Part shown: piece by piece, positions 1 through 30,259 of the stretch | How the letters are laid out: each line of letters starts with the position of its first letter | Position numbering within the stretch: position 1 is the stretch's first letter | Program-made: the position numbers and the translations under genes | Assembly (NCBI GenBank): GCA_034437615.1 | Contig: DAOTTW010000226.1 | Span: 1 to 30,259 of the forward strand | Direction: 5' to 3' | Length of the DNA: 30,259 bases | From: Anaerolineae bacterium | Lineage (GTDB): Bacteria; Chloroflexota; Anaerolineae; Aggregatilineales; Phototrophicaceae | The notes under the pieces: generated by a model | Databases searched by the model: none | What the model was told of the DNA's origin: nothing | What the model saw: only the letters and a program-made list of their open reading frames with translations

Positions 1-705
1 GTGGTCGTCATTGCTTGCGATCACCCGGCCATCTGGCGCGATCAGGCGCAGTAGCGGGTCCAGCGTGCCGGATGCATCCTGTGCGCTAATCGTAACGCGG
101 CTATCAGCAGCGAGTTCCAGCGCTTCACGGTGGCTGCGCCCCGCCAGCAGATAAACGCGCCGTGTTTCTGCTGTATCATCTGTGCTGATCGTCTCGCTGA
201 GGGTGGCTTGCGTCAGTGTAACCTCGGCTTGCCCTGCGCTGACACCGTTGAAGCTATCCACGCGCAGCGTATACGCCCCTGCTTGCGGCAAATACAGCGC
301 CGTAAGTTCGGCGTCGCGTTGCAATCGGGGTGCTGCGTCTGGTCCCTCTGTATTTGGTTCAATTGGGGGTAGCAGCGTATCGTCGTTGTAGGCCAGCAAT
401 TGACCATCGGGTGCGATAACGGCCAGCGTCGTATCCAACGCGCTATCTTGTGCGGGGGTATTCAGGGCGCGTGTGCGGATGTCGATCAACTCATCACCAG
501 CGGAATCATAGGTCAGCAGGGCGGGCGCTACGGCGCTGATGTCGACAATGCGTGTGCCATCGGGCTGAATGCTCTGCGTATCGCTCGTCTGTGCGTGCAA
601 TGAGCTTAATGAGTGCAACGGGTATAATGGGTGCAATGGGACGAAAAGCAGCAGGAAAAGGCCCAGAAGTGTTATAAAATCGCTTGCATATGGTGATCGG
701 TGCAT
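1..705 (-). CDS. Secreted protein, partial (C-terminus runs off the window start), with two tandem PPC-like (pre-peptidase C-terminal) domains
   Basis: Hand translation of the minus strand from ATG (complement of 703-705) gives MHRSPYASDFITLLGLFLLLFVPLHPLYPLHSLSSLHAQTSD..., a signal peptide with a hydrophobic core and an AQ cleavage site. The frame stays open to position 1 with no Met and no stop, which is why the six-frame ORF track lacks it. Two repeats, ALDTTLAVIAPDGQLLAYNDDT and TLDPLLRLIAPDGRVIASNDDH, fit the PPC-domain D-x-L-x-L-x-x-PDG...NDD pattern. The plus-strand ORFs in this region (130-372, 182-391, 400-603) have no recognisable content. Confidence 0.55.
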   Translation of the reverse strand, partial: MHRSPYASDFITLLGLFLLLFVPLHPLYPLHSLSSLHAQTSDTQSIQPDGTRIVDISAVAPALLTYDSAGDELIDIRTRALNTPAQDSALDTTLAVIAPDGQLLAYNDDTLLPPIEPNTEGPDAAPRLQRDAELTALYLPQAGAYTLRVDSFNGVSAGQAEVTLTQATLSETISTDDTAETRRVYLLAGRSHREALELAADSRVTISAQDASGTLDPLLRLIAPDGRVIASNDDH

Positions 706-862
706 TCGTCTCGTCCTACGCTGGGGCAACATGGCCATATTTGCCTGAGCACTGTACGCGAATTGTGGTACAGTTGCAAGCATTAGCGCCCAATGGACAA
801 TACAAGATGTGCCATCGCATGAACGATCTCGTGGACATGATGACCTGTTTGATTTCATACAG

Positions 863-2182
863 ATGCCTATGCCAAAAGTAACTTTGCTGTTGATCTGTGT
901 AAGCCTACTTGTGCTCGCAGCGTGCGACACACAGCCACAGTCCGTCGCGGAGGCCGAACCGACAGCCACGCTGCTGCCGATTGTCAGCCGCACGCCGCGC
1001 TTTACGGCCACGCCACAGGCAACGCGCACACCATTGCCCACATTTACCTTTACGCCAACCGATACCTCCGTGCCCCCTACGCCGACGCTATCGCCCACCC
1101 CCACGCTGACGCCCACGATTGTCGGCATCGTGCAGGGGACGCGCCGCATCAACGTGCGCTCTGGCCCTGGAGTTGGCAATGCCATCGTTGATACAGTCTC
1201 ACCCGGCACCGGCGTACAGATTACCGGGGCTAACCCAGAGGGTGATTGGTTGCAGGTGGTGCTAGAGGATGGTCAGTCGGGCTGGATTTCGCAGAGCTTG
1301 CTGTTCATCGCGCCCACCACAACGCCCTTCCCCACACCGACGCCCTCGCCGGATTTAACCGCGCTGTTCCTGGGGACGCCACTGCCAACCGCTTTCCTGG
1401 GTGGTGGCACCGTGACGCCGACGCCGCCTAATGCTGTGACGACAGGCACGGCCAGCGTTGCTGGGGCTGCTGATGATAGCGATGGTGATGGTGATGACGG
1501 AGATGCAGGCGGTTCGCTGGCGTTTATCCCCACCGTAGACCTGCAAGCCATCAATGCAACGGCGACAGCGTTGGTTGCCGGGGCCGCGACATCGACACCG
1601 CGCCCACAATCCAGCAGCACCAGACCGCCAACGATTGACGCCAGCGCCACCACAGCCCGCGAAATTGTGCTGACGCCGGTGGATACAGAAACCTTCGCGA
1701 CCTTTGCACCACCGACAGCGACATCCAGCAGCGCAGACACGGGCAATGCAGGCAATACAGGCGCGGCGCAGGTGCTCGAACCGGGTACGGATGGCGCGGA
1801 CGTGTTCGCCTTTTGTGATAACCGCGCCTACAGCATCGCCCCGCCGGATGCGCTTTCAGCAGGCTCCACTATTGATATTTACTGGGCCTGGTTTGCCAGT
1901 ACGCAGGCGCAGGTCGGCCAACACGTCGATGCTGCCGTGCACGATTTGCGCATCAATGGCCAGCAAATCACCGACTTAGAGCCGTATCGTGGACCTGTGG
2001 CGCAGGAACTCGGTGATTTCGTGACGTACTGGTTTGTCCCTTATGGGCCATTGCCAGCAGGCGACTACACGATTACGTATCGCGTTAGCTGGGAGCGTCA
2101 GATCACGGATGGTTATAACTTCTTCGGGCCGGATACCAGCATCCCGTTTGAAGAGGAAAGCTGCACATTTACGGTAGAATGA
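863..2182 (+). CDS. Lipoprotein with bacterial SH3 (SH3b) domain, Pro/Thr-rich linkers, acidic Asp/Gly stretch and a C-terminal domain of unknown function
   Basis: ORF 809-2182. Start at internal Met 863 is preferred because MPMPKVTLLLICVSLLVLAAC is a signal peptide with an LAAC lipobox. The SH3b-like segment is RINVRSGPGVGNAIVDTVSPGTGVQITGANPEGDWLQVVLEDGQSGWISQSLL. PT-rich linkers (TPTPTLSPTPTLTPT) and an acidic DDSDGDGDDGDAGG stretch follow. The C-terminal about 150 aa contains two Cys. The ORF-track start at 809 is the alternative. Confidence 0.65.
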   Translation: MPMPKVTLLLICVSLLVLAACDTQPQSVAEAEPTATLLPIVSRTPRFTATPQATRTPLPTFTFTPTDTSVPPTPTLSPTPTLTPTIVGIVQGTRRINVRSGPGVGNAIVDTVSPGTGVQITGANPEGDWLQVVLEDGQSGWISQSLLFIAPTTTPFPTPTPSPDLTALFLGTPLPTAFLGGGTVTPTPPNAVTTGTASVAGAADDSDGDGDDGDAGGSLAFIPTVDLQAINATATALVAGAATSTPRPQSSSTRPPTIDASATTAREIVLTPVDTETFATFAPPTATSSSADTGNAGNTGAAQVLEPGTDGADVFAFCDNRAYSIAPPDALSAGSTIDIYWAWFASTQAQVGQHVDAAVHDLRINGQQITDLEPYRGPVAQELGDFVTYWFVPYGPLPAGDYTITYRVSWERQITDGYNFFGPDTSIPFEEESCTFTVE

Positions 2183-2237
2183 GATAATAGGGTAGAATCA
2201 CAGGAAAACATGGACGGTGAAAGTTGGTAATCGTTGT

Positions 2238-2324
2238 GGCGGCCAACGCCGCCCCGGACGACAAGAATGGCGTCTCTACGCGAGACGCTGACCAACCGTA
2301 GGGACGCAGCAAGCTGCGTCCGCC
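2238..2324 (+). repeat. Family-1 REP/BIME-like composite intergenic element, copy A
   Basis: Leader GGCGGCCAACGCCGCCCCGGAC (2238-2260) is near-identical to the leaders at 3674-3693 and 21606-21628. Then AAGAATGGCGTCTCTAC with hairpin GCGTCTC-tacgc-GAGACGC (2270-2288). Then GTAGGGACGCAG-caag-CTGCGTCC-GCC (2298-2324), a perfect 8-bp stem. It lies between two plus-strand genes. Confidence 0.6.
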
Positions 2325-2418
2325 ACGATGACGATGCGACCTGAATGGTGCTGAAATGCTGACGGGCCGACAAGCTGACAGGCTAACAGGCTAACAAATA
2401 GAAAAGGATCACTCACAC

Positions 2419-3657
2419 ATGCACAAACGTTCAACCCCTATTGTACTACTGATTGCTGCCCTATCGCTGCTCGTGCTGCTGCCGTTAGCGGCGCAAGATG
2501 GCATCAGCCTGCCTATTACAGCCGATACAAGCTACACCGTTCAGCGCGGCGATGCGCTGGATACCCTGGGCGCGTTTTTTGATGTCAGCCCGACCTGCCT
2601 GGCAGAGACCAACGACATCGAACCGACAGCCCGCTTAGAAATTGGGCAGACGCTGCTCGTTTCGGTGGATTGCCCGGTGTATGGCGCTGACCCGCGTGAT
2701 GAAACCGTCGGTCTGGTGCGGGTGCAGCGTGATACGGTGCGCTTCGTGGATGACTGCGACGGTTACCGCGTGCAAAAGGCGGATACGCTGGACGAGATCG
2801 GGCAGGAATTGGATGTGTCGGTGGTGGCGTTGCTCGCAGCAAATGCGCTTGAGCGTGGGCGCGACCTGACCGAAAACACCTGCTTGACGATTCCAGCAGG
2901 CGCACCGCCTTACGGCACTGTGCCCGCATCCGATATGGGCATCGGCGGTGGTGCGAAGGTCGCTGGGGAAACCTATGTCGTGCAGCGCAACGATACGCTG
3001 GATGTCATCGGGCAGGAATTTGATGTGTCGGTTGTAGCGTTGCAGCAGGCCAATGGCATCGAAGACCCACGCACGCTGCGCCCCGGTATGACGCTCGTGG
3101 TTCCGGCAGGTGCAGCAGCTTACGGTGTATTCCCGCCCACAGATGGCAGCGCTGTGCTGGCAGACACCGCACCGAGTGGCTTCACGCTTGACGTCGAAAC
3201 GGGTGAGTCGTTAGACGACATCGCGCAGCAGTTTGACGTGTCGCTACGCGCTATCGAAATCGCCAACGGTGTGAACCCTGGCCGCAACGTCATGCCTGGA
3301 ACAGCCATCTTCATCCCGGATAACGCGCCTGTCTACGGCGTCGATGACTTCGACCCGGCGACGCTGGGCGCAGGTGGCGGCAGCACAGCGCCAGCCGTAA
3401 CAGTCGGGCCGGATACGTATATCGTGCAGCCCCGCGATACGTTGGAGACCATCGCCGCAGCGACAGACAAGCGCACGCAATGCTTGGTGGACGCCAACGA
3501 CCTGCAACGGCCTGCGCTGCTGCAACCGGGGCAAACGCTCTTCATCGACCCGGCCTGCGGCCCCTATGAGGGTGTCTATCGGCGGCCACTGCAAGCGGCT
3601 GACTCTGACGGCAGCACGGGTGATGCAGCAGCAGATGCCAGTGGTGGCGTCGGCTAA
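2419..3657 (+). CDS. Secreted protein with five LysM peptidoglycan-binding repeats
   Basis: Signal peptide MHKRSTPIVLLIAALSLLVLLPLAAQ. Five repeats of the LysM pattern Y-x-VQ-x-GD-T-L-x-x-IG-x-x-FDVS....AN.......L-x-x-G-x-T-L-x-VP, for example YVVQRNDTLDVIGQEFDVSVVALQQANGIEDPRTLRPGMTLVVP. RBS AAAGGA lies 13 nt upstream. Confidence 0.9.
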   Translation: MHKRSTPIVLLIAALSLLVLLPLAAQDGISLPITADTSYTVQRGDALDTLGAFFDVSPTCLAETNDIEPTARLEIGQTLLVSVDCPVYGADPRDETVGLVRVQRDTVRFVDDCDGYRVQKADTLDEIGQELDVSVVALLAANALERGRDLTENTCLTIPAGAPPYGTVPASDMGIGGGAKVAGETYVVQRNDTLDVIGQEFDVSVVALQQANGIEDPRTLRPGMTLVVPAGAAAYGVFPPTDGSAVLADTAPSGFTLDVETGESLDDIAQQFDVSLRAIEIANGVNPGRNVMPGTAIFIPDNAPVYGVDDFDPATLGAGGGSTAPAVTVGPDTYIVQPRDTLETIAAATDKRTQCLVDANDLQRPALLQPGQTLFIDPACGPYEGVYRRPLQAADSDGSTGDAAADASGGVG

Positions 3658-3673
3658 CGCCCAATACAGCAAT

Positions 3674-3750
3674 GCGGCTGACGCCGCCCGGACGCCAAGA
3701 ACGGCGTCCCTACAAAGCATCGTTCGCAGGGACGCGCCGAGGCGCGTCCG
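3674..3750 (+). repeat. Family-1 REP/BIME-like composite intergenic element, copy B
   Basis: GCGGCTGACGCCGCCCGGAC leader. Hairpin GGACGCC-aagaac-GGCGTCC (3690-3709) followed by CTAC. Second hairpin GCAGGGACGCGC-cgag-GCGCGTCC-GC (3726-3751). AAGAACGGCGT recurs at 3784-3794, at the flotillin stop. It lies between convergent genes (LysM + and flotillin -). Confidence 0.6.
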
Positions 3751-3793
3751 CAAGCCGCCGCCACATTTCTGCTAGGCTGCACAAGAACGGCGT

Positions 3794-5359
3794 TTAGGTG
3801 TTGTCGTGCTCCTCCTGAATGTAACGCGGTGCTGTGTATTCGTCATCAGTATCAGCAGCGGAGCCAGTGCTGTCGCTGGTGGGTGTCTCGTCAGCCAGTG
3901 CAGCCGCGCCGTTCATATCCCGCAGCGAGTTAAACAGCTTGGCGGCCCGCTTCAGCACCGATTCAAAATCATCGTCGGAGAGCGCTTCGACCTTCGCCAT
4001 GAACATCTGCGAGACTTCCGGCACGTTCATCAGCAGGTCCATCAGCGTATTGCCTGTGCTGTGCGCACCGTTGCCATTGGACCCGTTGCCACCCTGCCCA
4101 AACTGCACGATGCGCACGTTATTGCCGAGGCCCCCCATTGCATCTGCAACAGCGCGGACTTTCTCGATGTCGGCCTGTGTCACCTGCTCGATGACGAATT
4201 GGCGCAGGTTGATTTCACCCTCGGCGGCGCTGGCCGAGGCGATTTCGCGGCGGCCAGCGGCTTCTGCGAGTAGCTTGGCCTTTTCACCTTCAGCCTCAGC
4301 CAGCAAGCGCGCCCGCACACCCTCAGCTTCGGCGCGTACACCGGCGGCCTCGGCTTCCTTCATGACTTGCAGCGCAATGGCATCAGCGCGGCCTTGCTGC
4401 TCAACGGCGTCGGCGTCGGCCTGTGCACGCTGGCGTGTGGCGTTGGCTTGCGCTTCTGCTTCGATCTCGATACGGCGGCGCTCAGCCTCGGCACGGATTT
4501 CGATAGATTGACGGTCTGCGCGGGCTGGCACCAGCACAGCGGCCTCCTGTTCTTGTTCCACTGCCAATGCACGGCGGCGTTGCACTTCCTGATCGGAATC
4601 GGCCTGCGCAAGCCCAATTTCGCGGCCCACCTGCACCTCACGCAGTTGCAGGGCTTCGCGCTGCTGCAAAATCTCGCGCTGTGAATCGAGTTCGGCTTGT
4701 TCGGCCTGTTGCCTGGCCATCGCGGCCTTAATGCGAGCTTCACGGTCCGCTTCGGCGCGTGCAATTTCGGCGTCGCGCTTCACGGCTGCGATCTGCGGCG
4801 CGGCCATCGCTTGGAGGTAGCCTTCTTCGTCGGTGATTTCTTCGATGCCCATTGAGATGATCTTGACGCCCATCGCTGCCACATCGTCGCTGGCCAAATC
4901 CTGCACGCGCTGCACGAATTCGTCGCGGTCACGGTGGATATTCTCGACGGTCATCTGGCCGACGATAGCGCGGAAGTTGGCGCTGAGCGTTTCTGTGATG
5001 ACCTGCCGCACCTCTTCGCGTGTTGAATCCAGGAAGGCTTTTGCGGCGGTCTGGATGGCACCTTCTTCGCCGTCAATCTGCACCTGCGCCACCCAATCGA
5101 GGCGAATGGGCACGCCGCTAATCGTATACACTTCGTCTTTTTCGGTTTTGATCGTCATAATCGTCAGGTCTAGCGTCTGGTGCGTCTGGATGATGGGCCA
5201 GACGAACACACCGCCATTCGAGACCATGCGCGTCCCGCCGCTACCATAGACCACAAAGACTTTACTGGGGGGCACCTGATAGTAGTAGCGCGATACCAGC
5301 ACCACCACGAACACCACAATCAGCGCAAGTGCGCCACCGATGATAATAATTGTTTCCAT
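3794..5359 (-). CDS. floT: Flotillin / SPFH (band 7) family protein, FloT/YuaG-like
   Basis: 521 aa. N-terminal TM helix (IIIIGGALALIVVFVVVLV). SPFH domain (SGGTRMVSNGGVFVWPIIQTHQTLDLTIMTIKTEKDEVYTISGVPIRLDWVAQVQI). Then a long Ala/Glu/Arg/Gln-rich coiled-coil (flotillin repeats) and a disordered C-terminus. Immediately downstream of an NfeD gene, as in Bacillus subtilis yuaF-floT. Confidence 0.9.
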   Translation of the reverse strand: METIIIIGGALALIVVFVVVLVSRYYYQVPPSKVFVVYGSGGTRMVSNGGVFVWPIIQTHQTLDLTIMTIKTEKDEVYTISGVPIRLDWVAQVQIDGEEGAIQTAAKAFLDSTREEVRQVITETLSANFRAIVGQMTVENIHRDRDEFVQRVQDLASDDVAAMGVKIISMGIEEITDEEGYLQAMAAPQIAAVKRDAEIARAEADREARIKAAMARQQAEQAELDSQREILQQREALQLREVQVGREIGLAQADSDQEVQRRRALAVEQEQEAAVLVPARADRQSIEIRAEAERRRIEIEAEAQANATRQRAQADADAVEQQGRADAIALQVMKEAEAAGVRAEAEGVRARLLAEAEGEKAKLLAEAAGRREIASASAAEGEINLRQFVIEQVTQADIEKVRAVADAMGGLGNNVRIVQFGQGGNGSNGNGAHSTGNTLMDLLMNVPEVSQMFMAKVEALSDDDFESVLKRAAKLFNSLRDMNGAAALADETPTSDSTGSAADTDDEYTAPRYIQEEHDNT

Positions 5360-5421
5360 GTGTTGTTTAGCCTCGTATCATAATGTTTTTCTGTGTGTGC
5401 TTGTTGTCGTGTCCTGTCGTA

Positions 5422-5469
5422 TAGGGGTTTAGCGTGCCAAACCCAGGGCTTAGCACGCTGAGCCACTAC
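5422..5469 (-). repeat. Family-2 double-hairpin REP-like element, degenerate copy (opposite orientation to the 29930-29978 copy)
   Basis: TAGGGGTTTAGCGTGCCAAACCCAGGGCTTAGCACGCTGAGCCACTAC. Its reverse complement aligns base for base with 29930-29978, with only a few substitutions, some of which create mismatches or wobbles in the stems. It lies in the nfeD-floT intergenic space. Confidence 0.65.
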
Positions 5470-5504
5470 GACGCTATTGGCTCAACTTCATAGCTGATTT
5501 AATT

Positions 5505-6098
5505 TTACTCGGAATTGCGGCGGCGGACAGTCAAGCGCCCATTATTGATGCCGACAATCGACACAATCGCGCCCTTTTCCAGCGGCTCAGCGTCTTCGAT
5601 GTGGCGCACCGCGTACTTGATGCGCTCGCCGTCGATAATCAGCGCCTCACCGAGTTTGCCCGCAGGCGTATCAACGGTGATGCGTGCCCGTTTACCGATG
5701 AGCGTATCGGCACTGTGCAGGGCGTCCGGTTCACGGCGCAGCAGAAAGCGCATGAACACCTGAAAGCCACGCCCCAGCAGCAGGCCGAACAGCACACTGA
5801 GCAAGAGCACCAGCAGCATCGGCCATTCAGCCAACGACCCCGCCAAGCCCATCGCGCCGAAGCCCACACAGAAAATCGCAATCACATTCAGGCTGATGCC
5901 CACCGCCTGACTATCGCCGCCATCGGCCCCCACATCGGCATCGGCCCCGATGTCCACATCTGCGCCGAAATCCACATCCGCAGCGCCTGCATCGGCATCA
6001 CCGACGCCGCCCAGGAAAATGCTGATTAGCATAAAGACCACGCCAAACGCCAGGATCGCGCCGAAGATCGCGGTCGGGTTGCTCAATAACTCGTTCAT
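5505..6098 (-). CDS. nfeD: NfeD-family membrane protein (flotillin-associated; YuaF-like short NfeD with C-terminal OB-fold)
   Basis: 197 aa. Two hydrophobic segments flank an acidic GAD-rich low-complexity insert (GDADAGAADVDFGADVDIGADADVGADGGD). C-terminal beta-rich OB-like region (GKRARITVDTPAGKLGEALIIDGERIKYAVRHIEDAEPLEKGAIVSIVGINNGRLTVRR). Sits just upstream of flotillin on the same strand. RBS GGAG upstream. Confidence 0.8.
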   Translation of the reverse strand: MNELLSNPTAIFGAILAFGVVFMLISIFLGGVGDADAGAADVDFGADVDIGADADVGADGGDSQAVGISLNVIAIFCVGFGAMGLAGSLAEWPMLLVLLLSVLFGLLLGRGFQVFMRFLLRREPDALHSADTLIGKRARITVDTPAGKLGEALIIDGERIKYAVRHIEDAEPLEKGAIVSIVGINNGRLTVRRRNSE

Positions 6099-6178
6099 CG
6101 TCTGACACTTACTCCAAAATCAACGCTACCTTTTATTATCATACGCCGAAAAGCCCGCCAACATAATGATACGTTTCT

Positions 6179-6217
6179 GACGCTCTGCCAGTACCCTAAT
6201 ATTTGGGGTAGAGCGTC
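6179..6217 (+). promoter_or_regulatory. Nested inverted repeat / stem-loop in the divergent nfeD-ffh promoter region
   Basis: GACGCTC-tgccag-TACCC-taatatttg-GGGTA-GAGCGTC. The outer 7-bp stem encloses an inner 5-bp stem. It lies about 80 nt upstream of the likely ffh start at 6298. Confidence 0.3.
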
Positions 6218-6258
6218 GCCTTGATGATTGCACCCTATAGCAGTACAATCAACTATTC

Positions 6259-7668
6259 GTGAACAGCGCAACACTAGCGCCTTATCAGGATTTTGGGATG
6301 TTTAGTAGCCTCAGCAAACGCTTACAGGATGCTTTTGATAGCATCGGTAAGGGCGGAACCGTCACCGAGCAGGATTTGAAGGATGTGATGCGTGAAGTAC
6401 GCATGGCCCTGCTAGAAGCGGATGTCGCCCTGCCTATCGTGAAAGACTTCGTGAAGCAGGTCCGCGAACGCGCCATCGGTGCAGAGGTGCACAAGAAATT
6501 GCGGCCCGGTGAGCAGATCGTCAAGATCGTGCACGAAGAACTAGAAATCGTGCTCGGTGAACCTGGTCGCCTGACGTTTTCGGGCAGCCAGAAGCCGCAT
6601 GTGATTATGATGGTAGGCTTACAGGGGTCTGGTAAAACGACCAGCAGCGCCAAGCTCGCGCTTTACCTGATGAAAGAGATGAACCGCAAGCCGTTCTTGG
6701 TGGCCGCAGATACCTATCGCCCCGCAGCCGTCGACCAATTGGTGACGCTGGCCAAGCAGGTGAACGTCGAATATCACCAGGAAGGCACCAGTGCGACACC
6801 GCCGGAGATTGCGCGGCGTGGCCTGAAAGCGGCGAAAGAAGCCAACGCCGATGTCTGCATCATCGACACGGCAGGCCGCCTGCAAATTGACGAAACGCTG
6901 ATGCAGGAGCTAGAGCGCATCAAGGCCGACACCGAGCCGGCAGAGGTGCTGCTGGTTGCAGATGCCATGACAGGCCAGGAAGCGGTCAACATCGCGAAGG
7001 GCTTTAATGAGCGCGTCGGCATTACGGGCCTGGTGCTCACAAAGGTCGATGGTGATGCGCGTGGCGGTGCGGCGCTGTCCATGCGCCATGTAACGGGCGT
7101 GCCTATCAAATTCATGGGTACAGGCGAAAAAATCAGCATCCAGAACTTCGAGATGTTCCACCCGGACCGCATCGCACAGCGCATCCTGGGTATGGGCGAT
7201 GTGATGTCGCTGATTGAGACCGTCGAGCAGCAATTTGACGAGGAAGAGGCCGAACGCCTGCAAAAGCGCCTGATGGAGAATGAGTTCTCCTTGCAGGATT
7301 TCCTTGAGCAGCTTCAGAAGATCAGAAAGATGGGGTCTATCTCGCGCATTCTGGGCATGGTCCCTGGTATGAGCAAGCTGCAAAACAACGAGGCGTTCAA
7401 CGAGCAAGACATCGAATCGCGCATCAAGCGGGTGGAAGCCATCCTGAACTCTATGACGGCGGAAGAACGGCGGAAGCCCAAGCTGCTCTCGAAGGGGGGT
7501 GCCAGCCGCAAGAAGCGCATCGCGAAGGGTAGCGGCACCGAAGTGCGTGACATCAACGATGTCATCAAGCAATACCGCCAGATGAAGAAGATGATGGACG
7601 GGTTGCGCAAGGGCAAGATGCCCAATATCCCAGGCTTATCACCCAGCGACCTGAACCAATTACAGTAA
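6259..7668 (+). CDS. ffh: Signal recognition particle protein Ffh (SRP54 GTPase)
   Basis: N domain, G domain with GLQGSGKTT P-loop, DTAGR and TKVDGD motifs, and a Met-rich M domain. The true start is probably the internal Met at 6298 (MFSSLSKRLQ..., the typical Ffh N-terminus, with AGGA 8 nt upstream). The 13-codon extension to 6259 is doubtful. Confidence 0.95.
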   Translation: MNSATLAPYQDFGMFSSLSKRLQDAFDSIGKGGTVTEQDLKDVMREVRMALLEADVALPIVKDFVKQVRERAIGAEVHKKLRPGEQIVKIVHEELEIVLGEPGRLTFSGSQKPHVIMMVGLQGSGKTTSSAKLALYLMKEMNRKPFLVAADTYRPAAVDQLVTLAKQVNVEYHQEGTSATPPEIARRGLKAAKEANADVCIIDTAGRLQIDETLMQELERIKADTEPAEVLLVADAMTGQEAVNIAKGFNERVGITGLVLTKVDGDARGGAALSMRHVTGVPIKFMGTGEKISIQNFEMFHPDRIAQRILGMGDVMSLIETVEQQFDEEEAERLQKRLMENEFSLQDFLEQLQKIRKMGSISRILGMVPGMSKLQNNEAFNEQDIESRIKRVEAILNSMTAEERRKPKLLSKGGASRKKRIAKGSGTEVRDINDVIKQYRQMKKMMDGLRKGKMPNIPGLSPSDLNQLQ

Positions 7669-7720
7669 TGTATAGCAACTGACAGCCGAACAAGCAAACA
7701 TAACCAGGAGAACACACAAC

Positions 7721-8170
7721 ATGGTCCGTATTCGTCTAGCCCGCGTTGGCCTGAAGGGTCAGCCGACCTATCGTATTGTCGTGATGGACGGGCGCAAAGC
7801 CCGTGACAGCCGCGTACTGGAGAACATCGGCTTCTACAACCCGCGCACACGCCCACAGACCGAGCGCATTGACGAAGCGCGTGCGCTGTACTGGCTGAGC
7901 GTCGGCGCACAACCGAGTGAATCCGTGCGTGATATTCTGCTACGCCTGGGGACGCTGGAACGCTACGAACGCTATAAGGCCGCCCCGGTGACTGAGCGTG
8001 AAGCCCTGATGCAGCAACTAATTGAAGAAGGCCAAGCGGCAGCACAGGAACGCGAAGAGCCGCCTACACGCACCAATTACCCGGCCCCTGCTGCTGGTGA
8101 ATCCAAGATCAAGGCGCGTGAAGCCGCCCGTCAGCAAGCAGAAGCCGCCGCCGAGGGCGCAGAAGGCTAG
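7721..8170 (+). CDS. rpsP: 30S ribosomal protein S16 with Ala/Glu/Gln-rich C-terminal extension
   Basis: MVRIRLARVGLKGQPTYRIVVMDGRKARDSRVLENIGFYNPRT... is the canonical S16 N-terminus. The length (149 aa) exceeds a typical S16 because of a charged low-complexity tail. Confidence 0.9.
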   Translation: MVRIRLARVGLKGQPTYRIVVMDGRKARDSRVLENIGFYNPRTRPQTERIDEARALYWLSVGAQPSESVRDILLRLGTLERYERYKAAPVTEREALMQQLIEEGQAAAQEREEPPTRTNYPAPAAGESKIKAREAARQQAEAAAEGAEG

Positions 8171-8189
8171 GGCCTAAAATATCAATTTG

Positions 8190-8215
8190 CAGGGGCGCTG
8201 CATTGCGCCCCTACA
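8190..8215 (+). terminator. REP-like GC-rich hairpin downstream of rpsP (GCAGGGGCGC-tgcatt-GCGCCCCTAC)
   Basis: 7-bp perfect stem GGGGCGC/GCGCCCC with a TGCATT loop, flanked by a GCAGG head and a CCTAC tail. No U-tract. A near-copy (GGGCGC-gatgcatt-GCGCCC) is at 19201-19220. Confidence 0.45.
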
Positions 8216-8220
8216 GCGGG

Positions 8221-8306
8221 TTTACATCTTACATCCTTGCATCTTTACATCTTGCATCCTTATATCCTTGCATCTTTACATCTTTACATCTTTACATCCT
8301 TGCATC
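8221..8306 (+). repeat. Tandem array of about 11 copies of an 8-bp unit (consensus TTACATCT / TTGCATCC)
   Basis: Read directly: TTTACATC TTACATCC TTGCATCT TTACATCT TGCATCC TTATATCC TTGCATCT TTACATCT TTACATCT TTACATCC TTGCATCC. It lies between rpsP and the KH-protein gene promoter. The spurious ORF 8187-8582 overlaps it. Confidence 0.85.
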
Positions 8307-8363
8307 CGACAAAGCCGACACGTCTACGCCTGCTTCGTCCTTCATCTCGATTTAACTGTAATG

Positions 8364-8369
8364 TATAAT
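8364..8369 (+). promoter_or_regulatory. Candidate -10 box TATAAT for the KH-domain gene
   Basis: TGTAATGTATAATCGG lies 30-35 nt upstream of the 8404 ATG. A weak -35-like TTCATC sits 17 nt upstream. Confidence 0.3.
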
Positions 8370-8400
8370 CGGCTTAAAGCGATATGGAAGCGAGCAAGGT

Positions 8401-8694
8401 GTGATGAGCGACGAACAAGACCAAACCACGACGCAACAAATCCAGGGTCAAGCAGAAGCCAGCGAACAAGCGCTGATCCAATACATCGCAGAAAACCTCG
8501 TCAACGACCCGACGAAAGTACATGTGGATTATCGGCAAGCAGGCCGTACAACGGTGCTGGAACTGCACGTCGCGGCGAATGACATGGGCCGCGTGATCGG
8601 CAAGAGTGGCCGCGTCGCGAACGCCATGCGCTCGTTGTTGCGCGTCATGTCGGACCGGGAACGTGGTGAGCGTATTGTGCTCGAAATCGAGTAA
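8401..8694 (+). CDS. KH-domain RNA-binding protein (YlqC/UPF0109 family)
   Basis: C-terminal KH motif VIGKSGRVANAMRSLLRV. Conserved position between rpsP and rimM. The ORF track starts at GTG 8401. ATG 8404 is equally plausible, and RBS AAGGTG precedes it. Confidence 0.85.
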   Translation: MMSDEQDQTTTQQIQGQAEASEQALIQYIAENLVNDPTKVHVDYRQAGRTTVLELHVAANDMGRVIGKSGRVANAMRSLLRVMSDRERGERIVLEIE

Positions 8695-8729
8695 GATAAG
8701 GGCACTGCGCAATCAGCAACGAGGCCGAC

Positions 8730-9278
8730 ATGACCACCGAACAACGCGAAGAACCGCAATTTCTGCTACTGGGTAAGCTGCTGCGCCCGCATGGGGTACG
8801 CGGTGAGATGCGTATGAGCATCCTCACGGATTACCCGGAACGGCTCGCAGAGCTTGATGTGGTTTACCTGGGGACATCCCCACAGCAGAAAAACCCCAAA
8901 CCTTATGAAATCGACACGCTGCGTTTCCATAAGCAATACGCACTGATTAAATTCACCGAGACAACAGAGCGCAACGAGGCCGACCTGCTGCGTGGCCTGA
9001 TGGTGATGATCGACATCGCCAACGCCGTGCCGCTAGAAGAAGATGAATTCTATCTGTATGAATTGATCGGCCTACAGGTGCAAACCGAGGATGGCGCGAT
9101 CATCGGCACCATACAAAGCGTGATGGAGACGGGCGCAAACGACGTGTATGTGCTGCGTAGCCCACAGGGTAAGGAAATATTGGTGCCAGCCCACGACGAA
9201 ACCCTGCTTGATGTCGATACTGATAGCGGCATCGTGCTGATGAAGCTCCCCGATGGCTTGCTCTCCGACGACAGCTAA
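8730..9278 (+). CDS. rimM: Ribosome maturation factor RimM
   Basis: LLLGKLLRPHGVRGEMRM N-terminal RimM beta-barrel signature and a PRC-barrel-like C-terminus. Operon context ffh-rpsP-KH-rimM. Confidence 0.9.
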   Translation: MTTEQREEPQFLLLGKLLRPHGVRGEMRMSILTDYPERLAELDVVYLGTSPQQKNPKPYEIDTLRFHKQYALIKFTETTERNEADLLRGLMVMIDIANAVPLEEDEFYLYELIGLQVQTEDGAIIGTIQSVMETGANDVYVLRSPQGKEILVPAHDETLLDVDTDSGIVLMKLPDGLLSDDS

Positions 9279-9434
9279 TACTTAGCCAAAAATTCAGCCT
9301 CGAACACACAAAGTTATAAAGCTATTACCTTTGAGAAGGATCGTTTATGTTAGCTATCGACTAGACATGGCACCTGCGCTATACTTGCTGTCCATTGTTC
9401 GAGCAGCAAATAGATTTATGAATGCGTAACTGTC

Positions 9435-11552
9435 ATGTCCTCCGTTGAAGACATCAAGAGCCGCTTAGACATCGTGGATTACGTCCAGCAACACGTGCCG
9501 GACCTGAAGAAAGCGGGCCGCAATTACAAGGCGTGTTGCCCCTTCCATAACGAAAAAACCCCCTCGTTCGTCGTCAACCCGGAAACGCAGACGTGGCGCT
9601 GTTATGGGGCCTGTAGCGAAGGCGGCGACATCTTCAGTTTTGCGGAAAAAGTCAATGGCTGGACCTTCACAGAGGCGCTGCAATCGCTGGGCGAATTGGC
9701 CGGGGTGGAGGTGCGCAAGCAATCGCCACAGCAAAAACAAGAGGCCAAGCACCTCGAAAAACTACGCGGCATCCTGAAAACCGCCGCTGATTGGTATCAT
9801 CAGCATTTGCTGAGCGACAAAGCAGAGGCCCGCCAAGCCTACCAATACCTGACGCAAAAGCGCGGCTTTACGCATGAAACCATCGTGCGCTTTCAGATTG
9901 GCTACGCGCCGCAGGGCTGGACGAAAATGCTAGAGGGCCTGACGAACCTGGGCTATCCACAGGAGGATGTGCTGGCGGTTGGCCTGGCATCGCAGAACGA
10001 AAGCGGGCGCACCTACGACCGCTTCCGGGAGCGCATCATGATTCCCATTTACGATGGACTCGGCAACCTGTGCGGTTTTGGTGCGCGTGCCCTGAAGCCC
10101 GACGACAACCCGAAATATCTGAATTCACCACAGACGCCGCTATTCGACAAAAGCGGCACGCTGTTCGGCTTGCATGAAGCTAAGCGCGGCATCCGTGACA
10201 CGGGTGAGGTCGTGATCGTTGAAGGCTATATGGATGTGATTCAAGCGCATCAGGCCGGGTATACGAACGTGATTGCACAGATGGGCACAGCACTCACTGA
10301 GCCACAACTGAAGCAGATCGTGCCGAAATACACGCAGAAGATTATCCTGGCGCTGGATGCCGACGCCGCCGGGCAGAACGCCACCCGCCGCAGCCTCGAA
10401 GTGGCACAACGCGCACTCTCCAGCGATAGCAGCGGCCAACTCAACGCCGATATTCGCATCCTACGCATTGAGGACGCAAAAGACCCGGACGACGTGCTGC
10501 GCGAGACACCGCAAAAATGGGCGGATTACGTGCAGCAGGCGCTGCCTGTCGCGGATTTTCTGATTCAGGTGGAGATGGCCACGCTCCCGGATAACCCGAC
10601 GCATCAGGAGCGCCGCGCCGCTGCTATGCGCGTGTTGCCGCTGCTGACCGCCGCTGAAGACAGCCTCGCACGGCAGGATAACCTGCGCAAATTGTCCATG
10701 CGCCTGCATATCCCGCTTGAGGATTTATGGCTGTGGGTGGAGCAGAACAAGCGCAAGCAGGCTGCACGTCGGCAGCGCACTGCACAGCAAACACAAGCAT
10801 CACAACAGCAGCAGCAGTATCAAGAGGCATCCAGCGACAGCAGCGAGGAACCGCCCTTCATGGCCGGGCTGGATGATGACAACGCTGACAACGGTGCGGC
10901 GGCGGCGGCGCACAACACCCATGATCTGACGCTCGACCAACGGGCCAGCAGCCGCGCCGCCGAAGGCTATTGCCTGAAGAACCTGCTGGCATCGCCGGAC
11001 TTGCTGTATGACATCAATCGGCTGTTGCGGGAACTGGCGGGTAATGACCGTGCGCTGCGTGGTGGGCCGCTGGCGTCGTTCGGCGTTGAGGATTTCAGCC
11101 ATGCCGATTATCGCGCCCTGATGGCGACCTGGCTTGAGGCACTCGGTCAAGATCGGCTTGAGCCGCTGGAATACATGCGGCAAACGTTAGACCTGGCGCT
11201 ACAGACTGAACTGGATGACCTGCTGCTGGACGAACGCCACGAATTACAGCGCTCGGTGCGGCATCGCTTCTCGGCGCAAATGCAGGAGATCATGAAAGAA
11301 TATAACCGTATGTCGCGTCCGGGTATTAATTACGATGCGGATGTCTGCCAGCGTGTGCTGACCGTGCGCCAACAGCGCCTTTTGCGCGAGCGGCAGGAAA
11401 TCACCTTCCTGCTGCGTGAATCGCAGGAGCAGCAGGACGCCGACGGGGAACGCCGCTATTACACACAGCTTGGCCCGTCGATACAAGCAGAGCGCCTGCT
11501 GCATCGGGAGATCAAGCGCCCTGCCAGGCCAGCACTAGTACGTTTTGGCTAG
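9435..11552 (+). CDS. dnaG: DNA primase DnaG
   Basis: CHC2 zinc finger ([26 protein letters not shown]). TOPRIM domain ([29 protein letters not shown]...[14 protein letters not shown]). Followed by rpoD (macromolecular-synthesis operon arrangement). Confidence 0.95.
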   Translation: [705 protein letters not shown]

Positions 11553-11575
11553 CGCATACTCGGCCACTGTCGATG

Positions 11576-11604
11576 TTTGCGGGAGGGCCATAACCCTCCC
11601 CTAC
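11576..11604 (+). terminator. REP-like hairpin downstream of dnaG (TTTGC-GGGAGGG-ccataa-CCCTCCC-CTAC)
   Basis: 7-bp perfect stem. The TTTGC head resembles copy E and the CTAC tail resembles family 1. It lies 24 nt after the dnaG stop. Confidence 0.4.
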
Positions 11605-11761
11605 GGCACCAAGCGCGATGCATACACGATGGTGACAAAAGCAGCCGATGAGGACCAGCGCGTATAACTACAGATGCGGATAGCGTGTCTAGCCAAAATC
11701 TTGTATGCTACCTAGTTAAGGTCAGCCAATCCCCTTTCGTTAGCAAACAACCGGATGCCAT

Positions 11762-13531
11762 ATGAGTAACGACGACCTACGCAATGCGATCAACGCCTTC
11801 AGTGACAACTCAACCAGTGACGAAGAGACCTCTTTGCTGCGCAAGATCAAGAATTTGCCGAAAGACACCGTCGCAGAGGAGAACGAAAACGAAGAGGATT
11901 TCAGCGAAGACGATGCTATCGGTGATGACGTGAACCGCGAAGATGCCGACAGCGAAGACGACGAGGCATACGACGAAGAAGACTTAACCGGTCTAGCGCT
12001 CGCAGATGACCCGGTTCGTATGTACCTCAAGGAAATCGGTCAGGTGCCGCTGCTGAATAGCAACCGCGAGACCCGGCTCAGTACCCAACTGGCCGCCGAA
12101 AACCTGCTGCAAGAATTAACAGACAAACTCGCCAGCCTGGAACGCTTTGGCAGTGAGGGCGCACCTGATAAGGACGCGGCCAAAGGCAAAAAGGCCAACA
12201 AAGAGGCGCGTTCTGTAAAGGACAAGGCATCTAAGGCTGCTGCGGTCGTGAGCGGTGAACAGGCGGCCAATGGCACGGGCGACGGCCAACAACCTGCGCC
12301 GCTGCCGAATGCTCTGGACGTGACGCGCAGTGCTTATCTCTATCTGGAGGAAAAATGGCAAGCTGCCCTGCAAACGGCTGCTGAACTGGAAACCGAGCCA
12401 CCCGACCTGCGCGAACTGATTGACGAGATCGAAGCAACAAACAAAAACTGGGATCAAGACGGCGATTCCTACATGCGCAAATACTTCAAGCAGGGTGATT
12501 GGGGGCGCGATGCAGAGTGGACGGCCTACGTCAGCGAATTGTTTGACGTGGTCCATGCGCTGCATCTGATCCCGCCCGTACAGCAGATGCAGCTACGCGG
12601 CCACTATCGCAAGCACAACACGCTGCCGGGCTTGAATGAATTTACAGCGTGGCTAGAAGACGACGAGGACCCCCTAGAAGAAGCCCGCTTTGCCCATGAG
12701 CGCGTCGAACAGCGTGCAGAAATGGCCGTCGAAGCGCTGACGCGGGCTAACCTGCGCCTGGTGGTCAGCGTGGCGAAGCGTTACATGGGGCGCGGCATCG
12801 GCTTCCTTGACCTAATTCAAGAAGGTAACCTGGGTCTGCTGCGTGCTGTCTCCAAGTTCGACCATACGAAGGGCTATAAGTTCAGCACCTATGCGACGTG
12901 GTGGATTCGGCAGGCCATCAGCCGCGCCATAGCCGACCAAGCCCGCACGATTCGCATTCCGGTGCATATGGTGGAGACGATTAACCGCCTGATGCGCGTG
13001 CAGCGTGAATTGCTGCAAACGTTGGGCGCAGAGCCAAGCGCAGAGCAGATCGCGCTGGAAATGGACATCCTGCCAAAAGAAGACGTGGACGCCATCAAAT
13101 TCCTGCGCAAAGAGGGCGCACACCTGGACCCCTCGTTGCAGCGCAAGCTGCGCCGCGCCGCGCAGAAAGTGCGCAAAATCATGCGCATTAGCCAGGAACC
13201 GATGAGCCTGGATATGCCCATCGGCCAAGAAGACAGCAGCCAACTCGGTGATTTTATCCCTGATGACAACATGCCCGGCCCGGTGGATTCAGCCAGCCGC
13301 CAATTGCTGAAAGAGCAAATTAGCTCCGCGCTGGGTGTGCTCAGTGACCGTGAGCGCGAGGTGCTGCAAATGCGCTTCGGCCTGATGGACGGCCAAGATC
13401 ACACGCTGGAAGAGGTCGGCAAGTATTTCGGCGTGACGCGAGAGCGCATCCGGCAGATCGAAGCGAAGGCGCTGCGTAAGCTGCGGCACCCTACCCGGAG
13501 CCGCCAACTACGTGATTACCTTGAGATGTAG
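11762..13531 (+). CDS. rpoD: RNA polymerase primary sigma factor (sigma-70 family, group 1) with acidic N-terminal region
   Basis: Region 1.2 ([16 protein letters not shown]). Region 2 ([37 protein letters not shown]). Region 3 and region 4 HTH ([29 protein letters not shown]). N-terminal Asp/Glu-rich low-complexity stretch. Confidence 0.95.
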
Positions 13532-13539
13532 CCAATTAA

Positions 13540-13559
13540 GGACGCGATGGCGTCCCTAC
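13540..13559. terminator. Family-1 singleton hairpin GGACGC-gatg-GCGTCC-CTAC between convergent rpoD and permease genes
   Basis: Perfect 6-bp stem with the family CTAC tail, 9 nt after the rpoD stop. It is the only obvious structure in the 61-bp convergent gap, so it is likely a bidirectional terminator. Confidence 0.5.
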
Positions 13560-13592
13560 CTACTACGCTGGGAATAGCTGTTTGATATTTAT

Positions 13593-14549
13593 CTACTCGT
13601 ACAAGCGTGGGTCTAGCGCGTCGCGCAGGCCATCCCCCACGAAGTTGAAGCCCAACACCGTCAGCATGATCGCCAGACCAGGGAACACAGCATACCACCA
13701 CGCGCTCGTGAAGTAATTGCGGCCCTGGTCGATCATCGTGCCCCAGCTCGCATTCGGAATCTGTACGCCGACGCCCAGGAAGCTCAGCGTAGACTCGGCC
13801 AGAATCGCGCCAGCGATGCCCAGCGACGCCAGCACGATTGAGGGTGCAAGGGCATTCGGCAGCAGGTGACGTACCATAATGCGCACATTAGACGCGCCCA
13901 TTGCACGCGCCGCGATCACAAATTCACGGCTCTTGAGCGCTAGCACCTGGCTGCGCATCATACGGGCGTCCGCTGGCCAGCCGATCAGCCCCAACGCGAA
14001 GAAAATACTGATCTGGATCGGCTGCAAGCCCAACGCCGTGAACACCGTGAAGAGCGGGATCACTTCCGGGTCGATCAGGTTCACCCACACAATCAGGAAC
14101 ATCAGGCCCGGTATGGCAAAAACGGCGTCCGTCAGGCGCATGATGAAATCATCCACCCAGCCGCCGACCCAGCCCGAAATCGGGCCCAACGAGATGCCGA
14201 TGGTGATGGCGACGGTCTGCGCCACAAATGCAATCACTAGCGAAATGCTTGCGCCGTAAAGCAAGCGGCTGAAGATGTCACGGCCAAAATTATCGGTCCC
14301 CAGCGGATATTCAGCGTTCGGGGGCGTCAGGCGGTTCATGGCGCTGATCTTGTTGGGTTCGTGTGGCGCAATCCAGGGTGCCAGCACCGCCGCTAAGATC
14401 ATCACCACAACGATAATCAGGCCGACCACAGCAATACGATTACGGAAGAAGGCCCGCCAGAAGCGGCCTCGTGCTTTTGCGGCCATCGTCGGTGATAAAA
14501 CAGCGACGTTTCGGCCTTCTGCGGGTTGTGGTGCGGTATCAGTTGCCAT
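13593..14549 (-). CDS. ABC transporter permease, DppC/OppC-like (peptide/nickel family)
   Basis: Multi-TM protein with the binding-protein-dependent transport EAA-like loop (SREFVIAARAMGASNVRIMVRHLLPNALAP) and the N-terminal extension typical of OppC/DppC. Confidence 0.9.
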   Translation of the reverse strand: MATDTAPQPAEGRNVAVLSPTMAAKARGRFWRAFFRNRIAVVGLIIVVVMILAAVLAPWIAPHEPNKISAMNRLTPPNAEYPLGTDNFGRDIFSRLLYGASISLVIAFVAQTVAITIGISLGPISGWVGGWVDDFIMRLTDAVFAIPGLMFLIVWVNLIDPEVIPLFTVFTALGLQPIQISIFFALGLIGWPADARMMRSQVLALKSREFVIAARAMGASNVRIMVRHLLPNALAPSIVLASLGIAGAILAESTLSFLGVGVQIPNASWGTMIDQGRNYFTSAWWYAVFPGLAIMLTVLGFNFVGDGLRDALDPRLYE

Positions 14550-14573
14550 GCGCTCTGCCTTCTATGTAGGGTG

Positions 14574-15518
14574 TTATCGGTAGCTGATGCGTGGGTCGAT
14601 CAGCGCATACACCAAATCGGTCAACAAGTTGACGACCAGGTAAATCATCGCGCCGAAGATCAAGATGCCCATAATCACCGGGGTATCCCGCGTCTGAATA
14701 GCAGGCACAATCGCACGGCCCAGCCCCGGCCAATTGAAAATCGTCTCCGTCACCAGCGAGCCAGTCATCAGCGCCGCGATTTGCAGGCCGATGACGGTAA
14801 TCACCGGGATGAGCGCGTTGCGCATCTGATGCCGTAGCAGCACACTGCGGTCAGCCAGGCCCTTCGATTGCGCCGTTTTGATGTAATCCTGACCCTGAAC
14901 TTCCAGCATGGAGGAGCGCGTGACGCGGGCGATCACCGCCGACAAATTGGTGCCGAGCACGAGCGAAGGCAGCACCATATACCACAGGTTGCCGTCACCA
15001 TAGCCCGCCACCGGGAAGAGCGCGATGCCCGTTGCCGATTGCGCCAGTAATAATTGAGCGATCAGCGCTTGCCAGAAAACAGGCATCGAGATGCCGATTA
15101 ACGCAAAGATCATCAGCGTGTGGTCGATCCAGGTGTATTGCTTCAGCGCCGCGATGACACCCGCCGGCACACCGATCAGCAGCGCTACGATCATGCCGCC
15201 CGTCATCAGTTGCAGCGTGCGTGGCAGGCGATAGCCGAGGATGTTGATAACCTCTTCGCGCTGAATAAACGAACGGCCCAGGTCGCCCTGCAAAAAGTCC
15301 GTCAGGTATTCAAAATATTGTTCATGAAAAGGCCGATTGATGCCGAGTTCGGCGGCGATTTCTGCAACTTGCTCATCGGACATGCGCTCACATTCTTCAC
15401 CGATCACGGCGCAGATGGGGCTACCAGGCATCATGTACGACAGGCCAAAGAGAATCGTCAGGATAATAAATAGGGTCGGGATGACCTGCAAAATGCGCCG
15501 GATCAGGTATTGGGTCAC
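14574..15518 (-). CDS. ABC transporter permease, DppB/OppB-like
   Basis: MTQYLIRRILQVIPTLFIILTILFGLSYMMPGSP N-terminus typical of DppB/OppB, and an EAA loop region (YIKTAQSKGLADRSVLLRHQMRNALIPV). GTG start at 15518 is the first start after an in-frame stop. RBS GAGAG. Confidence 0.9.
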   Translation of the reverse strand: MTQYLIRRILQVIPTLFIILTILFGLSYMMPGSPICAVIGEECERMSDEQVAEIAAELGINRPFHEQYFEYLTDFLQGDLGRSFIQREEVINILGYRLPRTLQLMTGGMIVALLIGVPAGVIAALKQYTWIDHTLMIFALIGISMPVFWQALIAQLLLAQSATGIALFPVAGYGDGNLWYMVLPSLVLGTNLSAVIARVTRSSMLEVQGQDYIKTAQSKGLADRSVLLRHQMRNALIPVITVIGLQIAALMTGSLVTETIFNWPGLGRAIVPAIQTRDTPVIMGILIFGAMIYLVVNLLTDLVYALIDPRISYR

Positions 15519-15576
15519 GATGGATGCTCTCTATATCAGGGTGTGGGGATTGGCTATTGTGCGCTTGTAATTGCAA

Positions 15577-15847
15577 GGCAGGGGCGTGCCCCTGCCAGAT
15601 TGATTGTCCAGGCTGCGTATTTGCGTATTGACGGGCGGATCATGATCTGACCCTGTACAATCGCATGATGGTAACGACTCAGCCCTCACCCCAAACCCCT
15701 CTCCCGAACGTGCCTTTGGCACTGGGAGAGCGGCTTTTAACAGCCTGCTTCCCCCTCTCCGTTGTTGTCTGGGTATGGTGAGAGAGGGAGATCGAGGAGG
15801 GGGTGAGGGCAAATTCGCGGGCAAAATAGGCCTACCTGAGTCGTTAC
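15577..15847 (-). promoter_or_regulatory. Structured intergenic region between the substrate-binding and permease genes: GC hairpin plus long nested inverted repeat
   Basis: GGCAGGGG-cgtg-CCCCTGCC (15577-15596). GTAACGACTCAG (15671-15682) pairs with CTGAGTCGTTAC (15836-15847). CCCTCACCCC (15683-15692) pairs with GGGGTGAGGG (15800-15809). CTCTCCC/GGGAGAG and GTGCC-ttt-GGCAC nest inside. ORFs 15531-15851(-) and 15775-16317(+) here are CT/GA-rich and spurious. Confidence 0.45.
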
Positions 15848-15864
15848 GCATGACGCTTGACAGC

Positions 15865-17517
15865 CTAGCGGTTCAGTTCCACATTCCACAGCGCAGCCGT
15901 ATAGGTGCCGCCGCCGCCGGGTTCAAAGCCTTCGATCCAGGGCTTCTGCAACCAGGAAACCTTGCTGTATGCGGACGGAATCACAACGGCGTCTTCCATG
16001 ATGATGTTGTGCGCCTGCTGATACAGGTCCTCGCGGGTCGCGGGGTCCAGTTCTGCACGCGCCTGATCCAGCAATTCGTTGACCGCTGCATTGTCATAGC
16101 GCATGGAGCCTTCACCCTGATAGATCAGGTAGTCGAACACGTCGGACGGGTCCACGAGGCCAGCGGCCCAGCCATTCTGGAAGATCATGGCGTCGTCCTC
16201 CACGATGCTATCCCAGTAGGTGCTGCCGTCTTCGATGATGAATTCGACCTCCATGCCGAGTTCGGTCAGCGCCTCCTGCCATACCACAACCTGCGCCTCA
16301 TCAGAGATGACCTCTAGCAAGTGAATCTCCATCACGGGCAAGCCTTCGCCATTCGGGAAGCCCGCTTCTTGCAGCAGTTCGGCGGCGCGTTCCAGGTCAT
16401 AGTTATAGATGACTGACGGCTCACTGGCTGGCATCGACGGCGGCAAGAAGCCCTGATCTGCTGGGAAGCGTGCGCCCTCTTCAAAGATGTCCCAGGCCGT
16501 TGAACGGTCGAGCGAGTGTGCTAGCGCCTGACGCACCAGCGGATTTTCGGCCAGGAAGCCCGTTTCCATGTTGAAGCCCCAGTAGCGCTGGTGCAGACCG
16601 GGCTTCTCGTTGAATTCCGCGCTGAATTCGTCGATGATGGCGGCACGCTGGCCCGATGGGAAGGCGAACAGGAAGTCAACGTTGTCTTCGCGGTAGTCCA
16701 GCAGTACGGTCTGTGCATCGCCGTAGTTGGTGAAGCGGATGCCATCGTTACGCGGCAGCCCTTCGATGTAGTAATCGGGGTTGGCTTCCAGGATCACGCG
16801 ATCCTCACGCAGCCATTCCACGAATTGATAGGGGCCTGTGCCAACGGGCGTATCGTTGAAGTCGTCGCCCAATTCCGTGTAAGCCTCTGGTGAGGTGATC
16901 GACACCATGCCGTTAATCAGGAACAGGCGGTTGGGAGCTTCCAGCGTGATCTGGAAGGTGGATTCATCCAGCACTTGCAAGCCGGGGATGTCCATATCAT
17001 CCAGCACCAGCGGCACCTCTTCAGCGCCTTCGTCAATCATGGCTTGCAGCGCTGCGGTGTATTCAGTCGCGCCTGCGATGGCCTGGAAGTTCGGGTTGCC
17101 GGATTGCAGCGAAATATCCTGGTCCGGGTGCAGCGCTACCTTGTAGTTCCACAGGATGTCACTGGCCGTGACTGCGCGGCTTTCCAGGTCTACATCTGCG
17201 ATGTCATGGAACAGCACGCCCTCACGGATGTTGAAGGTGAATACCTGCTGGCCGTCTGCGTTGGTGCTGACTTCCCAGCTTTCGGCAATGGCCGGGTCGA
17301 TGTCGCCCGTCACGCTGTTGTAGCGGGTCAGGCCCTCATAAATATTGCGGTTGACCGTACCAATGGAGATGGTATCCGCGATGAAGGGGTTCAGGTGCTC
17401 CGGGTCTACGGTGATCGGGTACTGGATGATGTCGGCATCATCCTGCGCACTGGCAGCGAATACCATGCTGACCAGCAACGCGAACATAGCAAAGAGGCTA
17501 AGTGTACGACGGTGCAT
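15865..17517 (-). CDS. ABC transporter substrate-binding protein, family 5 (peptide/nickel-binding)
   Basis: Signal peptide MHRRTLSLFAMFALLVSMVFAASAQ. 550 aa. Family-5 SBP features (GTGPYQFVEW, PGLHQRYWGFNM). First gene of the SBP-permease-permease operon. Confidence 0.9.
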   Translation of the reverse strand: MHRRTLSLFAMFALLVSMVFAASAQDDADIIQYPITVDPEHLNPFIADTISIGTVNRNIYEGLTRYNSVTGDIDPAIAESWEVSTNADGQQVFTFNIREGVLFHDIADVDLESRAVTASDILWNYKVALHPDQDISLQSGNPNFQAIAGATEYTAALQAMIDEGAEEVPLVLDDMDIPGLQVLDESTFQITLEAPNRLFLINGMVSITSPEAYTELGDDFNDTPVGTGPYQFVEWLREDRVILEANPDYYIEGLPRNDGIRFTNYGDAQTVLLDYREDNVDFLFAFPSGQRAAIIDEFSAEFNEKPGLHQRYWGFNMETGFLAENPLVRQALAHSLDRSTAWDIFEEGARFPADQGFLPPSMPASEPSVIYNYDLERAAELLQEAGFPNGEGLPVMEIHLLEVISDEAQVVVWQEALTELGMEVEFIIEDGSTYWDSIVEDDAMIFQNGWAAGLVDPSDVFDYLIYQGEGSMRYDNAAVNELLDQARAELDPATREDLYQQAHNIIMEDAVVIPSAYSKVSWLQKPWIEGFEPGGGGTYTAALWNVELNR

Positions 17518-17699
17518 AAAAAGGCTCCTATCTTATACCATACAAGGGACATTTCATTAAAACTTACTGCGCATCAATTATACACATTTTAAGGCTGATG
17601 CCACCTGCAAGCCGCAAAAGCACAGGCTGATTTTTTTGTGCAACCCTCACAGGACGAGCGTGCTACACTATATTCAGCAAATCTCACAGGAGTTTTTCT

Positions 17700-18245
17700 A
17701 TGCAAGTACAGACGCGCAGCACCCACGCTGAATTTGAAGCCTTCATCCGGCAAGAACCCGATGGCGAGAAGCGCTTCGAACTCATCAACGGGGAGATTGT
17801 CGAAAAAATGGTGACACAAGAACACGGCTACATCGCTGGCTTGCTGATTACAGCCCTTAACGTTTATCTTGGCCAAAATCAAATTGGCCGTGCCTTTGTG
17901 GAAGCACGCTACAAGCTACCACAAGACGATGCCAACTCCCGCATCCCTGATCTGTCCTACGTTACACTGGATAAGCCGCTAATCAGGCATGGGGCAGCGC
18001 CGTACATGCCTGATCTGGCCATCGAAATTCAATCGCCGGATGACAGACCGAAGGAACTGCGCGAGAAAGCACGTTACTATCTGGCCAACGGCAGCAAGCT
18101 GGTCTGGCTCATCTATCCAGAATTGCAGCTTATCGAGACCTACAGCGCCACCGATGAGCAAATCCTGACTGCAAAAGATACACTGGATGGTGGCGACATG
18201 CTGCCCGGTTTCGCAATCGTTATAGCTGACCTGCTGACAGAGTAG
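17700..18245 (+). CDS. Uma2-family (DUF820) PD-(D/E)XK-like endonuclease
   Basis: 181 aa. Uma2 hallmarks: FELINGEIVEKM, IPDLSYV, PDLAIEIQSPDD, KLVWLIYPE. The family is abundant in cyanobacteria, Chloroflexi and Deinococcus. RBS AGGAG. Confidence 0.85.
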   Translation: MQVQTRSTHAEFEAFIRQEPDGEKRFELINGEIVEKMVTQEHGYIAGLLITALNVYLGQNQIGRAFVEARYKLPQDDANSRIPDLSYVTLDKPLIRHGAAPYMPDLAIEIQSPDDRPKELREKARYYLANGSKLVWLIYPELQLIETYSATDEQILTAKDTLDGGDMLPGFAIVIADLLTE

Positions 18246-18269
18246 GCCGATAACCATAGAGGAGCTACA

Positions 18270-18998
18270 ATGCCAAAACTGACAGATCATGTTTACGGTG
18301 TGCTGACCTTCGGCGCATCGGTCAACGGCTACATCATCGAAAACCCGCAGGACGATGGCAGGCTGACGCTGGTGGATTTTGGCGCTGGCGACGGTTTCCT
18401 GAAGGCGATCAAGGCAGAATTGGCCAAGATGCAAAAGAAAAAAACGCTGGCGGATGTCGCCTACCTCATCCCCACCCACGCGCACCCCGACCACTACGGC
18501 GCACTAGCCGCCGTGCAGAGAGAATGTGACGCCACCACCATTGCGCACAGCGTAGATGCCCCTGTGATACGCGGTGAGCATCCCGTGCGCTACGCCGACC
18601 CCGAAACGCTGGACTTCGTAAATAAGCTGATTGGTCGCATTATGCTACCGTCAGCGCCACCTGCTGCGCGTGTAGATCGCACGGTTGAAGGCGGTGAAGT
18701 GCTGGATGAGGTCTACCCCGGTGCACAGGTCGTGCATTTACCGGGCCACAGCCCCGGTCAGATTGGGCTATACCTGCCGGATGAACGCACGCTCATCGGC
18801 GGCGATGTGATGTCACGTTTGCCCTGGGGCCTCTACGTGCCAATTAAGGCGGCATCACCGGATTGGGCAGGCGTCAAGCGCTCGATTAAGCGCGTGGCCG
18901 AGATGGACGTGGCGAATATGCTGGTGGGGCACGGTCCGCCGACCATCGGCAACGCCGGAGCGCAGATCGCCAAATTTGCGCAACGCCTGACGATCTAA
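18270..18998 (+). CDS. MBL-fold metallo-hydrolase
   Basis: HxHxDH motif (THAHPDHYGA), a downstream His (HLPGHSPGQ), and GDV / HG metal-ligand positions. RBS GAGGAG. Lies 24 nt after Uma2. Confidence 0.85.
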   Translation: MPKLTDHVYGVLTFGASVNGYIIENPQDDGRLTLVDFGAGDGFLKAIKAELAKMQKKKTLADVAYLIPTHAHPDHYGALAAVQRECDATTIAHSVDAPVIRGEHPVRYADPETLDFVNKLIGRIMLPSAPPAARVDRTVEGGEVLDEVYPGAQVVHLPGHSPGQIGLYLPDERTLIGGDVMSRLPWGLYVPIKAASPDWAGVKRSIKRVAEMDVANMLVGHGPPTIGNAGAQIAKFAQRLTI

Positions 18999-19163
18999 TG
19001 GATAGACGAAAGCCTCTCGGCCTTCCCATCAGAACCAGACATTTTACCCACTGATAAGTAACCTGATAAGTTCGCTATCTGCCCACGCTGCATATCGCAC
19101 ATATCACCCTGCTTTATCCCAAGAACCACAACAGGTCGCCCCCCCACCTGCCCTACCGGGGTA

Positions 19164-19182
19164 TGCTAGCACTGTGCTAGCA
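19164..19182. promoter_or_regulatory. 19-bp near-perfect palindrome TGCTAGCAC(T)GTGCTAGCA, candidate operator
   Basis: Its reverse complement differs at one central base. About 170 nt upstream of the 19352 start, in a 350-bp non-coding gap. Confidence 0.25.
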
Positions 19183-19200
19183 GCACAAACGGCATGGCAA

Positions 19201-19220
19201 GGGCGCGATGCATTGCGCCC
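19201..19220 (+). repeat. REP-like hairpin GGGCGC-gatgcatt-GCGCCC (paralog of 8190-8215)
   Basis: Same GGGCGC...TGCATT...GCGCCC core and a CAAGG/CAGGG 5' flank as the rpsP-downstream hairpin. Confidence 0.4.
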
Positions 19221-19298
19221 AGCGTTAGCGGCGCATACGCGCATTTTGCCCAGACTCATCTAAGCGCGTTATACTATTTGCAAGGATTTGATCGTGAC

Positions 19299-19323
19299 CT
19301 GCCCTGGTCATGCAATCAGGGCA
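19299..19323 (+). promoter_or_regulatory. 5'-UTR stem-loop CTGCCCTG-gtcatgcaat-CAGGGCAG preceding the RBS of the 19352 gene
   Basis: Perfect 8-bp stem. The ORF-track ATG at 19310 lies in its loop. A strong RBS GAAAGGA (19334-19340) serves ATG 19352. Confidence 0.4.
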
Positions 19324-19351
19324 GCCACCAAGAAGAAAGGACGTTTTTATT

Positions 19352-21535
19352 ATGCTACAACCAATGCAAAGACACTTATGGGGTTGGGGCAGGGGTATCA
19401 CCCTGCTGACGCTGACGCTGCTGGCAGCGCTGGCCTTGCTGCCGACCTTCGGGCAGAGCGGGCCGGTTTTCCGCATCGGGGTGATTGACGAGGCAGGCGG
19501 CGACCTGCTGCAAGGGGCACAGCTTGCCGTGCAGCGCATCAACGAGGCGGGCGGTGTGCGGGGTGCTGATGGCACCCTGTTTCGCCTGGAAATCATCCAG
19601 CAAGCCGACGCCGACATCAGCGCAGCCGTGGACGCACTTGACGAGGCCAGCGTGATTGCTGTCGTCGGTCCGCAGAGTGCTAGCGATGTGCTGTCGAACC
19701 TGACTGCTTTGCAGAGCTTGGGCGTGCCGATACTGACCCCGGCATTGGATGACACCTTGCTGGCTGTCGATACCAGTGAACGCATTGTGCGCATCCGTGC
19801 GCAGGAAGTGTTGCAGGGGCGTGCATTGGCCAATTACGTCGTCAATGACCTGGGTGCGCGTGATGTAGCAACCATTCAGTTGGATGTCGAAAGCACCGCT
19901 GGGGTGGTTGGCTTCACGACTGCGCTGGCCTCACAGGGCGTTAATCCCTCGGATAGCTTCCTGCTGAGCAGCGATGCCTCGCTGACCAGTCTGATTCAGG
20001 ATGCCGTCGCAGCAAACCCGGATTTCATCGCCATCTACGGCCCGCCTACTACATCCGCGACGACCTACCTGGGTTTGCGTGCCGCTAATTACACAGGGGA
20101 TATTTACTATCGCGATGCGGGTACGTCCGCCTTTCGGGATGAACTTCCAGACGAGCAACTACCGGGCGTCTACAGCAGCACCACCTGGTCGTATGCCGCC
20201 AGTGATGCCAGCAGTCAAGCGTTTGTGCTGGCTTACACAGCGGCCTTCGGTGAAGTTCCTGGCCCAGTGTCAGCCGCCAGTTATGATGCGGTCAATCTGT
20301 TGGCGACGGCCATCGGTGCCCCCGGCGACCTACTCAGCAACTTGCTAAACATCAACGATTACAACGGCGTACAGGGCACGCTCGACCCGGCAGCGCTGAC
20401 CGATGGCGAGACCAGCACCAATGTCACGATTACGCGCCTGGGCACATTTGGCGCACCGCAGCCCGTCGCCCGTTACCTGGGGTCGGTGCAGATTGACATT
20501 GATGATAGTGATAGTGGCACAGGCGTCATCAGCCCAGGGCCAGCCCTGCCAACAATCGCGCCGCCCGCCACCGCAACGCCAGATGGTGTCTTCCTGACCG
20601 TGACACGCCAAATTCAGAATGTGCGCACCGGTCCGGGGCTGGTCTATGATGTACTCGGCCAATTGCGAGAGGGCGATCAGGTGCGCGTCGTGGGTGCAAA
20701 CGTCGATTTCACATGGTATGCGATTGAGTTTCGTGGGCAAACGGCGTGGCTGTCCCCCGGTGAAGTGGACATCTTTGGGGATCGCTCGTCTATTCCGCTG
20801 CTGGCGGCCCCACCGACGCCCACACCACCGCCCGCAACGCCAACACCGACGCCGCAACCGTTGCCGGACATTATCATCACCAGCGCCTCACCGAACCGCA
20901 TCACCATCGGCCAGCCCTTCTCGGTGGTTGTGAACGTGCTGAACCAGGGCGGCGCAAACGCTGGCCCCTTCGCCGTCGCAACGAACTTACAACCGGGTAG
21001 TGTCTTCTCGTCGTTCACGTTCAATAATGGGCTAGCTGCGGGTCAATCCGCCAGCGTCACCCTGAACGGTACGCTGAACGGCGCAACAGGACCGCAAAAC
21101 GTCGTGATCGTTGCAGACCTCAATCGGCAGGTCGAAGAAGGGCCACAAGGTGAGGCCAATACCGAGAGCTTCGTGTATACCTACGTAGCGGATCGCGCCA
21201 TTCAGACGCCGGGTGGCCTGGCGCAACTGATTGTGCAACCCGGTAGCGCCGTAACGTTGGATGCTGGCAACGCAGACATCAACTGGACAGGGCAGGAACT
21301 CGTCGCGCAGAATAACGCACGCATCAACCTGATTAACAACATCAGCAGCGTATCGAATGTCCACTATGACGCCATCGACGCCAGCCTGAACGCCTCACCT
21401 ATCCCGGTTTCGTTGTTGCCTGCGGGTCGTCTCGTCGGCTTCGTGACGGATCAGGGTCAGCGGGGTGTGCTGCGCATTGATAATGTGCTCAGTGGCGGCA
21501 ACCTGACGATCTCGTATCGGGTGTACGCGCCATAA
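19352..21535 (+). CDS. Large secreted multidomain protein: type-1 periplasmic binding (LivJ/K-like) domain + SH3b domain + Pro/Thr linker + CARDB-like and beta-rich C-terminal domains
   Basis: Signal peptide MLQPMQRHLWGWGRGITLLTLTLLAALALLPTFGQSG. FRIGVIDEAGGDLLQGAQLAVQRINEAGGVRG...VVGPQSASD matches the Leu/Ile/Val-binding-protein fold. SH3b-like VRTGPGLVYDVLGQLREGDQVRVVGANVDFTWYAIEFRGQTAWL. Linker PPTPTPPPATPTPTPQP. CARDB-like ITSASPNRITIGQPFSVVVNVLNQGGANAGPFAV. Start moved from 19310 to 19352 on RBS grounds. Confidence 0.75.
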   Translation: MLQPMQRHLWGWGRGITLLTLTLLAALALLPTFGQSGPVFRIGVIDEAGGDLLQGAQLAVQRINEAGGVRGADGTLFRLEIIQQADADISAAVDALDEASVIAVVGPQSASDVLSNLTALQSLGVPILTPALDDTLLAVDTSERIVRIRAQEVLQGRALANYVVNDLGARDVATIQLDVESTAGVVGFTTALASQGVNPSDSFLLSSDASLTSLIQDAVAANPDFIAIYGPPTTSATTYLGLRAANYTGDIYYRDAGTSAFRDELPDEQLPGVYSSTTWSYAASDASSQAFVLAYTAAFGEVPGPVSAASYDAVNLLATAIGAPGDLLSNLLNINDYNGVQGTLDPAALTDGETSTNVTITRLGTFGAPQPVARYLGSVQIDIDDSDSGTGVISPGPALPTIAPPATATPDGVFLTVTRQIQNVRTGPGLVYDVLGQLREGDQVRVVGANVDFTWYAIEFRGQTAWLSPGEVDIFGDRSSIPLLAAPPTPTPPPATPTPTPQPLPDIIITSASPNRITIGQPFSVVVNVLNQGGANAGPFAVATNLQPGSVFSSFTFNNGLAAGQSASVTLNGTLNGATGPQNVVIVADLNRQVEEGPQGEANTESFVYTYVADRAIQTPGGLAQLIVQPGSAVTLDAGNADINWTGQELVAQNNARINLINNISSVSNVHYDAIDASLNASPIPVSLLPAGRLVGFVTDQGQRGVLRIDNVLSGGNLTISYRVYAP

Positions 21536-21605
21536 ATTCACAGGGCCATAGCCGCGAGGCGGTGTCTTTTCAGGGGTAGGTCTTTGATGATTGGCCGTAT
21601 TTTAT

Positions 21606-21690
21606 GGCGGCTGACGCCGCCCCGGACACCCAATTGGGTGTCCTTACGGTTCACAGCGGTTTTGTAGGGACGTGCAATGGCACGTCCGCC
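21606..21690 (+). repeat. Family-1 REP/BIME-like composite intergenic element, copy D
   Basis: Leader GGCGGCTGACGCCGCCCCGGAC. Hairpin GGACACCC-aatt-GGGTGTCC (21624-21643) followed by TTAC. Second hairpin GTAGGGACGTGC-aatg-GCACGTCC-GCC (21664-21690). Stem cores differ from copies A and B but remain perfectly paired. Lies between a convergent + gene and the GT2 gene. Confidence 0.6.
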
Positions 21691-21757
21691 GAAATATCTG
21701 CACCTGAGAAGGGCTGGAGTGGGGTCATTTTTTGCGCCGGCAGAGCCGTCTAATTGC

Positions 21758-22783
21758 TTAACCTGATGTACTCGGGTCGTGACCCTCCCCTATGTTGATA
21801 TTGGCCGCTGCTATGTCTTGTTTCATTGGGCGCGGATGCTGCTTCAGCACGTAGAGGGGCCGCCCCTTGACCTGCTCGAAGATCATGCCGACGTACTGCG
21901 CTAGCACACCCAACGAGGTCAACTGCACGCCCCCGACCACCAGCAACACCACGATTACAGAGGTCCACCCCGGCACAGGATCACCGAAAAGCGCCACGAG
22001 CAGGATATAAACCAGATACAGCCCTGCCAGCGCGGTTAAGGCCAGCCCTAGCCATGTAATCAGCGTCAACGGAATCGTGGAGAACGAGAACAGGCCATCA
22101 CGGGCGAGGCGTAGGCTTTTCATCCAGGTGTAGGTCGGCCTGCCTGCAAAACGTTCGGGTTGGTCATAGGGCACGACGGCATAGGTGAAGCCTAACCAGG
22201 GCACCATGCCGCGTAAGTAGCGATGCGTCTCGCGCATCTGACGCAGAGCCAGCACGACTTCACGTGTCATCAAACGGAAATCCGCCGCGCCGGGTAACAC
22301 CGTGATGTTGCTCATGCGCCGCAGCAGCCAGTAAAAGCCATCGGCTGTCAGGCGCTTGGCAGCACCCAGGTCGTCGCTATCGCGGCGCAACGCATACACT
22401 ATATCCGCGCCTTTTTCATGGGCTGCCAGCAATTCAGGGATGACGGCGGGCGGGTGCTGCAAATCGCTATCCATGACAACCACCAGCGCACCCTCGGCAT
22501 GGTCCAGCCCTGCCGTTAGTGCGATCTGATGGCCGAAATTACGCGCCAGAGCCAGCACCGTCACGCGCTCGTCGCCTGCTGCAATCTCGTTCAGGATGCG
22601 CAGGGTATCATCGCCGCTGCCATCGTCCACGAACACCAGGTCATAGCGGATTTGCAACTGCTGCAATTGCGTGCTGAGGGCGTTGTAAAAGGCGTGTGCG
22701 CCGTCCTGCTCATTGTAGAACGGCGCGACAACGCTTAACTGTGTGATCGTGGCGTCTTGCGGGGACATGCGGCTATTGGTCAT
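21758..22783 (-). CDS. GT2-family glycosyltransferase, polyprenyl-phosphate sugar transferase type (DPM1/ArnC/GtrB-like) with C-terminal TM helices
   Basis: N-terminal LSVVAPFYNEQ, DxD (VFVDDGSGDDT), ALARNFGHQ, VVMDSDLQHPP motifs. Two C-terminal TM helices. The start codon overlaps the stop of the upstream phytase gene by 11 nt. An alternative internal start at 22768 would remove the overlap. Confidence 0.85.
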   Translation of the reverse strand: MTNSRMSPQDATITQLSVVAPFYNEQDGAHAFYNALSTQLQQLQIRYDLVFVDDGSGDDTLRILNEIAAGDERVTVLALARNFGHQIALTAGLDHAEGALVVVMDSDLQHPPAVIPELLAAHEKGADIVYALRRDSDDLGAAKRLTADGFYWLLRRMSNITVLPGAADFRLMTREVVLALRQMRETHRYLRGMVPWLGFTYAVVPYDQPERFAGRPTYTWMKSLRLARDGLFSFSTIPLTLITWLGLALTALAGLYLVYILLVALFGDPVPGWTSVIVVLLVVGGVQLTSLGVLAQYVGMIFEQVKGRPLYVLKQHPRPMKQDIAAANINIGEGHDPSTSG

Positions 22784-23837
22784 TAAGGGCGAAGCGCGTC
22801 TCGATGTTCAGGTTCAGCGCATCTGCGACGGCTTGCCAGGGCACCAGCTTGAAGTTCGCATTGTCCGTCGGGTCTTCGTTCAGCGCGTCCGATGTGACGA
22901 ACAGACCGCGCCCAAAGGGGCCAGCAAGCGCCTGATTGGTGACGGCGATGCCCGCAGGCATATTGACTGCATCCGTGCCGCCCGCGCCGACGACACCAAA
23001 TTCACCGAGAAACGTGTGATTGGTGCCGCGCTCATACACCAGGAAGCTGTCGTTGCTCACGTTGGATGCAATCAAATAGCCTTCGCTGGGTCCGGCGTAG
23101 TAAATCGTCATGCCTGCGACCTGCTCCGAGATGCCGCCACCGACAATATCCACCACGTTGCGCTCTGTGCCGCTGTTGGGCGCAGCCCCGTACTTCCAGA
23201 TGGCCACCGACGACTCGGCAACATACAGATCACCGAGCAGGTCATCCGCTACGCAAGCTTTCAGCGCAGAGCCGACCCTGAGTTCACGCACCAGCCGCGC
23301 TTGCACATCCCCTGATGAAAGGTCCAGCAGATATTGCTCCAGGTTGCCATTTGTGCCCAGGACAACCGCATAGGTCTCGTTGCTGCTCTGGCGGTCTTGA
23401 TACAAGCACAGGCCGCCGGAGGGCACCCCTGTCGTGATGCTGGCCAGGGGCGTCAGGTCGCCCGCCGCATCCAGCGTCAGCAAGCCGACCTCGCTGCTGG
23501 CTTCGATGCCGACCAGCACCAGCGTAGCAGCCTGACCGCCGATGTTGACGTTGGTGCGCAGGTCGATGTCGCTCACTGCGCCGAAATCCGTGACACTCTG
23601 TTGTCGTTCGCCCTGCAAATCATAGACGACGATGCCCCCCTCGCCCTCTGCGGCCAGCACACGGCTGGCGCTGGCGTCATCCGGGTTCACCCAGACCGTC
23701 GGCGCGTGGGCGGCATCACGGCTGCTCGCTTGCGTTTCGGCTTCCGCGAGGATTTCCGGGTAATTTTGCGCCAGCGTCAGCAGGGCACTCAGGGCTGTGA
23801 TGGCCAACGCCAGCACGATGCGTGTGATACGCCTCAT
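22773..23837 (-). CDS. Beta-propeller phytase (3-phytase, PhyC-like), secreted
   Basis: Signal peptide [24 protein letters not shown]. Long colinear similarity to Bacillus PhyC. [32 protein letters not shown] resembles [47 protein letters not shown] resembles [31 protein letters not shown] resembles [32 protein letters not shown] resembles NFKMVPWERIADKI. Confidence 0.8.
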   Translation of the reverse strand: [354 protein letters not shown]

Positions 23838-23883
23838 GTCAATTCACTCCATAGCATTCTCGTGACTTTCGATCATGAGACCA

Positions 23884-23889
23884 TTATAG
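23884..23889 (-). promoter_or_regulatory. Candidate -10 box (TATAAT on minus strand) for the phytase-GT2 operon, within motif GCGCTATAATGGTC
   Basis: The minus strand reads CAGGCGCTATAATGGTCTCATG, about 47 nt upstream of the phytase ATG. The same 14-mer GCGCTATAATGGTC occurs on the plus strand at 25591-25604, ahead of the 25648 gene. Confidence 0.35.
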
Positions 23890-23907
23890 CGCCTGTGCGT
23901 GTGCATC

Positions 23908-23928
23908 ACCCCCTCTAAAGTTGGGGGT
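23908..23928 (-). terminator. GC hairpin (ACCCCC-...-GGGGGT) between the rho stop and the phytase promoter
   Basis: CACCCCCTCTAAAGTTGGGGGTAT, a 5-6 bp G/C stem about 40 nt after the rho stop on the minus strand. No U-tract. Confidence 0.3.
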
Positions 23929-23967
23929 ATTGTCGCCTTACAAAGACAAGCCTGTACAAAGACGGAC

Positions 23968-25266
23968 CTAATAGAAGCGCCCGTTGCTGCCGGAGACATT
24001 GCTCGTACCCGGTAGCGAATTCAGGAATTCTTCGTTGGTCTCGTACATGCGGAAGGCGTTCATCAGTTGCTCCGTCGCGCCGATTTCGGCGGTCTGGTCG
24101 TTCTCGGCCAGATGCGACCACATGCGGCGCATGGTGTAGACGCGCTGCAACACATCTGGGCCGAGCAACAATTCCTCGCGGCGTGTAGAGGACTGGCCCA
24201 TATCGAAGGCCGGGAAGATGCGGCGTTCCTGTAAGCGGCGGCTCAGGTGTAGCTCCATGTTGCCCGTGCCTTTGAACTCCTCGTAAATCACATCATCCAT
24301 CTTGCTGCCTGTGTTGACCAGGCAGGTGGCCACCAGTGTCAGGCTGCCGCCCTCCTCCACGTTACGCGCCGCACCGAACAGGCGCTTCGGTGGATGAATG
24401 GCCGATGGATCGAGACCGCCGGAGAGGGTGCGCCCGCTGGTCGGCACGACGAGGTTATAGGCGCGTGCCAGCCGCGTGATGCTATCCAGCAGGATGACCA
24501 CATCGCGCTTCACCTCAACCAGACGCCGTGCACGCTCTAGTGCCATCTCTGCCACTTTGACGTGATGCTGTACCGGGTCGTCGAATGTCGAGGCGATCAC
24601 CTCCGCATCCACCGAGCGATCCATATCCGTCACTTCTTCCGGGCGCTCACCAATCAAGGCGATCATCAGGTGCACGTTGGGATAATTGAAGCTAATCGCG
24701 TTAGCGATGTCCTTCAGGACGGTGGTCTTGCCCGCTTTGGGTGGCGAGACGATCAGGCCACGCTGCCCGAAGCCAATCGGCGCGATCAGGTTCAGCATCC
24801 GGGTGGATAATACGTGTGGGCGCGTTTCGAGATCGAAGCGGCGTTCAGGGAAGATGGGCGTGAGGCTTTCAAAGTGCTCTCGGAATTTGACCTGCTCCGG
24901 GTTCAGCCCGTTAATGGCATTCACGCGCAGCAGCCCGAAATACTTCTCGGAATCCTTCGGCGGCCTGACCTGACCTATCACCATATCGCCTGTGCGCATG
25001 TTGAAGCGCTTGATCTGCGATTGGCTGACGTAGATGTCATCCGACCCCGGCAGATAGTTATCTGCCCGCAAAAAGCCGATGCCATCGTCCACGATTTCGA
25101 GTACACCGCCGCGCAACTGATGCCCTTGCCGTTCGGCCTCTGTACGTAATAAACCGACGATGAGGTCTTCTTTCTTCAATCGGCTAAAGCGTGGCACGTT
25201 GGCATCACGCGCCAGCGTGCGTAATTCGCCGAGTGTCTTGCTTTCAAGTTCTGCAATATCAACCAT
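23968..25266 (-). CDS. rho: Transcription termination factor Rho
   Basis: N-terminal Rho_N ([30 protein letters not shown]). CSD/RNA-binding domain. Walker A ([13 protein letters not shown]). Q and R loops. RecA-like ATPase domain. 432 aa. Confidence 0.95.
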
Positions 25267-25538
25267 GAGTTACTCCGGCGGCGGGGGGCAGTCACGCATC
25301 AAGCACCATTGTTGGCCATCTCGCCTATACGGGTCTGATGCGCTGCAAAAGCCGCTTAGCTCCTTGCCTGTTTCGTTTATATGTAGCGTGATGTCGAGGT
25401 CATTTGCCCCGATCAATTTTGGACTTTGGGTAAAGAAGATGCGCTGTTTTCGCCCGGAAATGGGGGATGAGTGCGGAGGGAAGGGTTAAACGACTCCACA
25501 GCTTTACGCAAATATAGCATAGTTCCGGGCAACGGTCA
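25267..25538 (-). promoter_or_regulatory. rho promoter (-35 TTGACC, 17-bp spacer, -10 TATATT, read on minus strand at 25538-25510) and an about 235-nt leader containing a C-rich, G-poor rut-like tract
   Basis: The minus strand reads TTGACCgttgcccggaactatgcTATATT. The leader includes CCCUUCCCUCCGCACUCAUCCCCCAUUUCC (complement of plus-strand 25436-25470, GGAAATGGGGGATGAGTGCGGAGGGAAGGG). It is divergent from the 25648 gene promoter. Confidence 0.4.
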
Positions 25539-25593
25539 AACTGCGAATTTAATTAATCAAACGGATGCCCCTCACACCACGCAGCACGTGCGC

Positions 25594-25599
25594 TATAAT
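25594..25599 (+). promoter_or_regulatory. Candidate -10 box TATAAT for the 25648 gene (motif GCGCTATAATGGTC)
   Basis: CGTGCGCTATAATGGTCATG lies 49 nt upstream of ATG 25648. It shares a 14-mer with the phytase promoter. Confidence 0.35.
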
Positions 25600-25647
25600 G
25601 GTCATGTTGCCACGACTGACTGAAGGATAGCAAAAGGACGAGAGACG

Positions 25648-26214
25648 ATGCAGAATTTGATCCGGCGACTGCTCAACTTTGACCCGCGTAAGCTCACACC
25701 CGCACAGATCGCCCTGATTGTGATTGGTGTCATCGTCGCGCTAGCGGTGCTGAACTTCCTGCTGAGCTTGGCGAACGCCCTACTGCCCGTAATTTTGGTC
25801 GGTGCACTCGGTTACTTTGGTTATCGCTGGCTAAGCAGCCGCAGCGAGGAACTGCCCGCACAGAAACGGCAAAGCCGCAGTGAGCAGGTCGTGGCTGAGG
25901 CCGAAAACAACCGCAAAAACGCCCGCCGCCAGGCCGAAGCCCCTGCACAGGTGCAAGTTGTGGCCCCGCAAGCCGCAGCAGACAGCGCACCAGCCAATGC
26001 AACGCTTGAGCCAGACCAGGACCAAGACGAACAACGCAATTTGCAGGTTGAGCAGGTCGTGAACCCGGATACAGGCTTCAAGGAACCGAATATCGAGCGC
26101 TTGATCGCAGAAGAGGAGCGCAAACTGAAAGAGATTGACGAGAACAACGAGGACGTGCTATCGCAGATCGAAGCACGCCGCAAACGCCTGCTCGGTCAAT
26201 CCGACGACGAATGA
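25648..26214 (+). CDS. Hypothetical small membrane protein (two TM helices plus charged, disordered, coiled-coil-like C-terminal tail)
   Basis: IALIVIGVIVALAVLNFLLSLANALLPVILVGALGYFGY hydrophobic hairpin, then a K/R/E/Q-rich tail. No recognisable family. RBS AAAAGGA upstream. Confidence 0.6.
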   Translation: MQNLIRRLLNFDPRKLTPAQIALIVIGVIVALAVLNFLLSLANALLPVILVGALGYFGYRWLSSRSEELPAQKRQSRSEQVVAEAENNRKNARRQAEAPAQVQVVAPQAAADSAPANATLEPDQDQDEQRNLQVEQVVNPDTGFKEPNIERLIAEEERKLKEIDENNEDVLSQIEARRKRLLGQSDDE

Positions 26215-26220
26215 TACACA

Positions 26221-27756
26221 TTGCCACGAAAAGCCATGCCAATGCCTGAACAACCCAATATCCTGTTCATCGTGCTGGATACGCTCCGGCGGGACCGCCT
26301 GACGAGCTATGGCCACACACAGGATACATCGCCCTATTTTGACGCCTTCGCACAGGATGCCACGCGCTTTGAACGCGCTGTCGCCCCGGCACAGTGGACC
26401 ATCCCCGCGCACGGCTCTATGTTTACCGGCTTTTACCCCAGCACGCACCAACTGACGCAGGCTTACGAATCGCTCTCGGATAGTTACCCGACGCTGGCCG
26501 AAAAGCTACAGATCGCCGGCTATCAGACCACTGCCTTTTGCAATAATCCACTGCTGGGCGTGCTGGATAACGGCCTGCAACGTGGCTTTGACACCTTCTA
26601 CAATTACGCCGGGGCCGCCCCAAACCGCCCGGTGGACACGACACGCGGGCCGTTGCGTCGTGCGCTGCACACGCGCTTTCGTCAATTTGCGCGTCGTATG
26701 ACGAACCAGTTTTCGCGCTCAGATCGGCTCTTTCGTTGGGCGCTGAATCCGCTGTTGGTGCCGCTATGGACGCGGGCCGTGAATTTCAAGGGCAACACGG
26801 CGCTATCAGTGGATGATGCGCTGGCTTACTGGCGTGCCCATGACCACACAAAGCAGCCCTTGTTTATGTTCGTCAACCTGATGGGCGCACATCTGCCTTA
26901 CCGCCCGCCACAGGATTACCTGCGCCACGTCGCGCCGGACATCGCGAACGACAAGCACGCCTATAAATTCATGGCGCAGTTCAACGCCGACTCGCGTGCA
27001 TGGCTTAGCCCCTCAGACGAACCGCTAGCGGATTGGCAGCAACGCGCCCTGGATGGCTTCTATGATGCAGAAATCGCACATCAGGATGTACAGCTTGGCC
27101 GCTTATTGAACGGCTTGCAAGCATCTGGCGCGTTGGATAACACGCTGGTCGTCATCACAGCCGATCATGGTGAAGGGCATGGCGACCATAATTTCATCGG
27201 GCATGGCTTCGTCGTGTATCAGGAATTGGTGCATGTGCCGCTGCTCATCCGCCACCCGGACCGCTACCCGGCAGGCCATACGGTAGGCCGCAACGTCTCC
27301 ACTCGTCGCCTGTTCCATACCATCTTAGAAGCGGCAGGTGTGACCACCGTTGACCACAGCCTGAGCCTGCATCATGCCCTGAACGGCGAGCCGGACAGCG
27401 AAACGCTGGCCTTTGCCGAAGCCTTCCCGCCGGACAACTTGCTGAACGTGCTGCAAAATAGCAAGCCCGAACTCGTGCAAGAGCGCCATCTGCGGCAGGT
27501 GCGGCGCGGTGTGTATGCGGGCGATCATAAGCTGGCGCTGGTGGGTGATGTGACGCAGCAGCTTTTCAATGTGGCAAACGACCCGACAGAAGTGCGGGAT
27601 GTGGCGACACAACACCCGGACATCGTGCAGCATTTGGGACAGGCCATTGATGCCTTCATCGCGGATGCTCAAGCGCAGCGGCGCGGGCCGAACGGCAAGC
27701 TGGCTATGTCCGAGCAGATGGCCGAGCAAATGCGTGCCCTGGGTTACCTGGAATAA
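26221..27756 (+). CDS. Sulfatase-fold (alkaline-phosphatase superfamily) hydrolase with Thr in place of the formylglycine-forming Cys/Ser
   Basis: PNILFIVLDTLRRDRLTSYG aligns to the sulfatase N-terminus. FERAVAPAQWTIPAHGSMFTGFYP aligns to F..AY..SPVCSPSRAALLTGRYP, with C to T and R to H at the CxPxR positions. The downstream GHGF/ADHGE metal-site region is retained. Confidence 0.8.
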   Translation: MPRKAMPMPEQPNILFIVLDTLRRDRLTSYGHTQDTSPYFDAFAQDATRFERAVAPAQWTIPAHGSMFTGFYPSTHQLTQAYESLSDSYPTLAEKLQIAGYQTTAFCNNPLLGVLDNGLQRGFDTFYNYAGAAPNRPVDTTRGPLRRALHTRFRQFARRMTNQFSRSDRLFRWALNPLLVPLWTRAVNFKGNTALSVDDALAYWRAHDHTKQPLFMFVNLMGAHLPYRPPQDYLRHVAPDIANDKHAYKFMAQFNADSRAWLSPSDEPLADWQQRALDGFYDAEIAHQDVQLGRLLNGLQASGALDNTLVVITADHGEGHGDHNFIGHGFVVYQELVHVPLLIRHPDRYPAGHTVGRNVSTRRLFHTILEAAGVTTVDHSLSLHHALNGEPDSETLAFAEAFPPDNLLNVLQNSKPELVQERHLRQVRRGVYAGDHKLALVGDVTQQLFNVANDPTEVRDVATQHPDIVQHLGQAIDAFIADAQAQRRGPNGKLAMSEQMAEQMRALGYLE

Positions 27757-27780
27757 GGCCACCCCGACAGAATAACCGAC

Positions 27781-27815
27781 CAAGTTTGCGGACGCGCAGA
27801 AGCGCGTCCCTGCGA
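27781..27815 (+). repeat. Family-1 singleton extended palindrome (copy E): GTTTGC-GGACGCGC-agaa-GCGCGTCC-CTGCGAAC
   Basis: Perfect 8-bp stem identical to the copy-B second hairpin (GGACGCGC/GCGCGTCC). The 3' flank CCTGCGAAC is the reverse complement of copy B's 5' flank GTTCGCAGG. It lies 25 nt after the sulfatase-like gene stop, in the about 250-nt leader of the next gene. Confidence 0.55.
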
Positions 27816-28003
27816 ACAATGCCAGCTACCCCGCCTATGTAAGATCACGATAAGAAACAGCCCCGTTTCGGCATTTGCCCCCCGGCAGGATGCTAAAATA
27901 TGCGCTGAGTAGGCTTCTGGCCGACCCGATAGCGAGATTATCCTCTTCAGCGAATGCGCCGACGGATAAACACGACCGTATACAAGAGACAAGGCACAAC
28001 GTT

Positions 28004-29899
28004 ATGCCAAAGCTAGCTTTTCGTGAACGCTTGCAACAGGATAAACCGCTGCTGGCCGACGGTGCGATGGGCACCCAGTTACTAGAAAAGGGTGGTTTAT
28101 CGCTGACGACCTGCTTCGACCATCTGAACCTGACACACCCGGAACTCGTGCGCAGCGTGCATGAGGCTTACATCCAGGCCGGTTCAGATTTAATCGAGAC
28201 CAATACGTTTGGTTCTAATCGCTTTAAATTGGCAGAACATGGGCTGGGCGAGCAGGTGCAGGCGATTAATCAAGCAGCCGTGCGTTTAGCGCGGCAGTCA
28301 GCGCAGGCCGCCCCGCGTGCTGTGTACATCGCTGGCTCTATCGGGCCGTTGGGGGTCGCCGTTCGGCCCTATGGCAAGGTGACGAAAGAGGCCGCCCGTA
28401 ACGCCTTCATAGAGCAGATGCGGGCAATGGTCAGCGTGGGGGTGGATGTGTTCTTGCTAGAGACGTTCCCGAACCACAACGACTTGCTGCTGGCGATTGA
28501 TGCGGCGAAGGCCGTTGCGCCCGATATGCCCATCATCGCACAGGCGACCTTCTCCACCGACAGCCTGACGTACACGGGCGACGGTCCGGCGCGTGTAGCG
28601 CACGACCTGCACCGCGCTGGTGTGGATGTGCTGGGGGCCAACTGTGGTGGCGGTCCGTCGCACCTCTCGACTGTGCTAGAGAGCATGACGCGGGCCACAC
28701 CGACAGGCGTGTTTTCTGCCATGCCGAACGCGGGCTTCCCAGAAGTGGTCGGCGGGCGGGCGCTGTATTCAGCCAGCGCCAGCTACTTTGAGGATTACAC
28801 CCGCACGCTGACGGGGCAAGGCGCACGCATCATCGGTGGCTGCTGTGGCACCACACCAGCACACATCGCGGCCATGCGAAAGGCGCTGGATACACCACAA
28901 AACCCCATGCCACAGGTCGAAGTGCTTAGCGCGGAAGAGGACGAAGCCGACGACCCCACACCACAGACCGCGACCTATCTCTCGCAACGTTTAGCAGAGG
29001 GCCGCTTTACGATCACGGTTGAGATGACGCCACCCCGCAGCTACAGCGCCGATAAACTGCTGCATCATGCGCGTTTATTGAGCGACGCCGGGGCTGACCT
29101 GATTGATGTGGCCGATACACCCGCCGCCAAAATGAAAATGAGCGCCTGGGCCGTCAGCCATCTATTGCAGGATCGGGTCGGCATGGAGACCGTGCTGCAC
29201 TTCCCGACGCGGGGCCGTAACATCTTGCGCGTTCAAGGCGATTTGCTGGCTGCGCACGCGCTAGGGCTGCGTAACCTGTTCGTGACAATGGGCGACCCCA
29301 CCCGCATCGGGGACTATCCAGAGGCGACAGATAGCTACGACATCGTGCCCTCTAAGCTGATTGCACTCGTCAAAGGGGAGATGAACGCGGGCCGCGATAT
29401 GGCAGGCAACAGCATCGGCAAGCCGACCAGCTTCACGGTGGGCTGTGCGCTGAATATGGCTGCTGATGACCTGGACCGCGAACTGAAGGTGCTGGATAAA
29501 AAGCTGGCAGCCGGTGCGGATTTTGCGCTGGGTCAGGCTGTCTTTGATCCACCGCGTATTGATGCCTTTTTGCAGCGCTACGAAGAAACGCACGCTACGC
29601 CGTTCGATCTGCCCGTCATTATGGGCGTGATCCCGTTGCGTAGCCTGGGTCAAGCACGCTTTTTGCATAACGAAGTGCCTGGTATCAGCATCCCGGACGC
29701 GATTTTTAAGCGCCTGGAAGAGGCCGATGAGCGCGGCGACGACGCGGCGGTTGAACGTGAGGGCTTACGCATCGCGCAGGAACTCATGCAGCAGATGCGC
29801 GACCGTGTGCAGGGTGCGTATATCATCCCATCCGTAGGGCGCTACGACCTGGCCGCCGAACTGGTGAACGCGATTGCGATGGCCCCTGTCGGAATATAA
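28004..29899 (+). CDS. Bifunctional homocysteine S-methyltransferase / 5,10-methylenetetrahydrofolate reductase (YitJ-like)
   Basis: N-terminal Hcy-binding (S-methyltransferase) domain with LLADGAMGTQL, ETNTFGSN, GANCGGGP and GGCCGTTPAHI (zinc-binding Cys) motifs. C-terminal MTHFR TIM-barrel (TITVEMTPPRS...LLSDAGADLIDVAD...GIPLRSL). Start is set at 28004 (MPKLAFRERL), not ORF-track 27875. Confidence 0.85.
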   Translation: MPKLAFRERLQQDKPLLADGAMGTQLLEKGGLSLTTCFDHLNLTHPELVRSVHEAYIQAGSDLIETNTFGSNRFKLAEHGLGEQVQAINQAAVRLARQSAQAAPRAVYIAGSIGPLGVAVRPYGKVTKEAARNAFIEQMRAMVSVGVDVFLLETFPNHNDLLLAIDAAKAVAPDMPIIAQATFSTDSLTYTGDGPARVAHDLHRAGVDVLGANCGGGPSHLSTVLESMTRATPTGVFSAMPNAGFPEVVGGRALYSASASYFEDYTRTLTGQGARIIGGCCGTTPAHIAAMRKALDTPQNPMPQVEVLSAEEDEADDPTPQTATYLSQRLAEGRFTITVEMTPPRSYSADKLLHHARLLSDAGADLIDVADTPAAKMKMSAWAVSHLLQDRVGMETVLHFPTRGRNILRVQGDLLAAHALGLRNLFVTMGDPTRIGDYPEATDSYDIVPSKLIALVKGEMNAGRDMAGNSIGKPTSFTVGCALNMAADDLDRELKVLDKKLAAGADFALGQAVFDPPRIDAFLQRYEETHATPFDLPVIMGVIPLRSLGQARFLHNEVPGISIPDAIFKRLEEADERGDDAAVEREGLRIAQELMQQMRDRVQGAYIIPSVGRYDLAAELVNAIAMAPVGI

Positions 29900-29929
29900 T
29901 GGATAAATGAAAACGAACCTATATCATTG

Positions 29930-29978
29930 GTAGGGGCTTAGCCTGCTAAGCCCTGGGTTTGGCAAGCCAAACCCCTAC
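29930..29978 (+). repeat. Family-2 double-hairpin REP-like element, intact copy
   Basis: GTAGG-GGCTTAG-cctg-CTAAGCC-ctg-GGTTTGG-caag-CCAAACC-CCTAC. Two perfect 7-8 bp stems are bracketed by complementary GTAGGGG...CCCCTAC ends. Lies 31 nt after the stop of the preceding gene. Confidence 0.65.
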
Positions 29979-30010
29979 ACGATATCATCCGAATCCGTTT
30001 TGATTTCTCC

Positions 30011-30259
30011 ATGAGTCAACAGTTTAGCCCAGAGGCGACAGGTACACAGACGATGAGCAAGATCAACATCAGCGGCATATTGCGGGCGATCACACGCGGT
30101 CGAGCGTCTCTATCCGACACAAACGCGCTACTGGTGGCTGTCAGTGGCATTGATGCTGCTGGCAAGACCACCGTCACCAACAAACTCGCCTTCAGTCTGC
30201 GTGAGGACGGCTTAGAGGTCGCTATGATTAGCCTGGAAAAGTGGCACAACCCGCGCCGC
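30011..30259 (+). CDS. P-loop nucleoside/nucleotide kinase-like protein, partial (continues past window end)
   Basis: MSQQFSPEATGTQTMSKINISGILRAITRGRASLSDTNALLVAVSGIDAAGKTTVTNKLAFSLREDGLEVAMISLEKWHNPR. Walker A GIDAAGKTT resembles uridine/pantothenate-kinase-type P-loops. No stop in the window, so it is absent from the ORF track. An alternative start is at 30053. Confidence 0.5.
   Translation, partial: MSQQFSPEATGTQTMSKINISGILRAITRGRASLSDTNALLVAVSGIDAAGKTTVTNKLAFSLREDGLEVAMISLEKWHNPRR

Follow-up and report, generated by a model that had tools for sequence, protein, structure and literature searches.

What are the paired, GC-rich hairpins that recur between the genes of this stretch of DNA, how were they dispersed, and what keeps their stems paired while the stem sequences vary? 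The window, by which we mean the whole stretch analyzed, is a complete contig of 30,259 bp that carries housekeeping genes (ffh, rpsP, dnaG, rpoD, rho, and the opp operon) and in which intergenic DNA makes up 15%. As the nearest relatives of its RpoD share only about 67% identity with it and carry the names Anaerolineae, Aggregatilineales or Phototrophicaceae, the host is an uncultured, deep-branching, Anaerolineae-class member of the Chloroflexota. Contigs 99.7–99.8% identical to the window were found in one MAG (GCA_964530125.1) and in microbial-mat metagenomes; among these population contigs no insertion polymorphism and no SNP in any element were seen, so that they are uninformative on turnover. 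A search of the window against Rfam at gathering thresholds gave no match.

Composite elements and the family around them

An earlier note on this DNA had described three composite copies, and all three are present: A (2238–2324), B (3674–3752, with its end corrected to 3752) and C (21606–21690). They follow a common plan in which a leader palindrome is succeeded by an inverted REP unit terminating in CTAC or TTAC, a spacer of 12–18 nt, and a forward unit that consists of GTAG or GCAG and then a 20-nt hairpin. The leader is itself palindromic (GGCGGC-N4-GCCGCC), a GC palindrome of 14–16 nt sited on the tail of the reverse unit. A fourth composite with a leader, D, lies outside the window. The parts of the composites are given below, with scores from R1, a covariance model built solely from 11 units of the window.

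2238–2253, plus strand: composite A, leader palindrome GGCGGC-caac-GCCGCC, forming a hairpin of 6 bp
2256–2279, minus strand: composite A, decayed left REP unit GGACGAC..GGCGTCTC-CTAC, R1 17.4 bits
2298–2324, plus strand: composite A, right REP unit GTAG-GGACGCAGC-aa-GCTGCGTCC-GCC, R1 34.9 bits
3674–3687, plus strand: composite B, leader palindrome GCGGC-tgac-GCCGC, from sequence and folding
3687–3713, minus strand: composite B, left REP unit, minus-strand GTAG-GGACGCC-gttctt-GGCGTCC, R1 33.4 bits
3726–3752, plus strand: composite B, right REP unit (B2) with GCAG head, GGACGCGCC-ga-GGCGCGTCC-GCA, R1 33.7 bits
21606–21621, plus strand: composite C, leader palindrome GGCGGC-tgac-GCCGCC, from sequence and folding
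21621–21647, minus strand: composite C, left REP unit (C1) with GTAA head, GGACACCC-aatt-GGGTGTCC, R1 31.3 bits
21664–21690, plus strand: composite C, right REP unit (C2) GTAG-GGACGTGC-aatg-GCACGTCC-GCC, R1 36 bits
L001:3295-3375: composite D, about 1.6 kb beyond the window end

The leader of about 22 nt that the three sites were said to share is similar at A, B and C, but only C (21606–21627) has the exact 22-mer GGCGGCTGACGCCGCCCCGGAC. In A the loop reads CAAC instead of TGAC, which accounts for both of its mismatches to the 22-mer, and in B the initial G and one C are missing (GCGGCTGACGCCGCCCGGAC), so an ungapped search allowing three mismatches yields just 2 matches, A and C (0.00 expected). 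Matches to the leader pattern in metagenomes were rejected as further members, since among the matches listed (121 in 120 contigs) 119 have no hairpin after the leader and the remaining 2 are without the REP architecture; all look like chance matches in high-GC contigs.

Each composite folds into three hairpins that are independent of one another (z-scores between −2.8 and −5.0), and both minimum-energy and centroid folds give separate hairpins, never a single long hairpin of the REPIN kind. In every composite the first and second hairpins are units of one type, the first being reversed, and the GTAG ends face inward across the spacer; in published nomenclature A–D are thus tail-to-tail heterodimers. 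The first hairpin of A is imperfectly paired, and its region folds instead as GCGTCTC-tacgc-GAGACGC (2270–2288), using up the CTAC. Several other element classes were considered and rejected. The flanks of A–D diverge immediately beyond leader and tail, and there are no terminal inverted repeats or duplicated flanks around them, as a MITE would have. A REPIN does not fit because the halves carry different stems without mutual pairing and the cores vary independently of the scaffolds. An integron attC site was set aside on general grounds, namely the housekeeping-gene context, the lack of an integrase and the lack of a GTTRRRY core.

The composites prove not to be the only copies: the family counts about 11 sites in the window, all of them intergenic, plus composite D outside, and about 12 sites with about 18 units in some 40 kb from the host organism. 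Sites are dispersed at a density of about one per 3–4 kb. REPs as a class are GC-rich stem-loop palindromes of about 20–40 nt with GT(A/G)G at one end, and a genome typically contains more than 100 of them. The basic unit consists of GTAG (sometimes GCAG or GTAA), a perfect hairpin of usually 20 nt, and a short tail (GC..). The hairpin starts with GG (mostly GGAC) and finishes with CC (mostly GTCC), with GGGC/GCCC, GGGA/TCCC and GGGT/ACCC as further variants of its base; sizes range from 16 to 20 nt, with perfect stems of 6–10 bp, and the heads of the 11 strong units are GTAG in 8, GCAG in 2 and GTAA in 1. The units beyond the composites are as follows.

5417–5473, minus strand: decayed dimer of the head-to-head type with GTAG outside, repeating the dimer at 29930–29978 in inverted orientation and with mismatches, R1 17.8 and 14.8 bits
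8190–8214, minus strand: solo unit GTAG-GGGCGC-aatgca-GCGCCC with an 18-nt hairpin of the GGGC/GCCC variant, 19 nt past the rpsP stop, R1 15.7 bits
11578–11604, minus strand: solo unit GTAG-GGGAGGG-ttatgg-CCCTCCC-GCAAAC, between dnaG and rpoD, R1 32.1 bits
13537–13559, minus strand: solo unit GTAG-GGACGC-catc-GCGTCC with a 16-nt hairpin, 8 nt past the rpoD stop at a convergent junction, R1 17.1 bits
15573–15599, plus strand: weak or degenerate unit with GCAA head, GGCAGGGGC-gt-GCCCCTGCC, R1 19.5 bits
19197–19223, plus strand: weak or degenerate unit with GCAA head, GGGCGC..GCGCCC, R1 16.6 bits
27787–27813, minus strand: solo unit GCAG-GGACGCGC-ttct-GCGCGTCC-GCAAAC (unit 27790), with flanks matching the right halves of B and D, R1 34.2 bits
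29930–29978, plus strand: head-to-head dimer GTAG-GGGCTTAGC-ct-GCTAAGCCC-t-GGGTTTGGC-aa-GCCAAACCC-CTAC, with a gap of 1 nt between its units, R1 31.2 and 32.1 bits

These numbers exceed expectation by far. The pattern GTAGGGAC-N-GTCC has 4 matches in the window against 0.05 expected, and head-plus-hairpin units were observed 17 times against 2.9 in Markov simulations (maximum 8). All 7 matches to GGAC-N(6-24)-GTCC in the window are intergenic and possess 2–6 inner base pairs beyond those that the pattern required. Likewise, R1 matches at E<0.1 in the window are all intergenic, the top genic match reaching 12.3 bits (E=0.5). Dispersal by copying is supported by B and D, which are 91% identical outside their cores, and by the dimer at 29930, which is copied at 5417. 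The claim of a dispersed family therefore stands, as leader and hairpin units recur at further sites and every copy is intergenic, and so does the comparison of a GTAG head followed by a palindrome with the architecture of REPs, given that the units are GC-rich perfect palindromes that are extragenic, lie downstream of genes and form inverted pairs. A scan of a genome collection with GTAGGGACG-N6-14-CGTCC gave at least 120 loci in many phyla, with the source genome not among the loci listed, and showed only that this type of head is widespread.

Gene ends and transposase genes next to related hairpins

Over about 35 kb, 4 of 4 convergent junctions (3 in the window and that of D) are occupied, as are 8 of the 11 co-directional junctions of at least 50 nt, and 0 of 3 divergent junctions. 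Units start 8–90 nt past stop codons. Composite A lies between co-directional genes and B and C between convergent genes, in agreement with the earlier note. All four tail-to-tail dimers have one orientation, and in all four clear singletons the GTAG is on the minus strand (8/8 uniform). Intrinsic (Rho-independent) terminators were rejected as an identity because no T tract follows the hairpins; of the family's hairpins, a terminator scan of the window listed only that at 8190–8214 and the alternative hairpin of A, and no unit of a composite, with totals at or below shuffle expectation.

When E. coli RayT was used in a tblastn search over the loci of the genome-collection scan, a single weak match was obtained, in an Anaerolineae MAG (L035), where an ORF for a 162-aa Y1 transposase homologue adjoins a REP pair; against Pfam Y1_Tnp this ORF scores weakly (20.5 bits, cutoff 23). 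Its protein family had 3792 members in the search, many of which are labelled RayT by JGI or are placed in Anaerolineae/Chloroflexota MAGs by NCBI, and an MPNHxH (HUH) motif and a tyrosine are invariant in 29 sequences. A profile of the family has 4ER8, the E. coli TnpA-REP, as its sole match in the PDB (E=2e-6); the profile was needed, as phmmer with a single sequence found nothing there. From HUH motif, tyrosine and closest structure, the genes flanked in the related loci are predicted to be RAYTs, i.e., Y1/HUH transposases nearest to TnpA-REP.

In the contigs of six members of this family (L035, L249, L250, L252, L253, and L254; Chloroflexota-type contigs), GTAG-GG..CC hairpins adjoin the gene in each case and are detected by R1 with 22–36 bits, the best score in a control of 635 kb of unrelated, mostly GC-rich contigs being 24.8 bits. 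The hairpins stand on both sides of the RAYT gene in L249 and L250. The layout in L249 is X'-Y / RAYT / Y'-X, with tail-to-tail heterodimers on either side, and X (GTAGGGACGTGCAATGGCACGTCCGCC) is the window unit C2: its hairpin and GCC tail are identical to those of the REP 3' of RAYT P0034. Unit 27790, too, has exact counterparts of its hairpin elsewhere, one of them upstream of RAYT P0111 in L253 and another in L077, a Chloroflexaceae MAG. The RAYT-type interpretation put forward in the earlier note is supported by these neighborhoods. No RAYT was found in about 40 kb of the host organism (window and overlapping contigs); P0034, P0111, P0025 and P0249 were rejected as the host's own RAYT, all being from other samples.

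The preference for gene ends might also be explained by hairpins that arose in situ without any transposase origin, as bidirectional, U-tract-independent terminators or mRNA-stabilizing hairpins, and that were kept by selection on RNA or DNA structure. Occupation of every convergent junction and of none of the divergent ones, starts a short distance past stop codons, and perfect palindromes that are alike on both strands and so suited to convergent genes are what such host-evolved 3' elements would display. They would not be expected to lack a T/U tract, to share a non-stem scaffold between distant loci, as B and D or the dimers at 29930 and 5417 do, or to recur as the same units, in inverted order, on both sides of RAYT genes. 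Furthermore, the first 7 stem pairs of the 11 units contain no mismatch and no G-U pair, though selection at the level of RNA would permit the latter. Taking both sides together, we consider this explanation highly unlikely.

What the placement and the neighboring genes favor instead is that the elements are GTAG-class REPs in Anaerolineae, occurring as tail-to-tail heterodimers, head-to-head dimers and singletons and spread by RAYTs, a reading that we regard as likely.

Compensated stems, hairpin cores and scaffolds

In an 8-pair stem alignment of the 11 units all 88 cells are Watson–Crick paired and 0 of 500 shuffles were as good, a statistic that is inflated because the aligned units were partly selected as hairpins. 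The inner pairs that are not demanded by the GGAC-N(6-24)-GTCC pattern nevertheless show the same compensated pairing, and when the partner was moved by 1–3 columns pairing fell to 26–44%. Variable pairs always change on both sides (6 of the 8 stem pairs, 24 cells). The statement that variable cores remain perfectly paired thus holds for these 11 units, but not for the first hairpin of A. With 10 distinct stems in 11 units, the stems are more diverse than is usual within a single REP family. Pairing that is exclusively Watson–Crick, without G-U, points to a constraint that acts on DNA palindromy rather than on RNA folding.

The earlier note had concluded that selection acts on the structure. 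The compensation is real; selection on structure is not its unique cause, as a copying filter imposed by RAYT or palindrome-templated correction predicts the same pattern. Template-switch mutation in quasi-palindromes is an established process, and in a true REP family intrastrand template switching or repair could copy changes from one arm to the other, so that neither selection on structure nor a RAYT filter would be needed and the elements might be fossils without an active RAYT. In favor of stems compensated by mutation one may count the purely Watson–Crick pairing, the absence of a RAYT from the host DNA covered, the presence of decayed copies (A1 and 5417–5473), and the faster change of cores (18/36) than of unconstrained flanks (4/45) in the trio B2/D2/27790. 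However, hairpins identical including their loops recur across genomes (C2 in L249; 27790 in L253 and L077), which speaks for discrete variants that have been conserved and against free local drift, and published RAYT biochemistry already accounts for the requirement for a perfect stem. Correction from the opposite arm as the source of the pattern is accordingly rated as rather unlikely.

Comparison of the closest copies shows that hairpin cores are far more diverged than the scaffolds around them, which is unexpected under simple copy-and-drift. Between B and D, 6 of 66 positions differ outside the hairpin cores and 10 of 24 (42%) inside; all stem changes are compensated, and 5 of the 6 outside differences are at most 5 nt from a hairpin. 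D1 carries the stem of C1 (ACCC) in the flanks of B, and identical cores are found within unrelated spacers in other genomes. It would seem, then, that cores evolve, or are exchanged, separately from scaffolds, as judged from a small sample.

One way to read this is that the scaffold (leader, spacer, tail) and the hairpins are separate modules, with units inserted into or exchanged within a conserved, repeated scaffold. Either a RAYT could cleave and transfer strands at the feet of the hairpins, or gene conversion could take place with GGAC/GTCC as its limits; in that case copying would not involve the dimer as a whole. The concentration of B/D differences within the cores, the combination found in D1 and the recurrence of the same cores in differing spacers all agree with such an exchange, and there is precedent for insertion into palindromes: REPs of T. 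roseum are reported inside small GC palindromes, and those of A. variabilis inside long ones (Di Nocera, De Gregorio & Rocco 2013; PMC3733652). The pattern comes from one close pair and one trio, however, the window contains no empty leader or scaffold, and the same picture would result from saturation of unconstrained cores if a functional scaffold were under purifying selection. Exchange of modules is on balance unlikely; if core cassettes are swapped or re-inserted at GGAC/GTCC feet, this would be a route of REP diversification not yet demonstrated.

Returning to RAYT-spread REPs, a mechanism can be proposed from the related genomes together with published biochemistry. The units would be non-autonomous single-strand-DNA elements that are made and spread by a RAYT. 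The enzyme would bind the folded hairpin on one strand, requiring GTAG and an uninterrupted stem, and would cut at a nearby CT. It would be largely indifferent to the sequence of the upper stem, so that stems would be free to differ between copies as long as their arms match. The RAYT of Stenotrophomonas maltophilia does require GTAG and an unbroken stem while tolerating swapped stem sequence (Corneloup et al. 2021; PMC8266576), and this tolerance would account for stems that are variable and always paired. The same enzyme barely cleaves a GCAG variant (PMC8266576), which by analogy suggests that the GCAG-headed units (B2, 27790) may be poor RAYT substrates. Copies would survive downstream of genes, where insertion is presumably harmless, and once transcribed, units could serve as 3' hairpins.

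REPs and RAYTs have been characterized mostly in Proteobacteria. The present family extends the system to Anaerolineae, beyond T. roseum, the single Chloroflexi case in the 2013 catalogue, and the clade now has a covariance model ready for use, with a RAYT family to match. For annotation, the repeats mark the 3' ends of genes and probably add to contig breaks in MAGs, and they should be masked or annotated, as they could otherwise be mistaken for regulatory RNAs. If the decoupling of scaffold and core and the uniform orientation hold genome-wide, the family would be a good natural system in which to study how a RAYT reads its substrate and how REPs diversify.

Comparison with known systems

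In IS200/IS605 elements (IS608, ISDra2), a Y1/HUH enzyme recognizes a folded, single-stranded subterminal hairpin in a strand-specific manner. The Anaerolineae elements differ in having no transposase gene between their hairpins and in measuring 27–90 nt instead of about 1.3–2 kb; the uniform orientation (8/8) would fit strand-specific activity. REPINs of Pseudomonas fluorescens, as reportedly described by Bertels and Rainey, are doublets of two inverted, near-identical REPs that pair with each other in one long hairpin and replicate as a unit. A doublet architecture recurs here as well, at A–D and at 29930 with 5417; unlike in REPINs, the stems differ between the halves, the hairpins are separate and cores vary independently of the scaffold.

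The palindromes of E. coli REPs are imperfect and bulged, and E. coli BIMEs combine Y and Z types with a defined set of linkers (S, L, s, l, r), of which some are bound by IHF. The composites share with them inverted REP pairs, a short linker and a position in extragenic 3' regions, and alternating REPs with short linkers, by which BIMEs are defined, are present (12–18 nt in A–D; 1 nt at 29930–29978). The likeness to BIMEs claimed in the earlier note is therefore correct as to inverted REPs with short linkers and incorrect as to their arrangement, which in the composites is tail-to-tail and not head-to-head. There are no Y/Z types, bulges or defined linker motifs; E. coli-type BIME motifs were rejected, as the stems are perfect and neither the spacers (GCATCGTTC and others) nor the leader resembles E. 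coli linkers. At the level of the enzyme, the link to E. coli RayT (TnpA-REP) is that 4ER8 is the only PDB entry matched by the RAYT profile of the clade.

In the group-3 pair REPSm/TnpA-Sm of S. maltophilia, GTAG precedes a perfect 8-bp palindrome with a short loop (PMC8266576). GTAG followed by a perfect palindrome is equally the form of the Anaerolineae units, and their variable but paired stems match the tolerance of TnpA-Sm; the host phylum is different, and the hairpin has 20 nt with loops of 2–6 nt.

The closest correspondence is with an element class that is already catalogued, including in Chloroflexi. GTAG REPs were described in Proteobacteria, Cyanobacteria, the PVC group and Chloroflexi (T. 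roseum), members of the superfamily including GTAG-23 of T. roseum and GTAG-17/19 of Opitutus terrae (Di Nocera, De Gregorio & Rocco 2013; PMC3733652). According to this catalogue they form head-to-head and tail-to-tail dimers as well as heterodimers with different stems and complementary stem changes, the dimers of some species are only 1–2 bp apart, small GC palindromes are associated with them, and they lie mostly downstream of genes, with RAYT genes flanked by repeats (REPtrons) (PMC3733652). The Anaerolineae family is set apart, as far as the text of the catalogue goes, by its host and by the sequence GG(A/G)C..20 nt..G(T/C)CC; its small palindrome is intact beside the dimer, whereas that of T. 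roseum is split by insertion, and it is dispersed, whereas the T. roseum elements are clustered in few blocks. In all other respects compared it resembles the GTAG superfamily: it has a terminal GTAG with a short GC-rich stem-loop, singletons and both types of dimer, heterodimers with complementary stem changes, a dimer with a 1-nt gap, an associated GC palindrome, placement 3' of genes, and, in related genomes, copies flanking RAYT genes.

Orientation of the elements

All four leader-bearing dimers lie in one orientation, and in all four clear singletons the GTAG head is on the minus strand. Orientation is thus uniform in 8 of 8 elements (window 2238-29978 and locus L001:3295-3375), which would fit a strand-specific, replication-linked insertion.

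Repeats beside REP units in the window

Several other repeats lie close to REP units and to composite A (2238-2324).

Repeats near REP units in the window
2350-2396, tandem array close downstream of composite A, period 8 nt, GCTGACAG, about 6 copies (score 45)
8221-8307, tandem array, period 8 nt, TTACATCC / CATCTTTA, about 11 copies (maximum TRF score 137)
15671-15847, nested inverted repeats; outer pair GTAACGACTCAG, 153-nt gap, CTGAGTCGTTAC; inner pair GCCCTCACCCC / GGGGTGAGGGC
19164-19182, perfect palindrome TGCTAGCA-ctg-TGCTAGCA

The array at 8221-8307 comes immediately after the solo REP unit at 8190-8214, in the stretch that separates rpsP from a KhpA-like gene. A short-period array therefore follows each of two REP sites in the window, that unit and composite A, and this may be coincidence. 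The nested repeats occupy the oppB-oppA spacer, near the weak REP unit at 15573; taken together, they span about 177 bp and resemble a MITE in structure. The palindrome shares one intergenic region with the weak unit at 19197, is of a different type from the REP units and lacks a GTAG head.

Length of RpoD

The RpoD encoded at window 11762-13531 comprises 589 aa, whereas most of the relatives listed at about 60-68% identity have about 520-555 aa. The extra length points to an inserted segment or to a longer non-conserved region.

Arrays at a RAYT and spread across phyla

On L250, a contig of another genome, tandem half-hairpin arrays adjoin the REP-associated tyrosine transposase (RAYT) P0002 at 9815-9940 and 10487-10740. 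One consists of about 6 copies of CGGACGCGCCGTTGCCCAT and the other of about 3 copies of GGACACCCCGTTGGGTGGATGC; each is terminated by one complete REP, and both have the appearance of repeated partial copying at a REP.

Among the matches listed from the genome-collection scan (loci L005-L124), GTAG-GGACG..CGTCC hairpins have extended perfect stems and frequently form inverted pairs. They come from Verrucomicrobiota, Bacteroidales, Acidobacteriota, Lentisphaerae and Chloroflexota MAGs, so hairpins with this type of head and foot are widespread over phyla.

What the first reader, a model, noticed from the sequence alone, without database searches (positions are those of the whole stretch)
8221..8306. 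About 11-unit tandem array of the 8-bp motif TTACATCT between rpsP and the KH-protein gene promoter
A near-perfect 8-bp tandem repeat (TTACATCT/TTGCATCC, about 11 units, one 7-bp unit) lies inside the conserved ffh-rpsP-KH-rimM ribosomal cluster. It follows a hairpin terminator directly and sits about 58 nt upstream of a TATAAT box. Each unit contains a -35-like hexamer (TTTACA or TTGCAT), so the array is a phased series of sigma-70-like -35 half-sites. Short tandem repeats of this kind are unstable by slipped-strand mispairing. The 8-bp period is off the helical repeat. Possibilities include copy-number-variable modulation of read-through from rpsP into the KH-rimM genes, a binding array for a regulator, or an RNA element recognised by the KH protein itself if transcribed.
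Basis: seen in the sequence. Interest (0 to 1): 0.5.

Follow-up and report, generated by a model that had tools for sequence, protein, structure and literature searches.

The report
Hypervariable 8-bp repeat after rpsP
A real, fast-changing 8-base tandem repeat lies in a non-coding spacer between two ribosome-related genes of an uncultured mat bacterium; it behaves like an ordinary slippage-prone repeat, and no regulatory role is shown.

Summary
The array is real. Window 8221-8307 holds 11 head-to-tail units of TTRCATCY, two of them 7 nt long, between rpsP and a khpA-type KH gene of an uncultured Anaerolineae (Chloroflexota) bacterium from microbial mats.

It is hypervariable. Population variants whose flanks are 99.7-99.9% identical and align without gaps over 18 kb carry 11, 12, 11 (different unit order) or 14 units. 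The array is the only indel in those 18 kb, and two assemblies break contigs inside it.

It is lineage-specific. The nearest relatives (RimM 62-68% identical) have rpsP-khpA spacers of 4-47 nt and no array.

The phased -35 idea fails: no -10 lies at a usable distance, and the array-to-TATAAT distance changes by 7-24 bp between strains. No KhpA sequence motif is known.

Best reading: a slipped-strand VNTR of the known class of long simple sequence repeats with 5-11 nt units, probably near-neutral.

Its sense RNA would be unstructured and the most pyrimidine-rich, G-poor 87-nt stretch in the 30-kb window. It therefore resembles a Rho loading site. This is compatible with the spacer separating ffh-rpsP from a separately promoted khpA-rimM unit, but that is inferred, not shown.

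Two look-alikes were seen: complementarity to the khpA ribosome-binding region, and CsrA-site-like units on the minus strand. Both are at or near chance level.

The parts
6298..7668 (+). ffh (SRP54 GTPase), the upstream gene of the cluster
   Evidence: Called as a 456-aa gene with SRP54_N/SRP54/SRP_SPB domains in identical strains
7721..8170 (+). rpsP (ribosomal protein S16, 149 aa, with a C-terminal extension)
   Evidence: Pfam Ribosomal_S16, E 1e-22, residues 8-66; ORF list
8188..8215 (+). GC-rich hairpin (core stem 8192-8198 / 8205-8211, loop TGCATT) 18 nt after the rpsP stop codon. It has no U-tract on the + strand
   Evidence: Fold -22.1 kcal/mol, z -3.5. The scanner lists it as terminator-like only on the - strand. 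The strain variant C8206T keeps a G.U pair in + strand RNA only
8221..8307 (+). Octanucleotide tandem array, 11 units of TTRCATCY. It is a hypervariable VNTR, and its sense RNA would be unstructured and pyrimidine-rich
   Evidence: TRF; motif enrichment; alleles of 11-14 units; only indel in 18 kb; A18 C26 G4 T39; -4 kcal/mol fold; most pyrimidine-rich and most G-poor 87-nt window of either strand
8341..8369 (+). Promoter-like TTCATC-17 nt-TATAAT in front of khpA. The TTCATC looks like a degenerate array unit
   Evidence: Read from the sequence. It falls below the scanner's threshold of 4 of 6 matches for the -35 hexamer. It is identical in all strains. Function is inferred
8379..8412 (+). khpA translation initiation region (GCAAGG ... 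GUGAUG), partly complementary to array units (CCUUGC, CAUC)
   Evidence: Duplex with array 8236-8272 is -27.6 kcal/mol, the best of 22 ribosome-binding regions. However, 9/500 shuffles and 110/1500 column-permuted arrays do as well
8404..8694 (+). khpA-type KH-domain protein gene (96 aa, with a 22-aa N-terminal extension absent from relatives)
   Evidence: Pfam KH_KhpA-B, E 3e-19, residues 23-95; relatives are 77-79 aa
8730..9278 (+). rimM (16S rRNA processing protein)
   Evidence: Pfam RimM/PRC domains in the called gene; homologue search

Best explanation
The array is a lineage-specific, slippage-driven octanucleotide VNTR. It belongs to the known class of long simple sequence repeats with 5-11 nt units.

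It lies in a non-coding spacer that exists only in this Anaerolineae species. In relatives rpsP and khpA are 4-47 nt apart. Here the junction has been rebuilt into 233-256 nt made of a hairpin, the array, and about 97 nt of unique sequence with a TATAAT box.

Units are gained, lost and reshuffled by slipped-strand mispairing far faster than the flanks accumulate substitutions. These changes are probably near-neutral.

The array has no sequence-specific role as -35 sites or as a protein-binding array. Any physiological effect is a bulk one. The transcribed sense strand would be an untranslated, unstructured, C>G, pyrimidine-rich RNA of about 90-110 nt. That is the generic substrate on which Rho loads, so it would tend to uncouple ffh-rpsP transcription from khpA-rimM, which has its own promoter-like site.

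Shown: the repeat, its hypervariability, its absence from relatives, and its composition and lack of structure. Inferred: slippage as the mechanism, neutrality, and the Rho effect.
For: - Structure and non-randomness are shown.
- Four complete alleles exist: 11 units/89 nt; 12/96, found in two samples; 11 in another order/88; and 14/112. A fifth partial allele is also seen.
- Flanks align without gaps over 8218 + 9840 nt at 99.72-99.83% identity, so the array is the only indel locus.
- A 7-nt length difference between alleles excludes coding.
- The MAG GCA_964530125.1 and a Logan assembly both break contigs inside the array.
- Twenty-eight Chloroflexota loci from species representatives lack it, as do the three closest RimM relatives, including Phototrophicus methaneseepsis. 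Their spacers are mostly a few to about 140 nt, and 4, 43 and 47 nt in the three closest.
- The same window has a second degenerate 8-bp intergenic array at 2349-2396.
- The same octamer family forms arrays in more than 120 unrelated metagenome contigs with GC 26-66%. Those contigs carry 11.8 other 7-9 bp arrays per 100 kb, against 2.6 in control loci. This points to repeat-prone genomes rather than a special motif.
- The class is described by Mrazek et al. 2007, as summarised in PMC4679880.
- Composition is C26/G4 with 75% pyrimidine, the extreme of 60,346 windows. The array alone folds at -4 kcal/mol.
- Published Rut features are a C>G bias, little structure and 60-90 nt (PMC12360218). Pyrimidine richness is sufficient for Rho termination in B. 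subtilis (PMC13323073).
Against: - All four complete alleles stay within 86-110 nt, and none has collapsed to a few units. This could mean a minimum length is selected, but the sample is only five closely related complete sequences.
- The array is more complementary to the khpA ribosome-binding region than to any of 21 other start regions in the window.
- Neutrality cannot be demonstrated from sequence.
- No transcript data are available.
- Whether this organism encodes Rho could not be checked.
Confidence: 0.6

Rival explanations
1. Selected Rho-loading (Rut-like) platform. Together with the hairpin, the array forms the terminator of the ffh-rpsP unit. Rho loads on the C>G unstructured repeat RNA and stops read-through before the khpA promoter. 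Repeat number only needs to stay above about 60-90 nt, which tolerates slippage.
For: The array is the most pyrimidine-rich and G-poor 87-nt window of either strand, and its C-G excess is in the top 0.3%. It is unstructured and untranslated. All alleles are 86-110 nt, at or above the 60-90 nt optimum, and YC dinucleotides occur in every unit (PMC12360218). The hairpin lacks a U-tract, so it is unlikely to terminate alone. A TATAAT box follows, which relatives with 4-47 nt spacers have no room for.
Against: Rho could not be looked for in this genome. Rut sites are notoriously non-specific, so the match is generic. The 8-nt period does not match the spacing of about 9-10 nt per Rho subunit. No relative has anything similar, so there is no conservation signal, and only five closely related sequences support the length argument.
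Confidence: 0.2
2. Multivalent anti-ribosome-binding-site element. In read-through transcripts, CCUUGC/CAUC units pair with the khpA Shine-Dalgarno and start region (GCAAGG...GAUG) and repress translation. Transcripts from the proximal promoter lack the array and are translated. Unit number tunes the effect.
For: The MFE and centroid folds of 8160-8410 pair 8239-8275 with 8380-8409. The duplex is -27.6 kcal/mol, the best of 22 start regions in the window, with the next at -23.4 and a median near -10. Inverted partial copies accompany similar arrays in other contigs (L083, L061, L123).
Against: The signal is marginal: 9/500 mononucleotide shuffles and 110/1500 (7%) column-permuted arrays pair as well, and 65/1500 do for the core region. 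The whole-region fold has z -1.9. Any pyrimidine tract pairs with a purine-rich ribosome-binding region. No covariation test is possible because the flanks are invariant.
Confidence: 0.07
3. Minus-strand small RNA resembling a CsrA/RsmA sponge. Read on the - strand the units are CAAGGAUG / UAAGGAUG, close to the CsrA SELEX core CARGGAUG (recalled from memory). They are followed by the GC hairpin and a U-rich tail.
For: The hairpin scores as terminator-like only on the - strand, with 11 pairs and tail AATTGATATT. There are 5-8 GGA motifs per allele. The only Rfam match in e-value mode is RsmY on the - strand, 8191-8301.
Against: The RsmY score is 12.3 bits against a gathering score of 57, with E 0.9, which is chance level. 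No promoter-like site lies on the - strand to the right of the array (and reading of 8308-8420). About half of the units are AGA rather than GGA. The hairpin variant C8206T breaks a pair in - strand RNA but not in + strand RNA. CsrA is found in only about 30% of genomes (PMC13443453) and could not be checked here.
Confidence: 0.03
4. DNA-level regulatory array. The units would be phased -35 half-sites, or an array of binding sites for a transcription factor, that modulate the khpA promoter with copy number.
For: TTTACA (5 of 6 consensus positions) and TTGCAT (3 of 6) recur in each unit. The array lies upstream of a TATAAT box.
Against: No -35/-10 pair is found. Given the 8-bp period, the hexamer 17 bp after each TTTACA is again unit sequence and not -10-like. 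The array ends 56 bp before TATAAT, and this distance and the helical phase change by 7, 8 or 24 bp among strains. An 8-bp period puts successive sites on different helix faces. The array is absent from all relatives.
Confidence: 0.03
5. Autoregulatory RNA target of the KhpA protein encoded just downstream.
For: Position only: the array lies immediately upstream of khpA and would be single-stranded RNA, the kind of ligand KH domains bind.
Against: KhpA/KhpB bind many sequences with no defined motif (PMC12408800, PMC13015501). No relative's khpA has such an element. The array would be outside the transcript made from the proximal promoter-like site.
Confidence: 0.03

Closest known systems
Long simple sequence repeats with 5-11 nt units in prokaryotes (Mrazek, Guo & Shah 2007, as summarised in PMC4679880)
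   Same: Head-to-tail repeats of a 5-11 nt unit, longer than chance, in non-coding DNA of a free-living bacterium. Distribution across lineages is sporadic, slippage is the presumed origin, and the function is unknown.
   Different: Heptamers are the commonest unit in that survey, whereas this unit is an octamer. The genome-wide abundance of such repeats in this organism could not be measured, because only about 32 kb was seen.
VNTR / MLVA loci of bacteria
   Same: Copy number and unit order differ between otherwise nearly identical strains, and the locus is the only indel in 18 kb.
   Different: Classical typing VNTRs are known from cultured pathogens. This one is in an uncultured mat Anaerolineae and was seen only in metagenome assemblies.
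Intergenic TAACTGA heptamer repeats of Beggiatoaceae, Cyanobacteria and Bacteroidetes (MacGregor 2015, PMC4679880) and cyanobacterial STRR heptamers
   Same: Short tandem repeats inside ribosomal-protein operons of filamentous mat bacteria. They lie between genes rather than in promoters, and a post-transcriptional role has been suggested but not shown.
   Different: The TAACTGA sets are short (2-6 copies), lie within a few nucleotides of start codons and recur at about 170 sites per genome. Here a single 11-14-unit array lies 97 nt from the start codon, with a different motif and an 8-nt unit.
Phase-variation SSRs (contingency loci), for example the AGAT repeats in the uspA2 5' UTR of Moraxella catarrhalis (cited in PMC4679880)
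   Same: A strain-variable repeat number upstream of a gene, generated by slippage.
   Different: Those repeats have 1-5 nt units, sit in a promoter spacer, 5' UTR or ORF of surface or virulence genes, and have measured expression effects. This one is an 8-nt unit next to housekeeping genes, outside any -35/-10 spacer, with no measured effect.
Rho utilisation (Rut) sites
   Same: C>G bias, little structure, about 60-90 nt or more, untranslated, and rich in YC dinucleotides.
   Different: Rut sites are not tandem repeats and are defined functionally. Neither Rho nor termination could be tested here.
CsrB/RsmY/RsmZ sponge RNAs
   Same: The minus strand carries 5-8 GGA motifs in a CAAGGAUG context, followed by a GC hairpin.
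   Different: The Rfam RsmY score is far below threshold (12.3 against 57 bits). No promoter was found, the GGA motifs are not in hairpin loops, and CsrA is unverified in this lineage.

Membership tests
Tandem repeat / VNTR (LSSR with 5-11 nt unit) | Head-to-tail copies of one short unit, more than chance gives | tested here: met
   TRF gives period 8, 11.0 copies, score 95. Ten motif matches lie in 87 nt, against 3.9 expected in the whole 30 kb
Tandem repeat / VNTR (LSSR with 5-11 nt unit) | Copy number is polymorphic between closely related strains | tested here: met
   Alleles of 11, 12, 11 (rearranged) and 14 units, plus a fifth partial allele; flanks are 99.7-99.9% identical and free of gaps
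Tandem repeat / VNTR (LSSR with 5-11 nt unit) | Non-coding location | tested here: met
   It lies between the rpsP stop at 8170 and the khpA ATG at 8404. A 7-nt indel between alleles is incompatible with a reading frame
Contingency locus (phase-variable SSR) | The repeat lies in a -35/-10 spacer, or inside an ORF or 5' UTR, so that unit number switches expression | tested here: not met
   The array ends 56 bp upstream of the only good -10 and 97 nt upstream of the start codon. No -35/-10 pair spans it
Sigma-70 promoter(s) within the array | A -35-like hexamer followed at 16-18 bp by a -10-like hexamer | tested here: not met
   The scan of 7500-9000 finds 0 sites on both strands. By the 8-bp period, the hexamer 17 bp downstream of TTTACA is again unit sequence
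Intrinsic (Rho-independent) terminator after rpsP | A stable GC-rich hairpin | tested here: met
   -22.1 kcal/mol, z -3.5
Intrinsic (Rho-independent) terminator after rpsP | A U-tract directly after the stem on the transcribed (+) strand | tested here: not met
   The stem is followed by ACAGCGGGUUUACA. The scanner accepts the site only on the - strand
Rut site / Rho-dependent terminator | A C>G-biased, weakly structured RNA of about 60-90 nt, untranslated | tested here: met
   C26/G4; the extreme of 60,346 windows for pyrimidine content and low G; fold -4 kcal/mol; criteria from PMC12360218
Rut site / Rho-dependent terminator | The organism encodes Rho, and transcripts end downstream in a Rho-dependent way | not testable with these tools
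   Only about 32 kb of the genome is accessible, and no transcript data are available
CsrB/RsmY-type sponge RNA (Rfam CL00106) | Match to a family covariance model at the gathering score | tested here: not met
   RsmY 12.3 bits against 57, E 0.9
CsrB/RsmY-type sponge RNA (Rfam CL00106) | Own promoter, and a cognate CsrA protein in the genome | tested here: inconclusive
   No promoter-like site lies on the - strand. Presence of csrA cannot be tested, and only about 30% of genomes have it (PMC13443453)
Conserved cis-regulatory element of the rpsP-khpA-rimM operon | Present in the orthologous spacers of related species | tested here: not met
   It is absent from the Chloroflexota loci L004-L031 and from L178, L179 and L181, whose spacers are 4-47 nt. 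There is no Rfam family match

The most novel reading that the evidence does not exclude
The repeat is a functional RNA element whose unit number, reset by slippage, tunes how strongly khpA-rimM expression is coupled to rpsP. It would act either by loading Rho on the repeat RNA or by pairing its CCUUGC/CAUC units with the khpA Shine-Dalgarno and start region. That would make it a copy-number 'rheostat' inside a ribosome-biogenesis operon of a free-living bacterium. A still more exotic variant is a minus-strand CsrA-sponge-like RNA built from CAAGGAUG units.
Probability: 0.12. Interest if true: 0.6.

Novelty: new member of a known kind. Interest (0 to 1): 0.25.

Why it matters
As it stands, this is a clean example of a hypermutable octanucleotide VNTR in an uncultured Anaerolineae population. 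It is useful as a strain marker for these mat organisms. It also explains why assemblies of this species break between rpsP and khpA.

It shows that a normally tightly packed junction in a ribosome-biogenesis operon can be remodelled in one lineage into a hairpin, a repeat and a new promoter-like site.

If the repeat were shown to set read-through or translation of khpA-rimM according to unit number, it would extend slippage-based tuning from pathogen surface genes to housekeeping operons of environmental bacteria. The present evidence does not show that.

Tried and rejected
1. Rfam at gathering thresholds over the whole window gave nothing. E-value mode over 8100-8450 gave only a chance-level RsmY match on the minus strand.

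2. The promoter scan found no -35/-10 pair in or near the array. The phased -35 idea is rejected.

3. The orthologous spacers of 28 Chloroflexota species representatives and the three closest RimM relatives contain no array. No relative lies between 68% and 100% RimM identity, so genus-level conservation cannot be assessed.

4. A metagenome scan for 3.5 units of the motif returned more than 120 contigs of unrelated organisms (GC 26-66%). None was recognisably from this lineage, so it did not show whether the genome has further copies. A viral scan gave 4 hits and was not pursued.

5. I compared the orientation of those arrays with crudely called neighbouring ORFs. The left neighbour was on the same strand in 15 loci and on the opposite strand in 21. 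Neighbour pairs were 8 convergent, 13 tandem and 2 divergent. The ORF caller is noisy because arrays create spurious ORFs, so there is no consistent sense orientation.

6. The complementarity between the array and the khpA ribosome-binding region looked striking (best of 22). It is only marginal against shuffled and column-permuted arrays.

7. Two contig look-ups were wasted: one had no exact product on record and one used a wrong minus-strand coordinate.

8. The literature gave no KhpA/KhpB binding motif and no statement on Rho or CsrA in Chloroflexota.

Full report
**Observation.** The sequence at 8221-8307 is a head-to-tail array of 11 units of TTRCATCY. In order they are TTACATC, TTACATCC, TTGCATCT, TTACATC, TTGCATCC, TTATATCC, TTGCATCT, TTACATCT, TTACATCT, TTACATCC, TTGCATCC. 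TRF reports period 8, 11.0 copies, 80% matches and score 95. Ten of the 14 window matches to TTRCATCY are in the array, against 3.9 +/- 2.3 expected in shuffles of the whole window. Variation between units is almost entirely transitions at two positions (A/G at position 3, C/T at position 8). Two units are 7 nt long.

**Context.** The surrounding genes are ffh (6298-7668), rpsP (7721-8170, 149 aa), a KhpA-type KH protein (8404-8694, 96 aa), rimM (8730-9278) and dnaG. The assignments rest on Pfam hits to the called genes of identical strains and on my own scan.

- Eighteen nucleotides after the rpsP stop there is a stable GC hairpin (-22.1 kcal/mol, z -3.5). It has no U-tract on the + strand, and the scanner lists it as terminator-like only on the - strand.
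- The array begins 8-9 nt after the stem.
- Fifty-six nucleotides after the array comes TTCATC-17 nt-TATAAT (8341-8369), and the khpA ATG is 35 nt further on.

**Organism.** rpsP-based loci from species representatives place the window in Anaerolineae (Chloroflexota). The best representative is only 64% identical. Exact-protein look-ups find the same genes in microbial-mat metagenomes (ENA PRJEB25599 assemblies ERZ922772 and ERZ922773, JGI 3300012009, a Logan run) and in the MAG GCA_964530125.1.

**Hypervariability.** Five complete copies of the spacer give four alleles:

| Source | Units | Length (nt) | Note |
|---|---|---|---|
| window | 11 | 89 | |
| L052 and L176 | 12 | 96 | same as the window plus one TTACATC |
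| L053 | 11 | 88 | different unit order |
| L175/L001 | 14 | 112 | |

A truncated Logan contig (L054) ends with a sequence that matches none of these, so it is a fifth allele.

Outside the array, the window aligns to L175 and L176 without a single gap over 8218 + 9840 nt, at 99.72% and 99.83% identity (BLAST). The array is therefore the only indel locus in 18 kb, and it has also been internally reshuffled.

The MAG has one contig that ends 10 nt into the array and another that starts just before it. The Logan assembly also breaks on both sides. This fits co-existing alleles within samples. The 7-nt difference between alleles excludes a coding role for the spurious ORFs that run through the array.

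**Relatives.** In 28 Chloroflexota loci the KH gene follows rpsP after a few to about 140 nt, and TRF finds no array. A protein search with RimM finds nothing between 100% and 68% identity. The three closest relatives are a 68% Logan contig, Phototrophicus methaneseepsis CP062983 at 65%, and a 62% lineage seen in 24 contigs. Their rpsP-khpA spacers are 4, 43 and 47 nt, their KhpA is 77-79 aa, and they have no repeat. The whole 233-256-nt spacer (hairpin, array, unique segment with TATAAT) and the 22-aa N-terminal extension of KhpA are thus innovations of this species-level lineage.

**Is the motif special?**
- In the 80 contigs returned, the arrays have a median of 6 copies, and 14 have at least 10.
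- The same contigs hold 49 other 7-9-bp arrays of unrelated motifs. That is 11.8 per 100 kb, against 2.6 per 100 kb in 53 control loci, where they are concentrated in three Acidobacteriota contigs.
- Orientation relative to crudely called neighbouring ORFs is mixed.
- The window itself has a second degenerate 8-bp intergenic array at 2349-2396 and a 9/18-bp repeat at 595-640. These differ between strains only by substitutions.

Together this points to repeat-prone genomes and a generic slippage process rather than a motif with a dedicated reader. It matches the published class of long simple sequence repeats with 5-11 nt units, found sporadically in free-living bacteria, mostly non-coding and of unknown function (Mrazek et al. 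2007, as summarised in PMC4679880).

- *Phased -35 sites.* The hexamers exist, but there is no -10 at 16-18 bp. The good TATAAT is 56 bp away, and that distance changes by 7, 8 or 24 bp between strains. This is rejected.
- *Regulator array.* There is no conservation, the spacing is variable, and the 8-bp period is off the helical repeat. This is unlikely.
- *KH-protein target.* Published work finds broad, motif-less binding by KhpA/KhpB (PMC12408800, PMC13015501). No relative has such an element. This is unsupported and untestable here.
- *Instability by slippage.* This is supported by the alleles.

**What the array would do if transcribed.**
- The sense strand is A18 C26 G4 T39.
- It is the most pyrimidine-rich (75%) and most G-poor 87-nt window on either strand of the 30-kb window. 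Its C-G excess is in the top 0.3%. Genes in the window average 52% purine on the sense strand.
- It is essentially unstructured (-4 kcal/mol) and untranslated.

These are the generic features of Rho loading sites: a C>G bias, little structure and an optimum of 60-90 nt (PMC12360218). Pyrimidine richness suffices to cause Rho termination in B. subtilis (PMC13323073). All alleles are 86-110 nt.

A reasonable but inferred consequence is that read-through from rpsP is curtailed in the spacer and that khpA-rimM relies on the TATAAT promoter-like site. I could not check whether the organism has Rho, and there are no transcript data.

**Two look-alikes.**
- *Pairing with the khpA start region.* The array pairs with the khpA translation initiation region in the MFE and centroid folds. 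The duplex energy of -27.6 kcal/mol is the best among 22 start regions. However, 9/500 shuffles and 7% of column-permuted arrays do as well, so this is marginal.
- *CsrA-site-like units on the minus strand.* On the minus strand the units read CAAGGAUG, close to the CsrA SELEX core as I recall it, and the hairpin looks terminator-like on that strand. The only Rfam e-value hit is RsmY at 12.3 bits against a gathering score of 57, with E 0.9. There is no minus-strand promoter-like site, half of the units lack GGA, and the hairpin variant C8206T preserves pairing only in + strand RNA. I treat this as a chance resemblance, driven by the similarity between Shine-Dalgarno and CsrA sites.

**Verdict.** The element is best filed as a new example of a known kind: a hypermutable octanucleotide VNTR/LSSR, lineage-specific and probably near-neutral. 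It has a plausible but unproven bulk-RNA effect (Rho loading) on the coupling between rpsP and khpA-rimM. Sequence-specific regulatory readings are not supported. Interest is modest.

Noticed in passing
window 2349-2396: A second degenerate 8-bp tandem array (GCTGAAAT GCTGACGG GCCGACAA GCTGACAG GCTAACAG GCTAACA) ends 23 nt upstream of the ATG of a LysM-domain protein gene (2419). Strains differ by one G/A substitution and not in length.
   Followed up: partly
window 595-640: An intergenic 9/18-bp repeat (GTGCAATGAGCTTAATGA-like, 2.4-3.7 copies). Strain L175 has two substitutions here, against about 0.3% divergence elsewhere.
   Followed up: partly
window 8404-8470: KhpA here has a 22-residue Q/E/T-rich N-terminal extension (96 aa in total). 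The closest relatives have 77-79 aa. The extension may have been recruited from former spacer sequence when the junction was remodelled.
   Followed up: partly
L019 1644-3467: In a Chloroflexota MAG, the ORF that starts as ribosomal protein S16 (Pfam domain at residues 8-66) continues for 607 codons. The tail of about 520 aa is not low-complexity and has no Pfam match. This could be a fusion, a frameshift or an assembly artefact. S16 C-terminal extensions range from about 85 to 212 aa in other Anaerolineae loci.
   Followed up: partly
L044 5893-5980; L037 121-211: Two Acidobacteriota MAG loci carry inverted pairs of heptamer arrays immediately upstream of the rpsP start codon: (AGTTTTC)n, a loop, then (ACTGAAA)n in L044, and (GTGATAA)n then (CTTATCA)n in L037. 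These would form long imperfect hairpins in the leader. The same contigs hold several other heptamer arrays.
   Followed up: partly
L083 591-751; also L061 491-572, L123 711-793: Metagenome contigs with the same octamer family show an array followed by a partial inverted copy. L083 (GC 0.59) has a perfect (GGATGCAA)14 followed by TTGCATCGCTGCATCTCTGTATCCTTGCATCC. This array-plus-inverted-remnant layout is recurrent.
   Followed up: no
L013 (DATGQJ010000688.1): This contig is labelled as an Oceanobacillus sp. MAG, but it carries an Anaerolineae-type S16 with a C-terminal extension directly followed by khpA. It is probably mis-binned.
   Followed up: no
L002/L177 end and L053 start (GCA_964530125.1 contigs 173 and 2); L003 and L054 (Logan ERR1878617): Two independent assemblies break exactly at the array, with about 55 nt of overlap between the two MAG contigs. 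The two MAG contigs can therefore be joined across rpsP-khpA.
   Followed up: yes

Follow-up and report, generated by a model that had tools for sequence, protein, structure and literature searches.

The question raised by this locus was whether the extensive secondary structure between the first two genes of a peptide ABC transporter operon in Anaerolineae contig DAOTTW010000226.1 serves that operon, or has come to it from elsewhere. The 30,259-nt stretch analyzed here (the window) encodes on its minus strand a family-5 substrate-binding protein (SBP) as operon gene 1 (SBP_bac_5; 15865–17517, 550 aa; PF00496, E = 1e-60), followed by a first permease (14574–15518, 314 aa, GTG start; PF00528 and PF19300) and an OppC-like second permease (13593–14549, 318 aa; PF00528 and PF12911). 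An identical SBP is encoded on 6 public contigs, and the gene call for the first permease is the same in the window and in three assemblies of the locus (L001–L003). The intercistronic spacer (15519–15864, minus strand, 346 nt) holds two unrelated features, a perfect GC hairpin and a composite inverted repeat. An initial annotation had described both, and had considered a stem-loop that stabilizes the SBP message, a MITE-like insertion and a small structured RNA. Our analysis indicates that the spacer is very probably an ordinary region of ~161 nt with a small hairpin, plus an inserted 177-bp non-autonomous MITE with a BoxC-like interior.

The perfect hairpin (15577–15596, minus strand, 20 nt) reads GGCAGGGGC-(GT)-GCCCCTGCC, and can be drawn either as 9 + 9 nt with a 2-nt loop or as 8 bp with a 4-nt loop, the second being the form initially reported, with correct coordinates. 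It has a folding energy of −17.5 kcal/mol and lies 58 nt upstream of the permease start and, once the MITE and one copy of its target-site duplication (TSD) are removed, 83 nt past the SBP stop. Only TT comes after the hairpin, which thus lacks the U-tract that would make it a terminator of the GC hairpin plus T-run type. A consensus scan of 15300–16100 found no intrinsic terminator, and the sole promoter-like site in the same interval was inside the permease gene, with none in the gap. The window contains 12 perfect hairpins with stems of 8 bp or longer, a fourfold excess over the 3.0 in shuffled sequences, and 10 of them lie 20–130 nt downstream of a stop codon, the rpsP-KH-rimM cluster included.

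Comparison with related operons showed which of the two features recurs. Five orthologous SBP genes, with 69–73% amino-acid identity to that of the window, precede the same two permease genes, separated from them by spacers of 71, 98, 102, 102 and 111 nt. All five spacers lack the element, and all five contain one strong GC hairpin 25–45 nt past the SBP stop, with a stem of 10–13 bp in four cases and of 6 bp in L052. The 3′ end of an orphan SBP gene (L059) also carries a strong GC hairpin. In L059 and L060 a T-run completes a canonical terminator, which is absent from the others and from the window. The presence of counterparts in the orthologous spacers, together with the window-wide over-representation of such hairpins after stop codons, identifies the hairpin at 15577–15596 by its position as an ordinary recurrent gene-3′ feature, the counterpart of the malE-malF-type stem-loop, and it probably acts as a 3′-end stabilizer or attenuator for the SBP message. 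Like the malE-malF REP, it stands between an SBP gene and a permease gene, as do the hairpins of every orthologous operon examined. Unlike that REP, it is described here from sequence only, and the hairpins of the orthologues are mutually unrelated in sequence, two of them being REP-type GTAG...CTAC palindromes. The position may have been repeatedly re-occupied by REP-like repeats, rather than inherited. The stabilizer proposed initially is therefore plausible for the small hairpin, with its counterparts in 5 of 5 orthologues, but not for the 177-bp element, which is not a stabilizer of the malE-malF type. Of the two features, only the plain hairpin is matched by position in all the orthologous operons examined.

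The second feature spans 15671–15847 (177 bp). It is in the family-consensus orientation on the plus strand, and the operon mRNA carries its reverse complement. The element is bounded by a left terminal inverted repeat (TIR) of 12 nt (GTAACGACTCAG, 15671–15682) and a right TIR (CTGAGTCGTTAC, 15836–15847), which are complementary at 12 of 12 positions. The 12-mer occurs in the window at these two sites only, against 0.08 occurrences expected, so that the composite inverted repeat of the initial annotation, with its nested stems, was borne out as exceeding chance. The outer stem had at first seemed to extend past the 12-mers; this is due to a palindromic CATG within the TSD of the window. Inside the TIRs are a pair of inner arms (CCCTCACCCC, 15683–15692; GGGGTGAGGG, 15800–15809), a nested stem (CCCCTCTCCC, 15696–15705; GGGAGAGCGG, 15724–15733), a mini-hairpin (GTGCC-ttt-GGCAC, 15710–15722) and a second stem (TCCCCCTCTC, 15750–15759; GAGAGGGAGA, 15782–15791). 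The stretch from GGGGTGAGGG to the right TIR (15810–15835, plus strand) is a lineage-specific segment of 26 nt, with no match in the copies found in other metagenome-assembled genomes (MAGs). The right arm of the window's own subfamily is CAAATTCGCGGGCAAAATAGGCCTAC. An ORF that runs across the element had no Pfam match.

To learn whether the element occurs elsewhere, the pattern GTAACGACTCAG-N(0–30)-CCCTCACCCC was searched in one genome per species (GTDB representatives). The scan returned 40 loci, all except L008 and L033 in three Anaerolineae MAGs (F14_30, DAOTTY01; F17_39, DAOTUA01; and F7_116, DAOTVD01). A covariance model of the left 64 nt of the element (R1), built from family copies, matched the window exactly once (15671–15735, 89.3 bits, E = 6e-21), and outside the window it found 40 copies scoring at least 40 bits in ~350 kb of fetched loci from the three MAGs. 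R1 had no match in the loci of the orthologous operons, and neither BLAST nor the covariance model found a second copy in the 30-kb window. Upon oriented extraction of the copies, the flanking sequences were unrelated directly outside GTAAC; all family copies begin with the same left TIR, a consequence of how the seed was designed. The left half of the common plan consists of the TIR, CCCTCACCCC, AA(A), CCCCTCTCCC, a loop containing a 5-bp mini-hairpin, GGGAGAGGGG and a linker; the right half consists of another such module in inverted orientation, GGGGTGAGGG, a segment that differs among the MAG lineages, and the right TIR. The second module is clearer in the F14_30 copies than in the window.

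Among the 23 complete copies, length varies between 85 and 274 bp. No copy lies within an ORF of 150 aa or more; two apparent overlaps amount to 22 nt, with an ORF on the strand opposite a folD-like gene, and to 4 nt. The copies are often found a few tens of nt from a gene end. About 17 copies are within roughly 400 nt of a contig end. A scan of metagenome contigs gave 5 matches, among which L049 was the one clear family member. L050 and L051, as well as L033 from the genome scan, were set aside as chance matches, and L047 and L048, together with L008 from the genome scan, in all of which the 12-mer stands 14–24 nt from a canonical short-loop triplex motif, were likewise attributed to chance, these motifs being abundant. 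Viral contigs yielded no family copy, and a search for copies of the same lineage with the translated MITE against 5.8 billion predicted proteins yielded no match. No literature text was found on the TIR sequence or on MITEs in Anaerolineae, and a 2024 review of prokaryotic MITEs mentions none for Anaerolineae (Chloroflexota) (PMC10969869).

The copies were then examined for a target-site duplication, by comparing k bases on either side of the 23 complete copies, with mismatched left/right flank pairs as the control. A signal was present at k = 8 only. Flanks matched at 7 or more of 8 positions in 4 of the 23 copies, compared with 0.4% of the mismatched-flank controls. The match was perfect (8/8) in L029 (CTACAGGG) and L035 (TCACTTTT), and 7/8 in L011 and in the window, in which the left copy is GCATGATG (15663–15670) and the right copy, 9 nt from the SBP stop codon, is GCATGACG (15848–15855). 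The remaining 19 complete copies have no recognizable TSD, likely as a result of nesting and of recombination between copies. TIRs are complementary at 10/12 to 12/12 positions in copies other than that of the window. In the F14_30 and F7_116 copies, two positions consistently distinguish one TIR from the other (GTAACGACTCAG versus GTAACTGCTCAG), which fits protein-recognized ends better than a selected RNA stem.

The element thus has TIRs and a fixed-length TSD, and is small, non-coding, multi-copy and dispersed, as is expected of a MITE. The TIRs, the 8-bp TSDs, the ~40 copies in unrelated intergenic settings and the assembly breaks described below together mark the 177-bp element as mobile DNA, and the MITE-like insertion that had been offered as one option was correct for this repeat, a dispersed intergenic family absent from the orthologous operons. 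It follows from the same dispersal elsewhere, and from that absence, that the insertion is lineage-specific, although the spacers that lack the element come from relatives too distant, at 69–75% amino-acid identity, to provide an empty site at the nucleotide level. A search for an autonomous partner, as TIR pairs 0.5–4 kb apart in the ~350 kb of fetched loci, returned pairs enclosing ordinary genes, and no transposase was found near any copy.

Alternatively, the 177-bp unit could be a REP/BIME- or REPIN-like element, a mosaic of palindromes tolerated by the host, whose spread would depend on a RAYT (Y1 transposase) or on recombination and not on a DDE transposase. Such a mosaic would account for the modular composition of the units and their spread in size (85–274 bp), for the inversion of the inner segment of the element in L045, and for the many TSD-less copies, which make up most of the family and in many cases abut other repeat modules such as CACTTTTTCCAGAAAAAGTG and GGACGC-TTT-GCGTCC; the same genomes also hold REP-like GGAC...GTCC and GTAG...CTAC hairpins. 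Movement by RAYT or of the IS200/IS605 type, however, leaves no duplication, whereas 8-bp direct repeats flank 4 of 23 copies, two of them perfectly, with no signal at other lengths. In addition, the ends are GTAAC and not the GTAG/CGTC tags of the REP super-families described in PMC3733652, and no RAYT gene was seen in a non-systematic search of the fetched loci. The element therefore shows none of the three marks of REPs and REPINs, namely a GTAG/CGTC tag, absence of duplication and a linked RAYT, and we consider this origin very unlikely.

The secondary structure of the spacer was next considered as the possible signature of a dedicated structured RNA, either a riboswitch-like permease leader or an sRNA. 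Folding of the spacer gave z-scores, relative to dinucleotide shuffles, of −5.5 for the mRNA strand and −4.1 for the other strand, and none of the 100 shuffles folded as well; the 177-bp element as RNA folds with −84.7 kcal/mol (plus strand) or −89.7 kcal/mol (mRNA strand). In the mini-hairpin of module 1, moreover, two base pairs have changed in compensatory fashion between lineages (G:C became U:A in six sequences, and C:G became U:A in four), which implies that local pairing matters to the element. These are the observations that would favor an RNA. Against it, the whole window contains no Rfam match at the gathering threshold; in a permissive search of the spacer (E up to 10), the best scores were 15.6 bits versus a gathering threshold of 100 and 15.5 versus 51.3, and the sub-threshold matches (a mammalian lncRNA, mir-263 and the CPEB3 ribozyme) were dismissed as noise, their scores being far below threshold. 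The gap offers no promoter or terminator consensus, the same sequence stands beside unrelated genes ~40 times and is missing from the orthologous operons, and, even among family members, conservation does not extend to the middle and right parts of the element. The earlier suggestion of a small structured RNA, or of an elaborate regulator specific to this operon, was therefore dropped as extremely improbable. The locus loses a candidate "novel regulatory RNA", most of its structure being selfish DNA.

With the MITE as the preferred reading, we examined what its interior consists of. The alternating CCCTC/GAGGG tracts, which had been noticed but not named, are present, and correspond to two inverted copies of a repeat resembling BoxC, later named PIT and also known as the triplex motif (TM), with expanded hairpin loops. 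The motif is CCCTCTCCC-loop-GGGAGAGGG-TTA/CCG-GGGTGAGGG and sometimes occurs in inverted pairs (PMC4666352). Module 1 (15683–15733, minus strand) reads CCGCTCTCCC - 18-nt loop - GGGAGAGGGG - TTT - GGGGTGAGGG, and its three blocks, CCGCTCTCCC, GGGAGAGGGG and GGGGTGAGGG, follow the Y-R-R pattern given in Table 1 of PMC4666352. Module 2 (15750–15809, plus strand), which is degenerate and in inverted orientation, reads TCCCCCTCTC - 22-nt loop - GAGAGGGAGA - TCGAGGA - GGGGGTGAGGG. Published definitions admit loops of 1–6 nt (ITxF) or 0–10 nt (Hoyne) (PMC4666352). The second loops are 3 nt in module 1, within definition, and 7 nt in module 2, and the first loops, of 18 and 22 nt, are not short. We word the modules as BoxC/PIT-like because the first loops exceed the published definitions; judged by their block structure they are of this kind, and by ITxF criteria they are not members. 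In a blastn search against plasmids, only 25–33 nt of the element was matched, (AG)CCCTCACCCCAAACCCCTCTCCC, in cyanobacteria and proteobacteria (Oscillatoria, Azospirillum, Methylobacterium and others), with 25/25 identity to the Oscillatoria plasmid copy and a near-identical copy on an Azospirillum plasmid.

The modules and the E. coli BoxC/TM agree in their three blocks and in the order of these, CCCTCTCCC - loop - GGGAGAGGG(G) - 2–3 nt - GGG(G)TGAGGG, are always intergenic and can occur as inverted pairs. They differ in the first loop, which is 18–22 nt with a mini-hairpin of its own in the element but 3–5 nt in the E. coli TM, and in the arrangement of the pair, the GGGTGAGGG blocks facing outward in the element and inward in E. 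coli at hrpB-mrcB. About 35% of complete genomes lack the latter BoxC pair. This presence/absence polymorphism lacks a clean TSD, while the pair in the element is bounded by TIRs and a TSD. Extension of the MITE model to the E. coli BoxC was attempted and abandoned, as the 'empty' site of CFT073 does not differ cleanly by the element plus a TSD, and comparable TIRs are missing from K-12. As far as the literature was searched, a BoxC-type pair inside TIR/TSD boundaries has not been described.

BoxC, PIT and TM_ECO were reportedly treated in Bergler 1992 and in Hoyne & Maher 2000 and 2002, and to our knowledge the spread and function of the motif have gone unexplained since the 1990s. Triplex formation by the TM was seen in vitro with the isolated strand, but was detected neither in duplex DNA nor in vivo (PMC4666352). 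The motif is associated with local sequence variability, and Holder et al. 2015 found it not to be associated with transposons, phages or plasmids (PMC4666352). The presence of BoxC/triplex-motif repeats in an element with transposon hallmarks makes the dispersal of the motif testable. It is conceivable, though unlikely, that in Anaerolineae at least a TIR/TSD transposon family that is active has the TM as its core structure, and that the motif spreads as, or originates from, subterminal MITE modules moved by an IS66-like DDE transposase. If this were true, the 'genomic instability' recorded around the TM in other phyla would have been left by transposition and excision and not by triplex DNA.

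Comparison with characterized elements placed the family among prokaryotic MITEs. Like the Correia elements of Neisseria and the enterobacterial ERIC/IRU elements, it is a non-coding element of the 100–200 bp class with TIRs and a TSD, occurs in many intergenic copies, often right after a stop codon, and would form a long hairpin in mRNA. In contrast to these, it has an unrelated sequence and an interior of BoxC/triplex-motif modules, and its TSD is 8 bp, compared with TA in Correia. IS66 elements have inverted repeats that start with GTAAGCG and generate an 8-bp direct repeat (PMC11946415). The element has the 8-bp target duplication and ends starting with GTAA in common with IS66, but its GTAACGA agrees with GTAAGCG at only 4 of 7 positions, or at 6 with one gap. 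No IS66-type gene was found near any copy in the fetched loci. Duplications of ~8 bp are also produced by the ISL3, IS256, IS6 and IS1595 families.

These results suggest the following course of events. The ancestral spacer would have been ~161 nt long, the length obtained by subtracting the MITE and one TSD copy from the present spacer, and would already have contained the one small GC hairpin. The MITE would then have inserted 9 nt downstream of the SBP stop codon, with duplication of 8 bp of target. The predicted junction before insertion is ...AATCGCATGA[T/C]G joined straight to CTTGACAGC, with one TSD copy. Mobilization would have occurred in trans, by a transposase presumed to be of the DDE type; the 8-bp duplication and the GTAA ends provide a lead, and only a lead, to an IS66-like enzyme. 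There being no terminator or promoter consensus in the gap, the element is presumably co-transcribed with the operon, in which case it would fold into a hairpin of about −90 kcal/mol and most likely be a neutral passenger. At most, it might modulate the SBP:permease ratio.

Three such effects can be envisaged by analogy with other systems. RNase III might cut at the paired TIRs, the hairpin might shield the SBP message from 3′ exonucleases, or Rho might load on the 5′ half of the element in the mRNA and increase polarity on the permease genes. The last possibility is raised because this 5′ half, very C-rich and G-poor, is transcribed ahead of its pairing partner. For co-transcribed Correia and ERIC MITEs, effects of RNase III or RNase E are documented (PMC10969869). 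For the Anaerolineae element, such processing would be a prediction.

From these possible effects it could be argued that the MITE has been exapted and is kept because its long hairpin sets the SBP:permease ratio, through stabilization, processing or polarity. The element begins 17 nt past the SBP stop, where stabilizing stem-loops act; it is found at the locus in all six public assemblies carrying the locus; its mRNA-strand fold is as strong as given above; Correia and ERIC supply a precedent; and 9 of 13 copies between co-directional genes share their orientation relative to transcription, a 9:4 bias that is not significant. However, the orthologous operons manage without the element and already have the small hairpin in place, the fixation says little given that the compared assemblies are 99.5–99.8% identical, and in E. 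coli the PIT/BoxC repeat is without promoter or terminator activity (PMC4666352). Exaptation is accordingly rated quite unlikely, and a passenger MITE remains our preferred reading. Should the insertion prove to change the SBP:permease ratio, the locus would offer a natural case of an ABC operon tuned by a MITE.

Finally, we examined the lineage of the window itself. The locus is present in the NCBI MAG GCA_964530125.1 and in microbial-mat metagenomes, and overall identity to the window is 99.5–99.8% for L001–L003. L001 and L003 carry the element unchanged, and L002 has one substitution, in the spacer outside the element. The protein encoded at the right end of the window had an exact match solely on a 3.4-kb contig. 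Three Logan assemblies, from different sequencing runs, share a single end base within the element, located 164 nt beyond the SBP stop and directly ahead of the ~30 conserved nt at the element's terminus. A repeat explains this shared break point, as k-mer assemblers stop at repeats, and we infer from it that further copies of the element exist in the community of the window. A so far unnamed MITE family is documented in Anaerolineae, and it breaks metagenome assemblies at predictable places.

A repeated hairpin module, CACTTTTTCCAGAAAAAGTG, directly abuts the ends of the MITE in six of the fetched loci (L009:5660-5700, L013:2937-2976, L015:7921-7960, L023:4990-5029, L037:2450-2489 and L045:2286-2325), and in F17_39 GGGTTTCACCCCACACCC stands upstream of this module. 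The direct contact between module and MITE ends indicates nested or mosaic repeats, an organization likewise found in BIMEs. At L045:2221-2262, CCCCTCTCCC and GGGAGAGGGG enclose an 18-nt loop whose orientation is opposite to that in all other MITE copies, which looks like an inversion across this short inverted repeat.

A second subfamily, with the same 12-bp end as the MITE family and a different interior, was seen at four loci (L017:1187, L029:2848, L040:7837 and L044:5016). Its sequence, GTAACGACTCAG-CTTG-CCCCYCACCCC-GGCGCTAAAGCGCC-ACCCCTCCCCC..., is made up of triplex-motif-like blocks, as in the main family.

Among 5,426 E. coli genomes that are complete, ~35% lack the BoxC pair between hrpB and mrcB. 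Comparison of CFT073 with K-12 (164,450-164,740) showed that ~117 nt at this site are replaced in CFT073 by the 15-nt GAAGACCAAAGCAAA, and did not reveal a clean TSD at the CFT073 site.

The ABC operon has the gene order SBP-permease-permease (window 13593-17517), with no adjacent ATPase genes, and its end converges with rpoD (window 11762-13531). The same three-gene layout is present in the orthologues. The pre-insertion SBP-permease spacer is ~60 nt longer than those of the orthologues, because it contains unique sequence, comprising a tandem TGCGTATT x2 (window 15614-15629) and an 11-nt inverted repeat, GATTGTCCAGG / CCTGTACAATC (within window 15602-15662), for which no match was found across all fetched loci.

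A 49-nt GTAGGGG...CCCCTAC element, consisting of two adjoining 9-bp hairpins, lies at window 29930-29978, 30 nt after the end of a metH-like gene. Among public contigs, L062 alone encodes the identical metH-like protein, and it ends ~15 nt past this element, which suggests another repeat. The SBP-permease spacers of two orthologous operons (L054 and L061) are likewise filled by GTAG...CTAC palindromes.

Five perfect 20-nt hairpins with GGAC...GTCC ends, exemplified by GGACGCAGC-AA-GCTGCGTCC, are present in the window (2302-2321, 3730-3749, 21624-21643, 21668-21687 and 27790-27809). All five are intergenic, with a stop codon 33-132 nt upstream, and together they resemble a class of REP-like or terminator-like hairpins that lacks U-tracts. 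In both L012 and L034, a related sequence, GGACGC-TTT-GCGTCC, adjoins ends of the MITE. The coding region of ffh (SRP54) contains a 16-nt inverted repeat with 94% complementarity, whose arms (window 6362-6377 and 6545-6560) are separated by 167 nt.

Follow-up and report, generated by a model that had tools for sequence, protein, structure and literature searches.

A 49-nt double hairpin in intergenic spacers of an uncultured Anaerolineae bacterium, probably a heterodimer of GTAG-tagged REPs

Two intergenic spacers of an uncultured Anaerolineae bacterium, one between nfeD and floT and the other between a methionine-cycle gene and a kinase-like gene, hold nearly the same pair of short hairpins, and the question is what kind of sequence would be found twice, in opposite orientations, beside genes so unlike each other. 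The window analysed here is the whole 30,259-nt stretch of contig DAOTTW010000226.1; it was studied together with DNA of the same genome recovered from public metagenomes. The pair (doublets A and B, Table 1) is probably a head-to-head (HH) heterodimer of GTAG-tagged repetitive extragenic palindromes (REPs) and part of a dense, multi-variant intergenic population of such repeats in this member of the Chloroflexota from microbial mats. The kind of repeat is a known one; the lineage is one in which it was previously undescribed.

Doublets A and B lie on opposite strands of the window, as the first-pass annotation had stated, and relative to the genes around it each reads GTAG..CTAC in the sense direction. 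The reverse complement of B is identical to A at 43 of 49 positions with no gaps; the alignment had been placed from 5422 onwards, and its start is 5421. A repeat finder returned the two as the longest inverted repeat of the window, with 53-nt arms (5417-5469 and 29930-29982) that are 89% complementary, so the match runs on by ACGA at one side. The 19-mer core common to A and B occurs twice in the window, against 0.00 expected from 100 shuffles. The substitutions in B that were said to weaken its stems are both present, hairpin 1 having a C.A mismatch and hairpin 2 a G.T pair. B had accordingly been called the decayed copy and A the intact one; the stem defects stand, but the decay is mild and one of the defects is a strain polymorphism, position 5431 (the G.T site) being T in the window and C, which gives a perfect stem, in contig L005. 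The gene map agrees with the contexts first assigned to the two copies, B within the nfeD-floT spacer and A between two unrelated genes.

The locus, with identical proteins, was found in the microbial-mat metagenomes JGI 3300012009 and ENA PRJEB25599 and in MAG GCA_964530125.1. Overlapping contigs were 99.5-99.9% identical to the window and represent the same population. Extensions were obtained by look-ups of window proteins and of proteins from homology searches. Contig L028 added ca. 15.2 kb leftward (window position = L028 position - 15185) and was reached by a joint query of an 83-aa kinase fragment and a 372-aa kinase-like protein, the 372-aa part of which dominated the matches. Contig L036, part of an 81.8-kb MAG contig reached through a sulfatase, added ca. 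7.5 kb rightward (window position = L036 position + 16235). Look-up of the 631-aa methionine-cycle protein gave a 3.4-kb contig only. Among the Uma2 paralogues, P0243 led to L041, an unlinked 6.3-kb contig from the same sample that also bears REP units, and P0242, P0318 and P0294 belonged to other organisms; the SH3 and LysM paralogues were too diverged. Where homologues of FloT had a source name, it was mostly Anaerolineae or Chloroflexota; the nearest that was not an exact match shared 83% identity.

The ca. 23 kb of flanking DNA from the same genome contain three further doublets (C, D and E) and additional single units. The earlier caveat, that A and B might be the only two copies, thus falls away, and the proposal of a dispersed REP-like family with GTAG heads, a double hairpin and both orientations held at every point. 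The element had been described as a 48-bp double hairpin; it is real, but its length is 49 nt and it consists of two 24-nt units rather than one unit of 48 bp. Each unit is made up of GTAG, a GC-rich 9-bp stem (GGG and 6 variable bases), 2 nt and the complementary stem ending in CCC, and in the doublet two units are inverted, body to body and 1 base apart, with the GTAG tags outward. Units a and b differ by two stem transitions, both of which are compensated on the other arm (C-G to T-A and A-T to G-C). In the doublets, GGGCTTAGC is reused with GGGTTTGGC or GGGCGCAAT, or two other variants are paired; doublet C shares its first hairpin with A and B but not its second. As the partners are interchangeable (a+b, a+c, c+d), the single hairpin is the unit of the family.

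Table 1 Repeat units, doublets and neighbouring genes. Coordinates are those of the window unless L028 or L036 is given
Feature	Coordinates	Strand	Sequence or context
floT	3794-5359	-	
nfeD	5505-6098	-	145-nt nfeD-floT spacer holds doublet B
Homocysteine S-methyltransferase/MTHFR fusion gene	28004-29899	+	doublet A lies between this gene and the next
P-loop kinase-like gene	from 30011 or 30053	+	
Doublet A	29930-29978	+	49 nt, reads GTAGGGGCTTAGCCTGCTAAGCCCTGGGTTTGGCAAGCCAAACCCCTAC; read as HH heterodimer of two GTAG REP units; spacer T29954
Unit a of A	29930-29953	+	GTAG GGGCTTAGC CT GCTAAGCCC; perfect 9-bp palindrome after the GTAG tag
Unit b of A	29955-29978	-	GTAG GGGTTTGGC TT GCCAAACCC
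Doublet B	5421-5469	-	reverse complement reads GTAGTGGCTCAGCGTGCTAAGCCCTGGGTTTGGCACGCTAAACCCCTAT; read as a + b heterodimer
Unit a of B	5446-5469	-	recurrence of unit a
Unit b of B	5421-5444	+	head ATAG
Doublet C	L028 5150-5198		a + c; GTAGGGGCTTAGCGTGCTAAGCCC A GGGCGCAATTCATTGCGCCCCTGC
Unit a of C	L028 5150-5173		recurrence of unit a
Doublet D	L028 8027-8075		c + d; GTAGGGGCGCAATGCATTGCGCCC T GGGTGCAGCACGCTGCGTCCGCGA
Doublet E	L036 20984-21032		a + c; GTAGGGGCTTAGCGTGCTAAGCCC T GGGCGTAATGCATTGCGCCCCTAC
Unit a of E	L036 20984-21007		recurrence of unit a
Single REP, type c	8189-8214		GCAG GGGCGC TGCATT GCGCCC CTAC; rpsP-KH spacer; tags on both sides; from the hairpin scan
Type c-like hairpin	19197-19220		decayed tag, GCAA GGGCGCGATGCATTGCGCCC
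Single unit	L036 17282-17308		
Single GTAG REP, other stem	11581-11604	-	GTAG GGGAGGGTTATGGCCCTCCC; dnaG-rpoD spacer
TT dimer, GGAC-type	2256-2321		
TT dimer, GGAC-type	3690-3749		GGACGCCA..CGGCGTCC CTAC, spacer AAAGCATCGTTC, then GCAG GGACGCGCC..GGCGCGTCC
TT dimer, GGAC-type	21624-21687		
TT dimer, GGAC-type	L028 14975-15033		outside the window
TT dimer, GGAC-type	L036 15674-15735		outside the window
Single REP, GGAC-type	27790-27813	-	GCAG tag

The single type c REP of the rpsP-KH spacer is related to, and shorter by 2 nt than, unit c of doublet D (L028 8027-8050, GTAGGGGCGCAATGCATTGCGCCC). In doublets A and B the tag is GTAG in three of the four units and ATAG in one; by our own tally, the 26 units in 59 kb comprise 18 with GTAG, 4 with GCAG and 4 with other tags. 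Upstream of the tag in ca. 7 of the 26 units stands ATC(A/G)T, usually ATC(A/G)TT, within 14 nt and mostly at a distance of 0-4 nt (for example window 29923-29928 and 3717-3724, and L036 20978-20983 and 15703-15710); the motif may belong to a longer form of the repeat, or it may be favoured as a target. Immediately upstream of doublet D, L028 7940-8010 is occupied by a series of GTTTTGT(T/G)(G/T)C-like repeats.

When folded with DNA parameters, doublet A forms two 8-bp hairpins closed by an outer GTAG/CTAC stem, exactly as first drawn. As RNA, A and B reach their lowest energy as one long, imperfect hairpin (-30 to -32 kcal/mol, z -3.9 to -5.6); pairs C (a+c) and D (c+d) give two hairpins in both the DNA and the RNA folds. 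Over the five pairs the double hairpin has 97.8% of cells paired, 10 pairs changed on both sides and 0 of 500 shuffles as good, against 80.9%, 3 pairs and 235 of 500 for the single long hairpin, the pair counts resting on five sequences and being partly circular in that several of the units were found by the hairpin search. The double hairpin, kept through compensatory changes, is the conserved fold; the single long hairpin was rejected as a conserved structure because it does not outperform shuffles.

A scan for any 8-bp hairpin, which presupposed neither tag nor location, was run on a 45.4-kb composite and on Markov shuffles. It found 36 hairpins, against 18.9 +/- 3.7 in the shuffles, and 19 of the 36 fell within the intergenic 12.2% of the sequence (binomial p = 5e-9). 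The tag GYAG/CTRC accompanied 14 of these 19 and 1 of the 17 hairpins in coding sequence (Fisher p = 4e-5). Hairpins tagged GTAG or GCAG numbered 21 in 52.9 kb, nearly all of them intergenic, against 2.5 +/- 1.6 in shuffles. Their density is ca. 4 per 10 kb, compared with at most 0.6 per 10 kb in other Anaerolineae contigs and in unrelated contigs. The sequence is repeated, dispersed, modular and partner-swapping, and the tag is attached to intergenic hairpins. REP-bearing spacers make up about half of the intergenic spacers examined and, by our own reading of the gene map, comprise 10 unidirectional, 3 convergent and 1 divergent. Scans of larger collections were uninformative: the 19-mer core gave one chance match in a genome contig collection, in a Saccharibacteria MAG without the element, and a 17-mer core gave 18 chance matches in a metagenome contig collection, 0 of them with the element. 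Both scans missed the source contig itself and are therefore silent on copy number.

The doublet had been presented as a second REP-like family, beside another in the window with stems GGACGC...GCGTCC. The stems are indeed distinct, but the architecture (GTAG + 9 + 2 + 9) is the same: the GGAC-type REPs (GTAG GGACGC... ...GCGTCC) have the 4+9+2+9 geometry of the GGG-type units, which makes the GGG and GGAC types subtypes of one superfamily. Their pairs are built in opposite ways. The GGG-type pairs are HH with a 1-nt spacer (n = 5), whereas those of the GGAC type have the tags inward (TT) and spacers of 12-20 nt (n = 5). The sequence GCATCGTTC is present in two of the GGAC-type pair spacers.

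The superfamily of GTAG-tagged REPs was defined by Di Nocera, De Gregorio and Rocco (BMC Genomics, 2013, 14:522; PMC3733652). According to the text of that paper, the stems are mostly 6-9 bp (up to 13), the loops 2-3 nt and the units 20-40 bp long, and the tag is sometimes degenerate to GYAG. The units described here likewise have an unpaired GTAG/GYAG tag at one end of a short stem-loop and agree with the superfamily in size (24-nt unit, 8-9 bp stem, 2-4 nt loop). The same text distinguishes HH, TT and HT dimers, HH being those with the GTAG termini outside, which may be homo-, hetero- or hybrid dimers, and gives spacers of 1-2 bp for some Opitutus terrae families, for example the GTAG-17 HH dimers. 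HH dimers with unlike partners, 1-2 bp spacers and several subfamilies per genome are thus common to that superfamily and to the present repeats, and the location mostly between unidirectional or convergent ORFs, also described there, is matched here. The stems GGGCTTAGC, GGGTTTGGC and GGGCGCAAT were set against the superfamily as worded in the text of PMC3733652, not against the consensus list in its Figure 1, and high copy number, a further mark of the superfamily, is represented here by a local density extrapolated from 59 kb. In the text of the 2013 survey the Chloroflexi are represented only by Thermomicrobium roseum (GTAG-23). That organism belongs to the Thermomicrobia, whereas the present one is a member of the Anaerolineae, and its REPs form a few clustered blocks, in contrast to those described here, which are spread over nearly every other spacer.

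Three other known arrangements of REPs share some of these features. The REPINs of Pseudomonas fluorescens SBW25 (Bertels and Rainey, PLoS Genet., 2011, 7:e1002132, as reported in the text of PMC3733652) also hold two inverted REPs in one unit, and like them the a+b pairs can fold into one long RNA hairpin; their spacer is tens of nt long, in contrast to 1 nt here, and the partners here are often unlike each other. The term REPIN was rejected, as it denotes a conserved long hairpin that replicates as a unit, and in the present case 235 of 500 shuffles are as good as the long hairpin and the partners vary. The BIMEs of E. coli, as portrayed in passages of PMC2817692, are also intergenic mosaics of different REP types in alternating orientation, but their linker motifs are defined, their spacing is longer, and their binding of IHF, gyrase and Pol I is documented. 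The SMAG repeats of Stenotrophomonas maltophilia (GTAG families 6-9 in the text of PMC3733652) likewise have dense coexisting GTAG-REP subfamilies and hybrid dimers; they differ in their Gammaproteobacterium host, in their stems and in that subfamily-specific RAYT genes are known there. An integron attC site was rejected on inspection: neither a GTTRRRY nor a RYYYAAC core is present, and the genes on either side have housekeeping roles and are no cassettes. A search of Rfam gave no match at gathering thresholds, and at relaxed E only matches to eukaryotic miRNA and snoRNA families of 16-19 bits (E at least 0.2).

The possibility that the doublet is a MITE, its GTAGGGG/CCCCTAC ends being terminal inverted repeats moved by a DDE transposase that leaves target-site duplications, was considered and given a slim chance. 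MITEs are usually 100-400 bp long, with terminal inverted repeats and consistent target-site duplications. Terminal inverted repeats exist here by construction, and the direct repeat ATATCAT flanks A (29919-29925 and 29982-29988); doublet C is flanked by AGAATTTGAT and AGAATGAT or, more loosely, by AGAAT(TT)GAT (L028 5140-5149 and 5201-5208). These flanking repeats are, however, offset by 2-3 nt from the ends of the elements, and comparable ones are absent at B, D and E; they could be due to chance, to target-site duplication or to an extended unit. At 49 nt the doublet is far below the usual length of a MITE, and the occurrence of single 24-nt units alone and the exchange of halves between copies fit REP units and not a fixed element with terminal inverted repeats. 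A separate, larger element with such repeats does lie in the window at ca. 15671-15850, but there is no transposase nearby, none being encoded in the window according to Pfam and the gene tables.

Comparison with relatives bears on how the nfeD-floT copy arose. The corresponding spacers of two related Anaerolineae, with FloT proteins 77% and 76% identical, are 9 nt (L025) and 52 nt (L026) long and lack the element, which implies that copy B is an insertion or a lineage-specific gain. Among the contigs 99.5-99.9% identical to the window no presence/absence difference was seen, only SNPs, and there is thus no direct sign of recent movement. The SNPs are enriched in REP loci, which account for 6 of the 28 substitutions between L002 and the window by our own count.

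That the hairpins are terminators lacking a U tract, or 3'-end stabilisers, which selection would have maintained at gene ends without any spread as a repeat, is very improbable. A and B both lie 30-35 nt past a stop codon in the sense orientation, as RNA they fold stably (-30 to -32 kcal/mol), and REP-bearing spacers are mostly unidirectional or convergent, all of which would suit such a role. Around A and B, however, there are zero terminator-like sites with a T run, and an intrinsic terminator, which needs a GC-rich hairpin with a U tract directly behind it, was rejected on that ground. Doublet C is placed where two genes start in divergent directions, and D and E run antisense to the transcription around them. 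Convergence cannot yield a core of 21 identical nt and a unit of 24 nt varying at 0-3 positions over four unrelated loci, and the orthologous spacers of relatives do without the element. Termination or stabilisation is possible as a secondary function acquired by the REPs.

A shared cis-regulatory site, that is an operator or RNA motif co-regulating nfeD/floT and the methionine-cycle gene, can be set aside as extremely improbable: two highly similar copies beside genes within 30 kb would be in keeping with it, as would the promoter-like TTGGCA-18-TATCAT (10 of 12; window 29959-29988) upstream of the kinase-like gene, the first hexamer of which is inside unit b of A, but this match is not reproduced at B, the other copies adjoin unrelated genes (glycosyltransferase/SH3, PP2C/DUF4139, MutS-like) and have the second half replaced by other hairpins, the element is not conserved in relatives, and no Rfam family matches at gathering thresholds.

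If the doublets are GTAG-tagged REPs, single units or pairs may have spread as single-stranded DNA hairpins through a REP-associated tyrosine (RAYT; HUH/Y1) transposase that would read the GTAG tag and the stem. This model draws on the work on GTAG REPs of Nunvar in 2010, of Ton-Hoang and Messing in 2012, of Bertels and Rainey in 2011 and of Di Nocera in 2013. Copies landing between co-directional or convergent genes would presumably be tolerated. Once transcribed, hairpins of ca. -30 kcal/mol could block 3'-5' exonucleases or pause or terminate transcription, and by either route the nfeD-floT copy may shift the ratio of the two messages. Such a shift would be a lineage-specific regulatory side effect. 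No RAYT/Y1 transposase gene was present in the 59 kb examined (Pfam and gene tables). In the text of PMC3733652, linkage to a RAYT is usual and not universal, and REPtrons, in which REPs flank their cognate RAYT gene, can be missing from REP-bearing strains. We think it somewhat more likely than not that a RAYT is present in this genome.

A bolder reading, which we regard as unlikely, is that of an unusually dense combinatorial REP system, in which many stem variants on a fixed scaffold, GTAG-GGG-N6-NN-N6'-CCC, would be joined almost freely into HH pairs spaced by 1 nt. One tagged hairpin per ca. 2-2.5 kb would imply thousands per genome, by extrapolation from 59 kb. Such a system would entail shuffling at the level of units or de novo formation of pairs, and its agent would be a RAYT clade undescribed in Chloroflexota or a mechanism independent of RAYT.

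The assignment to GTAG-tagged REPs extends the known range of GTAG-REP dimers to the class Anaerolineae, a major and mostly uncultured group. It leaves the current understanding of REPs unchanged; what merits attention is how dense the units are locally and how freely stem variants are paired in a class that has been studied little. The doublets are a compact case, with 49 nt and a 1-nt spacer, in which one unit occurs with various partners, which is relevant to the question of whether REPs spread singly or as doublets. For annotation, about half of the examined spacers can be flagged as repeat-bearing and not as specific regulatory sequence.

The repeats also account for assemblies of this organism breaking at intergenic spacers, several public contigs ending in or near repeats, some of which are REPs and others unrelated arrays. 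L005 starts inside doublet B and ends inside a GGAC-type REP, and the JGI contig ends in another repeat. The larger element mentioned above, ca. 180 nt in the oppB-SBP spacer (window 15671-15850), is bounded by long terminal inverted repeats, GTAACGACTCAGCCCTCACCCC ... GGGGGTGAGGGC..CTGAGTCGTTAC. The left arm is found again, inverted, at the end of the JGI contig (L028 1-55, 98% over 55 nt), and contig L041 (1-60) starts with sequence like its right arm. It looks like a MITE family in which contigs break.

Other repeats were noted in the same DNA. Between rpsP and the KH-domain gene (window 8222-8307) the 8-nt unit TTACATCC is repeated ca. 11 times in an array that varies in length between samples, L003 showing gaps, and that is the end point of two MAG contigs. 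The gene for the LysM protein (window 2526-3454) contains internal direct repeats at spacings of ca. 210 and 440 nt, which reflect the repeated LysM domains. Finally, a unit of the same architecture as the REPs, GTAGGGGCGACTC-GC-GAGTCGCCC, was seen in another Chloroflexota-like organism (L043 12231-12255 and L044 ca. 13435-13459), where it sits within a predicted 694-aa ORF without a Pfam domain and has a loop that differs between the two samples.
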